Below are positions 1 to 64,000 of a stretch of 64,000 bases of DNA, in pieces (position 1 is the stretch's first letter; every line of letters begins with the position of its first letter). A model generated the notes under the pieces. The model was given only the letters and a program-made list of their open reading frames with translations, was not told where the DNA came from and did not search any database. Source of the DNA: an uncultured Flavobacteriales bacterium (GTDB lineage Bacteria; Bacteroidota; Bacteroidia; CAIKAF01); assembly GCA_903837495.1 (NCBI GenBank), contig CAILUT010000059.1, forward strand, positions 8,037 through 72,036, written 5' to 3'. The translations under genes and the position numbers were made by a program.

Positions 1-84
1 GCTTCAGGATTTTTTGGAGAAGCGGATGGAATTGGATAAGAAGGGGAAATAGAATTAGGCCTTAGCCCAAAATTAGATCATAAA

Positions 85-2133
85 ATGGGTTTGGATGTTC
101 CGTTGGTTGACCGAGACCTATCTTGGCTGAGTTTTAATTACCGGGTTTTAGAGGAGGCTGGGGATTCATCTGTTCCGTTGTTTGAGCGGATTAAGTTTTT
201 GGCCATTTACAGTTCAAATCTGGATGAATTTTTTCGGGTTCGTGTGGCTGCATTGCAAGTGTTTGGATTGGATTCAGATGCAGAGAGAAATGAAATGCTG
301 GAAGAGATTTACAGGCAAGTACAGATTCAGCAGGAACATTTTGGACACATTTTTTCCAAGCAAATCATACCCGCTCTTCGGGACGAGGGGATACGGCTTA
401 ATTTAGGGGGCGATATTCCTTCGGCATGGGCGAACGACCTTCGGCGGTATTTCATGGACCAGGTGGTTCATTTGTTGCATCCTACTTTGTTGAAAAGGAG
501 CATGGTTCGTCCCTTTTTATCGAACGGGTCGATTCATTTGTTGGTTGAGCTGCATTCTCGGCGTCCTTTGCGAAATCCCCATTCGGTACGGAAGCCGAAG
601 TATGCGTTGTTGGGAATACCGGATTCTTTGCCTCGGTTTTTTCAACGCAGCGATGGGCATGGAGGGTTTGACGTGGTATTTTTAGATGATGTTCTTCGTT
701 CTAATCTGGGGCTTTTATTTTCAGGATATACCGTTGTACACGTTCATTCAATAAAGGTATCAAGGAGTGCAGATTTGGGGATAGAAGATGAGTTTGAAGG
801 GAATTTGGTGGATAAGATTCGGAGCAGCTTGAGCAAGCGGAAGGAGGGGGTTCCGAGTCGGTTTTTATACGACGAAGAAATGCCGGAGCCCATGTTGAAT
901 TTTCTAATTCGGTACTTTAGATTGGAAAACGGAGAACCCATACCTGGGGGTCGATATCATCGATTTTCGGATTTTTTCGGGTTTCCCAATCCCTTTAGTC
1001 CCCGATTGGAACGGCCATTCCCTCAACCCCTTTCTATTCCTGCGTTGGATGCTTTCTCAACCATGTTTGAAGCCATAAAGCACCGGGATTGGCTGCTGCA
1101 TTTTCCCTACCAAAGCTATGATTATGTGGTGGAGTTTTTCAATCAAGCGGCATTCGATCCTAAAGTGATAGAGATAAAGGCAACTCAATACCGTGTTGCA
1201 CCCAATTCAGCGATAGTACAAGCCTTGATTAATGCTGCTCGCAATGGGAAAAGAGTAACGGTTTTTGTAGAGGTCAAAGCCCGATTTGATGAGGAGTTGA
1301 ACTTAATTTCAGCTCAAAAAATGGAACAGGCGGGCGTGCGCATTATATATTCTCATCCGGGCCTTAAGGTGCATGCGAAAATGTGTTTGGTAACGCGAAA
1401 AAGTCGGAATCGAAAACGGCTCCGCAGGTATGCCTATGTTGCCACGGGGAATTTTAACGAAAAGACAGCTCGGATTTATTCGGATCAGGGGTATTTTACA
1501 TCGAGTCCGGAAGTTTGCGCTGAGTTGGAACATTTATTTAAAGAATTGCACAAGCCCACGGGTTTGTGGCCTTTTAAGCATATACTGGTGGCACGTTACA
1601 ACTTGGTGGAGGAACTTAAAAGGCATATAGACAACGAGATTTTATGTGCTAAGAAGGGCCAGCCTGCCGGTATTTATGTAAAAATGAATAATCTGGAGGA
1701 AGAGGGAATGATTCGTCATTTGCAGGAAGCCGCGGCAGCAGGGGTACGGGTACGGGTGATGGTTCGGAGCATTTGTCGGTTGATTCCCAATGGGATTGAG
1801 GTGCGGCGGATTGTGGATAAATACTTAGAGCATGCTCGGATATTTTCTTTTTTTAATGGGGCTGAGCCTAGAATTTTTATGGGCAGTGCCGACTGGATGG
1901 GACGGAATCTATTTAACCGCATCGAATTGGTAATAGAGGTTCGAGACCTTCAATGGAAAGAGGAGTTGTTGGAGGTGATGGAGATACAATGGAAAGATAA
2001 TTTGTCGGCCCGTAGGTTGCTGCCTGATTTAAAATCCGAGCGTATTCCTATCATTGGCGAGGCGATTCGGGCACAAACGGCCATTTATGATTTCCTTCGG
2101 GATTCACGGGCTGAATCTGAAAACCTAGCTTGA
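85..2133 (+). CDS. ppk1: polyphosphate kinase 1
   Basis: 682-aa ORF with an ATG start. It has PPK1-type N-terminal motifs (RDLSWLSFNYRVLEEA, LDEFFRVRVA), the phosphohistidine region GLKVHAKMCLV, and duplicated PLD-like C-terminal halves. Confidence 0.93.
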   Translation: MGLDVPLVDRDLSWLSFNYRVLEEAGDSSVPLFERIKFLAIYSSNLDEFFRVRVAALQVFGLDSDAERNEMLEEIYRQVQIQQEHFGHIFSKQIIPALRDEGIRLNLGGDIPSAWANDLRRYFMDQVVHLLHPTLLKRSMVRPFLSNGSIHLLVELHSRRPLRNPHSVRKPKYALLGIPDSLPRFFQRSDGHGGFDVVFLDDVLRSNLGLLFSGYTVVHVHSIKVSRSADLGIEDEFEGNLVDKIRSSLSKRKEGVPSRFLYDEEMPEPMLNFLIRYFRLENGEPIPGGRYHRFSDFFGFPNPFSPRLERPFPQPLSIPALDAFSTMFEAIKHRDWLLHFPYQSYDYVVEFFNQAAFDPKVIEIKATQYRVAPNSAIVQALINAARNGKRVTVFVEVKARFDEELNLISAQKMEQAGVRIIYSHPGLKVHAKMCLVTRKSRNRKRLRRYAYVATGNFNEKTARIYSDQGYFTSSPEVCAELEHLFKELHKPTGLWPFKHILVARYNLVEELKRHIDNEILCAKKGQPAGIYVKMNNLEEEGMIRHLQEAAAAGVRVRVMVRSICRLIPNGIEVRRIVDKYLEHARIFSFFNGAEPRIFMGSADWMGRNLFNRIELVIEVRDLQWKEELLEVMEIQWKDNLSARRLLPDLKSERIPIIGEAIRAQTAIYDFLRDSRAESENLA

Positions 2134-2248
2134 CCCGAATCGGGTAAATGCGGTATAAATCTGAGTGCAAAGCTGAGGCAAATTGCCACGTATTTGACAA
2201 TGGCACCAAAAAGTATATTTTTGTATCGTTAAATAAAGACCACATAAC

Positions 2249-2926
2249 ATGGTAGAAGAATTTGAAGAAGTAAAAAAGCCGCAATCTTTTGATGCAGAAG
2301 CTTGGTTTCGAAAGAATCAAAAGATGGTATTGGGGGCATTGCTGTTGGTAGTCCTTGGATTGGGAGCTTATTTGTACACGCGTGAGGGAGGGGAGGATTC
2401 GGAAGAAATTGCGGCTGCTGAATCTTTGTTTATGGCAGAGCATTATTTTGGTCAGGACAGCCTTGAAATAGCATTAAAAGGTCGGGCCGGAGATTTCGAA
2501 GGTTTTGAGTCTTTGGCTATCAGTCAGGCTGGCACTGATGCGGGCAATGTAGCTAACCTGTATGCCGGTTTGTGCCATTTGAACCTAGGGAACTTCGAAA
2601 AGGCCATTTCTTTTTTAAAGGAATACAAAGGAAGCGATGCGGTTTTATCGTCTATGTCAATTGGCTGTCAGGGCGATGCTCAATGGGAATTGGGGAAAGC
2701 ACAAGAAGCGGCGGACCTGTATTTGAAAGCTGCCCGAAATTCAGGCAATCGATTTACAGCACCCATGTACCTTGAAAAGGCAGCCTTGGTTCATGAATTG
2801 GAGTTAAAAAACACAGCAAAGGCTATTGAATTGTACACAGAAATTCGCGACAACTACTTTTCATCTTTTCAGGGCAGCAACGCCGAAAAGCAGTGCTTGC
2901 GTTTAACCTCGGCCCAACAGCCTTAA
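2249..2926 (+). CDS. membrane-anchored TPR-like protein (YfgM-like), function unknown
   Basis: 225-aa ORF with one N-terminal TM helix (VLGALLLVVLGLGAYLY) followed by helical TPR-like repeats. Its stop lies 3 nt before the ribH start. Confidence 0.55.
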   Translation: MVEEFEEVKKPQSFDAEAWFRKNQKMVLGALLLVVLGLGAYLYTREGGEDSEEIAAAESLFMAEHYFGQDSLEIALKGRAGDFEGFESLAISQAGTDAGNVANLYAGLCHLNLGNFEKAISFLKEYKGSDAVLSSMSIGCQGDAQWELGKAQEAADLYLKAARNSGNRFTAPMYLEKAALVHELELKNTAKAIELYTEIRDNYFSSFQGSNAEKQCLRLTSAQQP

Positions 2927-2929
2927 TGC

Positions 2930-3424
2930 ATGTCTTCCGAAGGAAAAAATCTATCGGATGTTTCTGTATTTGCCTCACAAGTAGCCTTAACGGGCCTAAA
3001 GATTGGTATAATTCAGGCCGTTTGGAACGAAGAGATAACCAATAAACTTCATGAAGGGGCAGAGGGGCTCCTTATTGAACGCGGATTAAAGCCATCTCAA
3101 CTGATTCATGTTCGAGTATCTGGAGCGATGGAATTGCCCTTAGCGGCCTTGTGGTTGCTTGAGAAAGTGGATGGTGTCATTGTTTTAGGTTGCGTAGTGC
3201 GCGGCGGCACTCCCCACTTTGAGTATGTTTGTCAGGGCACAACCAAAGGGATCATAGATGTGCAACTGAAAATTCAGAAACCGGTTATATACGGATTATT
3301 GACTGTGAATACCGAGCAGGAAGCCTGGGATAGGGCGGGTGGGAAATACGGGAACAAAGGCCGGGAGGCTGGAGCCACGCTGCTTCAGCAATTGGAAGTT
3401 CGGCAATTTGTTGAGACCCTATAA
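2930..3424 (+). CDS. ribH: 6,7-dimethyl-8-ribityllumazine synthase
   Basis: 164-aa ORF with lumazine synthase signatures (VSGAMELPLAA, GCVVRGGTPHFEYV, YGLLTV). Confidence 0.93.
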   Translation: MSSEGKNLSDVSVFASQVALTGLKIGIIQAVWNEEITNKLHEGAEGLLIERGLKPSQLIHVRVSGAMELPLAALWLLEKVDGVIVLGCVVRGGTPHFEYVCQGTTKGIIDVQLKIQKPVIYGLLTVNTEQEAWDRAGGKYGNKGREAGATLLQQLEVRQFVETL

Positions 3425-3521
3425 GGTTTCAAAATTCTTCTGTTGTACTGATTTTACTCCTGAATGATGGGGGCAGCCAAATAGAGCTATTGACTTCAGG
3501 GGCAGTGCAGAGGGGTTTATC

Positions 3522-3992
3522 CTAGGAATTGGATTGAAGCTGTTTTAGGATTCGGACGGCTTCTGAAATGTGTTTCTGGATGTTCATTTGACTTGAAAAC
3601 ACGTGTTTGATTTCGCCGTATTTATTGATAACAAAAGTCGTTCTGCCGGGCAAGACCATCAGCGTTTTAGGCACACCAAACATTTTACGAACTCGGCCCA
3701 GGGAATCGCTCAACAAGGTAAAAGGGAGTCTGTTTTTTTCGGCAAATTTTATGTGGGCTTCGGCAGAATCGGAGCTGATTCCAATAACCAACGCACCCAG
3801 CTCCAAGAACTGTTCATAGGAATCTCGAAAGCATTTTGCTTCAGCGGTACAGCCAGGTGTATCGTCTTTGGGGTAGAAGTAAAGAACCACGGATTGATTG
3901 GCCCGGAAATCCGAGAATTTAACAACCTGTCCGTGCTGATTTTTTAGCACGAAATCGGGTGCAAAATCTCCAACTGTAAGGGCTTTTGTCAT
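3522..3992 (-). CDS. bcp: thioredoxin-dependent peroxiredoxin Bcp
   Basis: 156-aa ORF in the AhpC/TSA family, with the peroxidatic Cys in YFYPKDDTPGCT. Confidence 0.9.
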   Translation of the reverse strand: MTKALTVGDFAPDFVLKNQHGQVVKFSDFRANQSVVLYFYPKDDTPGCTAEAKCFRDSYEQFLELGALVIGISSDSAEAHIKFAEKNRLPFTLLSDSLGRVRKMFGVPKTLMVLPGRTTFVINKYGEIKHVFSSQMNIQKHISEAVRILKQLQSNS

Positions 3993-4180
3993 GGGTATTG
4001 AATGGGTTCTAATTAGGAACAGCGAAAGTAGCCGTATAGTTAAGACACTTGGGTTTTGAGCCCGTTAAAACTTGTTAATGCGAAGAATACCAAGCAGATT
4101 GCTTTTTGATTTCGGGTGCATAGATGTTATTTTAAACGAATGTAGGGCAAGTGCCAAATCGAAAAGAGTATCTTTGAATT

Positions 4181-5410
4181 ATGCGTGGAATTGTAATTGA
4201 AAACATCCGAATGGCAACTAAGTCCTTGGCTAGTCAGCTATTAAGGACAATTATAACCATATTGATTATTGGTTTTGGAATTATGTCGCTGGTTGGAATG
4301 CTGACGGCCATAGATGTGTTGAAACAGAGCATCAACACTACTTTTGCTGCTTTTGGAAGCAATTCGTTTACCATTCAAAACAGGGAATTTTGGCAGAATA
4401 AAGGTCAAAAACAAAAGCCACACCCATCCATTCGATATTCAGAGGCCAAGGCATTTAAGGATCGGTTTGTATTTCCTACGCTGGTGAGCATTAGTTCTGT
4501 AGCAACGCGCACGGGAGTGGTTAAAAGTGGGTCGAAGAAAACCCACCCGAAGATTATGGTGATGGGAATTGATGAGGGGTACTTAGAGGTAGGGGGATTT
4601 GGATTGAAGAAAGGGAGGAATTTTTCGCAGCAGGAACTACAACAAGGAAGTCCTGTGGCCATTATTGGACAGGATATCGCCAAGACGCTTTTTCCGGGCG
4701 AATCGTCTCTTCAAAAATCAGTTTGGGTTGGAAAGGTTCGCCTAAAGATTGTTGGTGAAGTTCAAGAAAAGGGAGCTGGAGGTGGCATAAGCAACGACCG
4801 GCAGTTGTTTGTTCCCTTGCGGCAACTGCAAATGTATTTTTCGGGCGATAACGCATCGTATGTAATTACAGGTCGAACCAGTTCAGCGGCTTTACTAGAT
4901 GAGGCCAGCAGCGAAGCCGTAGGCTTATTTAGGTCCATTCGAAAGGACAGGGCCGGCGAACAAGATTCATTTGAAATTGAAAAGAGCACGGGTTTGGTTG
5001 GGCAGGTTTTGAGCATGACCACCTACTTGAGGTTGGGAGCATTTGCTGTGGCTTTAATAACCTTGATGGGTGCAATGGTTGGGCTTTTAAATATTATGCT
5101 GGTATCGGTTACCGAACGAACTCGGGAAATTGGAGTCCGAAAGTCTTTGGGTGCCACCCGCCGAAGCATTGCGCAACAGTTTTTGATTGAGGCCGTAGTA
5201 ATCACTCAAATTGGAGGGCTAGTGGGAGTTCTTTTGGGCTTGGGTCTAGGGAACTTGGTTTCCGTTTTCTTGGGGGGAACCTTTTTGATTCCTTGGAATT
5301 GGATAGCACTGGCTTTTATTGTTTGTTTTATTACCGGTGTAGGTGCTGGATTGTATCCGGCGATTAAAGCGGCAAAGATGAACCCGGTGGACTCGCTGAG
5401 GTATGAATAA
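4181..5410 (+). CDS. ABC transporter permease, MacB/FtsX family
   Basis: 409-aa ORF with an N-terminal TM, a large periplasmic domain and a C-terminal FtsX-type TM bundle (ERTREIGVRKSLGA). No ATPase gene is adjacent. Confidence 0.85.
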   Translation: MRGIVIENIRMATKSLASQLLRTIITILIIGFGIMSLVGMLTAIDVLKQSINTTFAAFGSNSFTIQNREFWQNKGQKQKPHPSIRYSEAKAFKDRFVFPTLVSISSVATRTGVVKSGSKKTHPKIMVMGIDEGYLEVGGFGLKKGRNFSQQELQQGSPVAIIGQDIAKTLFPGESSLQKSVWVGKVRLKIVGEVQEKGAGGGISNDRQLFVPLRQLQMYFSGDNASYVITGRTSSAALLDEASSEAVGLFRSIRKDRAGEQDSFEIEKSTGLVGQVLSMTTYLRLGAFAVALITLMGAMVGLLNIMLVSVTERTREIGVRKSLGATRRSIAQQFLIEAVVITQIGGLVGVLLGLGLGNLVSVFLGGTFLIPWNWIALAFIVCFITGVGAGLYPAIKAAKMNPVDSLRYE

Positions 5411-5439
5411 GTTTAAAATTTAAACGAGAAATCAATTGT

Positions 5440-6678
5440 ATGGGAACCCTTGTGCACAACATTGGCCAATTGTGGATGGCGATACCTGGAGAACGTGCTT
5501 TAGGCGGTGTTGAAATGTCAAAGTTGCAGCCTATAGAGAACGCTTGGTTTCGAATCAGGGATGGCTTCATTTTCGATATAGGTCAGGGGGTGCCCCCGGA
5601 ATTGAATTCAGGTGAGCAGATTGTGGATTGTGAGGGAGGATTGGTGATGCCTGGATTTTGTGACAGCCATACCCATGTTGTTTTTGCAGATTGGCGGCCT
5701 GAAGAGTTTTTGCAGAAAATTCGGGGGATGAGCTATTCTCAAATTGCAGAGGAAGGCGGTGGTATTTTAAATTCGGCCAAAAAGGTAGGACAAGCCAGCC
5801 CATCCATTTTATTTGAAAGGGCCAAGGAACGGGTACTAGAGACCATAGGCTTTGGAACGGCCGCCATAGAAATAAAGAGTGGGTATGGTTTAAGCCTTGA
5901 ATCGGAACTAAAAATGATGCGTGTTATCGCAGATTTAAAATCGTGGGCACCTATTCCAATCAAGGCCACCCTGTTGGGAGCCCATGCCCTTCCTTTGGCA
6001 TTTAAAAACAACCGTCAGGCTTACATTCAGATGGTGGTTTCTGAATTGATACCGGCCGCAGCTGCCGAAGGCTTGGCCGATTACTTCGATGTGTTTTGCG
6101 ACCAGGGTTTTTTTAGTCAGCAAGAGACGGAAACAATGCTAGAAGCCGCATTAAAAGTTGGAATGCGCCCTAAGATTCATGCCAATGAATTGGGTTTGAC
6201 GGGAGGAGTCCAAGCCGGATTGAAATACAAGGCTTTGTCGGTTGACCATTTGGAACATCTCGGTGAATCTGAAATCAGTTTGCTAAAACAGGGTCAAACG
6301 CAACCCACCTTGCTTCCAAGTACGGCCTTTTTTCTAAAAATTCCTTATCCTGACGGGCGAAGGTTGTTGGACGAAAATTTACCGGTAGCGCTGGCTACCG
6401 ACTACAATCCAGGAAGTTCACCCAGCGGAAATCCATGGTTTGTATGGTCTTTGGCCAGTATTTTCATGAAGTTTGAACCTGTTGAAGCGCTTGCTGCATT
6501 AACGTTAAATGGAGCCCATGCGATGGAGCTTGGAACCGAACATGGGTCTATTTGGCCCGGTAAAACGGCCTCGTTTATTGTTTTGCCCAGCCTAAATTCC
6601 TTGTCAATGGTGCCCTACCGTTTTGGTGGCGGTTTTAGGTATAGGGTTTTTATTAAAGGTGAGGAGTGGTTGGCATAG
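5440..6678 (+). CDS. hutI: imidazolonepropionase
   Basis: 412-aa ORF with the amidohydrolase HxH motif (CDSHTHVVF) and HutI-like blocks (KIHANEL, ATDYNPGSSP). Confidence 0.87.
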   Translation: MGTLVHNIGQLWMAIPGERALGGVEMSKLQPIENAWFRIRDGFIFDIGQGVPPELNSGEQIVDCEGGLVMPGFCDSHTHVVFADWRPEEFLQKIRGMSYSQIAEEGGGILNSAKKVGQASPSILFERAKERVLETIGFGTAAIEIKSGYGLSLESELKMMRVIADLKSWAPIPIKATLLGAHALPLAFKNNRQAYIQMVVSELIPAAAAEGLADYFDVFCDQGFFSQQETETMLEAALKVGMRPKIHANELGLTGGVQAGLKYKALSVDHLEHLGESEISLLKQGQTQPTLLPSTAFFLKIPYPDGRRLLDENLPVALATDYNPGSSPSGNPWFVWSLASIFMKFEPVEALAALTLNGAHAMELGTEHGSIWPGKTASFIVLPSLNSLSMVPYRFGGGFRYRVFIKGEEWLA

Positions 6679-6742
6679 CCTCGGGTTGTGTATGAAGAAG
6701 CGAAATCAAAATGGCTGACTATCTTTGTACATAATCCGAATT

Positions 6743-7735
6743 ATGAGAGTTACGTCGATTTTATTCGCTGCCCTTGTTTTTGGCCTGTTTTCTTGTTCAG
6801 GCGAAGACCCGATTCCTGTTGATACCTATTTTCAAGGCAAGTCTATTTACTTGAGCAGCGACATTGATGGTAAGCATCAAATTTACCGTTGGACACCGGA
6901 TTCCTTGGTGCGGATCACGTTTGATCTGGATTACAATTTTTGGTGGCCACGTTGTCAGCCTAATGGAGACCGGCTGATTTGCTTTAGAGGGCCCTTGATG
7001 AATGGATTAAGTACGAGCACACTTTGGCGGTTTAAAAAAGATGGGTCGCAAGGGGAAATGCTGATTGACCCGAATGATTATGGATGGTTTGGCATGACGT
7101 CTGCCAACTATTCTCCCGACGGGCGCTGGATTATATTGGCCGCAGAAGTCATGGATTCGTTGATTGGAGATGAGCGGTGGCATTTGTTTGTATGCGATAG
7201 CTTGGGGGATAATCCAAAACGAATTACGCCTTGGGGCAGAATGTATTACGACCCTTCGTTCAGTAAATCAACCCCCTTTGGGATTGTTTATTCGGCTTGG
7301 CCGGATGGAACGCTTGAGCCATTTACCTACAACATTCGTTGGAGTTTAGAGGTGCACACCGCCAAAATTGATACCAGCGTCTGGCAGCTTGTGGATGAAG
7401 TTCGACTCACCGATGACGATGTGTTGAATTCTACCCCCATGCAAACCTCAAATGGCCAACGCATTGTATTCTCGTTCGTGGAAGATCAAATCAATCCAAG
7501 CACCAAAACCAATGTTCACTCGGTATGGACCAACGGCACGGAGAATGTGCAATTGTTGCGCGATGGCCGAGCCAATTACCACCCTTGCTGGACGCCAGAC
7601 GACCAAAATATTGTTTTTCAGCGTGGGGAGTTCGGATTGTATTCGTTGTATGCAATTCGTTCAACCGGAGGCGGATTGGTTCGAATATTAGGCGACGACA
7701 GCCATAATTTTGTACAGCCGTACGTCGAAGATTAA
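6743..7735 (+). CDS. lipoprotein with PD40/TolB-like beta-propeller repeats
   Basis: The track ORF begins at a TTG (6725). The ATG at 6743 gives a lipoprotein signal, MRVTSILFAALVFGLFSC. There are PD40-like repeats (YSPDGRWIILAA, WTPDDQNIVF). Confidence 0.6.
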   Translation: MRVTSILFAALVFGLFSCSGEDPIPVDTYFQGKSIYLSSDIDGKHQIYRWTPDSLVRITFDLDYNFWWPRCQPNGDRLICFRGPLMNGLSTSTLWRFKKDGSQGEMLIDPNDYGWFGMTSANYSPDGRWIILAAEVMDSLIGDERWHLFVCDSLGDNPKRITPWGRMYYDPSFSKSTPFGIVYSAWPDGTLEPFTYNIRWSLEVHTAKIDTSVWQLVDEVRLTDDDVLNSTPMQTSNGQRIVFSFVEDQINPSTKTNVHSVWTNGTENVQLLRDGRANYHPCWTPDDQNIVFQRGEFGLYSLYAIRSTGGGLVRILGDDSHNFVQPYVED

Positions 7736-7743
7736 ATTGCAAA

Positions 7744-9267
7744 ATGCCATCTGCCACATTTTTTAGGGGTTGGCCTTTGTTTGTCGTGGTGGACATTCTC
7801 GCATGCTTCAGCCTTTCAGCCCAAGATTGGACCGGATACCACAGCTCAAATTATGCGGGTATTCATGCGGTAAATTACAATCCGGCATTTTTGGCTGGGA
7901 ACAATTACAAGCTTGATGTAAGCTTGCTGGCAGGGCACTTTCAAATTCAAAATGATTTTGTTGGTTTAGACAACCAGGTCATCTTCGAACCTACCCGGAC
8001 GGGTTCCGATCCGGATTTTAATCGGCAATACCTTCGATTTAGCGACCATACTCAATTTTATTCTGCCTTTGCCAATGTTCATATACAGGCCCCATCTGTT
8101 TTGTGGCAGTTCAGCCCTCGGGATGCGGTTGGATTTTCTCCAGGCTTACGGGTATTTATGAATGCCAGCCACATCGACCGTCGGTTGGCCAGATTGGCCA
8201 TAGAGGGCTTGGATTATCCACCCTATTGGAATTACGATCAGGATAACCTGTATATGCGTATAAATGCCCATGCCTATGTGGAATATGCACTGTCGTATGC
8301 ACGAACCCTTTACAACGATGAGGGCTTGGTCATTAAAGCTGGAATAACGGGGAAATTACTACAGGGCATTTCGGCAGCTGAATTTCAGGGTACCGGTTTT
8401 ACCCATTCTTTCCAAAACAGCGACACGATTGATGTTCGGCGGTTTGATGGGGAATTGTATATGTCGCAGGGGGTCGCAAATCAATCTCCAGGTTTTCGGT
8501 TTGAGGGCGGGCCATCGTTTGGGCTGGATTTCGGAGTGATTTTTGAAATTCATCCTGGCAATTATCAAAAGAAAGGCTTGGTGTCGCAGCGGAATTATGT
8601 AAGGAAAAAAGGGTTGCTAACGGAAGATGAAACCCCTTATACCGCACGCTTTGGTTTTAGTGTTTCCGATATTGGAGTGCTTTCATACGCGACGGATCCC
8701 AGTAGTGCCATCTTTTACATTAACCGCGACAGCATTCCCCTTGACGAATTTAACAACATAGGTTCTGCTTCAGGTTTAGGAACGTTTTTGGAAACCAATT
8801 ACCAAGGAATAAATTCAAACGACAGCAGTTTTTCTATGCTGTTGCCAACCACGCTACGGTTTTTTGGGGATCTGAAATTCATTCATAATGTTGGTCTTCA
8901 TGCAGGCTTACAGGTGGGTTTGTTTGGAGGGCGGGCTAGCCGATTTAAAAATGCCCAACTCACTCAATTTATTGTAACTCCTAGGTGGGAAATAAAATGG
9001 TTGGGAGTCTATATACCTTTTGGGATTGATGAGATGGGGCTTTTCAATTGGGGGATTTCGCTTAGGGCAGGCCCATTGGTGATTGGCACAGGCGACTTGC
9101 TCAGCAATCTGGCCAAGGGATATGTAATGGGGAGTAGTTTTCACTTTGGAATTAGGTGGGTATTTCCGCTTGTGAATGCCCCACTCCGAAATCCCGGCTG
9201 CAATCCCTATGACCGCTCTTATCGGGCCGCCCCTTTTTTTAAGAAGAAACAACGCAGGCGGCCTTAG
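7744..9267 (+). CDS. putative outer-membrane beta-barrel protein (DUF5723-like), function unknown
   Basis: 507-aa ORF with a signal-like N-terminus and alternating beta-strand pattern. It resembles Bacteroidota DUF5723 proteins from memory only. It starts 9 nt after the upstream gene. Confidence 0.4.
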   Translation: MPSATFFRGWPLFVVVDILACFSLSAQDWTGYHSSNYAGIHAVNYNPAFLAGNNYKLDVSLLAGHFQIQNDFVGLDNQVIFEPTRTGSDPDFNRQYLRFSDHTQFYSAFANVHIQAPSVLWQFSPRDAVGFSPGLRVFMNASHIDRRLARLAIEGLDYPPYWNYDQDNLYMRINAHAYVEYALSYARTLYNDEGLVIKAGITGKLLQGISAAEFQGTGFTHSFQNSDTIDVRRFDGELYMSQGVANQSPGFRFEGGPSFGLDFGVIFEIHPGNYQKKGLVSQRNYVRKKGLLTEDETPYTARFGFSVSDIGVLSYATDPSSAIFYINRDSIPLDEFNNIGSASGLGTFLETNYQGINSNDSSFSMLLPTTLRFFGDLKFIHNVGLHAGLQVGLFGGRASRFKNAQLTQFIVTPRWEIKWLGVYIPFGIDEMGLFNWGISLRAGPLVIGTGDLLSNLAKGYVMGSSFHFGIRWVFPLVNAPLRNPGCNPYDRSYRAAPFFKKKQRRRP

Positions 9268-9885
9268 CTCTTAACACGTGCACATGCTCGCTCCATGGAT
9301 GCTGCTGGGTAGGGCTTCGGATTCCATAGGCGGGTGAGTATGCCTACTTCTAAGCGCTCCATCCCTGCAATTGGCAATGGGGTATTGTTTTTATTCCTTC
9401 TGTCTTTAAAATGTCCTTTTCAGCGTTCAAATCAGGATCTAAACGTGGCTTCTATTTCAGGCCCATTCCCTGGCCCAAAGATTCAGTTCTTGAATTATCC
9501 AACCTCGCCCGCATCCGGTTTTCCTTGAAGGGTAGAAATGAATGGTGTATCCAACCTGTTTGTTGTTCCAATCGGCTGTGGATTCTAGCAATCCTACAAA
9601 ATCCCCTTCCCTTGCGTCCGAGCTGTGTTTTCGAGTTTCTTGGTTTTTATCCCGGCTGTTTTTCAGCCAAAACCTCTAAGGCTATTGCATGGAAATCAGG
9701 CAGACCCCGCTGGGATACCCGATGAGCCTCCTGAGTGTGTTGATACTCTTCCTGCGAAGTTGGGCTTTTTTCGTCTTTTTTTAATCGAAGCACCAACAGA
9801 AACGAACGGACATCGCACCCAATCATAAGGTTGGGGTTTGTTGCTTGCATCCTGTTCAGGCTAAGGCGAGGGGTGGTGTTTTTTT

Positions 9886-9916
9886 TCAAAAAAAAAGGAA
9901 AGATTGCTCTTTCCTT
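9886..9916 (-). terminator. rho-independent terminator after the distal ECF sigma gene
   Basis: On the minus strand the stem AGGAAAG/CTTTCCT (9896-9915) is followed by a U-run (A-run 9888-9896 on the plus strand). It lies about 20 nt after the stop at 9937. Confidence 0.6.
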
Positions 9917-9936
9917 TTTCCTTTTTTAGACTTTTT

Positions 9937-10455
9937 TTAAGCGATTGCTTGGGGGTCAGCCAATGCGATAGCAACTTGTTTGCGGGCAAGGAAAATCCGA
10001 CTTTTAATGGTGCCTATGGGCAAATTCAGTTCATCGGCAATCTCTTTGTATTTGAATCCTTCAAAGTACATTTTGAGGGGAATCCGGAAATCTTCGGGCA
10101 ATGCATCCATTTCTGAATAAATTTCCTTGTACCGGAATGCGGACTCAGGATTGAATGCATCTTTTGAAGACTGAGGGAGTTCTGCTTGACCAATATCGGT
10201 ACCTAAATCTACGATGCTTCTGAATTTAATCGAACGGCGGTAATTGTTGATAAAAATGTTTCGTAGAATGGTGTAGAGCCAAGCTTTCAAATTGGTATCG
10301 GGTTGAAACCGGCTTTCATGTGTAAAAGCCTTAAGCATGGTTTCTTGCACCAAATCGTTGGCTTCTTCTAAATTGGATGTCAGGCTAAGTGCATAGTACC
10401 GCAGTTGTTCGCGGTAGGCGACTACGTCCGATGAAAAAGATGTTGAAGAAGCCAT
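9937..10455 (-). CDS. ECF-type RNA polymerase sigma-70 family factor (paralog 1)
   Basis: Sigma region 2 (DLVQETMLKAF, WLYTILRNIFINNYRR) and region 4 HTH (YKEIADELNLPIGTIKSRIFLARK). I prefer the ATG at 10455 (MASSTSF) over the longer alt-start ORF reaching 10527. Confidence 0.85.
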   Translation of the reverse strand: MASSTSFSSDVVAYREQLRYYALSLTSNLEEANDLVQETMLKAFTHESRFQPDTNLKAWLYTILRNIFINNYRRSIKFRSIVDLGTDIGQAELPQSSKDAFNPESAFRYKEIYSEMDALPEDFRIPLKMYFEGFKYKEIADELNLPIGTIKSRIFLARKQVAIALADPQAIA

Positions 10456-10463
10456 AGTAAGAA

Positions 10464-10494
10464 TGTTTAATGTGAAGGTAGTATAAGTTAAACA
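10464..10494. promoter_or_regulatory. imperfect inverted repeat TGTTTAA-N17-TTAAACA upstream of sigma paralog 1
   Basis: TGTTTAA occupies 10464-10470 and GTTAAACA occupies 10487-10494. The same 8-mer recurs three times upstream of sigma paralog 2. Confidence 0.3.
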
Positions 10495-10531
10495 GAAACC
10501 AAATTTTTGTTGAATTCTTTCAAGCAAAGGT

Positions 10532-11068
10532 TCAACACTCTTCTGTGTGCAGCATGTTTCTGGTCCGCAGTTCGCCCAAGGGGCCTTGCAATTGCTTTCG
10601 TGCTAAGAAGATTCGGCTTTTAATTGTGCCTAGGGGCAGGTGCATGATGTCGGCAATCTCTTTGTACTTGTAGCCTTCAAAATAAAGATTGAGTGGCACT
10701 TTGTACTCCTCACCCAACCGGTCAACCGCCGTAGTGATTTCCTGAACCTGATACATGGTATCTGGATACGAACCTTTGGTCGATTCCAACTTTGAGAGTC
10801 CTTTTCCTTCAGGACTTTCGTCCGATACTGTTTGGTTTCGGCTTTTCCGTCGGTATTCATTGATGAAGATGTTCTTCATTATGGTGCATAGCCATCCCTT
10901 CAAATTGGTATTGTCTATATACTTGCTTTTGTAGAGTAGGGCCTTTAACAAGGTTTCTTGCAATAGGTCTTCTGCGTCTGCGTCGTTTTTAGTTAGACTT
11001 AGGGCAAAATAATACAAGGGTTGCCTTAGGCGTACCAACTGAAAATCAAAGGAAGTTTGTGCGTCCAT
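10532..11068 (-). CDS. ECF-type RNA polymerase sigma-70 family factor (paralog 2)
   Basis: Clear paralog of the downstream gene (DLLQETLLKAL, WLCTIMKNIFINEYRR, YKEIADIMHLPLGTIKSRIFLARK). The track start at 11074 is a TTG. The ATG at 11068 (MDAQTSF) is more likely. Confidence 0.85.
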   Translation of the reverse strand: MDAQTSFDFQLVRLRQPLYYFALSLTKNDADAEDLLQETLLKALLYKSKYIDNTNLKGWLCTIMKNIFINEYRRKSRNQTVSDESPEGKGLSKLESTKGSYPDTMYQVQEITTAVDRLGEEYKVPLNLYFEGYKYKEIADIMHLPLGTIKSRIFLARKQLQGPLGELRTRNMLHTEEC

Positions 11069-11089
11069 GTTCAACTTTTACAGCATAAA

Positions 11090-11132
11090 GTTAAACAAAA
11101 ACTGTTTAACAAAAATCAAAAAAAGTTAAACA
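11090..11132. promoter_or_regulatory. three copies of 8-mer GTTAAACA/TGTTTAAC (candidate operator or promoter element)
   Basis: GTTAAACA at 11090-11097, its inverse TGTTTAAC at 11103-11110 (palindrome with a 5-nt spacer), and GTTAAACA again at 11125-11132. All lie between the poly-Pro uORF stop and the sigma start. Confidence 0.35.
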
Positions 11133-11143
11133 AGAGGTCTTGT

Positions 11144-11254
11144 CTATCCTATTTTTAGGAGTTGTTTTACAATAAACTGATTCTGAGGATTGTATTTTAC
11201 GGAATCTCGGTTCAGTTTATAGAGAGGCGGAGGCGGCGGAGGAGGAGGGGGCAT
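11144..11254 (-). CDS. candidate 36-codon upstream ORF MPPPPPPPPPLYKLNRDSVKYNPQNQFIVKQLLKIG
   Basis: An ATG is followed by nine Pro codons whose variation is confined to third positions (CCC CCT CCT CCT CCG CCG CCT CCG CCT). The frame stays open for 26 more codons to a TAG. It is below the 60-aa cutoff of the ORF track. Confidence 0.3.
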   Translation of the reverse strand: MPPPPPPPPPLYKLNRDSVKYNPQNQFIVKQLLKIG

Positions 11255-11453
11255 ATGCTCGAAAGCAGCTCATTCAAAAGTTCAGGAAGCCGTATTATGC
11301 AAGGTATAAGGGTGTTTTTGGCAACCGGTCTTTCTTGATTTAGGGAATGGCAGATGCTTAATTTGGGGGAAGGGGGTTAACAACCGGAAGGTGTTGTCTT
11401 TTCCAAGGGCACTTAGTAATGGGGTTGAGGGCTGCTTTCCTGGGAATTGGTGA

Positions 11454-12347
11454 TTAGGATAGCGTTTCGAGCAGTTCAGTCAAACTTTCAATAGAGGACA
11501 GGTGCAAAGCGCCTGGGTGCAGATTGTTTTTGATTTCGGGTGCTAGCGGACCGCAAATGCAGAGGGAAGAGTTTGGGAATTCGGTCTGCATTTTTTGGAT
11601 GTAGGTTTGGGTTTTGGTCAATCCTTGCCCTAGGGTGAAATAGGTTAAAAAATGGTCTGGTTTGTATTCTTTTGCCACGGCAATTAGGTCGGGAAGAGGA
11701 ACAGATTGCCCAAGGTAAAGAATGGGGAAACCCCTCATTCGAATCAAGTACTTAGCAAACAACAGACCGATTTCATGCAATTCTCCATCGGGTAAGAAGA
11801 GGATGAATCGTTCTTTTTTTGTAATTTTTCCAATGTTTGCATCAATGGCAACAATGAGTTTTCGGCGAATCAAATTGGTCATGAAATGTTCTTGGGCCAC
11901 ATTGATTTCGCCGGTACTCCATAAAATTCCTACTTTTTGAAGAAAAGGAATAATGAGGCGAATCATCACATTTTCGAAGCCATACCGAAGGGCACCGCTG
12001 CCTATTATTTTATCAAAATGAAACTCGTCTAAATCCAGCATTGCGACGACCAGAGCGTCAACTTGTACCGCGAAAAAATCGCCTTCGGTTGAGGTTTGGT
12101 GGGCCACGCGTTCCAATTCATTGCGAATTTCGGGGGTGCTCAGCTTAGAAATTTGAGAAATACGTTGGCCATTTTTGATGAGCACACTGATATTCAGCAG
12201 CGTTTTCAGGTGTTCATCGTCGTAGAAACGGATGTTGGTTTCGGTTCGGTGGGGCTCAATAAATTGGAATCGCTGTTCCCAAATCCGAATGGTATGGGCT
12301 TTAATGCCCGTAATTCGTTCAATTTCTTTAATGCTGTATTTGCCCAC
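11454..12347 (-). CDS. MerR-family transcriptional regulator with C-terminal cobalamin-binding domain (LitR/CarH-like)
   Basis: N-terminal MerR HTH (YSIKEIERITGIKAHTIRIWEQRF). The C-terminal B12-binding-type domain has an ExHxxG variant of the DxHxxG motif (GELHEIGLLFA). The start is GTG. Confidence 0.8.
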   Translation of the reverse strand: MGKYSIKEIERITGIKAHTIRIWEQRFQFIEPHRTETNIRFYDDEHLKTLLNISVLIKNGQRISQISKLSTPEIRNELERVAHQTSTEGDFFAVQVDALVVAMLDLDEFHFDKIIGSGALRYGFENVMIRLIIPFLQKVGILWSTGEINVAQEHFMTNLIRRKLIVAIDANIGKITKKERFILFLPDGELHEIGLLFAKYLIRMRGFPILYLGQSVPLPDLIAVAKEYKPDHFLTYFTLGQGLTKTQTYIQKMQTEFPNSSLCICGPLAPEIKNNLHPGALHLSSIESLTELLETLS

Positions 12348-12405
12348 CGGAAAGCTATTTAAACAAAAACAGCTACAAGCCCTTAATTGTTTAAAGGGTT
12401 TGGAT

Positions 12406-13659
12406 TTAGCGCATAGAGGCCTTAATGGTGTCTACCAAATCCAGTTTTTCCCAGGTAAACAATTCGACCTGTTTTACAATGGGGGCAGAATTAGGAACGG
12501 GGAATGTTTTGGTGATGGTTTCTGGTTTGCGCCCCATGTGTCCATAGGCTGCGGTTTCTTGATAAATAGGATTTCGGAGTTTCAATTTTGTTTCAATGGT
12601 GTAGGGTGTCATGTCAAATATGCCCAACAATCGTTCGGCAATTTGAGCGTCCGAGATGTTCACCTTAGATGTACCGTAGGTATTGACATACAGATTCATG
12701 GGATTTTTAACGCCAATGGCATAAGCAACTTGCACCAACACCTCATCGCAAATTCCTGCAGCGACTAGGTTTTTGGCTAGATAACGAACGGCATAGGCTG
12801 CTGATCGATCCACTTTGCTGGGGTCTTTTCCTGAAAATGCTCCCCCTCCGTGTGCGCCTTTGCCTCCATAGGTATCGACAATGATTTTGCGTCCGGTCAA
12901 ACCGGTATCTCCATGTGGTCCTCCAATAACGAACTTGCCGGTTGGATTGATGTGATAGATGATATTGTTATCAAAAAAGCTGTTGTATTGTTGGTATTGC
13001 TCCTTGATTCTTGGCATTACGTGGTTTAACACATCTTGTTTTATTTTGGCCAACATAACGGCTTCATCGGCATCAAAATCGTCGTGTTGGGTTGAAATAA
13101 CGATGGCTTTAATTCTTTTTGGTTTGTTGTCGTCGCCGTATTCTAGGGTTACTTGCGATTTTGAATCGGGTCGGAGGTAGGGCATGGGGCTGTTTTCCAT
13201 GCGGCGTAATTCGGCCAACACCTTAAGTAAGGCATGCGACATATCCAACGCCAAGGGCATATAATTAGCGGTTTCGTTGGTGGCATACCCAAACATCATA
13301 CCTTGGTCGCCGGCTCCTTGATCTTCGGGGTTCCCTCGATCAACACCTTGGCGAATATCGCCAGATTGTTCGTGTATGGCAGAAAGCACGCCACAGGAGT
13401 GTGCTTCAAACATATACTCACTTTTCGTGTAACCAATTTTGGCAATAACGCCCCGAGCAATTTCCTGTACATCGAGGTAAGCGGAGGAGTGAACTTCGCC
13501 GGCAAGTATAACCTGCCCGGTGGTTACCAAGGTTTCGCAGGCTACTTTAGATTGAGGGTCAAGGGCCAAGAAATGGTCTATGATGGCATCGGAAATTTGA
13601 TCTGCAATTTTATCGGGGTGTCCTTCGCTTACAGATTCAGATGTAAAAAAATAGGGCAT
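12406..13659 (-). CDS. metK: S-adenosylmethionine synthetase
   Basis: 417-aa ORF with hallmark motifs [27 protein letters not shown] and [19 protein letters not shown]. Confidence 0.97.
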
Positions 13660-13679
13660 GGTTTCTGTTTTAGATGTCG

Positions 13680-13687
13680 CAAATATA
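13680..13687 (-). promoter_or_regulatory. Bacteroidota -7 promoter box (TATATTTG) for metK
   Basis: The minus-strand TATATTTG matches the established TAnnTTTG consensus, 20 nt upstream of the metK ATG. Confidence 0.4.
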
Positions 13688-13726
13688 CATTATCGTTGCC
13701 ATTCAAGCGGCATAAAAAGGCTATGA

Positions 13727-14740
13727 TTACTTTAGGGATTCAACTAGGCGGTCTTGCATCTTTTCGGAAACCCAGGTTTGCCATTCGCCGGCCTCGTCGT
13801 AGATCAAGAAAACGCCTAGATCGGGATGGTTTTTAGAAAAGGCAATGGCGGGTTGTGTTCCCATGGCCAATAAGGCTGTGGCCATTGCATCGGCTTGGGC
13901 TGCTGTTCTGGCACTTACTGTAACGCTTACCAATTGGTGGCTTACGGGGAAGCCCGTCATCGGGTTTATAACATGTGCATATTTTTTGCTTCCTTTTTCA
14001 TAAAATTTCCGATAGCTCCCCGAGGTTGCCAATCCACCTTCCACCTTTACAATGGCCTGCAGCGTTCTGTCTTCGTTTTTAGAAACGGGCTTATCAATTC
14101 CAATTTTCCAATGTTCATTTTGTGGACTTCGGCCCCTGCAGCGCACCTCACCTCCAATTTCGACCATGTAGTTGTTGTGTCCATTCTTCTCTAAAAAATC
14201 CGCTACTACGTCCACCGAATACCCCTGGGCTATGGCGTTAAAATCAAGATTGACGCCCAACCCACGTGGGATAAGTAATTTCCGAAGGCTGTCGAATTGC
14301 AAAACCCGCTGCAAACCAACCAAATTTCGCACCTGATTTAAAACGAGGGTATCTACTTTTTCGGGAAATCCTTTTTTTGAAGAACCAAAGCCCCAAAATT
14401 GAATAAGGGGTCCCAAGCTAGGGTCAAAATATCCGTCCGATTGCCAATAATAATTTTCAGAGAGCTGCCAGCAATAAAGGGCATGTGGCCCCAAGGGCAG
14501 ATGGTGCTTCCCAGAATTCCAGGCTGAAATCCAAGACAGGCTGTCCCACAAGGACAGTTCCTTATCGATGCTTTTTAAGATGGAATCAATGGATGTGCTG
14601 TAATCGTTTTCTCCGTCCACTTCAATAAGAAAAGTGGTACCCTGGGCATAGCCCTTGTAGGTTGAAAATTCGTTTTGTTGTTTTTTGCCGCAGGCAAACA
14701 TCAAAATCAGGGTAAGGCTAGGCAGGAATAGGCGGTTCAT
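13727..14740 (-). CDS. apbE: FAD:protein FMN transferase (ApbE family lipoprotein)
   Basis: ApbE-like blocks (NAIAQGYSVD, ATSGSYRKF). The ATG at 14740 gives a lipobox (LILMFAC). The longer ORF starts at a TTG (14755). Confidence 0.87.
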   Translation of the reverse strand: MNRLFLPSLTLILMFACGKKQQNEFSTYKGYAQGTTFLIEVDGENDYSTSIDSILKSIDKELSLWDSLSWISAWNSGKHHLPLGPHALYCWQLSENYYWQSDGYFDPSLGPLIQFWGFGSSKKGFPEKVDTLVLNQVRNLVGLQRVLQFDSLRKLLIPRGLGVNLDFNAIAQGYSVDVVADFLEKNGHNNYMVEIGGEVRCRGRSPQNEHWKIGIDKPVSKNEDRTLQAIVKVEGGLATSGSYRKFYEKGSKKYAHVINPMTGFPVSHQLVSVTVSARTAAQADAMATALLAMGTQPAIAFSKNHPDLGVFLIYDEAGEWQTWVSEKMQDRLVESLK

Positions 14741-15623
14741 ATGGAAATGTTTCAACGGGTTCTACGTGAATCAAGACATCTTCAATCAGGGGCATTTGAG
14801 TTTTTATTTTATCTTTTAACGCATGCGCATGTGCATGGCCTTGGGCCACTGAAATTTCCGGGTCAACCCATACATGCAAATCCACAAAATACCGGGCGCC
14901 CAATTTCCGAATGCGGCAGGTAGGTATGCCTGATATAAAGGGGAGTTCTTGTCCAATTTCTAGGATTTCCTTGGCCATGGGATGGTATAAATCTTCATCC
15001 ATAAATTCACTAAAGGCCTTTCTGAAAATGCGGTAGGCATTGATCATCAAAGCGATAGCCGAAATAAAGGCTGCAGCTTCATCTAGCCATGCAAAATCGG
15101 GACCTAAAATCAAAGCTAAGCCAATTCCAATTAGGGCAGCGGCGGAGCTAAAGGCATCGGCACGGTGATGCCAAGCCTCGGCTTCAAGGATCGAACTTTG
15201 AATGCGCCTGGCCTTTGAACGAATGTACCGAAAGGAGCCTTCTTTGTAGGCCACGATGCCTACCAAGGCAATCAAGGTAAAGGGTTCGGGCAAGGTTTGG
15301 GGCTCTTGAAGGTTTGCATAGGCTTGAATGCCGATGCTGATTGCCGATATCATTAGAAAAAAAACCACCAAAAAAGTCAATAGAGCCTCAAAGCGTCCAT
15401 GCCCGTAGGGGTGATTTTCATCGGGTGGGCGTTGGGCATACCGCAAACCCAACCAGAGCATTAAGGAGCTTGCCGAATCTGTTGCCGACTCAATGGCGTC
15501 GGCAATTAAAGCAAAGGAATTGCCAAAAATTCCGACCAGGGCCTTTAGTGCAACCAGCACTAAATTGCTCAACAGACCAAAGAGCACTGCATTGTTGGTT
15601 GTATGTGTGTTTTGGATGCTCAT
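14718..15623 (-). CDS. cation diffusion facilitator family transporter
   Basis: 301-aa ORF with six TM segments, CDF metal-site motifs (LIADAIESATD, HHRADAFSS) and a C-terminal cytoplasmic domain. It overlaps the neighbouring genes at both ends. Confidence 0.87.
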   Translation of the reverse strand: MSIQNTHTTNNAVLFGLLSNLVLVALKALVGIFGNSFALIADAIESATDSASSLMLWLGLRYAQRPPDENHPYGHGRFEALLTFLVVFFLMISAISIGIQAYANLQEPQTLPEPFTLIALVGIVAYKEGSFRYIRSKARRIQSSILEAEAWHHRADAFSSAAALIGIGLALILGPDFAWLDEAAAFISAIALMINAYRIFRKAFSEFMDEDLYHPMAKEILEIGQELPFISGIPTCRIRKLGARYFVDLHVWVDPEISVAQGHAHAHALKDKIKTQMPLIEDVLIHVEPVETFPYEPPIPA

Positions 15624-17065
15624 GTTTTGGATTTCGCCTTCGGCTCAATGTCCCGCATTTGCAAATCCAATGCCACCAATACGGCCCCCATTGCCCAAAA
15701 AGGCACGGAAGCCTCATCGCTGTCCAGAAAGTTATTCAGTATAGCATGAATAAAATAGGTACATAGTCCCAGCAAAGCAGCATAGCCCAATATTCGTTCA
15801 TCGTAGCCTATTCCAGGCTTTTGAACCACCCGTACTCCGGTAACCAAAAACACGATGGCCAAAGAAATAAAGCTGAGCATACCGATTAGGCCTTGTTCCG
15901 ACAGGGCTAGAAAATATTCAGAGTGTGCTGTTCCAAGGCTTCCGAAATTCGTACTAATTACTGTCATTTCTTGGCTGCGTTGATAGGGAGCGTATTTTTG
16001 GGCATAGGTACCTGGTCCAAATCCAAGGAGGGGTTTTTCTTCAAACATTCTTATTGCGCAGTTCCAGCGAAGGATGCGTTCTACGTTGCTGGCATCGCTG
16101 CTAATGTTGGAGGCCGATTGGAAATGTTGAATCAGGTTGCCGCTGCTTTCCTGCTTGTTTTTTTCTAGGATCATTAGGAGTTCGGTTTGAAAGCTGAAAG
16201 CACCAATGAGGGTAGTCAGGATTGAGGCAAAAACAAGAGTCCAAGGAATTCGAAGCCGAACCAGGGCAAAAAAGCCCAGGGCCAACATAATGCTTAGCCA
16301 TGCTGCCCGCGAAATGGAAAGCACAAAACCCAGCATTAGGATTCCAAAAATCAGGAGCAAGCCTAGGCGCAGAAATCCGTTGAGCTGCTTACGAAAAAGC
16401 ACGGCAAACGTAAAAGGCAGAAACATAGCCAAAATGGCACCGTAATGGGTGTGGTCGTTGTAGAATGGGGACATTACCCAATGGGCAGGTTGTTTTGCAA
16501 AGCCGAACTGAGCATGGCGAAATATGGTATATACCACCACTCCACATAAGGGCAGCAGATAGGCCCAAAAAAAACGATGTATTTGCTTTTGTTGGGCGAA
16601 AATCTGAGCTCCAATAAAATAAAATGCCGTGATGAACCAAATCCGGGTTGCTAAAACCTTGAAGGAAGCCATGGGCAGAGTGCTGCTAAACGAGGTGATG
16701 AGCATCCATCCCAAATGAGCCAAAACCAGCAGGGTTGCGGGGTGCATCCAAAATGCCTTGCTGATGTTGCGTTCTAGCCACCACTTGGCATAAAACAATA
16801 AGGTCATGAGTAAAATCAGTCCTTCGGCAGGTAAACTTATCGCCATTCCCAAATCGGCTTCTTTGACTTCCAGCGACAAAGGGACCATAAAAACAGTGAA
16901 GAAAAAGAACTTTTCGAGGGAAGTAAATAGCCAAATGATTAAAACCAAGAGCACAGGCAGGGCCATAAACCAAAAAAATTCTGTGGCCACCAATGCTCCC
17001 TGAATGGCGGCCAATCCAATGGCAAACCAGAGCCAGAGCGGAAGCTGAACCCATTTTTTTTCCAT
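15620..17065 (-). CDS. O-antigen ligase/polymerase family membrane protein (Wzy_C-like)
   Basis: 481-aa polytopic membrane ORF with a large loop typical of O-antigen ligase-like proteins. It overlaps the CDF gene by 4 nt. Confidence 0.72.
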   Translation of the reverse strand: MEKKWVQLPLWLWFAIGLAAIQGALVATEFFWFMALPVLLVLIIWLFTSLEKFFFFTVFMVPLSLEVKEADLGMAISLPAEGLILLMTLLFYAKWWLERNISKAFWMHPATLLVLAHLGWMLITSFSSTLPMASFKVLATRIWFITAFYFIGAQIFAQQKQIHRFFWAYLLPLCGVVVYTIFRHAQFGFAKQPAHWVMSPFYNDHTHYGAILAMFLPFTFAVLFRKQLNGFLRLGLLLIFGILMLGFVLSISRAAWLSIMLALGFFALVRLRIPWTLVFASILTTLIGAFSFQTELLMILEKNKQESSGNLIQHFQSASNISSDASNVERILRWNCAIRMFEEKPLLGFGPGTYAQKYAPYQRSQEMTVISTNFGSLGTAHSEYFLALSEQGLIGMLSFISLAIVFLVTGVRVVQKPGIGYDERILGYAALLGLCTYFIHAILNNFLDSDEASVPFWAMGAVLVALDLQMRDIEPKAKSKT

Positions 17066-17069
17066 CTCT

Positions 17070-18089
17070 TTAGCCCTTATTTTCGGCTTCCTTGAAAAAT
17101 TGGATGTACTGGTATAACAATAAAAAAAGAGAGCCCAGAATCAAGCCTGAAAAGGCGGCTCCCAATGCAATGAGCAGTCTTTTTGGATAGGTTTTTGAAT
17201 CGGCCTCATAGGCAAAATCGATGGGCATAATTTGGGGAACAAAGCTTTCGGCATCGGTTTTAATTTCCTCTCTTTTGCGTTCCAACAATACCTTTTGTTC
17301 GGTAAGTAGATCTAATTCTGAGGATAAGGATAAGTAGGCTGAACCGTATTTCGATAGGGTATCCAGTTTTTCTTGTAGGGCGGCAATGGCGCGTTGATTT
17401 CCGCTGGCTACGGCAGAGGCATATTCCTTGTTCACCACCTCGGCCTGTGATTGGTAATCGTTGATTCCTTTGCTGCGGATTATTCCTAGGGAATCGGACA
17501 ACAAGTCAATGCGGTTTCCCAGTTCTGTATATTTCATTTCTACAACCAGCAAACCTTGCTGTGCGCGTTCTTGTTGAATTCTGTTTTTCATGGTGTCAAG
17601 CTTATGCACCAAATCATTGGCCATACCTGCGGCACGCTTAGGGTCAGTATCTAAAACCGAAATCTCGACCGAATTAAATTCAGTTCGGCGAAAGCTTACA
17701 TTTTCTTTGTATTTCCGCATCATTTTGGTTCGGGCCTTAGAAGATTTGGGGTCAATGTCGTAATGCTTCCACAAATCGTAGTTTGCAATGATGTATTCTC
17801 GGATTTCGTTTGCTTGCAAAATCTGAATCACCCGTTCTGCTTCTTCTTCTTCCCCATAGTCCAGAAAGTCTTTATCGGTTCCCCGGCCTGTGCTAACTAA
17901 GTTTGAGATGGATTGTGTAACGGCCGGATAAAAAACGGCCGTACCCGTGTATTTTGGTTTAATAAAAAAGGAAACGCCGAGGGCAATTAGGCCGCTCAGG
18001 CTTGAAATAATAAGCAGTTTTTTCCAATTTGTTGTTAAAAAATCAATGACTCCAGGGGAGGAGGTTGAAAATTGGGTTTGCGGATTCAT
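17070..18089 (-). CDS. polysaccharide chain-length determinant (Wzz-like) protein
   Basis: Two terminal TM helices flank a long coiled-coil periplasmic region. The ATG at 18089 (MNPQTQF) is preferred over the TTG at 18119. Confidence 0.68.
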   Translation of the reverse strand: MNPQTQFSTSSPGVIDFLTTNWKKLLIISSLSGLIALGVSFFIKPKYTGTAVFYPAVTQSISNLVSTGRGTDKDFLDYGEEEEAERVIQILQANEIREYIIANYDLWKHYDIDPKSSKARTKMMRKYKENVSFRRTEFNSVEISVLDTDPKRAAGMANDLVHKLDTMKNRIQQERAQQGLLVVEMKYTELGNRIDLLSDSLGIIRSKGINDYQSQAEVVNKEYASAVASGNQRAIAALQEKLDTLSKYGSAYLSLSSELDLLTEQKVLLERKREEIKTDAESFVPQIMPIDFAYEADSKTYPKRLLIALGAAFSGLILGSLFLLLYQYIQFFKEAENKG

Positions 18090-18210
18090 GCGTTCTTCTT
18101 TGAACACGAAGGTAGCCAAACAGTGCGATTTTCTTTTCTAGTTTGATTGAAATGATGCATGAAGTTGAGGTGTTGGCTTAAACTGTTTTGAGCAACGGTT
18201 TGGAATTGGG

Positions 18211-18354
18211 GTGCGGCAGGGATTGAGCAGGGTAGCGCGCAAACCGGTGGGGTATGGGGGCGCTAGGCGCGGAGGCGACTTTAGGAGCCCCCGCAAGCCA
18301 GCTGCCCCCAAACCCTACCGGTGCGTACTACCCGCGAAAGCCCGTCTGCCGCCC
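18211..18354 (+). repeat. GC-rich structured intergenic repeat, copy A
   Basis: The 5' end is GTGCGGCAGGGATTGA and the 3' end is GAAAGCCCGTCTGCCGCCC plus an A-rich tail. The central block is AGGCGACTTTAGGAGCC. Internal helices are complementary (see findings). Confidence 0.9.
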
Positions 18355-18509
18355 AAATTAAACGGGTCAATCAGACCGTACACTGCAACGCTGGCCTTTG
18401 TATTTTGGTTGGCAAAGTACGGTTGTAGGTACGCAAATTAGTTGGCTGAGCAAAATGGATGCAGTCCTTTGAAAGCTAAGCTGCAACGGGCCTAGACTGG
18501 CTAAAAGGG

Positions 18510-21089
18510 TTATGCCTTGGCTTTACGCGATTCCATGAACCAGCCTCCTAAAGCTCCTAAAAATAGCAGTGCCAGAATGGCGGAGCCAGCATAGCTGTAC
18601 TTGGCCGAGGATTCAACCACATCGGGTTTAAAGTACCAACGAATGGTGTGGGTGCCGGGGGCAGCTTCTATGGCTCTGAGCAGGTAATTGGCTCTATAAC
18701 TAGCAATAGGCAATCCATCCATTTCAACTTTCCAGCCTTTATCGTAATGCAATTCGCTGAAAATGAGGGGTTGGTACACTTTGGATTTTACGGTATAAAC
18801 AATTTCTTCGGGGGTGTACACTTCAACTTCAACAGATGCTGTTGAGTCGAAATCGCCTTTCCAGAATTTTAGGGCAGGTTTAAATTTTGCATCTACAAAG
18901 GCCACATCCCTTAAATTAATCGCGTTTTTGACTGCCTTCATTTCTTCGTCGGGTCCTGCTACAAACTCAACATTTCTTGGGAACCAAGCGGGTCCATAAT
19001 GGTATGGATTTTCGATAGGAGAGCTTTTTGGGTTGCTAATAATGTATTTGGTATTTAGCATATTTAACCCTGCGCACCCTTCAAATGCCTTTGCTGCGTC
19101 GAAGATGGTTTTTGCCCCCTGCATTCTGATTTGCATCAACTTTAAATCTTCGTTGATTCGATTTTCAATGAACTCTTGGTAGCGTTTCATTTTGGCTCCA
19201 TGGTACCCACCAATGGACTGGTGATAAAAGGAGGTGGTGGCATCGTTGAAGGGCGAAACCGAAAGATTTAGAACTCGAATGCTGCGGTCTCCATCGTTCA
19301 AGATAACTTGGTCGGCAGTGGTTTTAGGTTGTGCTTGGTCTTTGGGTTGTACAGGCTGATAGGCCGATTCGTCTAAATATCGTGCACTAACACCACCTAG
19401 GTCAATAGCCACAATCAAACCTAGCGCGATTGAGGCTTGCAAAAGGTTGAGTTTTTGTTTCAAAAAGCTCCAAAGCAAAGCTGCGCCCAAGACTAGGAAC
19501 AAAATACTTCGACCTAAATCGGCGCGGAGAATTGCCACCCTGCCTTTTTCCATGGTATCGATAATTTGTCCGGCGCCGTTTCCAGCCAATCTTGAAATTT
19601 GGTCGGCATCTTCGGCGCGCACAATGTCTTGAAACAAGGACGGGGCTACATAGCTTATGCCCAAAAAGCCTAGGGCTGCGATAAAAATTCCGTAGCCAAA
19701 TTTCTGGTAGGTAAAATTGAATTCCTTTTTGCCCAGGCGAAAAGGTTCTTTAAGGCGGGAGGAATATTCAAACAGTTCGTTTAAGGTTAGACCAAACAAC
19801 AGCGGCAGTAAAAATTGAGGGATAACCATGATGGAGTTCACGGCTCGGAACTTATTGTAGCCGGGGAAATAATCGATAAACAGATTGGTTAGCCAGGGGG
19901 CATTTTTACCTAATGCCAACCACATGGAGAGGATTAATCCGGCCAAAATCACCCATTTCAATTCCGACCGAACAAAGAACAGGCCGAACAAGCCTAAAAC
20001 AAGAACCAAAATTCCGGCATAAATGACTCCACCGGCGGCATCCTGGTATCCCCAATACTGGTCGATGTACACGTTAAGGCCTTGTTGTTGTGCTTGTATC
20101 TGGAAATTTCGGATGGGTTCAAGACCTCGGGGGCCCAGGGCTTTTTCAGCGGTTTCATTCATCAACAGCAAGCCATTCTTTGGTCCTTTGTAGTTGGGGA
20201 TCATCAGGGCGAAAAAATCTCCCTTGGCGTAGCTGTAGCCTGTAATGTAGCTGCGCTGTAGTCCGCCGGTTTCTTCATTGGGGTCAACGGTTTCAGACTT
20301 GGTGGTTAGTTCAGAAGGGGCACGGGTGCTGTATTTTTGGTATTCCAACACAGGCATGATTCGGTTTAGATTGGCAATCAATGCACCGCCCATGGCTAGA
20401 GAAAGCAAGCTGCCTGCAACAGCTAAGTGTTTAAATTGGCGGGATTTAATGCTAACAAAGGCATGTTGTATGAGCCAGATTGCGACAAAGAAAACCAGGT
20501 AATAATAAATCATTTGGTAATGGCCGGCCAGGATGGCGCAGCTCATCATAATTCCTGTCATGGCCGCTCCGGCCAGGTATTTTTTTTGGGCCATCCAAGC
20601 CATTCCTGCAATTGCCCATGGGAGGTATCCGATGGTTTGAACTTTGCCGAAGTGGCCTGCAGCGAGAACCACCGCAACATAGGAAGTGAGTCCAAAGGCA
20701 ATGGCCGAGAGTACGGAGGCTTCGGGTCGGTTTTTAAAGGCAATCATCATCAGATAAAAACCAGCCATGGCCGACCACAGGTACATGGCAACGCGGGTAA
20801 GGCCTAATCCGACCAATGCATTTACGGCAGGTGAAATAAAATTTCCAACGGGTTTGAAATAAATCAAATAGTTTGGCATTCCGCTAAACATACGGTTGGT
20901 CCACAATGCGGGCCTGCCGTTTTCTTTTTCAAAATCCATGGCCTGCATGGCTGCACCACGCCACATATCGTCGTCGTGGGCTCTTAATTCCATTCCATCA
21001 AATAGCTCGGCTTTGCCAATAACCATGGCGATGAGCAACAATGCAGCGAGTGCAATTGCGTGGGGCATTAAGGGGCGCAAACGTTCCAT
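18510..21089 (-). CDS. YfhO-family polytopic membrane protein (putative glycosyltransferase)
   Basis: 859-aa ORF with about 12 or more N-terminal TM helices, a large extracytoplasmic C-terminal region and a final TM. The size and topology are typical of YfhO. Confidence 0.75.
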   Translation of the reverse strand: MERLRPLMPHAIALAALLLIAMVIGKAELFDGMELRAHDDDMWRGAAMQAMDFEKENGRPALWTNRMFSGMPNYLIYFKPVGNFISPAVNALVGLGLTRVAMYLWSAMAGFYLMMIAFKNRPEASVLSAIAFGLTSYVAVVLAAGHFGKVQTIGYLPWAIAGMAWMAQKKYLAGAAMTGIMMSCAILAGHYQMIYYYLVFFVAIWLIQHAFVSIKSRQFKHLAVAGSLLSLAMGGALIANLNRIMPVLEYQKYSTRAPSELTTKSETVDPNEETGGLQRSYITGYSYAKGDFFALMIPNYKGPKNGLLLMNETAEKALGPRGLEPIRNFQIQAQQQGLNVYIDQYWGYQDAAGGVIYAGILVLVLGLFGLFFVRSELKWVILAGLILSMWLALGKNAPWLTNLFIDYFPGYNKFRAVNSIMVIPQFLLPLLFGLTLNELFEYSSRLKEPFRLGKKEFNFTYQKFGYGIFIAALGFLGISYVAPSLFQDIVRAEDADQISRLAGNGAGQIIDTMEKGRVAILRADLGRSILFLVLGAALLWSFLKQKLNLLQASIALGLIVAIDLGGVSARYLDESAYQPVQPKDQAQPKTTADQVILNDGDRSIRVLNLSVSPFNDATTSFYHQSIGGYHGAKMKRYQEFIENRINEDLKLMQIRMQGAKTIFDAAKAFEGCAGLNMLNTKYIISNPKSSPIENPYHYGPAWFPRNVEFVAGPDEEMKAVKNAINLRDVAFVDAKFKPALKFWKGDFDSTASVEVEVYTPEEIVYTVKSKVYQPLIFSELHYDKGWKVEMDGLPIASYRANYLLRAIEAAPGTHTIRWYFKPDVVESSAKYSYAGSAILALLFLGALGGWFMESRKAKA

Positions 21090-21109
21090 ATTGAAAAGGG
21101 TTGAGGTGG

Positions 21110-22294
21110 TTAGAGTCGGTCTTCGGGTTGTATGGCCTCAAAAACGGCTTTAGCCACCTTTGGACCTACGGTCATATCTAAAGTTTCGGGTACAATGTTG
21201 TCTCGGTCGATATTTTCTACCGCATTTGCTATGGCCATGGCTGCGGCGATTTTCATGCGGGTAGTAATTCGGCGGGCATGTCCATCAAGGGCGCCGCGAA
21301 AAATACCTGGAAAGGCAAGTACGTTGTTGATTTGATTGGGTAGGTCACTGCGTCCTGTACCCACCACAGCTGCTCCCCCTTTATAGGCTTCTTCGGGCAT
21401 GATTTCTGGGATTGGATTCGCCAGGGCAAAAATGATGGCATCTTTGGCCATGCTGCCAATGTCGTTTGCATTCAGCAAATTTTCTTGACTTACCCCAATG
21501 AAAACATCTGCTCCTTTCAAAACATCGTGCAGAGTGCCTGAAACATTGTTTGGGTTTGTCCAGCTTAGTAGGCTGCGTTTTGTTTCGTTCAAGTCGGTTC
21601 TGCCTGCATGCACCACTCCTTTTGTATCGCACAGAACAACCTCTTTAACGGCCAATCCTTTCAGGTCTTCGCCGCGGGTGGCGCTGTCGAGCAGTTTGGC
21701 AATAGCGACTCCGGCTGCCCCTGCTCCATTTATGACAATTTTAAGGTCTTGAATGTTTTTATTGAGCAATTTGCAGGCGTTGATTATACCGGCAAGAACA
21801 ACCACAGCCGTTCCATGTTGGTCGTCATGAAAAACGGGAATGCCTAAATCTTGAAGGCGGTCTTCGATTTCAAAGCAACGGGGGGCAGAAATATCTTCGA
21901 GGTTAATGCCGCCAAAAACGGGTGCAATGCGGCGAATGGTTTCAATGACCTCTTCGGTATCTTGGGTATCTAGGCAAATGGGAAAAGCATCTACATCGCC
22001 AAACTTTTTAAACAGCATGGCTTTTCCTTCCATCACGGGGAGGGCGGCTAAGGCTCCGATGTTGCCTAAACCTAGAACGGCGGTTCCGTCGGTAACTACG
22101 GCCACCATGTTGCTTTTAATGGTGTATTTCCATACATCTGAGGGGTTAGCATGAATCCGTTTGCAGGGTTCTGCAACGCCTGGAGAATACAATAAACTCA
22201 ATCCATCGCGCGAATCAATGTCCATTTTTGCTTGAATACTAATTTTGCCGCGAAGCGATTCATGCAAGGTTAAGGACTCCTTAAAATAATCCAT
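21110..22294 (-). CDS. maeB: NAD(P)-dependent malic enzyme (short form)
   Basis: 394-aa ORF with LLYSPGVAEPC, HDDQHGTA and the dinucleotide-binding motif INGAGAAGVA. Confidence 0.92.
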   Translation of the reverse strand: MDYFKESLTLHESLRGKISIQAKMDIDSRDGLSLLYSPGVAEPCKRIHANPSDVWKYTIKSNMVAVVTDGTAVLGLGNIGALAALPVMEGKAMLFKKFGDVDAFPICLDTQDTEEVIETIRRIAPVFGGINLEDISAPRCFEIEDRLQDLGIPVFHDDQHGTAVVVLAGIINACKLLNKNIQDLKIVINGAGAAGVAIAKLLDSATRGEDLKGLAVKEVVLCDTKGVVHAGRTDLNETKRSLLSWTNPNNVSGTLHDVLKGADVFIGVSQENLLNANDIGSMAKDAIIFALANPIPEIMPEEAYKGGAAVVGTGRSDLPNQINNVLAFPGIFRGALDGHARRITTRMKIAAAMAIANAVENIDRDNIVPETLDMTVGPKVAKAVFEAIQPEDRL

Positions 22295-22346
22295 ATAGGT
22301 GATTTGGGTTGTTCAAACTTAGTAAAGAAAATGCTAGGTGCAGTCT

Positions 22347-23420
22347 TTAGCGCACGTAGCGGTAGTCTTCGTTGCCTTTTAGGCCCACGATTACTTTGTA
22401 AATCAAATTGATAACCTGTTCAACGTCTTCGGCTGCCACGGTTTCTACGGTGGTGTGCATGTATTTTAGTGGAAGGGAAATCAGGGCGCTGGGTACGCCT
22501 TCGCCGCTGTAGGCAAACGAATCGGTGTCGGTTCCGGTGCTGCGTTCGGCTACGATGCGTTGGAAAGCGATTCCAGCTTCGTTTGCGGTATCGATGATGC
22601 GGTCGAGCAGGATATTGTGAACAGCGGCGCCATAGGAAAGCACAGGGCCACGGCCGCAGGCGATGTCTGAGTCTTCTTTGTTGTAACCGGGCGATTGGGT
22701 ATCGTGGGTAACGTCGGTAATGATGGCTACATCGGGTTTGATGCGGCGGGAAATCATTTCGGCGCCGCGCAAGCCGATTTCTTCTTGAACGGAGTTAACG
22801 GCATACAAGGCAAAGGGCAATTGAATGCCATTTTCTTTGATGCGTCGAAGCACTTCGGCAATCATAAAGCCGCCCATTCGGTTGTCTAACGCACGTCCGG
22901 TGATGTAGCGGTCTCCATTAAGCCAGGTAAGGCCATCGGTAAAAGTAGCCACACAACCTATGTGAATACCCATGGCTAAAACCTCGTCGCGGTTGTTGGC
23001 ACCTACATCTAAAAAGATGCTTTTCATGTTTGGAGCCGGTTCGTCTTTGTCGCGGGGCCGCACGTGAATGGCGGGCCAGCCAAAGATAGCGGGGATTAAT
23101 CCTTTCTTGGTGTGAATTGCGGCCCGCATGCTGGGAGCAATTACGGCATCGCTGCCCCCGTTCCGTTTAAGGGTGATGTAGCCTTTCTCGCTAATATTGG
23201 CAACAAACCAAGCGATTTCGTCTGCGTGGGCCTCAATAACAACCTTGTAGGGGGCATTGGGATTAACAATGGCCGCAACAGAGCCATAGGGATCCGACAT
23301 ATAGGTGTCGGAATACGGTTTTATGTAATCTAGCCAAATTTGCTGCCCCTGAGCTTCGTGCCCGGTGGGCGAATAATTGTTTAGGTATTGGCTTAAAAAA
23401 TCCTTCGATTGTGTATCCAT
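22347..23420 (-). CDS. M42 family metallopeptidase (FrvX/glutamyl aminopeptidase-like)
   Basis: 357-aa ORF with M42-type blocks (GRALDNRMG, SVQEEIGLRGA, PLKYMHT). Confidence 0.85.
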   Translation of the reverse strand: MDTQSKDFLSQYLNNYSPTGHEAQGQQIWLDYIKPYSDTYMSDPYGSVAAIVNPNAPYKVVIEAHADEIAWFVANISEKGYITLKRNGGSDAVIAPSMRAAIHTKKGLIPAIFGWPAIHVRPRDKDEPAPNMKSIFLDVGANNRDEVLAMGIHIGCVATFTDGLTWLNGDRYITGRALDNRMGGFMIAEVLRRIKENGIQLPFALYAVNSVQEEIGLRGAEMISRRIKPDVAIITDVTHDTQSPGYNKEDSDIACGRGPVLSYGAAVHNILLDRIIDTANEAGIAFQRIVAERSTGTDTDSFAYSGEGVPSALISLPLKYMHTTVETVAAEDVEQVINLIYKVIVGLKGNEDYRYVR

Positions 23421-23436
23421 ATCTGAGCATGAAGAT

Positions 23437-23461
23437 AAAAAAAAAGCCCCAACAAGGGGCT
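23437..23461 (-). terminator. rho-independent terminator after rpmH
   Basis: On the minus strand the stem AGCCCC/GGGGCT with loop TTGT is followed by a run of nine U. It lies about 20 nt after the rpmH stop. Confidence 0.7.
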
Positions 23462-23482
23462 AAAATAACAATAAGGACTATC

Positions 23483-23644
23483 CTATTTTTTTGGATAGAA
23501 TTCGTCAGAAACAGTTAAGCGCTTGCGTCCACGGCGGCGACGAGCTGCCAATACACGGCGTCCATTGGCCGTTGACATCCGCTTACGAAAACCGTGTTTA
23601 TTTCTTCTCTTGCGAATGGAGGGTTGAAACGTTCTCTTAGACAT
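23483..23644 (-). CDS. rpmH: 50S ribosomal protein L34
   Basis: My manual translation gives [53 protein letters not shown] (53 aa). The track instead lists an out-of-frame 63-aa ORF here. Confidence 0.95.
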
Positions 23645-23683
23645 GACGATGAGTTAAACAGTATGCTATCAAAAATTGGATTG

Positions 23684-23691
23684 CAAAAATA
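23684..23691 (-). promoter_or_regulatory. Bacteroidota -7 promoter box (TATTTTTG) for rpmH
   Basis: The minus-strand TATTTTTG matches TAnnTTTG, 39 nt upstream of the rpmH ATG. Confidence 0.4.
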
Positions 23692-23771
23692 GGTTTTCTG
23701 TTTCAAATCACCAACTTTAATTCAGGTTCGGCCGATTTCTTTGGTGTGGATTCTATTGGCTCGCCCTTGAA

Positions 23772-24449
23772 TCAAGGTGAAAAAGGCGATGCCGCTTGGT
23801 GCAGACGGATTGCTTTTTTCGACAAATAAAGGCTCAGCACAAAGGTTCCCACGGCCCCAATTAAGGTCAAAATTCCCCAACCTTGAAACAAGAAAAAATC
23901 AAACAATCCATGCAATACAGAGGCCAGCAGAAGGGCGGGAATTGCGATGGGATAGATGGGCTTGGATTTTTTTAGGCCCAGGGCAAAGCCAAGCAAAATG
24001 CCCCAAGTGGCATGGGCGGGTACCGAAAGAAATGCACGCATTATTCCCGTTGCAACGCCGTGTTCTGTTACGTACATTATGTTTTCAAGGGTGGCAAATC
24101 CCATGGCCGACATGACGCAATAGGTGATGCCGTCAAAGGGCTCATTGAACACTTTTTTTGGAAAAATAAACCAACGCACAAAAATAAATTTGCAGAATTC
24201 TTCAATCAACCCAATTCCAAAAACGCAGGACAAAAAGGAAATCCAGAGGTTTTCGGATTGTGGGGCTGAACCTAGAGCCTGGACCAATAAAGATAAAATG
24301 AGGGTAGGAACAACACTAAGCACCCCCAATAGGAAGGCAAACAGCAACCAATGCAAGGGTTCTTTGTCCCATTTGTCTTTCCAGTAAATGTAAATTGCAA
24401 TGGCCAAACCGGGGGCAATGGCCAAGGCAATCAGATGGTATGAACCCAT
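23772..24449 (-). CDS. PrsW-family intramembrane metalloprotease
   Basis: Polytopic membrane ORF with the PrsW motifs GLIEEFCKF and HGLFDFF. I prefer the ATG at 24449 (MGSYHLIALA). Confidence 0.75.
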   Translation of the reverse strand: MGSYHLIALAIAPGLAIAIYIYWKDKWDKEPLHWLLFAFLLGVLSVVPTLILSLLVQALGSAPQSENLWISFLSCVFGIGLIEEFCKFIFVRWFIFPKKVFNEPFDGITYCVMSAMGFATLENIMYVTEHGVATGIMRAFLSVPAHATWGILLGFALGLKKSKPIYPIAIPALLLASVLHGLFDFFLFQGWGILTLIGAVGTFVLSLYLSKKAIRLHQAASPFSP

Positions 24450-24625
24450 AATGAATGCATTCGCTTCGATTGTATGGGTAAACCTAGCAAATAATTTTGA
24501 ATGGGTGGGTTCCTTATGTTTACCCAACAAAGCAGCAAAGGGTGCTTTTCAAAGCAAGGCATTGGCATTGCGAATGGCATTTGCCCGTCCTTAAAATTTC
24601 CAAGGAAGTTGGGGAATGGACTCCC

Positions 24626-27058
24626 TTACATCCCCATATCATCGCCTGCGCCCATGCCTTCTCCGCGCCGGCGGCCACGTTGTTCAGCTTTGAAAGGCTT
24701 GCCAAATTTCCAGGTAAGTTGGGCGGTAAAACGCAGGGTCATGGGGTCCCTCAATACCTCTGCGTCAAAGTACAAATCCCTTGATTTAAATAGAAAGCGC
24801 CGGGTGTCAAAAATGTCTGAGGCATTCACTGCTAAGGAAAGTTTTCCATCTAAAAAGTCTTTGCGAAGCCCGGCATCTACCCACAAAAAATAGGAGATTT
24901 CGCCTTGAGGAAACACCTGTGGGGCTTGGTAAAAGATACTGGCCTGCCACTCCCATGTTTTCCCCATTTTATAGGTCCATTGCGACCTTAGATTTAGGCT
25001 GTAATTTTCGGCGTCTAGGGCTCCTAAGCTGGAATTCCCTGCGGTGTAGGTTCGAAAAAGATTCAGGGTAAAGGTTCCAGAAAGCACTTTTTTTATTCGG
25101 GCTCTGTACACCATTTCCAGTCCGCTGCTGTGCGAAAAACCAAAATTGGCTTGCGCCACCGTTGCTATGCCTAGGGTATCGATGGAAATAAGCCGCTGGA
25201 TTGGACCATCGGTGTAGCGATAGTAGGCCGAGGCGTACAAAAAATGAGGTCCCAACATTTTGCTGAACGAAAGTTCTAAGGCATCGGTGATTTCTGGATT
25301 TAAATCGGGATTTCCTTGCCGTACATTAAACGGGTCGCGGTAGTCTGGAAAGGGATTCAGCGACCAGAATCCGGGGCGGTCTATGCGGCGCGAATATCCC
25401 AATGTTAAATCCAATCCGGGTTTGGGGCTCCATTTTAGGTTGGCCGTTGGAAAAAACTGCAGGTATCTTTTGTCAAAGGCCAATATACTTTTTGATGCAT
25501 ACCCTTGGGCTAAGGTGTATTCGCTGCGCAATCCCACCTGATAATCCAAGGTTTTATGTATTTTCCCTGCCAATTGAAAATAGGCTGCAGCAACCATTTC
25601 GTCGTACCGGAATGCGGCAGTACGCAGGGTGTCGGCGAACCAGCCCGATGTACCAAGGCTATCGGTTTTTAAGTCGGAATCGCTGCGTCTAAGGTTTGAT
25701 TTAAGCCCAAATTCAAGCTTTGAAAGCCCTTTCCATTTCAGCATTTGAACTCTATCTATTTGAGCACTCAGAACCCCATTTAAGGTTCCGTTTTGGCTTC
25801 GGCTAAAAATGGTGTCTATGGTTGGAAATGCATTTAGCTGTTCAAAATCAGCTTTTTCTGCATCTCCATTTATGCTGCTTGACACCGAGGCACTCCATTC
25901 TGAGCCATTCTCTTTTTCTTTTTTGGTCCAAGATAGATTGACATCGCCGTTCCACCCCAATTCCTCATTATCGACGTTTCTTTGAAAGCTAAGATTGGGT
26001 GTGTTTGCTGAATCTGAAAAGGTGTTCAGAAAGGTTTCAGGGTGGCGTTCTTGCCTAGGCCCCCCCAAATAGGTAAGGGTTAAGATGTTTTTTTTGTTGG
26101 GGCTAAATTCGACCGAACCCGATACGCTGGCATTCATGTCGCTTCGGTGGCCTTCAATGCCTTGGTTTTGCCTTAAAAAATCTGTTCCAGGAAGGTAACT
26201 GTTTCTTCGGGTGTAACCGCTCATGGGGCGGGTTGAACTTCGAAACGACAAGGAATTGGAAAGGATCCAAGCTCCTTTTTTTGCATTGAAGTTGATGGAG
26301 GCATTTGAATTGGCTGGCCATCCGCCACCGGCACTGAGCTGCCCAAAACGACCATCGGGTCGGTCTTCTTTGGTGATGATGTTCAGTATGCTAACCCCTT
26401 CGGCATCGTATTTGGCCGAGGGCGAGGTAATCAATTCAAACCGTACAATCGACGAGGCCGGAATCTGTTCCAAAATTTGGCTCCGATTTTCGGCATTAAG
26501 CCCCGAGGGTTTTCCATTGATGTACACCAACAAGCTTCCTGAGCCCCGCACGGCGATAGCGCCATCTACATCTACCTGCACCAAGGGCACCTGCCTCAAT
26601 GCGTCCATGGCCGAGCCCCCTGCGGCAATGCTGTTTTTTTGAACATTAAAAATCTTGCGGTCAACCCCCAATTCCATTTCAGGGCGATCGTCGGTTAGGT
26701 TGAATTCAGAAATAGATTGAGCACTGGGATTTAAGGTAAAGGTTTGGCCTGCCTTGGTTTTCCAGTCTTCAAATAAGGTGTCTTTAAATGTGGTGTATCC
26801 CACCGCACTTATTTGCAACAGCAGGGGATTTCCTTCGGGCATCGGGAAACTGAATTTCCCTGTACTATCGGCAATGCCACCGCCTAAGGTTTTATTGCCA
26901 TTTGCCGCATTTTTTATGGCAATAGAGGCAAAGGCTATCGGCTTGCCGGTAGCTCCATCTTTTATGCGTCCTTTAAAGTTTTGTTGACCCCAAGCCCCGC
27001 TGAGGCCCAAAATAGCGCCGGTCAGCAGCAGCAGTCTTTTCCCGAATTTCGTTCCCAA
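24626..27058 (-). CDS. TonB-dependent receptor with N-terminal CarboxypepD_reg-like domain
   Basis: 810-aa ORF with a signal peptide, a carboxypeptidase-regulatory-like domain, a plug and a beta-barrel rich in aromatic-ended strands. The only available start is the TTG at 27058, 15 nt after the upstream stop. Confidence 0.85.
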   Translation of the reverse strand: MGTKFGKRLLLLTGAILGLSGAWGQQNFKGRIKDGATGKPIAFASIAIKNAANGNKTLGGGIADSTGKFSFPMPEGNPLLLQISAVGYTTFKDTLFEDWKTKAGQTFTLNPSAQSISEFNLTDDRPEMELGVDRKIFNVQKNSIAAGGSAMDALRQVPLVQVDVDGAIAVRGSGSLLVYINGKPSGLNAENRSQILEQIPASSIVRFELITSPSAKYDAEGVSILNIITKEDRPDGRFGQLSAGGGWPANSNASINFNAKKGAWILSNSLSFRSSTRPMSGYTRRNSYLPGTDFLRQNQGIEGHRSDMNASVSGSVEFSPNKKNILTLTYLGGPRQERHPETFLNTFSDSANTPNLSFQRNVDNEELGWNGDVNLSWTKKEKENGSEWSASVSSSINGDAEKADFEQLNAFPTIDTIFSRSQNGTLNGVLSAQIDRVQMLKWKGLSKLEFGLKSNLRRSDSDLKTDSLGTSGWFADTLRTAAFRYDEMVAAAYFQLAGKIHKTLDYQVGLRSEYTLAQGYASKSILAFDKRYLQFFPTANLKWSPKPGLDLTLGYSRRIDRPGFWSLNPFPDYRDPFNVRQGNPDLNPEITDALELSFSKMLGPHFLYASAYYRYTDGPIQRLISIDTLGIATVAQANFGFSHSSGLEMVYRARIKKVLSGTFTLNLFRTYTAGNSSLGALDAENYSLNLRSQWTYKMGKTWEWQASIFYQAPQVFPQGEISYFLWVDAGLRKDFLDGKLSLAVNASDIFDTRRFLFKSRDLYFDAEVLRDPMTLRFTAQLTWKFGKPFKAEQRGRRRGEGMGAGDDMGM

Positions 27059-27073
27059 TGCCCTGTAGATTTG

Positions 27074-28981
27074 TTATTGCTTTATAAATAAAATGGGGCT
27101 CCCTTGGCCGTGTATTTGAAGGAAATAAACCCCAGAACTCAGTGTTTTGGTTGTGATTCCTTGAGCCGTGTTCCATAGACCCTTTTGCCTTGCTCGGCCA
27201 GAAGCATCTAAAATGGTGTAGGGCAGATTCTCTTCCAAACCAGTTAGCCAAAGCCGATCGGTTGTGGGGTTGGGGTAGGGCTGCAAAGCATTCTTCCATT
27301 CGGTCATGGACAAACTGCCGTTCATGGTTATGCTGCCGTCTTGGTTTATTAGCCACTGGTTGGGATCAATAACCAATCCTGTTAGTGAGCCAGTACAAGG
27401 AACAATGGCGGTTGAAGTGGGCTGAGTTAGATTCATGCGCACCACCGTGTCGCCGCTGGGGCGTTGAACCCGAAGTTCAAGGGGAACGTGGAAAAATGGA
27501 ACGGAAGTCGGTACTGAGGTGGTTTGAGATACCGACAGCCAAAGGGTGTCATTCAAGTGCAAATACTCAATACCAAACGTCGGAAAACCTTCTCCATAAT
27601 ACCATTCCTGAAAAAAATCACTGAAATTCAACCCGCTGTGGTTCTCCATTAGGGCTTTAAACTGAGGCACGCTTGCGGTGCTGCCTCCATAGGTTTGAAG
27701 GTACAGGCGTAACCCTGAAAAAAACAGGGAATCGTTGTTGATTATTGAGCGCAGGGTATGCAAAATGGCGGCACCCTTGTCGTAGGTCAATCGGCCTGAA
27801 AACATTCGGCTTACATCTGTTGTGTCGGGGACGTTTACGCTGCCGTCAGGCGAGGACATAACGTTGGTGTGCGTGGCATTCATCCAGCCAAGGGCGTTCC
27901 CGTTTTGAATTTGTTCGCGGAATAGGTATTCTGAATACGAGGCAAAGCCCTCGTTTAACCATATTTCTCGCCAATACGAGCAGGTAACGTGATCGCCAAA
28001 CCACTGATGCCCCAATTCATGGGCCGTCAAATCTCGATTAAAAAAGCCTTGGGTGGTCATGGTTTGGTGTTCCATGCCGCCGCTGAAGGGTGCCATGCAA
28101 TGTCCGTATTTTTCGTCTGCAAAAGGGTAAGGCCCAAACAGCTCAGAAAATTCTTCCATCATATCCACGGTCTCGTCAATGTCGGCCTGAAAGTTGGGCA
28201 GGGTTCCTGGGTTGTCGTAGATGTAGTTTAAAATATACACCGGAGGCGAATTAACCGGATACGCGGTTATGGCATATTCTACGTACGTGGAAACGGAAAC
28301 CGATAGCAGGTAGTAATCAATGGGATGCCTATGTACCCATTCATAGCGGTGGCGGTTGTTTGAGAGGGGCGTTATGGACTCCAGCAAACCATTTGATCCG
28401 GCTTTGTTTTGGTTGGATGTGCTAATCCAAATTCGACAAGAATCTATTTTGTCGGTTAAACTCTGTTTGACCGGCCACCAGTCACGGGCAGAGTAGGGTT
28501 GAGACAAAGACCAGGTAACCTGGTTGCCCCAAGAGGGGCTGCTCCCGTTCGACAAGCCGTTAAAAAATCCGCCGTTGGGGGGCGTTCCGGCATAGGTTAT
28601 GGAGGCCATAAAGGTTTGCCCCTGAGGTATGCTGTTGGGAAGGGTAGCGGTTACCACGTTCCCGTTGCGTTGGTAGGGAACGCCCTGCCCATTTATGCTT
28701 ACGTTGCTAATGCTTAAGTTTGAATGCAGTTCTACAATATATTGATTCAACGGCTGCAAGGCCATTGCTGTTGTGCTTACGGTTCCGGCTACCGCGTTTG
28801 AACTGCGCTCCAACTCCAAATCCAAATGCACATACCGTACGTCATAGACGTTGGTGCCCGGAACATCCATGTGCACGCCAGGAACTATTCCACCCGACGC
28901 AGATTTAGAAATTGAACAGGGATGTTGGCTAATGCCACACACGGAACACAGAGTCCCAATGCATACGGAAAGTAATTTCAT
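27074..28981 (-). CDS. M1-family aminopeptidase with T9SS C-terminal sorting domain
   Basis: It carries HELGHQWFG plus WLNEGFA (HExxH-X18-E) and a C-terminal Por/T9SS tail (GVYFLQIHGQGSPILFIKQ). I prefer the ATG at 28981 (MKLLSV). Confidence 0.88.
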   Translation of the reverse strand: MKLLSVCIGTLCSVCGISQHPCSISKSASGGIVPGVHMDVPGTNVYDVRYVHLDLELERSSNAVAGTVSTTAMALQPLNQYIVELHSNLSISNVSINGQGVPYQRNGNVVTATLPNSIPQGQTFMASITYAGTPPNGGFFNGLSNGSSPSWGNQVTWSLSQPYSARDWWPVKQSLTDKIDSCRIWISTSNQNKAGSNGLLESITPLSNNRHRYEWVHRHPIDYYLLSVSVSTYVEYAITAYPVNSPPVYILNYIYDNPGTLPNFQADIDETVDMMEEFSELFGPYPFADEKYGHCMAPFSGGMEHQTMTTQGFFNRDLTAHELGHQWFGDHVTCSYWREIWLNEGFASYSEYLFREQIQNGNALGWMNATHTNVMSSPDGSVNVPDTTDVSRMFSGRLTYDKGAAILHTLRSIINNDSLFFSGLRLYLQTYGGSTASVPQFKALMENHSGLNFSDFFQEWYYGEGFPTFGIEYLHLNDTLWLSVSQTTSVPTSVPFFHVPLELRVQRPSGDTVVRMNLTQPTSTAIVPCTGSLTGLVIDPNQWLINQDGSITMNGSLSMTEWKNALQPYPNPTTDRLWLTGLEENLPYTILDASGRARQKGLWNTAQGITTKTLSSGVYFLQIHGQGSPILFIKQ

Positions 28982-29062
28982 GGTCAAAGATATAGGTATA
29001 ACCTTAATTTTGGGCAGGACTTTGCTGCCTATTTCTTAGCAAAAGACGGAATTCGAAGGCGG

Positions 29063-29158
29063 GTGCGGCAGGCAGGATTGAACCGAGAGCCCGCAAAGCA
29101 GAACGGTCATGGGCCCGTGTGCTGCAGACCTACCGGAAAAAGCCCGTTGCCCGCCCCC
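29063..29158 (+). repeat. GC-rich structured intergenic repeat, short copy B
   Basis: It shares the 5' end GTGCGGCAGGCAGGATTGA and the 3' end AAAAGCCCGTTGCCCGCCCCC, but lacks the central GGCGAC..GGAGCC block. Confidence 0.75.
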
Positions 29159-29160
29159 AT

Positions 29161-29198
29161 AAAAAAAGCGGTTCGACCGAAATCGAACCGCTTTTTTT
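29161..29198. terminator. bidirectional rho-independent terminator
   Basis: A7-GCGGTTCGA-ccgaaa-TCGAACCGC-T7. The stem is a perfect 9 bp, with a U-run on either strand. It lies 42 nt after the stop at 29240. Confidence 0.8.
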
Positions 29199-29239
29199 GA
29201 AACCGTAAAACCCGATTTAAATCAAGGTTTATCGAATTT

Positions 29240-30988
29240 TTATTTGATGAAAGGAATCGCTACACGTGCGTTTGTTCCGGTCAAGGTTAAGAAATATTGA
29301 CCTGAAGACAAGCTGTTGGTGTTTACTTCGATGCTGTTGCTGCCTTCCATCAACGAAACTTGACCCAATTTGGCAACCTCGCGGCCCATGATGTTAACAA
29401 TGCTCAATTCAGCATTGAAAGAACGGGTTGAAGAGAATGTCAAAGTTGATACTTCGTTCACTGGATTGGGGAACAAATTCATTTGGCTGATTCCGCTGAC
29501 GCTTTCCAACGAAGTTACTGGAGTCAATTCTACCAAGTTTCCACCGTTGGGGAAAGCAACCCATAGACCGAAAGGCTGCAAATTGCTTACGTTTTCGTCG
29601 TTGGGGGTTAAGAAACCAGTAGCAAAAATGGTTAGACCTAGTCCTGACAATTGAGTCAATGGAGCTGCAAAAGTAGCTACAGTGGTGTTGTTGTCGTTTG
29701 CAGGGGTGATGCGGATTTGACCGTCAGCAATGGTAGGAATAGGCAAGTAACCTTGGTATTCGCCGAAGCTGATGTCATTAACCAATACGCTACCGGTAGA
29801 ACCAACGGCATCAACCATAGGTGCATCGGGAGAGTGGTGGAATACTGCAATGCTTACAGTGGTAGGGCTGATAGACCAAGGGCGTGAACCAGAAATCACG
29901 TCCAAACCAAAAGCTACATTTGTTCCGTTTACAGAAACGGAATGTGCAAAGTTGGTTCCGCTGGTGTTGGCTAGGCCTGCAGCTGCTACTTGATAGGTGG
30001 TGTTTTTCATTAAGGTAGCTGGAATTTTCACCAAGGCACCGCTGGTATCGGCAGAATTTGGAGCCGAAAACAATACACGGTAGTTGTCAGAAGGCACCAA
30101 CAAATACTTAGTAGCTTGCAAATAACCTACATTGTTGAAAGGAATAACCGCACCGGCAGAAGTTACCACGTCGATGTCAACGGCAGCTACCATGGGATCG
30201 GGTGAATTGTGTACAATTTGAATGCGGCTTGCGTCTGTTTGTGGCAGGGCCAAAACGGTTCCATCAGGCAACGCAACGAACAAACCAAAAGCAGGCTGGC
30301 CCATAGCGGGAGATAATTTTCCAGAAGCAAATACCACACCGGCGCCTCCGCCAGCGTTTAAGGTAGCCAAAGGAATACCAAAACCTTCAACCATGGTGTT
30401 GAAGTCGGTGGCTGGAGTTAGCAACGACAACAAGTCAGCGGCAGGCAGGGTGGCTGTTCCAGTAAAGGCACCGAAAGCCAGGGTAGGAACCACTGGAGTT
30501 AAGGCATCTAAATTGGTGAAGATGGCCACTGCTGGTGCATCGGTGCTGCCGTGAAAAATATTTACATCAAAATCGTTTGAAGAACCTGCTGTCAAAGCAC
30601 CGGCTCCAAAAAACAAATTGAAGGGGTGGCTTGAACTGCCAATTTCGCCAGCGGCAACAGCCACGTACGAAGAATTTGCCATCAAGGTAGGAAGAGCGAA
30701 AGAAACTAAAGTATCGCTCAACATGGTTCCTGCACCAAATTCAGGGGCAATGGCAACGCGGGCGTTGGTCAAACCGGAAGGAACTTGCAAATATGCAGTG
30801 GCCGAACGGAAAGAAAGGTTGTTAACCAATGGATTGGCAGTGAAGCCAGAACCCAGATTGACATAAATGTCAACCGTGCCTGCTGCGGGAGTAGGACAGT
30901 TGTGAATGATCTGCACATTGGCATTTTGTGCCTGAACAACCACTGCGGTTGCTGCTACGGCAAATAGGGATAATAATTGTTTTTTCAT
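29240..30988 (-). CDS. DUF4397-repeat secreted protein with T9SS C-terminal sorting domain
   Basis: It has a signal peptide, repeated NANVQIIHN/RIQIVHNSPD-type DUF4397 modules and a C-terminal T9SS tail (LFPNPVNEVSTLTF...GQYFLTLTG). Confidence 0.72.
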   Translation of the reverse strand: MKKQLLSLFAVAATAVVVQAQNANVQIIHNCPTPAAGTVDIYVNLGSGFTANPLVNNLSFRSATAYLQVPSGLTNARVAIAPEFGAGTMLSDTLVSFALPTLMANSSYVAVAAGEIGSSSHPFNLFFGAGALTAGSSNDFDVNIFHGSTDAPAVAIFTNLDALTPVVPTLAFGAFTGTATLPAADLLSLLTPATDFNTMVEGFGIPLATLNAGGGAGVVFASGKLSPAMGQPAFGLFVALPDGTVLALPQTDASRIQIVHNSPDPMVAAVDIDVVTSAGAVIPFNNVGYLQATKYLLVPSDNYRVLFSAPNSADTSGALVKIPATLMKNTTYQVAAAGLANTSGTNFAHSVSVNGTNVAFGLDVISGSRPWSISPTTVSIAVFHHSPDAPMVDAVGSTGSVLVNDISFGEYQGYLPIPTIADGQIRITPANDNNTTVATFAAPLTQLSGLGLTIFATGFLTPNDENVSNLQPFGLWVAFPNGGNLVELTPVTSLESVSGISQMNLFPNPVNEVSTLTFSSTRSFNAELSIVNIMGREVAKLGQVSLMEGSNSIEVNTNSLSSGQYFLTLTGTNARVAIPFIK

Positions 30989-31148
30989 TGTAAATGGGTA
31001 TTATTTGAATGTTAAACATGTTTGTTGGACTTTTGTTCCAATTCCAGGGTGTTTTTCTTTGCTTTTTAATTTTCTTTCCAGTTAGATTCCTTGATTTGGT
31101 GGGCATTTCCTTACTTTGCACTGGATTTACGTTAACCAATTTTAAGAT

Positions 31149-32567
31149 ATGAGCAAGGCGTATCAGCAGCCGAACGAGGCTGACAGGTCGAAATTTTTGG
31201 AACAACTTGGATCAGATCGGGTGCGTTGGGACGCGGAGGCCATTCATTCGGCTGCTTCTGATATGACCGAAGACCTGGTTTTTCTGCCCAGCCTGGTTGT
31301 TTTTCCTGAAACCACCGAAGAGGTGAGTCAAATCGTACGGCATTGCTACCTCCGCGCCATTCCTTTAACGGTACGTGGAGCAGGAACCGGCTTGAGCGGA
31401 GGTGCGCTGCCCGTTGAAGGCGGGCTGGTTTTAAGCACGGCCCGCATGAATGCCCAGCCTAAAATTGACGAGGCCAACATGCAGGTTTTTGTTCAACCCG
31501 GCGTGATTACCCAAGTTTTGCAATCCTGCGTAGAAGAAAAGGGGCTGTTTTATCCGCCCGACCCTTCCAGCCGCGGTTCTAGTTTTATTGGAGGCAATTT
31601 GGCCGAATCTTCTGGCGGCCCCAGGGCCGTTAAATACGGGGTAACCAAAGATTATGTGTTGAACCTTGAGGTGGTTTTGGCCGACGGTCGAATCATGGAA
31701 ACCGGAGCCCGCGTGCTAAAAAACGCCACCGGCTACAACCTAACTCAGCTTATGATTGGCAGCGAAGGAACCCTAGCCATCATAACCGGCATTACCCTGC
31801 GTTTGATTCCGCTGCCCACCTTGCGTTGGACTTTCTTGGTTCCTTTTCAAAACCCAAATCAGGCCGTTTCGGCGGTGGCCCATGTGTTCAAAGCCGGGCT
31901 TACGCCCTCGGCCATGGAATTTATGGAACGCGATGCCATAGCCTACACCCTGGCCAAGCGGCCCGATTTGGCCTTTCCCGAAGCAGAGTTGGCGCAGGCC
32001 TATTTGCTGGTTGAACTCGATGGGTTCGACGAAGACGAACTGCAGCGCCAAACCGACCGGTTGATTCCCGTTTTAGAGGGCTTTGAACCCAATGAAATTT
32101 GGATGGCTACAACGGCCGCCGAAACCGAAGGCCTTTGGAAGGTGCGCCGTTCCATTGGCGAGGCGGTAAAGTCGCATTCCATTTACAAAGAACAAGACAC
32201 CGTGGTGCCCCGGTTTTTCCTGCCCGAATTGCTTGCCTATGTCAAGGAATTGGGTGCCGAGTTCGGCTTCGAATCCGTCTGCTACGGGCATGCCGGCGAC
32301 GGCAATTTGCACGTAAATATACTGCGAGGCAAGCTCAGCGAGCAGGCTTGGGAACAGGAATTGCCCATCGCCATCCGAAAATTATTCAAAAAAGTCAAGG
32401 AACTTGGCGGCACTTTGTCGGGCGAACATGGCATTGGCTGGGTGCAAAAAAACTACATGGATTTGGTTTGCAGCCCTGCCCAGCTTGAAATGATGCGGGG
32501 CATAAAGTCGGTTTTCGATCCCAAAAACATCCTAAATCCAGGCAAGATTTTCCCCGATGCAAAGTAA
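31149..32567 (+). CDS. FAD-binding oxidase, GlcD/D-lactate dehydrogenase family
   Basis: 472-aa ORF with an FAD_binding_4 N-terminal half (VRGAGTGLSGGALP) and a C-terminal FAD-oxidase domain (GTLSGEHGIG, DPKNILNPGK). Confidence 0.85.
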   Translation: MSKAYQQPNEADRSKFLEQLGSDRVRWDAEAIHSAASDMTEDLVFLPSLVVFPETTEEVSQIVRHCYLRAIPLTVRGAGTGLSGGALPVEGGLVLSTARMNAQPKIDEANMQVFVQPGVITQVLQSCVEEKGLFYPPDPSSRGSSFIGGNLAESSGGPRAVKYGVTKDYVLNLEVVLADGRIMETGARVLKNATGYNLTQLMIGSEGTLAIITGITLRLIPLPTLRWTFLVPFQNPNQAVSAVAHVFKAGLTPSAMEFMERDAIAYTLAKRPDLAFPEAELAQAYLLVELDGFDEDELQRQTDRLIPVLEGFEPNEIWMATTAAETEGLWKVRRSIGEAVKSHSIYKEQDTVVPRFFLPELLAYVKELGAEFGFESVCYGHAGDGNLHVNILRGKLSEQAWEQELPIAIRKLFKKVKELGGTLSGEHGIGWVQKNYMDLVCSPAQLEMMRGIKSVFDPKNILNPGKIFPDAK

Positions 32568-32595
32568 GGAAGCTGGGTTTTTGCTTGGATTTTTT

Positions 32596-32740
32596 GGGCG
32601 GCAGCCGGGCTTTCAGGGGTTGTCCGCGGTGGCCGGAAGGCGGGCCCAGCGGGCTTGCGGTGGCTCCTGAAGTCGCCTCCGCGCCTCGCGGGCCCGGCTC
32701 CGGCCCCCTTGCGGGCAACTCCCTTCAATCCCTGCCGCAC
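32596..32740 (-). repeat. GC-rich structured intergenic repeat, copy C
   Basis: The reverse complement carries GTGCGGCAGGGATTGA ... GGAGGCGACTTCAGGAGCC ... GAAAGCCCGGCTGCCGCCC plus an A6 tail. Confidence 0.9.
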
Positions 32741-32954
32741 AACCCAACAAGCGTTTCCGTGTTGATTTTGCCAACCCCGGGCCGAACTCTTCGGGCCTTA
32801 TCGCTTTTGCCAATCCAATCCAACCCCGGCATGAAGGTAAGCCTAAGGGACCGGCAATTTTCAGCCGGCTTTAACTCATCTTAAAAGCAGCAGAACTTTA
32901 AGGTAGGCAAGGGGAGGCCTTCCCGAACCGTGCCGTTTTGTTTTTCGAACTGTT

Positions 32955-33644
32955 TTAATCTCGACGCCCTAAAAACATCATGATATAATACAAAAGAACG
33001 GTCAAGGAAGACAAGGCTGCTACCACATAGGTAGTGGCGGCAAGGCGCAACGCATGGCTTGCTTTTTCATGTTCTTCGCCGTAGGTCAGGCCTGTGCTGT
33101 TCAACCACATCAATCCCCGGCGCGTGGCATCAAATTCCACCGGCAAGGTAATCAAGCTGAATAAAGTAATGGCCCCCTGAGCCACTATAATAATCAGCAG
33201 CATGGTGTTGTTGTCGTACATATTGAACATTAAGCCCCCAAAGATGGAAGCCAGAAATATGAAATTAATCACCTGGTTGCTGATGTTCACCAAGGGGACC
33301 ATGGCCGAACGGAATTGCAAAAACGGATAGGCCGTAGCATGCTGCACAGCGTGTCCGCACTCATGTGCCGCCACCGCCGCAGCCGAAACCGAAGCTCCAT
33401 TGTACACCTCAGGACTTAAGTTTACTGTTTTATTTGCCGGATTGTAGTGGTCGGTTAAACTGCCTTGAACGCAGGTTACTTGAACGTCGTTGATGCCGCT
33501 GTCCCTTAGCATGCGTTCGGCTACCTCTCGGCCTGTGAGGCCAGATTTCAGCGGGACTTTGGTATAGGCGTTAAAACGGTTTTTAAGGCGCATGCCAACC
33601 AGCATGCTTACTACCATAAAAAAGCCAATGATTAAGAATAACAT
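32955..33644 (-). CDS. zinc metallopeptidase (YugP-like, Zn_peptidase_2 family)
   Basis: 229-aa membrane ORF with HECGHAVQH. Confidence 0.83.
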   Translation of the reverse strand: MLFLIIGFFMVVSMLVGMRLKNRFNAYTKVPLKSGLTGREVAERMLRDSGINDVQVTCVQGSLTDHYNPANKTVNLSPEVYNGASVSAAAVAAHECGHAVQHATAYPFLQFRSAMVPLVNISNQVINFIFLASIFGGLMFNMYDNNTMLLIIIVAQGAITLFSLITLPVEFDATRRGLMWLNSTGLTYGEEHEKASHALRLAATTYVVAALSSLTVLLYYIMMFLGRRD

Positions 33645-33811
33645 AGGATGTTGAGTTTAAATTTTGGAAATCAAAGTTCGCTCTTTTTCAAGGTTTCTAC
33701 AAGTGCAACCCAACCTAAGCTAGTTAAAATTGCATAAAGCCAAATTCGGGGGAATTTAAGGGGGGATTTTCGATTTGATTTGGCCTTTCAGGGGGCAAAC
33801 CAAAAAGGGGT

Positions 33812-34945
33812 TTAAACCGGCATCTCCATTACCTCATAGGTTTTGTAAATTTCGCCGCCAATATTGAGCAGCGGCCGCTTCATGGGCTCGTTGTCTTCTA
33901 CAATGTAGCTGGCTTCGGCCCAAGTCGCGCCCCGTTCCATTCCGCGCTGTGTAATTTGCAAATACATCAAGGCATCTAAGCCTTTTCGTTGGTATTCGGG
34001 CAAGACCCCTAGAATAACAATTCGAACGCATTTTATTTTTTTGGCCTTGGTAAACATATCTATCCAATTAAAAGGGAATAAATTGCCTTTCCACGACCGA
34101 AACACTTCGTTGTAATCGGGCAGGCAAATGCAACCTCCAACCACCTCGCCATCTACTTTGGCCAGCATGACCAGCCGGGGGTCCGTAATCTGCTTTAAAT
34201 CGGTGGTTATGTGGTCAAATTCCGCATCGGTTAAGGGGACCCAGCCGTGGTTGTTTACTGTGGTCCAGGCTTTATTAAACAAGCCCCTAAAGGTTTTTAC
34301 TCCTTCGTCAAACTGTTTCATATCTAAATTCACCAATTCGAACTTTAGCCGGTACTTTAGGGCCGCTTCAATCCGGTCAATGCGCTCCCGGTTCTTTTCC
34401 AGAATTTTAATTCCATCAAACCGAAAGGCGAACAATTTTTTGATGGGCTGCAAACCATAGGCCAAGTACAAGGAATAATACCAACGAGCGTTGTAGGTCG
34501 ATAAAATCACATGTTGTTCATCAAAGCCATCAATCATGACTCCATAGTCTTCGTTTGATGAGGGACTGGCGGGACCGCGCATGTGGGTATAATTTTGTTC
34601 TTTCAACCAGTTTCGTGCTGCGTCCAACAAGGCTTTTGATACCTCAACATCGTCAATGCATTCAAAGAACCCAAAAAAACCAACCCGATCTTTCCAGGTT
34701 TCGTTGTGCAGGTGATTGATGATTGCGGCTACCCGTCCCAGCACCTGTCCCTGCCTTAGGGCAATAAAGGCCTGCATTTCTCCGTGCTGAAAAAAGGGGT
34801 TTTTGTCTTTTTGAAAGACTTTTCGGTAACTGCTTTTTAGGGGAGCAACCCATACCGGGTCGTTTTTATACATTTTCCAGGGAAAAAAAATGAATCGTTC
34901 CCAATCCGATTTGCTTGAAACGGTTTGTATTGTTATGTGGCTCAT
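33812..34945 (-). CDS. GNAT-like N-acetyltransferase family protein
   Basis: It has a GNAT motif A-like segment (VILGVLPEYQRKGLDALMY). I prefer the ATG at 34945 (MSHITIQ). The substrate is unknown. Confidence 0.5.
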   Translation of the reverse strand: MSHITIQTVSSKSDWERFIFFPWKMYKNDPVWVAPLKSSYRKVFQKDKNPFFQHGEMQAFIALRQGQVLGRVAAIINHLHNETWKDRVGFFGFFECIDDVEVSKALLDAARNWLKEQNYTHMRGPASPSSNEDYGVMIDGFDEQHVILSTYNARWYYSLYLAYGLQPIKKLFAFRFDGIKILEKNRERIDRIEAALKYRLKFELVNLDMKQFDEGVKTFRGLFNKAWTTVNNHGWVPLTDAEFDHITTDLKQITDPRLVMLAKVDGEVVGGCICLPDYNEVFRSWKGNLFPFNWIDMFTKAKKIKCVRIVILGVLPEYQRKGLDALMYLQITQRGMERGATWAEASYIVEDNEPMKRPLLNIGGEIYKTYEVMEMPV

Positions 34946-35078
34946 GCTGCTGTTTTTAGCGGTACATCTGAAGCTGTTGTGGAACAAATTTCAAGGGTAA
35001 AAGTAGGTAATTTGCACATAGATTGCCAAAGATTCCTTGAAGGCTTTGCCTGTGTTTTAATGCGTTTTACCTTTGTGT

Positions 35079-35795
35079 ATGGCGAAGTACAGCGGCTTTA
35101 ATTCCATTTTCCGATTCAAGCAGTTTTCTTTGCAACAGGGTCCGGGTGTTTTTCGCTTGGGAAGCGATGCGGTTTTGTTGGGTTGCTGGGCTCCGCTTTC
35201 TTTGGATGGGGGCCCTATTTTGGATGTGGGCACCGGAACGGGCATTTTGGCTCTAATGGCGGCACAACGCACCCAGCGCGAAGTTTGGGGCATTGATTCC
35301 TTGCCCGAATCGGCGTTCTTGGCCCTTCAAAATGCCCAATCCAGTCCTTGGGCCCACCGCATCCGCATGTTCCATGCTTCCATCGATTCTTTTCAGCCCC
35401 ATTTTGCCCCTTCGGACATCCTACTGAATCCTCCCTATTTTTTTAACCACACTCCGAATGCCCAGCCCAATTTGACCCAAGCCAGGCATGCCAGCCCCGA
35501 TTTGCCGCTGCGTTGGTTTAAAAGTCCCAGCTTTTCAACCATGCAGCAGGGAAACATCCACCTGATTGTTCCGAGCAGTTCTTTAGGGATTTGGGAGAAG
35601 GCTTGGAGCAGCCAGGCTTGGTTTTTGAACCGGCACTTGCAGGTTCAAGGTCGATTTCAAGGCCCAATCATTCGATCGATTTTAAGTTTGAGCCGCAGCC
35701 CTAGCCCCCCGCGAACCGAAACGCTGTATTTATATGAAAGCAACGGCGAGCGGAGCCCAGCATTTCAGTCGCTTAGCACTGAATTTTACTTGTAA
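35079..35795 (+). CDS. tRNA1(Val) (adenine37-N6)-methyltransferase-like (TrmN6/YfiC family)
   Basis: It has an FRFKQFSL N-terminus, the SAM-binding motif ILDVGTGTGILAL and the catalytic NPPYF. The track start at 35073 is a TTG and the ATG is at 35079. Confidence 0.75.
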   Translation: MAKYSGFNSIFRFKQFSLQQGPGVFRLGSDAVLLGCWAPLSLDGGPILDVGTGTGILALMAAQRTQREVWGIDSLPESAFLALQNAQSSPWAHRIRMFHASIDSFQPHFAPSDILLNPPYFFNHTPNAQPNLTQARHASPDLPLRWFKSPSFSTMQQGNIHLIVPSSSLGIWEKAWSSQAWFLNRHLQVQGRFQGPIIRSILSLSRSPSPPRTETLYLYESNGERSPAFQSLSTEFYL

Positions 35796-35813
35796 TGCAG
35801 CCATAAGCTGCAG

Positions 35814-37103
35814 TTAATCTTCTTGTACAATCCGGACCCGTACTTCTTGGATATTCCGTTCACTTACTTGGGTCATCAAAAACCGAAAGACTCCGATTTT
35901 AATTTCATCGCCCTGTTCGGGAATTTCTTGGTGGTGGAACAAGATAAATCCCGCCAAGGTTTCATAATCCTCATGCTCAGGAATATCTAGGTTGTATTTG
36001 TCGTTCAAGGCATCTATTTCAAGCCGTCCGGCCCACAAATAGGTGTGCTCGTCCAGCTGCTTATCGGTTAAAACTTCTTTGTCGTGTTCGTCCTGAATTT
36101 CGCCCACCAGCTCTTCGATGATGTCTTCTAGGGTAATGAGCCCTGCGGTTCCGCCGTATTCATCTACCACAATGGCCAGGGATTTATGCTGTTGAATAAA
36201 CTGCGTCATGATGTCTTTGATGGGTGTGGTTTCTGCCACAAAGAACACCGGCCTCAAAATGGCATTGATGGATTGAGGCGAGGTGAATAAATCAAAGCTG
36301 TGGACAAATCCAATCACTTCGTCTATGCGTTCGGAATACACCACAATTTTAGAATGCCCCGATTCTACGAACGATTTTCGAAGCATTTCTACTTCGGCCG
36401 ACTTTTCAATGGCTGTTATTTCATTTCGTGGAATCATGCATTCTCGGGCTTTCACCGAGGGGAATTCTAGGGCATTCTGCAAAATAAACACTTCGTTTTC
36501 TACTTCTGCGCGTTCATCTTTGGCTTCTTCGGTGAGTTGCCGCAAGTAGTAGTTTAAATCGGACAAATCAACCCCTTGGCTGTGTTGATTGGTTTTAATA
36601 TTCAAAACCTTTCGGACCACCAGGTTGCTAAATCCGGTAATTAAAATTACGGGCAATTTTAAAACGACATAAAAAACATAGGCTGGGCCAGAAAAAATCG
36701 ACAGCATTTTATTGGGTTGCAAGGCAAAAATGGCTTTCGGCAGGTATTCGGCCACAAACAGAATCAACACCGTGGCAGCTATGGTTTGCAGCACCAAACT
36801 GCTGAGCTCGGCACCTTGTGGGCCAAATTGATTCACGTATGCTTTGCTAATTAAGGGAGTGAGCCAATTTCCCATAATCAAGCCATAGACCACCAAGGCC
36901 AGGTTGTTGCCCACCAACATGGTGGCAATAAAGCGCGAGGGGCTTTGGGTTAGGGTATTTAGAATTCGGCCTGTAAAACCTTTCCTAGACTTTTCCAGTT
37001 CCAGTTTCAGCTTATTGCCGGTTATAAATGCAATTTCAATGCCCGAGAAAAAGGCTGAAAGCAACATAGAGGTCAACAGCAGAATAAAATCACCTATGCT
37101 CAT
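35814..37103 (-). CDS. CNNM/DUF21-CBS-CorC_HlyC hemolysin-family membrane protein (GldE-like)
   Basis: It has a DUF21 TM region, tandem CBS domains and a CorC_HlyC C-terminal domain. The ATG at 37103 (MSIGDFILLL) is the plausible start. The 74-codon extension to 37325 runs through repeat copy D. Confidence 0.85.
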   Translation of the reverse strand: MSIGDFILLLTSMLLSAFFSGIEIAFITGNKLKLELEKSRKGFTGRILNTLTQSPSRFIATMLVGNNLALVVYGLIMGNWLTPLISKAYVNQFGPQGAELSSLVLQTIAATVLILFVAEYLPKAIFALQPNKMLSIFSGPAYVFYVVLKLPVILITGFSNLVVRKVLNIKTNQHSQGVDLSDLNYYLRQLTEEAKDERAEVENEVFILQNALEFPSVKARECMIPRNEITAIEKSAEVEMLRKSFVESGHSKIVVYSERIDEVIGFVHSFDLFTSPQSINAILRPVFFVAETTPIKDIMTQFIQQHKSLAIVVDEYGGTAGLITLEDIIEELVGEIQDEHDKEVLTDKQLDEHTYLWAGRLEIDALNDKYNLDIPEHEDYETLAGFILFHHQEIPEQGDEIKIGVFRFLMTQVSERNIQEVRVRIVQED

Positions 37104-37171
37104 TGGAGTGTAAAAGTATGCAAAAGCTTTTACTGGGCACTTTAAATCGGTGTAGGTTTGATGATTTACGA

Positions 37172-37313
37172 GCGGCAGGGATTGAACAAGGTAGCCCGAA
37201 GCGTTCCGGGCTCTGGCCCGCGTGCCGCGCAGGCGACCTTGGGAGCCCGCGCAAGGCCGCTGGGGCAGTTCCCGGCACGCGAGGACTACCTGTGAAAGCC
37301 CGGCTGCCGCCCC
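37172..37313 (+). repeat. GC-rich structured intergenic repeat, copy D
   Basis: GCGGCAGGGATTGA ... CAGGCGACCTTGGGAGCC ... GAAAGCCCGGCTGCCGCCCC plus an A7 tail. It is preceded by TAGGTTTG at 37153-37160. Confidence 0.9.
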
Positions 37314-37402
37314 AAAAAAATCCAAAACCTTATAATTGGCTGTATTTTTTTAGTGCTTGGGGGCTAAAAATCCGTTCTGGGCGCAAGCAGGTGTGCCGCC
37401 GG

Positions 37403-37945
37403 CTATTCTTCCACCACAAAAGTGCCTGCCGGGACCAAAAATTGGTACCTAGAAAAATCCAAATTGGCCTTCATGCCCAAGCCTGAAATCACCTGCCTGC
37501 CCGACCGAATCGAAACCGCTTCTGGACAGGTAATTTCCCCTTCCTTGTTTGGCAATTCACGCCAAAACAAGACCGAAGTTTTTAGGGTATCGCCTTTGGG
37601 ATTTGTAACAATCACCGAGCCGCTGGCCCGAATCACATTGGTTTTTTCGAACATCACAGCCGAATCGGCCGTTAAGCTTGAAATCACCTTGCCACGGGCA
37701 TCCAAAAACCGCATAATTAAACCTGCTGGCATTTGACTTCGGGGGTTTTCACCACCAAAAATTTCTCTAAGCGGGGCTTGCAATTCAAAGCGTTGCACAC
37801 CTGAATCGCTGTAAGCCAAGAAAAAATCCCGGGTTACCAACAGGGGGATGTCTTCCGAAAGCGGCAGGGGGATGACCTCCTGCATGTTGTTTGAGCAGGC
37901 CATGAAGCCCAAGCCCAAACCTGCCCAAAGAAGGAATTTGTGCAT
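37403..37945 (-). CDS. lptC: LPS export ABC transporter periplasmic protein LptC-like lipoprotein
   Basis: 180-aa ORF with a lipoprotein signal (GLGFMAC). The size and beta-rich sequence are typical of Bacteroidota LptC. It sits in the conserved neighbourhood with the TPR protein and coaX. Confidence 0.65.
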   Translation of the reverse strand: MHKFLLWAGLGLGFMACSNNMQEVIPLPLSEDIPLLVTRDFFLAYSDSGVQRFELQAPLREIFGGENPRSQMPAGLIMRFLDARGKVISSLTADSAVMFEKTNVIRASGSVIVTNPKGDTLKTSVLFWRELPNKEGEITCPEAVSIRSGRQVISGLGMKANLDFSRYQFLVPAGTFVVEE

Positions 37946-37948
37946 TCT

Positions 37949-39334
37949 TTACCGGGTGCGCACCGTCGTTGTGGTCTGAATCCAGCAGCCTACACTCACG
38001 CTGTCGCCGTCCTTCATTTCAATAAAGAAGCAATCTGCCTTTAAAGGATAGGATCCGGCCATGTTGTTCAGTCTTTTTTGGGCTTTTTCTGCCACCGAAG
38101 GATCTATGCTTTTGGCTTTGATGTACTGGTCAGAAGCGGCCCAATAGGCACCAAACGAGGTGCATTTGTTGTCGGTAGTGCAAGTTCCGCCGGAGCTGGC
38201 ATACAAATCTCCAATAAAAATATAGGGTTCACCCCAGTTGGGCTGAATTTCGGCGGCCATGCGTGCGGCCTGACGGGCTCCCGACAAGCTGCCTGCTTCG
38301 CGTTGGGCTGAGGCTTGAACCATAAGGAACTTGGCCTTTTTAATGGGGTCTGCTTCCAAGTCAACGGCCTTTTTAAACGCGGTTACGGCCTTGTTTTCTT
38401 CTTTAGCTAAGGTGTACATTCTACCTAAGCGAAGGTATGCGGTTGCATTTGGATAGAATTCGGCATTTTTTTCCATAATGCCGATCAAATTTGCGTTGCT
38501 TACATATTCTGGTTTTTTGGCGCAAGACTTCCGGTCCAAGGCCGCCGAGGTTTTCCGGATCCATGAAGAATCGCTGGATTTGCTGGCAAAATCCCGTTCC
38601 AATACTTCCATTAGGTTTTCGCAGGTCAAACATGGGCCAGCCAAATCGCTCACTTTATTTTGAGCCAGTTGAAAGTTGTTCCATTTAATGCTGTCGGCCT
38701 CGGTTATATTTTCCAATCCACTTTCAATTAAATCGTTGATTAGGTTGTAGGCGTCAATGACGTCTCCGCAGTCTTTTTTATTGGCTTTGCGCAAAAAGGC
38801 GGTGTAAATCATGTGCAAATACATAACCTGGGCCTCTGTGTTTTCTTTTTCCAATTCCAGCACTCGTTTGCTCCAGCCATAAATCTCGTCCACTTTGTTT
38901 TTATCGTACAAGGCCAAGGCCTTCACCTTTTTGCCTAAAATAAATCCTTCGGTTCCGTATTTTGAATCCTGCCTACCGGCTTCAAATCGTCTTTCATACA
39001 ACAAAAAGAGGGTATCTATCCATCCTTTTTTTATGCTTTCATCGGTCTCTTTTTTAATTAGATCTTGAAGCATGACTTCACCGCGAATGTACAAACCTGT
39101 TCCGGGCGTCAGGCAGTTGTTCAGCAAATACCGAAACGCGGGCAAGGCATATTGATAGTCCTTAATTTTGGCGTTGTCGGTAAAAATTTGAAACTCTTTT
39201 TTGCACTCATCGCTTCCTGCGGCCACTTCTTCTGTGGCCGATTCGTCTTGAGCCCAAGCGGCGTTGTTGAACGTACCTAGGGTCAGCAATCCAAAACTGA
39301 GTAATCCGATGTGCAAAATCCTGAAAGGGTTCAT
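37949..39334 (-). CDS. TPR-repeat protein, function unknown
   Basis: It has a signal peptide from the ATG at 39334 (MNPFRILHIGLLSFGLL) and TPR-like helical repeats throughout. The longer ORF would overlap the upstream gene by about 120 nt. Confidence 0.6.
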   Translation of the reverse strand: MNPFRILHIGLLSFGLLTLGTFNNAAWAQDESATEEVAAGSDECKKEFQIFTDNAKIKDYQYALPAFRYLLNNCLTPGTGLYIRGEVMLQDLIKKETDESIKKGWIDTLFLLYERRFEAGRQDSKYGTEGFILGKKVKALALYDKNKVDEIYGWSKRVLELEKENTEAQVMYLHMIYTAFLRKANKKDCGDVIDAYNLINDLIESGLENITEADSIKWNNFQLAQNKVSDLAGPCLTCENLMEVLERDFASKSSDSSWIRKTSAALDRKSCAKKPEYVSNANLIGIMEKNAEFYPNATAYLRLGRMYTLAKEENKAVTAFKKAVDLEADPIKKAKFLMVQASAQREAGSLSGARQAARMAAEIQPNWGEPYIFIGDLYASSGGTCTTDNKCTSFGAYWAASDQYIKAKSIDPSVAEKAQKRLNNMAGSYPLKADCFFIEMKDGDSVSVGCWIQTTTTVRTR

Positions 39335-39356
39335 GGCAAGCGTATTTAGTTTAAAG

Positions 39357-40745
39357 TTAATTAAATCTGGGTTGATCAAACCACCAATCTCGAAGCGATA
39401 TTCCCAGGGTAACTCGGACAAAAAACTCCCGGTACGACCCTGGAGCGTCCGAACCCATCCAGAGGAGTTGGGTGCCAATATTCAGGTATGAACCCAGATA
39501 TTTGCTTTGGCCCATGTTTCTACCTCTTCGAAATCCATGGTTGAACGGTAAACCCAATCCAATTCCCATGCCAAATTCGGTGGCTGGAAATTTTTCAGGT
39601 TGAAAAGTATTGATTTGATAATGAACTCCGAGTCGAGCGATTAGGTTTCGGCTAAACAAATTTCCTTTGGCTTTTTGTTTCCAATTCCCTGGCTGGCCTT
39701 GAAATCCGAGTCCAATGCCCCAGCCATCGGCGTACAATCCTGCGGGGTCGTTGAAATACCGAAATTGGCTGCCCGTGGTATAGTGGGCATCGGCAACCCA
39801 AAGCCATTTCCCAGGGTTGCTCCACTGAATTCCTGCCCGCAGCGTGCTGGGCATTTCAACGGCGGCTCCGATTTCTTGACTCAATTGTAGGGTATCGCCC
39901 ACCAAATTGAAAGCTCCAGCAACATATTGCATGCCCAGCTGTGTTCTTGATGCCGAAATGGGCATGCCTGGCTGATACGATACCCCAAGAACCAACTCAT
40001 GCCGTTTCTTTAAGGTATCAATGCCCCCTTTTGCGTTTGGAACAGCCCGCTTGAAATTCAATTGAATTCGATGCTGTGCCCCAAAGTCATAGGAAATGGA
40101 ACCCGCTTCTACTTCCTCGCGGTTGCGGGTCGAGAAAAAGCCTTGGTTTGCAGGCAAAATCAAATTCCGGTCGCGCGTCAACGAGCCAAAGGTGTAATGA
40201 ATGCCCGCACCTAAGCTCAACCGTTTAAACAAAACAAAGCCATGGTACCAGGACACGCGATTCCAACCTCCACTTCCATTAAAAACGCGCTCCACAGGAA
40301 TGGTATCTCCATTGCTTATAACCGATGAGGAATCGCGCATGGAATAACCAATTTGCGAAAAGGGTGAAAAAGAAAGGGCCATGGAATATTGAAATCCTTT
40401 GGTTTTTCTTAAAATAGGAAGCCCTAAGCTAAAATGGTTTACGTACAAATTTCCAAAGCTATACTTTGTATTTCCGATGCTGCGGGTTCCGCTGTTTACT
40501 TCGCTGCCCACCTGTAGAGTAACCAAATCTACCGCCGAAATGGAGGCAGGATTTAGAAAGTTCAAACTCATGGAATCCCGCAGGGCAGCTCCCGTTTGCC
40601 CCATTGCTGCTCCATGTTGAGCAAAAGGTCTTTGCCATTCTCCGATTCCATAAATGGAATAGGGCGAAAAGTCATCGACTTGTGCCTGTGCCAATCCTAC
40701 CGAAACGAACATTCCGAGCAGTACAATCCGTTTAACTATGCGCAT
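39357..40745 (-). CDS. putative outer-membrane beta-barrel protein, function unknown
   Basis: It has a signal peptide (MRIVKRIVLLGMFVSVGLAQAQ), an alternating-strand pattern and a C-terminal aromatic residue. Its ATG overlaps the coaX stop by 1 nt (TGATG). Confidence 0.5.
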   Translation of the reverse strand: MRIVKRIVLLGMFVSVGLAQAQVDDFSPYSIYGIGEWQRPFAQHGAAMGQTGAALRDSMSLNFLNPASISAVDLVTLQVGSEVNSGTRSIGNTKYSFGNLYVNHFSLGLPILRKTKGFQYSMALSFSPFSQIGYSMRDSSSVISNGDTIPVERVFNGSGGWNRVSWYHGFVLFKRLSLGAGIHYTFGSLTRDRNLILPANQGFFSTRNREEVEAGSISYDFGAQHRIQLNFKRAVPNAKGGIDTLKKRHELVLGVSYQPGMPISASRTQLGMQYVAGAFNLVGDTLQLSQEIGAAVEMPSTLRAGIQWSNPGKWLWVADAHYTTGSQFRYFNDPAGLYADGWGIGLGFQGQPGNWKQKAKGNLFSRNLIARLGVHYQINTFQPEKFPATEFGMGIGLGLPFNHGFRRGRNMGQSKYLGSYLNIGTQLLWMGSDAPGSYREFFVRVTLGISLRDWWFDQPRFN

Positions 40746-41476
40746 CAGCGGTTCCATTTCCATATATGCACCATTCCTTCAAAAACCAAAAGAGGTGCGG
40801 CAAAGATGCGATTTTTAGGGTTAGCCTCAAAATACTTCGAATCGCCTCCGGTTAGGTAAACGAATCCCTCTGGTTTTTGTTTTTTAAACTGTTGAATGCT
40901 TTCTTCGATTTCATTCTTCCAACCTTTATAAGCTCCCAAAATAAGCGCTTCTTCTGTGTTTGTTGGGAATTGGGGAAGGGTATTGGGGTTTAAACCATCT
41001 AGGTTAACCAAGGGCAATTGACCGGTAAAGGCATGCATGGCTTTTGCCCGCAAATGCAAGCCGGGCGAAATGGGGCCGCCCAAATGGCCTTGAACCGAAT
41101 CTAGGTAATCAACGGTGATGCAGGTGCCAGCATCTATAATTAAGGCGTCTGCATTTTTGTTTCTTGAAAATGCGCCAGCAACCGCTGCCATGCGGTCTGC
41201 CCCCCATTTGCTTTGGTCGTACTTGCTTGAAAAGGGTAGGGAAGTATTGGCCCCAAGGCTTAAAATGGGGCCTTTCCAATGGTGTACAATCGCTGGAATT
41301 TCCTTTGACACCCCACACCATACCAGCGGGTAGCCACTTTCTGCTTCCGCCTCTGTTATTGAATTAGCTGCTTTTTGGGTCCATTCCCAGCTGTTCTTAG
41401 CTTCGTTCCATGCACTCACCTTGGCATTTGAATTGCCTGAATCTAAAGCATAAATAAGCGGTTGTTTGGTGTCCAT
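40745..41476 (-). CDS. coaX: type III pantothenate kinase
   Basis: It has ASKHA-fold motifs (YALDSGNSNAKV, LIIDAGTCITVD). The ATG at 41476 is used because the longer ORF overlaps the tRNA-Phe gene and its terminator. Confidence 0.87.
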   Translation of the reverse strand: MDTKQPLIYALDSGNSNAKVSAWNEAKNSWEWTQKAANSITEAEAESGYPLVWCGVSKEIPAIVHHWKGPILSLGANTSLPFSSKYDQSKWGADRMAAVAGAFSRNKNADALIIDAGTCITVDYLDSVQGHLGGPISPGLHLRAKAMHAFTGQLPLVNLDGLNPNTLPQFPTNTEEALILGAYKGWKNEIEESIQQFKKQKPEGFVYLTGGDSKYFEANPKNRIFAAPLLVFEGMVHIWKWNR

Positions 41477-41510
41477 TTTCCCGATTATGGCGCTTTGGCT
41501 GAGTGCGAAA

Positions 41511-41537
41511 ATAAAAAAACCCCGCAACCGGGGTTTG
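41511..41537 (-). terminator. rho-independent terminator after tRNA-Phe
   Basis: On the minus strand the stem ACCCCG/CGGGGT with loop GTTG is followed by U7, directly after the tRNA 3' end. Confidence 0.75.
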
Positions 41538-41610
41538 TGGTACCAGTTGGAATCGAACCAACGACACAAGGATTTTCAGTCCTTTGCTCTACCGACTGAG
41601 CTATGGTACC
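41538..41610 (-). tRNA. tRNA-Phe (anticodon GAA)
   Basis: The reverse complement is GGTACCATAGCTCAGTCGGTAGAGCAAAGGACTGAAAATCCTTGTGTCGTTGGTTCGATTCCAACTGGTACCA. It folds as a cloverleaf with anticodon loop CUGAAAA and T-loop GGTTCGATTCC. CCA is not encoded. Confidence 0.93.
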
Positions 41611-41624
41611 TTAATTGGGGAGTG

Positions 41625-41632
41625 CAAATGTA
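41625..41632 (-). promoter_or_regulatory. Bacteroidota -7 promoter box (TACATTTG) for tRNA-Phe
   Basis: The minus-strand TACATTTG matches TAnnTTTG, 14 nt upstream of the mature tRNA 5' end. Confidence 0.45.
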
Positions 41633-41749
41633 TAAAAAAAATGTTGGCCTAGTCGAATTAGAACAACTTTATGCGGTGAAGTGAAGGAAAAGGGACACTG
41701 GAATTGTGCTTTGAGGAATCCCATTGCCCATGAAAACAGGTAGATTTGG

Positions 41750-42232
41750 TTAAAAACTGTACATCAAACCAATGTGGGGAACAAACCCAACGGCGGCTCT
41801 TTCAGCCAATAAGATGGGCATTCGAATGCCGCCTTCTGCATACAAGAAAGGAGTTAGTTCGTACCTATATCGGACATCGGGATTGATTAAGAAACCGCCC
41901 CCATTTCCGAACAAACCTCCTATGCCGGCATTGGCTATGATTTGCCCTTTACTCAATGGGAAATGGTAGCCGCCTTTGGCAACAAACGAAAATGCGGCTG
42001 CCCCAAAATTAAAGGAAACCAACCCCGCTTCCATTCCCCCCGAAATTTTTGGGGTTATTTGGTAGCTGATGTCGGCGTTCCATTGAAACCAAGCGGCAGC
42101 TCCGGAACTAACCACTGGCCCTATGCCAATATTGGTTCCGGTGAAGAAACCGATTGGCACACGGTAGGTCTGTGCTTGGGAAGCCATTGAAATTCCAAAA
42201 AACAATACAAACAGCAGAGCCAATTTACGCAT
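41750..42232 (-). CDS. small outer-membrane beta-barrel (porin-family) protein
   Basis: It has a signal peptide from the ATG at 42232 (MRKLALLFVLFFGISMASQAQ), glycine/aromatic-rich strands and a C-terminal F. Confidence 0.6.
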   Translation of the reverse strand: MRKLALLFVLFFGISMASQAQTYRVPIGFFTGTNIGIGPVVSSGAAAWFQWNADISYQITPKISGGMEAGLVSFNFGAAAFSFVAKGGYHFPLSKGQIIANAGIGGLFGNGGGFLINPDVRYRYELTPFLYAEGGIRMPILLAERAAVGFVPHIGLMYSF

Positions 42233-42309
42233 ACGGACTTTGTATTTTAGAAATGAATATACCACAAAAATACGCCAAAACCCTTGCAATCGCAAACGGT
42301 ACCTTTGGT

Positions 42310-45138
42310 TTAATCTTCTGCCTTTTTGAGTATAATCGGCATGTCAAGGACCTCTAGTTTCGATTTCAATTTGGCATAATCGGCCACAACCACAATCCAA
42401 ACCGATTGGGGATCTAAATAGCGTTTCAGGTGGAAATTCATTTGCTCTAAGTTCAAGCCTTTAAGCATGTTTTTTTGTTTCGTTGGGTAATCTACCATGG
42501 ACTGATAGGTCAATATATTTTTCAAAATAGATTGCCGTTGCCAGGGCGTCTCATAATTTAAGGCATCGCGTTGGGCCATCGCCAAGCGGGTAAACTCCAA
42601 TTCAGCTTCTGTGGGTCCTTGTGAGGTGTATTCGCCCAATTCCCGTACAATTTCGAGCAAGGTTGAATCTGTTGTTTCATGCAAGAAGGAACCCGAAATT
42701 TGGAAATACCCCAAATTTAGGTTGGATTGGAATGCACCCCGAACCCCATAGGTGTATCCCTTGTTTTCCCGTAAATTTAAGTTCAAGCGGCTGTTGAAGG
42801 CGCCGGAAAAAGGAAAAACGGCAACGGTTGACATAAAATGAGGGCCTAGGGCTGAATAGGGCATGCCTGGAGAAACCCAGCGGATTTCGGACTGAGCAGA
42901 CCCCGGCTTATCTACCACCACCAGGGTGGGCCGCATGGGGAATTTCAACTTTGGTATGGAAGATGTGTTTTCGGAGGGTTGCCTTTTGAGTTTGTTTAAG
43001 AAGCCCAATTCTGCTTCCAATTCCTGCGCATTTGAAAATCCTACGGCCGCGATCATGGTTTGAGAAGGCTGGAAAATTTTGTCGTACCATTCCAAAATAT
43101 GTTTGCGGCTTATATCGCTGCTGCTTTTCACGGTTCCTGCTTCGGGCAGTGCCGCCCGGTGGCCTTCCATCAAGGTGGAATTTACCATGTCAGAGGCCAA
43201 GGCTCCAGCATTGTTTTTTCTGTTTTTTAAATTCTCCACTTGTTGCTTCTTAAGGCGTTCCAAATCTTCCGCATCAAAGGCTGGATTTAGCAAACGCTCT
43301 TCTACAATTTGAAGGACATCTGAGAGGTCTTTCTTTAGGCATCGTATAGAAATTCCCGTTTCAAGGCTAGAATTGTAAAAAAAGACAGATGCTCCTAGGG
43401 ATTTCAAGCGGTCGTTCAGGTCCACGGCCGAGGATTTCAGCGATTTTTCTTCCAACAGGTCAACCATCAGTTGCCCAACCCCCGCCAATTGAATGGACTC
43501 GTTCCAATACCCCGTGGGCCAAGAAATCTGCAAAGAAATCAAGGGCAGTTCCGGATACGAAGTTCCTACGGCCATGGCTCCAGAAGCGAGGGTTTGTTTC
43601 CAAATTTGCATTTCGCTGTCGGGAATTGCCGCTGTGGCTTGGGGCTTTTTAGACCGATCAAAATCGTCTTTGCCCTTCGTGTAAGACACCTGAGCATACT
43701 CAGAGAGGTCGGGACGGTACCCATCGGGCAATGCAGGCCTTCCTGAATTGTCTGGAGCGGCCGCCGGCATTTCCACGTCTTTTGGTAAGCAAGAAAGATA
43801 GACCGCAGGCTTTCCTTTTAAGTAGGTGTAAAAGGCGGCCATTACCTGCTCTGGGCGCACGTTTCGATACCGGGCGATTTCGGTTAGCCTGTTTTTAGGT
43901 GAGCCGGTAAAGGTTTGGTAATAGGCCAGCTGGGCTGCTTTTCCAGATATTGAGGCCAAGCCTTCAATGGCTTCAGCCTCCTGTTGATTGGCAAACCGTT
44001 CAATGTCTTCAGCACGTACCCCCCGTTTTTCGAACGCCAATAGGCTTTTTTCCCATTCTTCTTTTAAGTTGGGCAAGGAAGCGTTTGGGAAGCCCGTCAG
44101 GCTCACCGAAAAATAGCCTGCCAGCTCGGCAGTAGAGTGGTATGCGTACGCCGATTTGGCCTTTTCTGTCTTTTCCAGCTGCTGATACAAAACAGAGCTC
44201 TTTCCATTCCCAATCAAATCCGAGAGAATGTCTAGGGCTGCTTCGTCTTCGTGCCTAGATTCAACGGTGGGATAGGCGATGGACAAAAGTGGAAATCGAA
44301 CCTTGTCTTTGTAAGAAACAAACCGATTGGCTTGCAGCTTGGCGGGTATTGGCTGCATAGATTTAACTTCGGGTCCCCGCGGAATAGAGCCAAAATAGGT
44401 TTTTACCCAACTTAAGCACTGCTCCCGGTCAAAATTGCCCGCAATGGTTAAAGTGGCATTGTTGGGTCCGTACCACCTCAGGAAAAACCGTTTTAAATCA
44501 TCTAGGTTTGCCGCATTTAAATCCTCAATGTAACCAATGGTAGTCCAAGAATAAGGGTGCCCAAAGGGGTACAGGGCCTCCATGGTTTTTTCATAGACCA
44601 AGCCATAAGGCCTGTTGTCGTAGCGTTGGCCCCGTTCGTTTTTCACCGTGGCTCTTTGAATTTCAAATTTCTTTAGGGTAACGGCATCTAAAAAGAAACC
44701 CATGCGGTCGGCTTCCAACCACAAAGCGGTTTCCAATTGATTGGAGGGCATCGTTTCGAAATAATTGGTCCGGTCTAAATTGGTGGTTCCGTTTAAGGTG
44801 CCGCCCGCTTCGGTTACAATTTTGAAATGTTCCTCATCGGCCACATTGTCTGAACCCTGAAACATCATGTGCTCAAAAAAGTGTGCAAACCCTGAACGGC
44901 CGGGCATTTCACGGGCCGAGCCTACGTGGTAGGTTACATCGACGTGCACCATCGGGTCCGATTTGTCGGGGTGCAAAATCACAGTCAACCCATTTTCCAG
45001 TTGAAACTTTTCATACGGAATTATCCAAGGATTGTTGGCATCTGCAGCTTGAAACTCAATAGGGGTGGTTTGAGCAAATCCATTCAGGAATAAACCCAAA
45101 CCGAACCAAATAGAAATCTGTTTCATCGATGTTTTCAT
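42310..45138 (-). CDS. M16-family (pitrilysin/insulinase) zinc peptidase, double-unit
   Basis: 942-aa ORF with a signal peptide, the inverted zinc motif HFFEHMMFQG (HxxEH), and a second, inactive M16 pair in the C-terminal half. Confidence 0.88.
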   Translation of the reverse strand: MKTSMKQISIWFGLGLFLNGFAQTTPIEFQAADANNPWIIPYEKFQLENGLTVILHPDKSDPMVHVDVTYHVGSAREMPGRSGFAHFFEHMMFQGSDNVADEEHFKIVTEAGGTLNGTTNLDRTNYFETMPSNQLETALWLEADRMGFFLDAVTLKKFEIQRATVKNERGQRYDNRPYGLVYEKTMEALYPFGHPYSWTTIGYIEDLNAANLDDLKRFFLRWYGPNNATLTIAGNFDREQCLSWVKTYFGSIPRGPEVKSMQPIPAKLQANRFVSYKDKVRFPLLSIAYPTVESRHEDEAALDILSDLIGNGKSSVLYQQLEKTEKAKSAYAYHSTAELAGYFSVSLTGFPNASLPNLKEEWEKSLLAFEKRGVRAEDIERFANQQEAEAIEGLASISGKAAQLAYYQTFTGSPKNRLTEIARYRNVRPEQVMAAFYTYLKGKPAVYLSCLPKDVEMPAAAPDNSGRPALPDGYRPDLSEYAQVSYTKGKDDFDRSKKPQATAAIPDSEMQIWKQTLASGAMAVGTSYPELPLISLQISWPTGYWNESIQLAGVGQLMVDLLEEKSLKSSAVDLNDRLKSLGASVFFYNSSLETGISIRCLKKDLSDVLQIVEERLLNPAFDAEDLERLKKQQVENLKNRKNNAGALASDMVNSTLMEGHRAALPEAGTVKSSSDISRKHILEWYDKIFQPSQTMIAAVGFSNAQELEAELGFLNKLKRQPSENTSSIPKLKFPMRPTLVVVDKPGSAQSEIRWVSPGMPYSALGPHFMSTVAVFPFSGAFNSRLNLNLRENKGYTYGVRGAFQSNLNLGYFQISGSFLHETTDSTLLEIVRELGEYTSQGPTEAELEFTRLAMAQRDALNYETPWQRQSILKNILTYQSMVDYPTKQKNMLKGLNLEQMNFHLKRYLDPQSVWIVVVADYAKLKSKLEVLDMPIILKKAED

Positions 45139-45213
45139 TTGTTCAAAGGTAAAAACTATTTACCCCAAATGTTCATCCTTCCCCAAAAGGGTGGCATAGG
45201 CCTTGGGGCTGTC

Positions 45214-45690
45214 TTAAAACAACTGAAAAGTAAAGGGCAACAAATGCTCGATTCCGCAACAACGGGTAAGCTGATCGCCGGGGCCTTCAAAAATGATGTC
45301 AATAGGTTCGTTGTTTTGCCTTGCTTGCGTTTCTGAAATAACCTGCCGGCACCCCCCACACGGAGCATACACGCGGCTTGCATCTTTCAATTCTGAAACC
45401 ACTGCAATGCACAAGGTTTTAATTTTCACCTTCGGATGCGTTGCTCCAACAAAATTCAATACCACCCGCTCGGCACACATTCCACTGGGGTATGAGGCGT
45501 TTTCTTGGTTTGAAGCCGAAACTATTTCTCCGGTTTCCAATTGCACGGCTGCACCAACAAAAAACTGGCTGTATGGTGCATGCGCATTTAAGGCTGCCTT
45601 TCTAGCTTCTGCCAATACCTGTGCCTCAGCCGTACTTAATGCACGCTCTGAAAGAGTAAAAAATTCTGGAGCAACAACCAATTTTTGCAT
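45214..45690 (-). CDS. cdd: cytidine deaminase
   Basis: 158-aa ORF with the zinc ligand motifs CAERVVL and PCGGCRQ. Confidence 0.9.
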   Translation of the reverse strand: MQKLVVAPEFFTLSERALSTAEAQVLAEARKAALNAHAPYSQFFVGAAVQLETGEIVSASNQENASYPSGMCAERVVLNFVGATHPKVKIKTLCIAVVSELKDASRVYAPCGGCRQVISETQARQNNEPIDIIFEGPGDQLTRCCGIEHLLPFTFQLF

Positions 45691-45943
45691 AACAGTATGA
45701 ATTTCGAAAGGGCGTCAAAGGTACATTAATTTACCTTCTAGGCCGCATCATGTAAGCAATGGCTTGCTTTTAACCAAATTCCAAATTCCCTCCCTGTTTT
45801 TTGGCTTGCAATTTTTTATAATTTCCCCCATGTCTATGGCTGCTGCGCTTTTTTATTCACTTCAAAAACCTTCAGGTTGTCTTCAATTGGTAAAATGATG
45901 TTAACAGTAAGATAAACCGCCTTTCAGTTCCTACCTTTGCCTC

Positions 45944-47335
45944 ATGAATTTTCCTGTTTTTTCTTCCTCCGAAGGCAAGCCATCGGCTTCGCCAAGCACG
46001 TATCTTTTTATAGGTGCTCCTTTGCGTTCCGTGGGCAATTGGCCGAGTGTGCTGAGTTCTTGGTTGGAGCCATTTGTAGGATCCAATTCCAAACCCGGAT
46101 TGTACTCGTTTCAACATCCTGATTTTAAGGCTGTACTGATTGTTCCAGAAACAACCAACCTCGAAGCGTTTCGCCGGCAGGTTGCTTCGGTAAAGGTGGA
46201 TAAAACAATCCTTGTTTTTTCAGCTGTGTCCAGTCAAATGGCTTTGGCCGGATTGGAATCTATGGCCTTGGGCAGTTATGCGTTTAAACGAACGGAAAGC
46301 TTAAATTTTTATTTTCCAGAAGCAAACGAGCAGGAGCTGAATGCGCTTTCTATTGTTGTGGATTCGGTTTATCAGGTCCGCGATTGGGTAAATATGCCCC
46401 ACAACCAATTGAACAGCACCGTCCTTCATGCCGAAATCCAACGCATTGCTTCTTTGTATGGAATGAAGTACGAAGGCTTAGGCCCGAAAGCCATAGAGGC
46501 CCTAAAAATGGCGGGCCTAGAATCTGTGAATAAAGGAAGCGACAACCCGCCTTTGTTTGCCATTCTCGAATACTGCCCAATGGGGAAGGAACAAGATCAG
46601 CCCATCGTTTTGGTAGGAAAAGGCGTTACCTTCGATACCGGAGGCCACAGCCTAAAGACGGCAAAAGGCATGGAAGAGATGAAAGGGGATATGGCCGGTG
46701 CCGCAACGGTTTTGGGCGTGATGATGGGGCTGGCACGAAACAAGTACCCACAAAAGGTTGTGGCATTGTTGCCCGTTACCGATAACCGCCTTGCCCCTTC
46801 AAGTTTAAGTCCGGGCGATGTTGTTGCCTATTCCAATGGTTTGACTGTCGAGGTATTGAACACCGACGCCGAAGGCCGATTGATTTTGGCCGATGCCCTT
46901 TTGTACGCATCAAAACTAAATCCATCGTATGTTATGGATTTGGCCACCCTGACCGGGTCGGCCCATGCCGCAGTAGGCGAGGGGGCCATGGTTGCTTTCG
47001 AATCAGATGCCACGCAGGTTTTTGAAAAATTGAAAGCCGCTGGAGAAAGCGTAGGAGAGCACATTGTTCAATTTCCCCTTTTGCCTGAGTACGACGAACA
47101 GCTGAAGTCAACGGTGGCCGACCTTAAAAATATTGGAGGCGGATTGGCCGGTGCCATTACCGCAGCGTTATTTTTGAAACGATTTACCAGCTTCCCCTGG
47201 ATTCACATCGATTTGTCCATGGCCTTGGCTTCAGCACCTTGCTATTACCGCACTGCTGGAGGTACAGGTTCTGGCGTTCGCCTTTTGCTTGAATTTTTTG
47301 ACAAGGCCTCAAACCTGCCGATTTCCAAACCATGA
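45944..47335 (+). CDS. pepA: leucyl aminopeptidase (M17)
   Basis: 463-aa ORF with VGKGVTFDTGG and the M17 signature NTDAEGRLILAD. Confidence 0.9.
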   Translation: MNFPVFSSSEGKPSASPSTYLFIGAPLRSVGNWPSVLSSWLEPFVGSNSKPGLYSFQHPDFKAVLIVPETTNLEAFRRQVASVKVDKTILVFSAVSSQMALAGLESMALGSYAFKRTESLNFYFPEANEQELNALSIVVDSVYQVRDWVNMPHNQLNSTVLHAEIQRIASLYGMKYEGLGPKAIEALKMAGLESVNKGSDNPPLFAILEYCPMGKEQDQPIVLVGKGVTFDTGGHSLKTAKGMEEMKGDMAGAATVLGVMMGLARNKYPQKVVALLPVTDNRLAPSSLSPGDVVAYSNGLTVEVLNTDAEGRLILADALLYASKLNPSYVMDLATLTGSAHAAVGEGAMVAFESDATQVFEKLKAAGESVGEHIVQFPLLPEYDEQLKSTVADLKNIGGGLAGAITAALFLKRFTSFPWIHIDLSMALASAPCYYRTAGGTGSGVRLLLEFFDKASNLPISKP

Positions 47336-48405
47336 AAGAGCGTAATCAAGCGTTGAATGTGGCCATCTCCCTCGGCGATATCCATGGGATAGGCCCCGAA
47401 ATCATCCTTTCTGCTTTTCAAGAAGCACAATTGTTTAAGTGGTTTACACCCCTTGTTTTTGACCCCGCAGGAGCCTTGCCCCAGCTTAAAACTTCCTTTC
47501 CCGAACTGTTTCAAGACTCCGTTTTCGAAATCGGTCCGGGCGACCCCATTACCCCCAAAAAAATAAATATACTGGGGTTGCCCCAACACCCGCAGCCCCT
47601 GAATCCAGGGTCCCGAAACCCCGAGGGGGCAAAATTTGCTGTGGAATCCCTTAGGCTTGCTGTGGCTGCCATGCAACAAAACCAATGCGATTTCCTACTC
47701 ACCTGCCCCCTAGACAAAACCTACATTGCCGAATCTGGAATGCCTTTTCCTGGACATACCGAATTTCTGGGTGACCAGTTTAACGGGCAAGCTCAAATGA
47801 TTATGGTTGCCGGCCAACTTCGGGTGGGCCTGCTCACCGGCCACATGGCTTTAGAACAGGTAGTCAACTCCATTCAAGTTGATTCCATTGTTGAAAGCCT
47901 GCGGGCATTAAATGAAACCCTTAAGGTCGATTTTCAAGTAATCCGCCCAAAAATCGCCGTTCTTTCCCTAAATCCACACGCCGGCGACAATGGGAAGTTC
48001 GGTCGGCAAGAAGCCGAAATCATTCGCCCGGCACTAGACAGCTGCGTCGATAACCACGATTTGTTGGTTTTCGGACCCTTTGCCTCCGATGGTTTTTTTG
48101 GATCTGGGGCGTTCCGAAAATACGACGGAGTTCTAAGCATGTACCACGACCAAGGATTGACCGCGTTTAAAGCCTTGGCAGGGTTTGAGGGAGTTAATTA
48201 TACCGGCGGTTTATCCATTGTTAGAACCTCGCCCGACCATGGGCCCGCTTTCGATTTGGCCGGAAAAGGCCTGGCCGACCCAACTTCCTTCAGGGAAGCT
48301 CTTTTCGTGGGCCGAGATGCCTTCTTTAACCGAGCCCTTTTTCGCGAGTTGAACCAAAATCCCCTGCCCATCGCCCCAAAAGCAAAGGGAACTTTTGAAC
48401 GATAA
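47332..48405 (+). CDS. pdxA: 4-hydroxythreonine-4-phosphate dehydrogenase
   Basis: 357-aa ORF with GDIHGIGPEI, PGHTEFL and SPDHGPAFDLAGKG. It overlaps pepA by 4 nt (ATGA). Confidence 0.92.
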   Translation: MKERNQALNVAISLGDIHGIGPEIILSAFQEAQLFKWFTPLVFDPAGALPQLKTSFPELFQDSVFEIGPGDPITPKKINILGLPQHPQPLNPGSRNPEGAKFAVESLRLAVAAMQQNQCDFLLTCPLDKTYIAESGMPFPGHTEFLGDQFNGQAQMIMVAGQLRVGLLTGHMALEQVVNSIQVDSIVESLRALNETLKVDFQVIRPKIAVLSLNPHAGDNGKFGRQEAEIIRPALDSCVDNHDLLVFGPFASDGFFGSGAFRKYDGVLSMYHDQGLTAFKALAGFEGVNYTGGLSIVRTSPDHGPAFDLAGKGLADPTSFREALFVGRDAFFNRALFRELNQNPLPIAPKAKGTFER

Positions 48406-48462
48406 TCGCTGTTGTCTAACCTGCTTAAATGGGATTGTCAATATCTTTCCATAAAATTTTGA

Positions 48463-50052
<1,590 letters not shown>

Positions 50053-50055
50053 GAA

Positions 50056-50295
50056 ATGAACCTCTTAGTTGTAACTCCCGACCAAACCCTTTTCAATGGC
50101 CCCATTAAACTGGTGCAATGCCCCGGTACCGATGGCTCTTTTGAATTAATGGACAACCACGCGGCTTTAATTAGCACCTTGAAAAAAGGAAAACTTCGCA
50201 TTGTCGAAACTTCAGGCACTGAAACATCCATCGATATTCAATCGGGTGTAGTCGAAATTTCCGATAATCAAGTAACCATTCTGGCTGAAAATTAA
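50056..50295 (+). CDS. atpC: F0F1 ATP synthase subunit epsilon (short form)
   Basis: 79-aa ORF starting 4 nt after atpD, with an epsilon N-terminal beta-sandwich-like sequence (LVVTPDQTLFNGPIKLVQCPGTDGSFELM). Confidence 0.87.
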   Translation: MNLLVVTPDQTLFNGPIKLVQCPGTDGSFELMDNHAALISTLKKGKLRIVETSGTETSIDIQSGVVEISDNQVTILAEN

Positions 50296-50796
50296 GGGCT
50301 TTCCCCTTTTTTATCACCCCGATTCCTCTTTCATTCCCCTTGCTTTGGTGCCAATCCCTGAATGCCTAAGGCCTGCATTCGGCCTTCTTTCTTGGGCATT
50401 TCCCTAAGCAAATCTGCCGGCAATACCCTTCTTTCAGGTTTTTAGCATCGCCCCTTTGCGTAGATTGGCTTTTAACGGCACAATAAACCCAGGGTTTGTT
50501 CCCCAATGCCGTCTAAGCGCTGTATGCCCACATCTGAATTTCCGTGTTGCCCCACACCCGGAATTGCGAAGCGGCCTTCGGATTCTGGATGCTCTGCAAA
50601 CAATCCCATCCGATTTTAGATTGCGTTCCGCTTGCATTCCTCCGTTTGCTGCAATTGCCCCAGGGCTAGGTTGAGCTCCCTTGGCTTTGCTTGCGATGCA
50701 AGGCGTTTCATGGATGTTCAAGCCATTTTATTTCAAATTGCATTGTCCGGCCCACCCGAAAATCGACCAAATAGGTTTCCCCAATGGGGCAGCTTG

Positions 50797-51014
50797 GCCA
50801 CAACCAGAATCCAGTTGACTCTATTGCTCAGAGCTGTTCTTCCAACCACTTTATCGAATCTACGCTCCACAACCTGCAAAAATCCACTTGTTTTTCGATG
50901 CACAAGTCCACAACAAAGGGCGCAAAAGATGGCAGCAAGGGGCGAAAACTGGAATAAACCCCGCGCTCGATTCCGCTGTGCATGCCATAAGTACAATACC
51001 TTGTGTCCACAACC
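50797..51014 (-). repeat. four same-orientation copies of GGTTGTGG(A/C) (iteron-like)
   Basis: On the plus strand, (T/G)CCACAAC(C/A) occurs at 50797-50805, 50866-50874, 50907-50915 and 51006-51014, inside an ORF-less convergent gap. Confidence 0.6.
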
Positions 51015-51033
51015 GAAGGGGCATTCGGTTTGT

Positions 51034-51645
51034 TTACCGCACCCGCACCTGAAACATGGGCTGCCCTTCTAAAAACCCCTTCAACTCGTCGCCTCTGTGT
51101 ACAGGTCCAACCCCTGCCGGCGTTCCCGTAAATACGACATCGCCCATTTTCAAACTGAAATATCTACTAATATAGGCAATAAGAGTTGGAATGGAATGCA
51201 GCATGTGAGCGGTGTTCCCAACCTGAACGGGGATTCCATTTTTATGCATTTCAAAACTCAAATCCCCAAGGTCGGCAAAATCCGAAGCGGGTTTAAAATC
51301 GCCCAAGTAGGCCGACCCGTCAAAGGCCTTGGCTTTTTCCCAAGGCAAGCCTTTTGATTTTAAATCCGTTTGCAAATCCCGAGCGGTAAAGTCAATCCCC
51401 AATCCAATTTCCGAAATATACCTATGGGCAAATTCCTGTTCAATGCACTTTCCGTTCCGACCAATTTTCAAAATCAGTTCGCATTCATAATGAATGTCGT
51501 TCGATATGGCTGGAATCACAAAGGGATTGTTTCGCTGCATGACCGCCGAATCTGGCTTCATAAACAAAACGGGTTCTTCAGGTACTTCATTCCCCAATTC
51601 CCGGGCATGGTCGGCATAATTCCGACCCACACAAATAATTTTCAT
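51034..51645 (-). CDS. fumarylacetoacetate hydrolase (FAH) family protein
   Basis: It shows FAH-fold family similarity (MKIICVGRNYADHARELG, GDVVFTGTPAGVGPV). I prefer the ATG at 51645. Confidence 0.85.
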   Translation of the reverse strand: MKIICVGRNYADHARELGNEVPEEPVLFMKPDSAVMQRNNPFVIPAISNDIHYECELILKIGRNGKCIEQEFAHRYISEIGLGIDFTARDLQTDLKSKGLPWEKAKAFDGSAYLGDFKPASDFADLGDLSFEMHKNGIPVQVGNTAHMLHSIPTLIAYISRYFSLKMGDVVFTGTPAGVGPVHRGDELKGFLEGQPMFQVRVR

Positions 51646-51760
51646 ACCTGCCTTTATTTCAAATCCGACTTCGGTTTTTTCAGCACCTGAACAAAAAAGT
51701 AAACGGTGCATCCCACCACCAGAATTTGGGTAATTAAAAACGTAATCAGAGCCGAAGTAT

Positions 51761-53740
51761 TCATGGGTTTTGTTTGTTGCGTTTTAAAGAGGCCAAATAG
51801 ACCAATAGGGCTATTCCAGAAAATAAAATAATCAATAGGGTTCGTCCTACATTCAAAAGCAGCACATGTTCTCGCCGCAGCGATAGTTCATGTTGAAGCC
51901 GATCTACCTCGGTTCTTTGCTGCATGGGATTCAACTGCGATATCTTTAACTCCAGCGCTTCAATTTGTTCGTTTTCGCTGGCATTCATGCCCTTTTTAAT
52001 CAGGCTGCTGTTGTCCATGTTCCATCCTTTCCCCGCAAAAAGATTGTTCAACTCTTGTCCCCAGTCTTGGCTCTCCTCCACTCGGTAATCGCTACGTCCC
52101 AGTTCGGGAGAATGCGTTTGCACCCAGCTTCTCAATGCGGCTGTGGATACAAACCGGGCCTTAAACTCCGATTTCGGCAAGGCCGCCGAAACCTGCTCCT
52201 CTTCTACTCGAATTTGACCATATCCTTCTTTCTGCAACATCAAACCCAGCTCGGTGGCTTTTGCCTTCGTAGCAGCTGAAAAATGCAAAACAGATCGGGT
52301 AGGCGGTGTTATCAATGCCGCCGTAAATACCCCCAACAGCATAACCGGCGTTACAAATTGAATAATAAACTTAAATACCTTGGGAATCTGTATGTCGGCC
52401 CCAAGGTTTATTTCAGCCCAGCCTTTTTTCATCCCAAATATCCAAGCAAACAACACGGCCTCGGCCAAAGCAAAAAACACCAAGCCCACTGTTCCAGCCC
52501 AATAATCGTACTCGTCAAAAATGGGTTGAGTCAAAAACGAAATATGCCCTGTTGAATCGTAATCTACGACATAACCTAAAACGGTGGGCAAGCCAAACAT
52601 CAATACCACCAATCCAAAACTCAGAGCTGCTTTTTTATGTGGGACTTTAAATTCGTCCTTTAAAAATCCAATCCAAGGCGTTCCCATGGCCAACGACGAG
52701 GTGATGCCCGCAAAAAACAACAATCCGAACCAAAAAAATCCGGCAAACTTGGCCAAAATCGGTCCCCACTGTTCAAACAAGTAGGGCATGGTTTGAAAAG
52801 CCATCCCAAAACCTGCATTGTCCAATACCCAGTCAATTCCTAAGTACCCCGCCGCAATCGGTATCACAATCATGCTCCCCAAAACCACTTCTACAAATTC
52901 ATTCACAAATCCAGAGGATGTTGCGTTCAATGCAATGTCTCCTTTCGATTCTACATAGCTGGCATAACAATGTATGGTTCCCATGCCCAACGAAAGGGTA
53001 AAGAAAATTTGCCCGGCTGCAGCCAGCCATACTTTTGGATTGGCAAGCGAATCAAACTGCGGTGTCCATAAAAAGTTTATTCCGTCCCAGGCGTTGGCAT
53101 CGGGCACTGCCGCTGAAGCCCCCGAGGTTCCTAAGGTTAGCCCTCGAACAGCTAAAATCAAACCAAAAACAATCAACATTGGAACCCCAATTTTTGCTAC
53201 TTTTTCTATGCCCGAAAGGCCCGTTGACAAAATGTAGGTGTTTAGTCCCAAACACAACAAAAAGAAAACCACCCCCTCATACGGAATGCCGGTTGAACTT
53301 TGCCCGGCATCGATGTACTTTAAAAAGAAATAGGCCGATTCACTTTGCGATAAATCGGAAAAAGTGCCCACCACCGAATGGTACATGTACGACAAAGTCC
53401 ACGACTCAATATAGCAATAATAGCAGGCAACAGCCACATTGGTGAAAATCCCAAACACGCCAAGGTACTTCCACAGGGCCCGTTTTCCCATCGAATCAAA
53501 TATAAAAGGCGTGCTGTGGTTCCCTTGCCTCCCTCCATGCCTTCCCATGGCCCATTCTATCCACAGCAGCGGTATTCCCATCAGCAAAAAGCAAATTAAG
53601 TACGGAATCATAAAAGCTCCGCCCCCGTTTTGCACGGCCTGTACCGGGAAACGCAAAAAATTCCCCAGCCCCACTGCATTTCCGGCCATGGCCAAAACCA
53701 ATCCAACCCGGGAACCCCATTTTTCTTTTTCTAACGACAT
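51761..53740 (-). CDS. sodium-dependent transporter, NSS/SNF family, with long C-terminal extension
   Basis: It has the NSS hallmark AGNAVGLGNFLRFP and 12 TM segments. The ATG at 53740 (MSLEKEKWGSR) is used. About 175 extra C-terminal residues end in one further TM helix. Confidence 0.87.
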   Translation of the reverse strand: MSLEKEKWGSRVGLVLAMAGNAVGLGNFLRFPVQAVQNGGGAFMIPYLICFLLMGIPLLWIEWAMGRHGGRQGNHSTPFIFDSMGKRALWKYLGVFGIFTNVAVACYYCYIESWTLSYMYHSVVGTFSDLSQSESAYFFLKYIDAGQSSTGIPYEGVVFFLLCLGLNTYILSTGLSGIEKVAKIGVPMLIVFGLILAVRGLTLGTSGASAAVPDANAWDGINFLWTPQFDSLANPKVWLAAAGQIFFTLSLGMGTIHCYASYVESKGDIALNATSSGFVNEFVEVVLGSMIVIPIAAGYLGIDWVLDNAGFGMAFQTMPYLFEQWGPILAKFAGFFWFGLLFFAGITSSLAMGTPWIGFLKDEFKVPHKKAALSFGLVVLMFGLPTVLGYVVDYDSTGHISFLTQPIFDEYDYWAGTVGLVFFALAEAVLFAWIFGMKKGWAEINLGADIQIPKVFKFIIQFVTPVMLLGVFTAALITPPTRSVLHFSAATKAKATELGLMLQKEGYGQIRVEEEQVSAALPKSEFKARFVSTAALRSWVQTHSPELGRSDYRVEESQDWGQELNNLFAGKGWNMDNSSLIKKGMNASENEQIEALELKISQLNPMQQRTEVDRLQHELSLRREHVLLLNVGRTLLIILFSGIALLVYLASLKRNKQNP

Positions 53741-53808
53741 AAAACCTATATTAAGGATTTGAAATCGAAGATACAATTCTTTTTTTAGCCAGCCTTTTTA
53801 GGTTGTTT

Positions 53809-53959
53809 GGGCGGCAGCCGGGCTTTCAGCGCTACTCCGCGGCTCTAACCGGGCCGCTGCATGGGCAAAAGGAGCTCCCAAGGTCGCTCTTTTTCCCAAG
53901 CAGCGGCAGCCGGTCAGCCCCTTGCGGGGTAGCTGCTTCAATCCCTGCCGCAGCCGCAC
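53809..53959 (-). repeat. GC-rich structured intergenic repeat, copy E
   Basis: The reverse complement carries GTGCGGCT-GCGGCAGGGATTGA ... AGAGCGACCTTGGGAGCTC ... GAAAGCCCGGCTGCCGCCC plus an A-rich tail. Confidence 0.9.
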
Positions 53960-53972
53960 ACATCCTTAACCT

Positions 53973-54347
53973 TTATTTCTTCAGAAAGGCCTCTATTTGT
54001 TCAATCTCTGCCTCTAAATCACCTCGAACAGCCTGCAAGTCTCCCCGCAGTTTTTCTGCTTCCTGAAATACGGTGGGACTTGAATTCGGAAAATTTTCGT
54101 GCAGGATTTTTTGAATTTGCCCTATTTTTTGACTGATTTCTTCATACCCCAAGGTGCGAAATCCCGAAAGCCAGCGGTGTTGTATTTGAAACAACCGTTC
54201 CCCATCGCCCTGCTTTATTTCCGCCTCCCAATCCCTCAAATTTGCATCAAATTCGACTCGAAATTTTACAAGCAACCGGAGAATGGTTGGGGCATCGCCC
54301 GCAAACGACCGAAACATCGAATTCCCCGGACTTAAAAACCTACTCAT
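53973..54347 (-). CDS. small helical protein, possible Hpt-like phosphotransfer protein
   Basis: 124-aa ORF predicted to be helical. The segment QHRWLSGFRTLG loosely resembles the Hpt HxxKG...LG helix. It overlaps the upstream response-regulator gene by 8 nt. Confidence 0.3.
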   Translation of the reverse strand: MSRFLSPGNSMFRSFAGDAPTILRLLVKFRVEFDANLRDWEAEIKQGDGERLFQIQHRWLSGFRTLGYEEISQKIGQIQKILHENFPNSSPTVFQEAEKLRGDLQAVRGDLEAEIEQIEAFLKK

Positions 54348-55698
54348 CTTTGCCCTTTGTTTCCCGCTTCAATAGGTTGTATATGCTGCTTTTTGAAATC
54401 TGCAGTTTGTCGGCCACCACCAATACTTTCTGCTTGTATTTCTCCATATAATGGAAAATGATTTCGTTCTGATATGTTTCCATCGTTTTCTCTTCGGTCA
54501 ACAAAAGGTGGTTCTGTTTGCTTTGCCCTTGAATAACAATGTCTTCAACATCCACAACGGAATGCTTAGCCAACACCACAGCCAATTCAACAATGGCCTT
54601 TAATTCCCTTAAATTTCCGTGAAAGGAGTGGTTTTGTAATTTCTCCATGGCTTTTTTCGAGAACCTAGGCACATCCGGTTGCCTGTTTGCTGCCGATTGC
54701 CCTAAAAACCAATTGGAAAGCAGTTCAATGTCTTCCTTTCTTTGATTCAATGCCGGCATCTCAATCTGCATTGCGGTCAGCGTAAAAACAATTTCAGCCC
54801 CCAACAAATTTGAGTTAAACCAATGCTCAGAGCCAGTTTGGCTTAAAAATACCAATTGGCCCAAAACCTCAAATCGATAATTGCTGCCTTTGGCATAGAA
54901 TTGCTTGCTGCGTTGCACCTGCACCAATTGTTCTAAAATATGCACCGGCAACCGTTCAAAATGTTCGATCACCAGCGTCCCTTTGCCAATTTGAACCAGC
55001 AAACCTGTTTCGCGTTGAATTCCGGTTGAACTGATGAATTCCTGACCAAAAAGAACGGTGTTGCATTGTTCCTCGGAAAGGCCTATCGGACTAAAAACCT
55101 CAAAGGGCTGCGAGGCTAGGCCGGCATGTTGGTGAATGTATTTGGCTAAGGTTTTTTTGCCGCTGCCACTGGGACCAAAAATTAAGATGCCCGCATCCAA
55201 TTTCGACGCTTTTTCGGCCATACTTTTTGCCCGCACAAACTTGGCGTCTTTTCCAATCAACTGAACCGGTTGAATAGACTTGAACAGCTGCTTTTTCAAT
55301 CGCAAATTCTCCCGTTCCAGCTTTGCCTCTTTCAGCAAATTTTTAACAATGTTCCACAACCGATCTCGGGTTTGATCGTTTTTTACCAGGTAATCGTAGG
55401 CCCCTTGTTTCAATAAATCAACCGCCGTTTCAATGTCTTCCTGGGCCGAAACCACAACGACCTTTGATTTTTTATCTTTTTTTAAAATGCTCCTTAAGGC
55501 ATCTTTCCCCCCCATATCGGGCAAACGGCAGTCTAAGGTTATCAGTGCCGGCTTTAAACCAACCGTTTCAATGCATTCTTTTGCAGTACTAAAGCGATGC
55601 ACAGCCACATTGGGAAACAACTGAATGGAAGCTTCTAAAAACTCCCCGTACCAAGGGTCGTCCTCAACAATATATATCTGAATGACTTCATCAAGCAT
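54340..55698 (-). CDS. NtrC-family response regulator (REC-AAA+-Fis HTH) with degenerate sigma-54 contact motif
   Basis: The REC domain is intact (IVEDD, TLDCRLPDM, K in YDYLVK). The AAA+ domain has Walker A GPSGSGKKT, and sensor II GNLREL is present. The C-terminal Fis-type HTH reads ADKLQISKSSIYNLLKR. GAFTGA is replaced by FISSTGI and Walker B reads LVIEHF. Confidence 0.82.
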   Translation of the reverse strand: MLDEVIQIYIVEDDPWYGEFLEASIQLFPNVAVHRFSTAKECIETVGLKPALITLDCRLPDMGGKDALRSILKKDKKSKVVVVSAQEDIETAVDLLKQGAYDYLVKNDQTRDRLWNIVKNLLKEAKLERENLRLKKQLFKSIQPVQLIGKDAKFVRAKSMAEKASKLDAGILIFGPSGSGKKTLAKYIHQHAGLASQPFEVFSPIGLSEEQCNTVLFGQEFISSTGIQRETGLLVQIGKGTLVIEHFERLPVHILEQLVQVQRSKQFYAKGSNYRFEVLGQLVFLSQTGSEHWFNSNLLGAEIVFTLTAMQIEMPALNQRKEDIELLSNWFLGQSAANRQPDVPRFSKKAMEKLQNHSFHGNLRELKAIVELAVVLAKHSVVDVEDIVIQGQSKQNHLLLTEEKTMETYQNEIIFHYMEKYKQKVLVVADKLQISKSSIYNLLKRETKGKDE

Positions 55699-55809
55699 TT
55701 AATCCATTTTCTAGGTTAAAAGTACGCGATAGAAATTTAAAAAATAAGCAGCGCAAACTAATTTCAAACGAACGTTCAATTTGTAAAGCCCTTATTTTAA
55801 TTTTATGCC

Positions 55810-56391
55810 ATGTTCCGCTTGCAGCTGCCAACCGATCCCCGTTGGGTAAATTTAGCCACCCAAGATTTATCTGAAATTTTGAGCGACCACGCTTGGTGCG
55901 AACAAAAGGCCGCATCTTCTGCCATTTCTTTGATGGTGCAGTTTCCTGAATATCCCGAATTGGTGGAACAAATGAGTGCCTTGGCAAAAGAAGAAATGGA
56001 GCATTTTCAAAGGGTTTTTTCTGCATTGAAACAGAGGGGCCTCTCTCTGGGTCGCGAACGCAAAGACGCCTACGTGGGTGCTTTATTGGATTTTCAAATA
56101 AAGGGCCAATCTGCACAAAACCGACTGCGCGACAAATTGCTGATGGCAGCCTTAATTGAAGCCCGGAGTTGCGAACGCTTTAGATTGCTGTCGGAGCAGC
56201 TTCCCGACCCAGAACTCAAAGCCTTTTACCGTGAATTAATGGAAAGCGAAGCCGGCCATTATACCCTGTTTATTGCCTTAGCCCGAAACCTGACAGGCCG
56301 CGATGCCACCGATGAACGCTGGAAAGAATGGCTGGACTACGAAGCCGGAATTTTACTCCAGTTTTCAGAAGGCAAAGGCATTCACGGATAA
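55810..56391 (+). CDS. miaE: tRNA-(ms2io6A37)-hydroxylase MiaE
   Basis: 193-aa ORF with ferritin-like diiron motifs (KEEMEHF, ESEAGHY) and the MiaE-type N-terminus DPRWVNLA...LSDHAWCEQKAA. Confidence 0.85.
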   Translation: MFRLQLPTDPRWVNLATQDLSEILSDHAWCEQKAASSAISLMVQFPEYPELVEQMSALAKEEMEHFQRVFSALKQRGLSLGRERKDAYVGALLDFQIKGQSAQNRLRDKLLMAALIEARSCERFRLLSEQLPDPELKAFYRELMESEAGHYTLFIALARNLTGRDATDERWKEWLDYEAGILLQFSEGKGIHG

Positions 56392-56503
56392 TTTAATGCA
56401 TCAAAGAGCCAAATTTCCTGCTGCTGTTTTTGGGGTGCCAAATCCGATGCCTACCTTTAACTGATTTATCTGAATCTGGGTTCTACTCCTAATTTACACT
56501 CGA

Positions 56504-57808
56504 ATGCAAGTCTCTGTTCTGTTTTTTCTTTTGAGTGGGCTTTTTTTTATGCCCCTTGCCGCACAGGGCGTACTCATTTCACATTCCGGTGGCCAACCCG
56601 ATAGTTCAGCCATTTTAGAATTGGCCGACACCGCACGCGGGTTTTTATTGCCCCGCATGAGCACAGCCCAACGGAACAGCATTCCCAGCCCGGCTGTTGG
56701 ATTGCAGGTGTACAATTCCAGCACTCAATGTTTGGAGGTGTTTATGAGTTCAGGCTGGAGAACGGTATCGTGCAATTGCCAGACCTTTCCCAATGCAAGC
56801 TTTGCCTTTAGTCCAGCAAGTCCAGGATTCGGACAAAATGTGGGTTTTACTCCAGCTCAATCGGGACTTCAATACCAATGGGTTTTCAATTCGGGTTCGC
56901 CCGCTTCTTCTACTTCCTCTAGCCCTTCTGTGGCTTGGTCAGGTGCCGGCACCTATGCGGTAGTACTCCAGGTTACCGACGGAAATGGGTGCAGCAGCGT
57001 GGACAGCCAAAATGTGGTGGTTTCAAATTGCCCAATTGGTACTCAAACCTTTTCGGCAAATGGAAGTTTGGCCAGCGGTAGCATTCAGACCTTTACTGTG
57101 CCTGGCTGCGTTACCTCTATTGTTGTGGAAGCCTGGGGCGCTCAGGGAGGAAGCAGCAGCACGGCAAATGGGGGCCTGGGAGCCTATGCAAAAGGCACTT
57201 TTTCGGTGGTAGGGGGCGAGGTTGTTCGCATTTTGGTTGGCCAGCAGGGTGAAGCCGGCTCCAGCGGTCATGGCAATTGCGGTGGTGGGGGGGGCGGTAG
57301 CTTTGTAACCCGCAACAACAACCAGCCCATGCTGGTTGCTGGTGGAGGCGGGGGAGCCGGTACCGCAAGCAACAGCGCCATTCGAAATCCAGACCCAGGA
57401 CAAACCGGGAACAATGGAACGGCAGGAAAAGGAAACGGGATGGCTGGAGGCACTGCTGGAAATGCGGCACCTTCGGTTTGTCCAAACTGCGGTTCGACCA
57501 ACGGAGCTGGCTTGCTCAGCAACAGCCAGGCTTATGGAGGAGGCTACGGAAGCAGTGCCATTGCATTTGTAAATGGAGGCAATGGTTCTACTTCTGCCAG
57601 TGGTTACGACGGTGGATTTGGGGGCGGTGGCGCTGGGGCCTTTGGTGCCGGAGGTGGCGGAGGCTATTCCGGCGGTGGTTCTGGAAATTACACCGGCACC
57701 ACCGACAACAGCGGCGGGGGCGGCGGAGGTTCTTTCAACGGCGGTTCAAACACAACCATGCAATCGGGAATTCAAAGTGGAAATGGGCAGGTGGTAATCA
57801 CGTGGTAG
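56504..57808 (+). CDS. secreted PKD-domain protein with C-terminal glycine-rich (ALK/LTK-type Gly_rich) domain
   Basis: It has a signal peptide and a conserved Bacteroidota N-terminal module (ILELADTARGFLLPRMSTAQRNSI). Next come a PKD-like repeat (GTYAVVLQVTDGNGC) and a beta/polyglycine region (VVEAWGAQGG, ILVGQQGE, GGGGGGSF, LVAGGGGGAG). Confidence 0.7.
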   Translation: MQVSVLFFLLSGLFFMPLAAQGVLISHSGGQPDSSAILELADTARGFLLPRMSTAQRNSIPSPAVGLQVYNSSTQCLEVFMSSGWRTVSCNCQTFPNASFAFSPASPGFGQNVGFTPAQSGLQYQWVFNSGSPASSTSSSPSVAWSGAGTYAVVLQVTDGNGCSSVDSQNVVVSNCPIGTQTFSANGSLASGSIQTFTVPGCVTSIVVEAWGAQGGSSSTANGGLGAYAKGTFSVVGGEVVRILVGQQGEAGSSGHGNCGGGGGGSFVTRNNNQPMLVAGGGGGAGTASNSAIRNPDPGQTGNNGTAGKGNGMAGGTAGNAAPSVCPNCGSTNGAGLLSNSQAYGGGYGSSAIAFVNGGNGSTSASGYDGGFGGGGAGAFGAGGGGGYSGGGSGNYTGTTDNSGGGGGGSFNGGSNTTMQSGIQSGNGQVVITW

Positions 57809-59033
57809 TTGGTTCGCCAATTTTCCCGAATGCCTTTTTAAGCAATAGTGGGGTGGTTAGGGTGGTAACAATTCCCATTACAACCAAAATCGAAAATACC
57901 TCAGTATTTATAAGGTTATTGCGATACGCAATATTGGCAATAACCAATTCCATAATGCCCCGCGCATTCAATCCAATGCCTAAGGTGAACGAGGTTTTAA
58001 TTGATAATCCTGCCATTCTTCCGCCCAAAAATCCCCCCATTATTTTTGATAGGTAAGAAACAATCAATATTCCAAGCAAAAGACCAACGTTCTTAATCGA
58101 AGTGAAATTAAATTCAAGACCTATTCCTGAGAAAAAAATGGGAGCCAAAAAACCCATGGCCATATTGCTGCTGGTTTTTTCAATGGCATGTAAATTGTTT
58201 TTTCCAATGAGCGATTCGCTGATAAGCATGGAGCCAAAAAAGGCTCCAACAATAAAATGAAGCCCTAAATTTTCGGTGAAGGTTGAAAACAATAAAATAA
58301 AAGCGAAAAACAAGGCGAACAGGGGTTCCTTCCCTTTTAAAAAAGACACCAATTTATCCAAGGATTCTTGAATATAGTTCCCCCTTTTTAACAGTTTTCG
58401 AATCATTAGGTAGGCGAAGCTGAGTAGGACCAAAAAAACAATCAATTTCAACAAGGATACTCCACAGGCTTTAAGAATAGACATTACAGACATGTCCGTA
58501 TCTTTAATGTTGAGCAATACCCCTAAAATAGAAAGGGCAAGAACATCGTCAAAAATGGCAATCGAGATAATTTTTTGACCTACCTCAGAATTAATTTTAC
58601 CCAAATCCATTAAAATACGAATACTCACAGGCAGCGCCGTTATGGCTACGCACAAGCCTATGAAAACACTGGTTATGACATCCTGGTTAAATACATAACC
58701 AATCCCAATTCCCCCAATTATGGGGATGAAAAAGGCCATGATTGAAATGATGATATTCCGACCTCTCAACGATTTTAAAATATCGTCAATATTAATCTCA
58801 AGTCCTGCAATAATGACCAGCAAAAAAATTCCCAGTTCCGAAATTACCTTTATGTCTTCCGTCCTGTGGATTAAATTCAGAATGCTGGGCCCCAAAATGA
58901 TGCCTGCAATAATTTCTCCAATCATGGCAGGTTGCTTGAAGCGCTCAAAAACCTCTCCCAAAATTCTAGCTGTAACCAGTAAAATAAGAAGATTGGTAAA
59001 AAAAGGCAGAACCTGGTGAGTGCTTTCCATCAT
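57798..59033 (-). CDS. cation:proton antiporter (CPA2-like Na+/H+ exchanger family)
   Basis: 411-aa polytopic ORF with a Na_H_Exchanger-type sequence (ARILGEVFERFKQPAMIGEIIAGIILGP). Its 3' end overlaps the convergent gene by 11 nt. Confidence 0.85.
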   Translation of the reverse strand: MMESTHQVLPFFTNLLILLVTARILGEVFERFKQPAMIGEIIAGIILGPSILNLIHRTEDIKVISELGIFLLVIIAGLEINIDDILKSLRGRNIIISIMAFFIPIIGGIGIGYVFNQDVITSVFIGLCVAITALPVSIRILMDLGKINSEVGQKIISIAIFDDVLALSILGVLLNIKDTDMSVMSILKACGVSLLKLIVFLVLLSFAYLMIRKLLKRGNYIQESLDKLVSFLKGKEPLFALFFAFILLFSTFTENLGLHFIVGAFFGSMLISESLIGKNNLHAIEKTSSNMAMGFLAPIFFSGIGLEFNFTSIKNVGLLLGILIVSYLSKIMGGFLGGRMAGLSIKTSFTLGIGLNARGIMELVIANIAYRNNLINTEVFSILVVMGIVTTLTTPLLLKKAFGKIGEPTTT

Positions 59034-59148
59034 CTGCTCAAAATTAGTTAAATTTTAAAGAGCAGCATTTCAAAGCCTTTTAAATAGGTGTTATGAATGG
59101 GTACTCATTTTTAATCCGAATAAAGGATTAAAAGGGCTAGGGCTCGAT

Positions 59149-59655
59149 TTATTTTAGGGTATCTAACTCTTCAAAAATATCGACAATAAAATCCAAACCT
59201 AGATTCGCTTGGCCGGCCCAGCTGTCTTTTTGAATGCTCCGAACCGACGCAACAAGTTCAGGGACTTGTTCAAAGGCATACATTTTGCCCGAACCAGGCA
59301 CTTTTGTTTTCATCATTTGCCCACCAAACAGCAGGGCCAAATAATTCAAATAAATATGGGCATTCGCATCTTCTTGGCTTAGTCTTTTTAGAAAGGCCAC
59401 ATAGGTTTCTGCGGCAAGCACCTGCTTTGGTTCTATGCCCAGTTCCTCTAAATCTGCTTGAATGGATTGGCTGCGCTCAAAATCTGGGTGGGGCAAAGTG
59501 AAGTGCGATTCTAAGGTGGAGAAAATATCCCACTGGGTTTTTAGGTAATTCGCATATTGGGCAGGGCTTAATTCTCCTTTAAACATTTTTTGATTGAAGG
59601 GCATTTTCTCTGCCTTGGCATGCCGTTCGGCAATGGCTTCTTTTAGTGGTATCAT
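59149..59655 (-). CDS. compact heme oxygenase-like protein
   Basis: It has an HO-type proximal-His helix (LKEAIAERHAKAEKMPFNQKMFKGELS) and the distal helix glycine motif (LLFGGQMM). The ATG at 59655 lies 11 nt after the upstream receptor stop. Confidence 0.72.
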   Translation of the reverse strand: MIPLKEAIAERHAKAEKMPFNQKMFKGELSPAQYANYLKTQWDIFSTLESHFTLPHPDFERSQSIQADLEELGIEPKQVLAAETYVAFLKRLSQEDANAHIYLNYLALLFGGQMMKTKVPGSGKMYAFEQVPELVASVRSIQKDSWAGQANLGLDFIVDIFEELDTLK

Positions 59656-59666
59656 AGCATTAAAAA

Positions 59667-62114
59667 TTAAAATGTTGCTTTTAAACCCAACTGAAGATGA
59701 AAAGGCATTCCAGGGCGCCAACCTGCGGGGCGAGCCGCCACCAAATAGGTTGACTGCCCAATGTTTTGTGCTCGAAGCTGGATGGTAATTTCGCGGGTTA
59801 AGAGTACATGGGCCCCGGCATCAAACAACAGCACCGGGTCTATTTGCTCGGCCGGGGCAATCTCGCCCTGTCCTGGCCGTATTTGTGCCGCATTGGCATA
59901 CCGTCCCTGTACGAATATTCTAAATCGAGCATGTTCTAATCCTACGTTTAAGTTGATTTGTTGTTCGGGCAGGTATGGAAAATGGTCTCCGGCCAAGACG
60001 GTTCCCCAATCGCTGTTTCCGCTTACAAACGAACTTAAAAAGCGGGCTTGCATCCAGGTGTAATTTACAGAAAAAGGCAATCCCCAGCGCTTGCTTTTTC
60101 CGAGCAATAGGTCGGTTGAAAAACCTGCTTCAATTCCGAAGCATTCGGCAGCACCTCCATTGTACATGTCGCCTGTTCCACCTCCGCCCCCGGCATTAAA
60201 GTCAGAACCCAGCAGGTTTGAAAAATCGGTAAAAAACCCGGTGATGAACCCATGCATAAATTGCCGGTCAAAACGCCCACCTATTTCATAGTTGATGGAG
60301 GCTTCGGGCTGGGTATTTGGATTGGAACCTGGAGGAGAAAATCCGCGGTGTACCCCTGCAAAAGTTGACCATTGCTCATTGATTTGATACCCCAGGGAGG
60401 CTCCAGGAATCAAAGCAAGCTGGGTGTTGGATTGTTCTATTAAATCGATGCCGCTGCGTGCAGTGTCGTTTTTGCCATAGTTCAGGGTTTGCATTTCTAC
60501 ATATTCAACCCGAATTCCTGGCCTAAAATTGAGTCCTTTCCAAGATAATCTGTATTGGGTATGGCCCGAAATGGCCATAGCCTTATCCAATCGATTGGCA
60601 TCGGTTCCTGGAATTCCCGATTCGGTTTTGTACATATTTCCATTGCGCATGGCATACCAATCGGACCATTGAAAGCGGTCGTGTTCGTCCCAGTGCAAGC
60701 GCAACCCTGTGTTCAGCTCCTGTTTTACCTTTTCTCCCCAATTTAAAATAGAACGGAATTGAATTCCCTGCGAAAGGTAGTTTCGGTTGTTGGCTTTTAC
60801 TTCTAAGGCTTTGTTGTGCGAGTCGGATTCCCCTTTTAAAACGGCTACAGCGGCCGCATTGGATTCCGGGTCGCTTAGGGCTTCATTTAGGCCAATGCTT
60901 GTTCCTAAGCTGTCGTAAAATTTGTCCACCTTATACCAATTTCGCCACAGCTCGGTTCTGTATCCAGTCAGGCTAATTTCCCCTTTTTTATGGGTGTATG
61001 AATAGGTTAAACTGCCCTGCCGTTGGCTGGAATTAATTTGGTCCATTTGACTGCCGGCATACCGTCGGTAGGGAGTAGCTTCTGCATCTTGACGGGTAAG
61101 GCCTAGGTAGGTTTCGTTGGCTTGTTCGTTTACCCCCGCTATTTTGGCGGTCAAAGCATGTTGCTTTCCATTCTTTTCGTTGCTGTTTACCCGAATTTTT
61201 GCCATTAAGTCGTTTCGATTAAAACCCGTATTCCCAGAACCGTCAAGGGTTTTAAATCCGTTGTTGGCTAGGTTGGCCGTTTCAACCACATAGGCTGCAT
61301 TTTTATGTTTGTTTCCAACCCAAGCCTGTCCTTGCCTATGGCCAAAGGTTCCAGCCGAGATGGAGACGTTTCCGCTGAATTCATCGGGAATGGGCGCAGA
61401 AATAAAATTGATTGCTCCACCGCTTGTAAATGGGCCGTACAGCAATTGGCCTGCCCCTTTTAATACTTCAATGCCCTGCATCCGCATCACATTCGGAAAA
61501 AAATAGGCTGCGGGGGCAGAATAGGGGGCGGGTGCCATTAAAATCCCGTCTTCCATGATGGTGATTCGGCTAGACCTTTCAACGCCCGAGCCCCTAAGGC
61601 CTATGTTGGGGCGAAGTCCAAAGCCATCTTCTTCTTGAATGCTGATGCCGGGAATAACCCTTAAGGCACGGTTGGGGTCGGTAGGCGATAACTTTGCCAA
61701 TTCCGCTTGAGAAATAAAAATTCCGGATCCAGGAATCCGGTTTGGATTTGTTAATCGGTCGGCCAGAATCATTGCTTCTTTTAGTCTGGCAGAATTGCTA
61801 TTCATCAATAAATGCAGAGTAAGGGTGTCGCCCAATTCCATTTTTCGGCTTTCGCGCAGGGGTAAATACCCAATGGAGGAGCAAATTATGCGGATATTTC
61901 CAGGCTTATTGTAATTCAATTCAAAAAATCCAAGTGCATTGCTGGCTGTAATTTTTGAACTGCCTTCTAATTGAATGTGTGCCCCTTGAATGGGGGTCTT
62001 TCCATCGGCCTCGGTAATGGTACCTTTAATTAAAAACCCCTGAGCTGCAATGATTTGAGAAAAGAGGCAGACAGCCAAGACCAAAAATGTTCTAAGGGAG
62101 GGGGCAGCGTTCAT
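59667..62114 (-). CDS. TonB-dependent receptor with CarboxypepD_reg-like N-terminal domain (candidate heme/iron receptor)
   Basis: 815-aa ORF with a signal peptide, a CarboxypepD_reg-like domain, a plug (IEVLKGAGQLLYGPFTSGGAINF) and a barrel ending in a C-terminal F. Confidence 0.87.
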   Translation of the reverse strand: MNAAPSLRTFLVLAVCLFSQIIAAQGFLIKGTITEADGKTPIQGAHIQLEGSSKITASNALGFFELNYNKPGNIRIICSSIGYLPLRESRKMELGDTLTLHLLMNSNSARLKEAMILADRLTNPNRIPGSGIFISQAELAKLSPTDPNRALRVIPGISIQEEDGFGLRPNIGLRGSGVERSSRITIMEDGILMAPAPYSAPAAYFFPNVMRMQGIEVLKGAGQLLYGPFTSGGAINFISAPIPDEFSGNVSISAGTFGHRQGQAWVGNKHKNAAYVVETANLANNGFKTLDGSGNTGFNRNDLMAKIRVNSNEKNGKQHALTAKIAGVNEQANETYLGLTRQDAEATPYRRYAGSQMDQINSSQRQGSLTYSYTHKKGEISLTGYRTELWRNWYKVDKFYDSLGTSIGLNEALSDPESNAAAVAVLKGESDSHNKALEVKANNRNYLSQGIQFRSILNWGEKVKQELNTGLRLHWDEHDRFQWSDWYAMRNGNMYKTESGIPGTDANRLDKAMAISGHTQYRLSWKGLNFRPGIRVEYVEMQTLNYGKNDTARSGIDLIEQSNTQLALIPGASLGYQINEQWSTFAGVHRGFSPPGSNPNTQPEASINYEIGGRFDRQFMHGFITGFFTDFSNLLGSDFNAGGGGGTGDMYNGGAAECFGIEAGFSTDLLLGKSKRWGLPFSVNYTWMQARFLSSFVSGNSDWGTVLAGDHFPYLPEQQINLNVGLEHARFRIFVQGRYANAAQIRPGQGEIAPAEQIDPVLLFDAGAHVLLTREITIQLRAQNIGQSTYLVAARPAGWRPGMPFHLQLGLKATF

Positions 62115-62211
62115 TTGTCTTCTTTACAAGGACAAAGAACTTATTTAGAATTATTCTAAACAATCCCGTTTTTGGGGGGATTTTTTTGAGCTATCCCCTT
62201 TTTGGGGGAGC

Positions 62212-64000
62212 TTAATTAAAACGGAGGGTAAACCCGGCCATAAAATTTCGACCTGCCATGGGGTAAACGAAGTTTTCTGTAGTTGTTTCCCCACCAAAAA
62301 GGTAGCTAAAGGTGTATCCATTTGGGGCATACCTGGCGTTCCAAAGGTTAAATAGAGTGCAATGCAAACCCAATTCCAGTCCATTTTTCCAGGAGTGTGT
62401 CCAAAATAGTCCAAGGTCGCTGGAGTAAAAGGCGGGCAGGCTTCGTGAATTTAAACCGCTGTTGTCTAAGAATTGTTGGCTGACGCCTTTGTGTGCCCAT
62501 CGAATTTCGAGGTTTTTGAATGGAATAAAGGTAAGGGTGGCTGCTGCGGTAAAATCGGGCGAAAAGGCAATGGGCGTTGTACCTCGAACAATGGCAATTT
62601 GACCATTGTTGTCGTAATCGTCTAGGTATTCAATAAAATCAAGAATTCGGTTTTGGCTGTAGGTCATATTTCCACTAAACCAGATGAAGGGTTTTGGTTT
62701 TATCATCCATTCCCATTCCAATCCAAGGCGATAGCTTTTTGGGGCGTTTGTTCTGGTGTAAGCTCCCACGTCGTTAATGGCACCTGTAAGCACCAGTTGG
62801 TCGGAGTAGTCCATCCAAAATCCGGTTATTCGGCTCCAGGCTTTTTTGTTTGAAATTCGGTATGCCAGTTCTACATCTCGAAGCACTTCGTGCCGGGGTT
62901 TTTGATTGGGTCCGGTTTCATAATCAACTCGGTTTGGTTCTTTTTGAGCGATTCCAAAAAAAGCCGAAAGTTCATGCATTTGGTGGGGGTTCCAGGTGAT
63001 TCCGCCTCTTGGGTTCAAAAAGTGAAAAACGTCATTAACCTGAAGGTTGGGCTGGTTGTTAAACCCTTGAATGGTGTAATGTACACCTCGGTATTGAACG
63101 TCGGCACTCAGGGCGATTTTAGCGTTTAAGCTGTAGGTAGCTCGAGCAAAGGCATTGTATTCGGTTTTTTCAGCGGGGTGGTCGTAATACTTCAAATTAT
63201 ACCCATTTTCGGGGGCGTATTGTGCCCAGTTCAGGGTTCCAAAATGCTGACCAATGTAATGGTAAAGGCCCAGTCCGCCGGTAAGATTCCAATGGCGTTC
63301 AGCCCAAGCAAGTACGGCATTTCCACCAAAAAAATGGTTGTCGAGCCAAAGTCTTCGGATTAGGTCAGAGGTGTCTCGGAAGTCGCCTAAGGAAGGCAGC
63401 CCATACCTGGGCAGGTAATCTTGAACTTTGTATTGTTCGTAATATCCGCGTCCCCGGGTGTAAAATCCGGCGGCTCTCAGGTTTATATTTTCTTTAAAGC
63501 GATGGGTAAAAAAGAGTTGGTAGTGGTCTTGTTGGTAATTGTCGGTTTCGTTTTCGTAGGGTGTTGATTTTTTTCCGTTGTCGGTTCCGGCGGGGTTAAA
63601 AGAAGGCAAGGAGTCGGCCAAGAGTTGAGGTACCCCGTACCAAGCTTGGTAGGTTTTTTCTATGCCCGAGAAGGCGTGAAAGGCCAGGGCGGATTTTTCG
63701 TTTTGGTAGGCTGTTTTCAGGTAATAGGAGCGCAGGTCGCTGCTGGCCCGGTCGATAAACCCATCGGATTGGATTTTTGAAAGGCGCAGTTCGGCAGAGA
63801 AGCCGGATTTTAAGCGACCGGTTCCGGCTTCGAGGGTATTTCGGAGCGAATTAAAGCTGCCGGCTGAAAAGCGGTAATTTGCGAAAGGGGTTGGAGATTG
63901 TTCAAGGGTATTGAGGTGAATGGCGCCGCCGAAGGAGCCAGCCCCTTGGGTGTTGGTTCCGGCACCGCGTTGAATTTCAATGCTGCTGGCCGAGGAGATT
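62212..64000 (-). CDS. TonB-dependent receptor, 5'-truncated by window edge
   Basis: The reading frame is open from the window end, and the track M at 63621 is an internal TTG. Plug-type sequence (IEIQRGAGTNTQGAGSFGGAIHL) lies upstream, and the barrel has the C-terminal motif FTLRFN. Confidence 0.85.
   Translation of the reverse strand, partial: ISSASSIEIQRGAGTNTQGAGSFGGAIHLNTLEQSPTPFANYRFSAGSFNSLRNTLEAGTGRLKSGFSAELRLSKIQSDGFIDRASSDLRSYYLKTAYQNEKSALAFHAFSGIEKTYQAWYGVPQLLADSLPSFNPAGTDNGKKSTPYENETDNYQQDHYQLFFTHRFKENINLRAAGFYTRGRGYYEQYKVQDYLPRYGLPSLGDFRDTSDLIRRLWLDNHFFGGNAVLAWAERHWNLTGGLGLYHYIGQHFGTLNWAQYAPENGYNLKYYDHPAEKTEYNAFARATYSLNAKIALSADVQYRGVHYTIQGFNNQPNLQVNDVFHFLNPRGGITWNPHQMHELSAFFGIAQKEPNRVDYETGPNQKPRHEVLRDVELAYRISNKKAWSRITGFWMDYSDQLVLTGAINDVGAYTRTNAPKSYRLGLEWEWMIKPKPFIWFSGNMTYSQNRILDFIEYLDDYDNNGQIAIVRGTTPIAFSPDFTAAATLTFIPFKNLEIRWAHKGVSQQFLDNSGLNSRSLPAFYSSDLGLFWTHSWKNGLELGLHCTLFNLWNARYAPNGYTFSYLFGGETTTENFVYPMAGRNFMAGFTLRFN

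Follow-up and report, generated by a model that had tools for sequence, protein, structure and literature searches.

Five short GC-rich elements lie between genes in the window, by which we mean the whole 64-kb stretch of DNA that was analysed, and they raise the question of whether they encode a structured RNA or are copies of a mobile repeat. Both possibilities had been put forward in a sequence-only reading of this DNA. Here we report that the five elements are real copies of a large and apparently undescribed hairpin-repeat family in Bacteroidota. Most likely they are passive mobile DNA that an unlinked REP-type (RAYT) transposase copies, and not small-RNA genes.

Copies in the window and in related genomes

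The entire 64 kb was scanned with the covariance model R1 with filters off, which recovered copies A to E at the positions given by the sequence-only reading and no further matches. Four are full length: copy A, a 143-nt hairpin unit (18212..18354, plus strand, 149 bits, model positions 1-143); copy C (32596..32739, minus strand, 139 bits); copy D, which that reading had named (37171..37312, plus strand, 127 bits); and copy E (53809..53952, minus strand, 121 bits). Copy B (29064..29156, plus strand, E 1.6e-5) aligns with a large internal gap and scores just 28 bits because about 53 nt are missing from the interior of its 5' arm; both of its ends are retained, and it is a decayed copy rather than the short variant it had been taken for. 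Folding gives a rod for each full-length copy, whichever strand is used (z-scores -4.0 to -7.75, lowest for copy A at -97 kcal/mol and z -7.75), and copy B folds no better than shuffled sequences (z +0.9). The end and central motifs described as common to the copies occur far above chance, their observed counts being reached in 0 of 100 shuffles, and the gap separating the end motifs is 108-110 nt in the window copies. A helix placed in copy D at 37219-37227 with 37273-37281 was correctly located. The 5' start GTGCGGCAG, which all copies were said to share, stands only in part, as D begins GAGCGGCAG and E begins GCTGCGGCAG.

The genes around the copies differ. Copy A has two minus-strand genes either side; copy C lies between convergent FAD oxidase and Zn peptidase genes, 28 nt from the FAD-oxidase stop codon; copy D has an LptC-like and a CNNM/CorC gene as neighbours, both on the minus strand; and copy E has the orientation of both its flanking genes. 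The apical subtype of copy E, AGAGCGAC...GGAGCT, was found in the contigs L058 and L059 too.

When related Bacteroidota were searched with R1, the 143-nt unit was found at least 130 times (130 matches in 0.77 Mb, from at least 15 genomes), nearly always at full length. In 0.96 Mb of Bacteroidota DNA, collected by a metagenome scan for the Zn-peptidase neighbour of copy C, the family was present only in two near relatives, L192 and L194; the relatives obtained by that scan are only 50-60% alike, which makes them uninformative on empty sites. Plasmids, phages and viral contigs gave no true match. The proposal that no known Rfam family is involved was borne out: in Rfam 15 no family reaches its gathering threshold at the elements, only a tRNA passes in the window, a scan of the whole window with lax E-values matched nothing at them, and laxer filters on copies C and D alone gave chance matches of at most 17 bits. 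A literature search by sequence and keyword found no description of the family and returned only general REP/RAYT papers.

Individual sites record gain, persistence and loss. Among 10 metagenome contigs from the same species copy C is fixed, and L192 has an orthologous copy. L194, with overlapping genes at this point, and L197, with a 53-nt bidirectional terminator instead, both have an empty site. L059 has one copy more than L040, immediately behind a terminator T-run. Structure and motifs persist at orthologous sites where the adjacent non-coding DNA can no longer be aligned, and the copies there differ mainly by double, pair-keeping changes (11 vs 4 and 14 vs 4). Mean identity within a genome is only about 70%, and one related genome contains ten copies that are 94-97% identical, the mark of a recent amplification. 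Near-identical copies, which the sequence-only reading did not see, therefore do occur in the family, in that genome and not in the window.

A covarying rod with fixed non-canonical modules

A rod structure of 54 bp is strongly supported, with 90% of cells paired and changes on both sides in 52 of the 54 pairs; the covariation claimed for the helices was confirmed on 104-130 copies. In copy D the conserved 5' end (37172..37185, plus strand) consists of the closing-helix strand GCGGC, then A, GGG and the internal-loop strand ATTGA; its columns are 93-99% conserved among 126 copies, and it pairs with 37294-37310. The conserved 3' end (37294..37312, plus strand) comprises the internal-loop strand GAAAG, CCC, a bulge, the closing-helix strand GCCGC and CC. 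The bulge between CCC and GCCGC is GGCT in copy D and varies between 3 and 4 nt, and the 3' terminus of this block is the exact unit end in near-identical copies. The apical module (37232..37247, plus strand) reads GGC-GA-C(CTTG)G-GA-GCC, that is, tandem G.A pairs and a tetraloop closed by a C-G pair. Across the family, tip loops of the YUUR types (CTTG, TTTA) alternate with GNRA types (GTGA, GCGA), and the first and last loop positions covary (C:G in 51 vs U:A in 47).

The ends of the unit, both 93-99% conserved, form imperfect inverted repeats, the 5' end being GCGGCAG-GGGATTGA and the reverse complement of the 3' end GCGGCAG-CC-GGGCTTTC, so that the exact match covers just 7 bp and is followed by asymmetric modules. 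The spacer between them is constrained in length and variable in sequence. Units start with YGCGGCAG, and no GTAG or GTGG tetranucleotide occurs at either foot. Solitary ends are rare, and a 37-nt mini form is present in L068. By eye, local hairpins are possible at the ends (GCGGCA...TGCCCGC and GCGGAC...GCCGC).

Several modules that are not Watson-Crick paired are fixed, namely an A.G/U.A/U.A/G.A/A.G internal loop near the base, two AA bulges and, at the tip, the tandem G.A pairs beneath a stable tetraloop. In one related lineage the two strands of the basal loop shift in step from AUUGA/GAAAG to AUGGA/GAGAG, a variant which we take to reproduce the A.G/U.A/G.G/G.A pairs of E. coli 5S loop E. 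A K-turn interpretation of the basal loop was dropped because the bulge is not adjacent to tandem G.A pairs. Resemblances of the ends to tRNA, namely a T-arm-like TCAATCCCTGCCGC or a 3' NCCA, were also rejected by eye, there being no T-stem partner and no consistent CCA. Mismatched and unpaired positions are purine-rich on one strand (purine-purine 376 vs pyrimidine-pyrimidine 147).

Such a rod could be mainly a functional RNA, either cis-acting in the 3' or 5' untranslated region of an mRNA, as a stability, processing or protein-binding site, or an independent sRNA whose loop-E-like loop and tetraloop would bind a Bacteroidota RNA-binding protein; host selection would then keep the copies, and mobility would be secondary. 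The strong covariation, the RNA-like modules (the loop-E-like loop with its concerted change and the CUUG/UUUA versus GNRA tetraloops), the purine-rich unpaired positions of one strand and the full length of almost all copies agree with an RNA, as do the fixation of copy C and the retention of fold and motifs, mostly by pair-keeping double changes, at orthologous sites. We nevertheless judge it unlikely, in view of the evidence on transcription and strand. The motif TAGGTTTG does lie at 37153-37160, ahead of copy D, and had been read as a -7 box (TAnnTTTG) giving the element its own promoter; this box precedes 7 of 107 copies, at scattered positions and no fixed distance, so no promoter is conserved. 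No T-run follows the hairpin on either strand, the 3' flank being A-rich and not T-rich, and an intrinsic-terminator role was rejected for want of that T-run. The mixed orientation already remarked on proved to be balanced (28 sense vs 26 antisense to the flanking genes), so that the conserved strand would be made in only about half of the copies.

The G-T bias from which an RNA orientation had been deduced is not general. On the model alignment G.U pairs number 127 and A.C pairs 125, and strand-neutral arm-to-arm alignments give 70 vs 174. The comparison was run three ways (on a MAFFT alignment, by gene context and on the strand-neutral arm alignments), and none gave a usable asymmetry or a ratio that changed with orientation; a mild G.U excess appears in the model-fitted alignment after removal of two A.C-rich columns, an alignment that favours G.U by construction. 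With no promoter, balanced orientation and no G.U excess, the proposed multi-copy sRNA family read from GTGCGGCAG to CTGCCGCCC is not supported. CTTG and TTTA loops and tandem G.A pairs are stable in DNA too, and a functional RNA would leave the adjacency to RAYT genes described below unexplained. The covariation is real, yet it is not in itself a pointer to RNA, because compensatory change is reported for REPINs as well (PMC3116915).

Unit boundaries, flanks and genomic context

The ten copies of 94-97% identity have unrelated flanks and define the unit as running exactly from GCGGCAG to GCCGCCC. The A-rich stretch noticed after the 3' end is seen across copies as an A/C-rich, G-poor flank, in copy D at 37313..37335 on the plus strand (CAAAAAAATCCAAAACC...). 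Among 126 copies G makes up 0-8% at positions +1 to +17. This flank lies outside the copied unit and differs among the 94-97% identical copies; it probably reflects a preference for certain target sites. With G/T predominating in the 5' flank, the two flanks are able to pair, but an extension of the hairpin into them was rejected: flanks of the same copy pair no better than mismatched flanks (p 0.20), which points to composition and not structure. Copies are always intergenic, beside gene 3' ends and terminators, and divergent promoter regions are avoided (7 of 86). The element strand is the locally G-rich strand in 60 of 97 cases (60:37, p 0.025), a weak tendency as regards replication, for which skew in 8-kb windows served as the proxy.

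The absence of target-site duplications was borne out, including in the flanks of near-identical copies: flanking direct repeats show no excess over mismatched flank pairs (p 0.10). Some copies do have 7-9-bp direct repeats in their flanks, which are not significant and do not abut the 5' end of the unit. An ordinary MITE, derived by internal deletion from a DDE-type insertion sequence and mobilised by the transposase of that sequence via its terminal inverted repeats, is disfavoured and very unlikely on these data. It would account for a short, multi-copy, intergenic element with inverted ends and a recent amplification in one genome. It is at odds with the lack of duplications, with inverted ends that match exactly over just 7 bp before becoming asymmetric, and with structural constraint over the whole length and not at the ends alone. 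Neither a longer element with the same ends (GCGGCAGGGATTGA...GAAAGCCCGGCTGCCGCCC) nor a DDE transposase was present between or beside the copies examined, and plasmids and phages were without a match. Head-to-head pairs of copies were considered as the ends of an autonomous partner, and only SmpB, AhpC and similar ordinary genes lie between them.

Exact boundaries, together with an A-rich 3' flank that is not faithfully copied with the unit and the short direct repeats around some copies, might also suggest a bacterial SINE-like origin, in which a processed 143-nt RNA was tailed and reverse-transcribed into A/T-rich targets. We regard this as scarcely credible, given that those repeats are no commoner than in mismatched flanks, that the tails are A/C heteropolymers and not poly(A), and that neither a reverse transcriptase nor a promoter was seen.

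A folded single-stranded recombination site of the integron attC/Xer type, used by a tyrosine recombinase, would share with the family a conserved structure of variable sequence, conserved ends and fixed extrahelical or mismatched bases; the unit length is within the attC range, and the active form of attC is one folded single strand. The copies are single, dispersed and in both orientations, whereas attC sites stand in same-orientation arrays behind cassettes, have R and L core sites and are used by IntI, none of which was seen for the family: its ends are GCGGCAG and GCCGCCC and not RYYYAAC/GTTRRRY cores, no integrase is nearby, and the neighbouring enzyme that was found is a Y1 HUH transposase. 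Such a site is highly improbable here. The family does behave as the non-autonomous repeat that had been offered as one of two identities, being dispersed, exactly bounded, recently amplified in one genome and missing from sites in relatives.

Association with RAYT transposases

The window holds no RAYT motif, in line with the earlier remark that no transposase is nearby. In related genomes the picture is different, and a suggestion that the elements are ssDNA hairpin sites for an unlinked recombinase draws support from it. Positions 4780-5412 of L037 encode a Y1 HUH protein with the motifs DHFH, WQ and YIHQNP, which scores 68 bits against NCBIfam REP_Tyr_transpos and is also matched by Pfam Y1_Tnp. 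In a profile search the best solved-structure match of this RAYT type was E. coli TnpA-REP (4ER8, E 5e-7); a single-sequence search against solved structures gave no match, and a profile was needed. The gene is single-copy and occupies one syntenic locus in five Flavobacteriales contigs (L037, L198, L199, L200 and L201) with 66-92% amino-acid identity. A full element lies 157-214 nt upstream in all four contigs that reach far enough, and the same four carry, also upstream, a decayed remnant of an oppositely oriented element; in L201 the contig end cuts off this region. Different members of the pair are decayed in different lineages. A second RAYT, 27% identical, has an element 146-168 nt downstream in Bacteroidales (L069 and L204), and more distant homologues of this second RAYT (L202 and L203) have no copy within 3 kb. 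The link thus amounts to two, perhaps three, independent adjacency events. Both RAYT genes also bear other short REP-like hairpins, which could be their true partners instead.

These observations make it probable that the element is a REPIN-like repeat mobilised as a single-stranded DNA hairpin. We infer that the mobiliser is a chromosomal, single-copy RAYT-type Y1 HUH transposase, encoded outside the window, which would recognise the folded single strand, probably when DNA is exposed at the replication fork. Cleavage would take place at the foot of the hairpin, and the unit would be inserted with no target duplication into A/T-rich DNA adjoining the 3' ends of genes and terminator T-runs, the presumed target. 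A copy could be mobilised again only if it still folded and retained the recognition modules, which would explain why the helices covary between subfamilies. Copies then persist for long at orthologous sites, partly overwritten by gene conversion from other copies.

REPINs are reported to combine conserved ends in inverted orientation with a spacer that is less well conserved, and to show compensatory changes commonly (PMC3116915). Like the REPIN/RAYT systems of Pseudomonas fluorescens and the BIMEs of E. coli, the family is repetitive and extragenic, with tens to hundreds of copies; it likewise has a spacer of constrained length and lower conservation between two conserved, inverted ends, forms a hairpin over the whole unit with compensatory changes, is long-lived and vertically inherited without target duplications, and flanks a single-copy syntenic Y1 HUH gene, here in related genomes only. 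It differs from REPs in being without the GT[AG]G tetranucleotide, and from REPINs in its longer unit (143 nt, 54 bp), fixed non-canonical modules, conserved tip, far higher within-genome diversity (about 70% mean identity), A/C-rich and G-poor 3' flank and host phylum, Bacteroidota. The element-adjacent RAYT resembles the Bacteroidetes-specific subclass 2.6 (Bertels group 5) in its YIH[QN]NP Y motif, its WQ and an insertion between the HuH and Y motifs, and has DHFH where that subclass has NH[LIV]H. Subclass 2.6 genes are reported to be flanked by 'atypical secondary structures' without GT[AG]G that have copies elsewhere in the genome, one of them a 122-nt long hairpin in Belliella (PMC6006769). 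Most structures in Table S1 of that study are 24-35-nt hairpins tagged GCTAG or GCTGG; none matches the element sequence, and the 143-nt family and its architecture are not described there (PMC6006769).

Looser comparisons can be made with other repeats. By analogy, the ends of IS200/IS605 elements and of their non-autonomous derivatives, the PATEs, may be set beside the family for their Y1 HUH enzymes, recognition of ssDNA hairpins, replication-coupled transposition and lack of duplications and long inverted repeats. That group differs in that its two subterminal hairpins are small and unlike each other and its insertions fall 3' of a fixed tetra- or pentanucleotide; in the family described here a single hairpin spans the whole unit, and the preference seen in the flank is one of composition. 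The ERIC/IRU elements of enterobacteria and the Correia/NEMIS elements of Neisseria are imperfect palindromes of about 100-150 bp that lie between genes, close to gene ends and in either orientation; they are strongly conserved between species and can have effects as RNA when co-transcribed. Their likeness to the family is in kind only, by description, and the phyla differ; Correia elements have 26-bp inverted repeats and TA duplications, unlike the family, we know of no transposase for ERIC, and neither shows the set of fixed internal modules.

The retention of structure at orthologous sites amid unalignable flanks could instead reflect selection for a host function. The element would then be a phylum-wide structured module, kept by the host at certain gene ends, whose folded plus strand, as RNA or ssDNA, would bind a conserved factor through the loop-E-like internal loop and the tandem-GA/tetraloop tip, and RAYT would merely seed and renew the copies. 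To our knowledge Bacteroidota are a phylum without Hfq and ProQ. We hold this module to be rather improbable.

Knowledge of REPIN-RAYT systems comes almost wholly from Proteobacteria, and for the Bacteroidetes subclass the literature consulted says only that 'atypical secondary structures' flank the gene (PMC6006769). The 143-nt family is a concrete, well-defined candidate partner for that class: it is exactly delimited and described by a covariance model, its non-canonical modules are fixed, and its gains, losses and replacements are dated. Analyses of Bacteroidota genomes and metagenome bins will continue to flag GC-rich rods of this kind as candidates for a 'novel ncRNA', which makes it useful to have a name and a model for them; the rods may also break assemblies. 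The family also lends itself to asking how a Y1 HUH enzyme recognises a long structured hairpin in which the GTAG tag is missing, and what is under selection when a dispersed repeat covaries, its mobility or a function for the host. If the host does keep the module, Bacteroidota would have a REPIN-RAYT partnership in which a structured nucleic acid has a genuine function.

The element family in the window and beyond

The sequence-only reading had placed five GC-rich hairpin elements in the window, and all five were found there: copies A (18212-18354, +), B (29064-29156, +), C (32596-32739, -), D (37171-37312, +) and E (53809-53952, -). A 14-nt 5' motif, an 18-nt 3' motif and a 16-nt central block are each found at four places in the window, where less than one chance occurrence of each is expected and no shuffle matched the observed counts; in every full copy the 5' and 3' motifs lie 108-110 nt apart. 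A covariance model of the 143-nt element (R1; 143 positions, 54 pairs) was run on the whole window without filters and scored copies A, C, D and E at 149, 139, 127 and 121 bits, respectively, with no further copies beyond A-E. Copy B, described earlier as a short element, keeps both ends but scores 28 bits and lacks about 53 nt of the 5' arm, and is therefore a decayed copy. The four full copies fold into a rod on either strand (z -4.0 to -7.75), unlike copy B. The G+C content of the elements was correctly noted to exceed the surroundings (elements 67-76%, window 47%). On either side lie genes of an ordinary chromosomal kind, several of them with a T9SS sorting domain, and the host therefore belongs to the Bacteroidota.

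Elsewhere in the window, a tRNA gene was detected at 41538-41610 (-) (76 bits; the anticodon loop, CUGAAAA, gives the Phe anticodon GAA), and a weak Plastid-ycf2 match opposite is its mirror image. A weak match to the Rfam Methylobacterium-1 RNA at 34256-34346 (-) (25 bits, E 3.8, threshold 40) is most likely due to chance. GC skew drops from +0.18 to -0.14 with a cumulative maximum near 32-36 kb, a turning point that might mark a region of replication termination or the edge of an old inversion.

An exact-pattern scan using one genome per species gave at least 101 loci, and about 94 of the 101 matches listed are true family members. Among the matches listed, many copies come from the freshwater Flavobacteriales bins CAIKAF01, VGMT01 and JAQCBQ01, and the other carriers are Bacteroidales, Draconibacterium including the cultured D. 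mangrovi GM2-18, Mariniphaga and further bins; matches in Krumholzibacteriia, Chthoniobacterales and Clostridia were rejected as chance because the centre and 3' end are missing. Searching related Bacteroidota DNA with R1 revealed a family much larger than five copies, with at least 130, nearly all full length, in 0.77 Mb of pattern-scan loci. In a further 0.96 Mb of Bacteroidota DNA, nearly all of it from more distant relatives, copies occurred in the near relatives L192 and L194 only; the family thus has a broad but uneven distribution. The element has no Rfam membership: no Rfam 15 family matched, even when single copies were scanned with lax settings. Plasmid, phage and viral collections held no true match, and no published description was found in literature searched by sequence and keyword.

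Two related observations concern shorter sequences. A Chryseobacterium bin (L068, 6013-6049, +) carries a 37-nt mini form, GCGGCAGGGATTGAAGTGGAAAGCCCGCAGCCGCC (39 bits), in which both conserved ends are fused directly without the rod, and a second block resembling the 3' end lies about 80 nt beyond it. The K_DeepCast bin (L033) has three GTAG-type REP hairpins (GTAGAGACGCAACATGTTGCGTCTCTAC) after small genes at 5909-5941, 6668-6687 and 7381-7413, a canonical REP family coexisting with the 143-nt elements.

Rod structure and the functional strand

The consensus fold is a single unbranched rod of 54 pairs. Covariation was measured in a MAFFT alignment of 104 copies and in a model-fitted alignment of 128 distinct copies, the latter biased towards structure by construction. 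Cells were paired in 86% (MAFFT) and 90.5% (model-fitted) of cases, against 67.5% and 67.6% after shuffling and 37-48% and 36-49% when the partners were slid. Cells changed on both sides numbered 954 (306 shuffled) and 1367 (392 shuffled), distributed over 44 of 54 and 52 of 54 pairs, and none of 500 shuffles attained the observed values in either alignment. The earlier observation of helices that vary yet stay complementary is thus correct, with stronger support than five copies allow.

The conserved 5-bp closing helix itself covaries among distant members (GCGGC/GCCGC, CTGGC/GCCAG, GTGGC/GCCAC). The rod also contains a conserved GGG/CCC helix, a variable 3-4-nt bulge on the 3' strand, a conserved symmetric internal loop with ATTGA facing GAAAG, and the conserved blocks TAGCCCGCAAGG and CCGCGGACTA, each with an AA bulge. 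The conserved tip reads GGC-GA-C(NNNN)G-GA-GCC, its tetraloop alternating between CTTG/TTTA-type and GNRA-type. Both diverged copies in the relative GCA_018401695.1 (L194; 4461-4606, -, and 7431-7582, +; 40-61 bits) have ATGGA facing GAGAG instead of the usual loop, a concerted substitution at a non-Watson-Crick position; we take the resulting set of non-canonical pairs to be that of E. coli 5S loop E.

The G-T orientation bias previously read as favouring an RNA strand disappeared once more copies were counted. G.U and A.C cells stood at 125:132 in the MAFFT alignment, at 127:125 in the model alignment, where two columns hold 52 of the A.C cells, and at 70:174 when each copy's own arms were aligned in a strand-neutral manner. 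The ratio did not depend on neighbouring gene direction (16:29 with both neighbours co-oriented with the element, 32:32 with both opposed). Only 7 of 107 copies have a TAnnTTTG box in the 78 nt upstream, at varying distances, and the box is commoner downstream; no T-run follows the hairpin on either strand. A promoter-driven sRNA family is consequently not favoured by the box, T-run and G.U counts, and the element does not represent a new RNA class. Mismatches within helices of the strand as written are purine-purine in 376 cases and pyrimidine-pyrimidine in 147, so the relevant fold is probably that of this strand, in the form of either RNA or single-stranded DNA.

Unit boundaries, gene context and history

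The VGMT01 bin contains a young subfamily at 94-97% identity. In ten of these copies aligned with their flanks, homology starts at GCGGCAG and stops at GCCGCCC between unrelated flanks, and the copied unit is therefore exactly the element as first delimited. The A-rich tail was seen correctly in that the 3' flank is A/C-rich and G-depleted (G 0-8% over about 17 nt), but it is not copied with the unit; we read it as a target preference. Flanking direct repeats showed no excess over mismatched flank pairs (p 0.10), which bears out the reported lack of target-site duplications. Near-identical copies, named earlier together with such duplications as the mark of a young MITE, exist, but without excess flank repeats. 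Tested as a DDE-type MITE or as an attC site, the element does not qualify. An apparent continuation of the stem into the flanks reflected composition only (p 0.20).

All copies are intergenic. Orientation is mixed, as had been stated: among 86 copies for which both neighbouring genes were called, 28 are sense and 26 antisense between co-directional genes, 25 lie between convergent and just 7 between divergent genes. The median distance from a converging stop codon to the element 3' end is about 26 nt, and a terminator T-run often precedes the 5' end. Head-to-head pairs recur with 5' ends facing and 55-85 nt between (L007 1078-1421; L019 1606-1977, equal to L086; L038 1658-2021; L059 3484-3827), typically between convergent genes, which puts every A-rich tail directly beside a stop codon.

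Copy C is fixed in 10 metagenome contigs of the window's species, and L192 (neighbouring protein 95% identical) has an orthologous copy. The copy C site, between convergent FAD-oxidase and Zn-peptidase genes, is empty in two relatives (79% and 75% identity); the genes overlap in L194 and are separated by a 53-nt bidirectional terminator in L197. About 215 nt of non-coding DNA (window 32741-32954) extends from copy C to the Zn-peptidase stop codon, with no counterpart in L194 or L197 and about 830 nt of unrelated spacer in L192. L059 has one copy more than L040, straight after a terminator T-run. Bins with flanking genes 80-89% identical have the same intergenic sites filled, with copies from 96% to about 65% identical. 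Orthologous copies differ mainly by double, pair-keeping changes (11 double and 4 single for copy C and L192; 14 and 4 for L033 and L087), and in the young VGMT01 subfamily the helix beside the basal loop varies by compensated changes around a near-identical interior. We read this history as rare insertion and long persistence, with gene conversion also replacing parts of copies and selection maintaining the fold. An RNA-level function for the host would draw on this conservation at orthologous sites and on the resemblance of the element's modules to RNA motifs; we consider it unlikely.

RAYT-type genes and proposed mobility

A scan of all fetched DNA for the HuH...Y signature gave two matches, each adjoining element copies. 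The first, in CAIKAF01 (L037, 4780-5412, +), encodes 210 aa with motifs DHFH, WQ and YIHQNP and matches Pfam Y1_Tnp; it reaches 68 bits against the NCBIfam 'REP-associated tyrosine transposase' (RAYT), under the 80-bit cut-off. Its homologues are named RayT by their sources, and the best match of the family profile is E. coli TnpA-REP (4ER8, E 5e-7), with IS200-type transposases at E ≥0.08. The gene is single-copy, at one syntenic locus beside a reprolysin-family protease in five contigs (66-92% identity; the others being L198 371-1006, L199 1843-2487, L200 4001-4678 and L201 317-1048). A full element lies 157-214 nt upstream in all four contigs long enough, and in L201 the upstream copy is interrupted by the contig end. 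Alignment shows an inverted element pair at this place, the plus member intact in L198-L200 and the minus member in L037, the other being a remnant in each. The second RAYT, 27% identical, is from Bacteroidales (L069 and its 92% relative L204) and has an element copy 146-168 nt downstream; its more distant homologues L202 and L203 have no element within 3 kb.

Short REP-like hairpins, GGGGCAGAC..GTCTGCCCC and GGGGCGAAC..GTTCGCCCC, lie within the L037 frame (~5050-5200) between the HuH and Y motifs. Repeats of TGCAGGGACGTTGCA occur between the same motifs in L069 and also past the stop codon (~3560-3760 and ~3960-4010). These hairpins could be a second, short REP family of the same enzymes.

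For RAYT subclass 2.6, which is specific to Bacteroidetes (Y motif YIH[QN]NP), flanking 'atypical secondary structures' have been reported that are without GT[AG]G and have copies elsewhere in the genome (PMC6006769); none of the sequences listed for them matches the element. A REPIN is defined as an inverted REP doublet with a less conserved spacer (PMC3116915). The element agrees with a REPIN-RAYT system in its intergenic repetition, in its hairpin with conserved inverted ends and in the copies beside RAYT genes of related genomes; it differs in having no GTAG tag, an absence already reported for this Bacteroidetes subclass (PMC6006769).

The exact boundaries, the gains and losses and the RAYT adjacency in related genomes favour a non-autonomous repeat with an unlinked enzyme, as first suggested as one option. 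We judge it probable that the element is REPIN-like: a Y1 HUH transposase of the RAYT type, encoded in another part of the genome, would recognise its folded single strand, cut at the hairpin foot and insert it into A/T-rich DNA at gene ends with no duplication of the target. The observations are the family, its fold and boundaries, the missing duplications, the gene context, the gains and losses and the RAYT adjacency in related genomes; the enzyme-substrate relation, the single-stranded DNA intermediate and the target rule are inferred. The element strand lies on the locally G-rich strand in 60:37 cases (p 0.025), a weak bias that fits exposure on the lagging-strand template without proving it. 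Weighing against the mechanism are the 64-kb window having no RAYT gene, the small number of independent RAYT-element adjacencies, the other short REP-like hairpins in and around both RAYT genes, the very high diversity of the element within genomes, and the RNA-like modules and orthologous-site conservation described above. Under the proposed mobility, the fold and recognition modules would be kept by selection for continued movement. The element matters to mobile-DNA specialists and for the annotation of Bacteroidota genomes.
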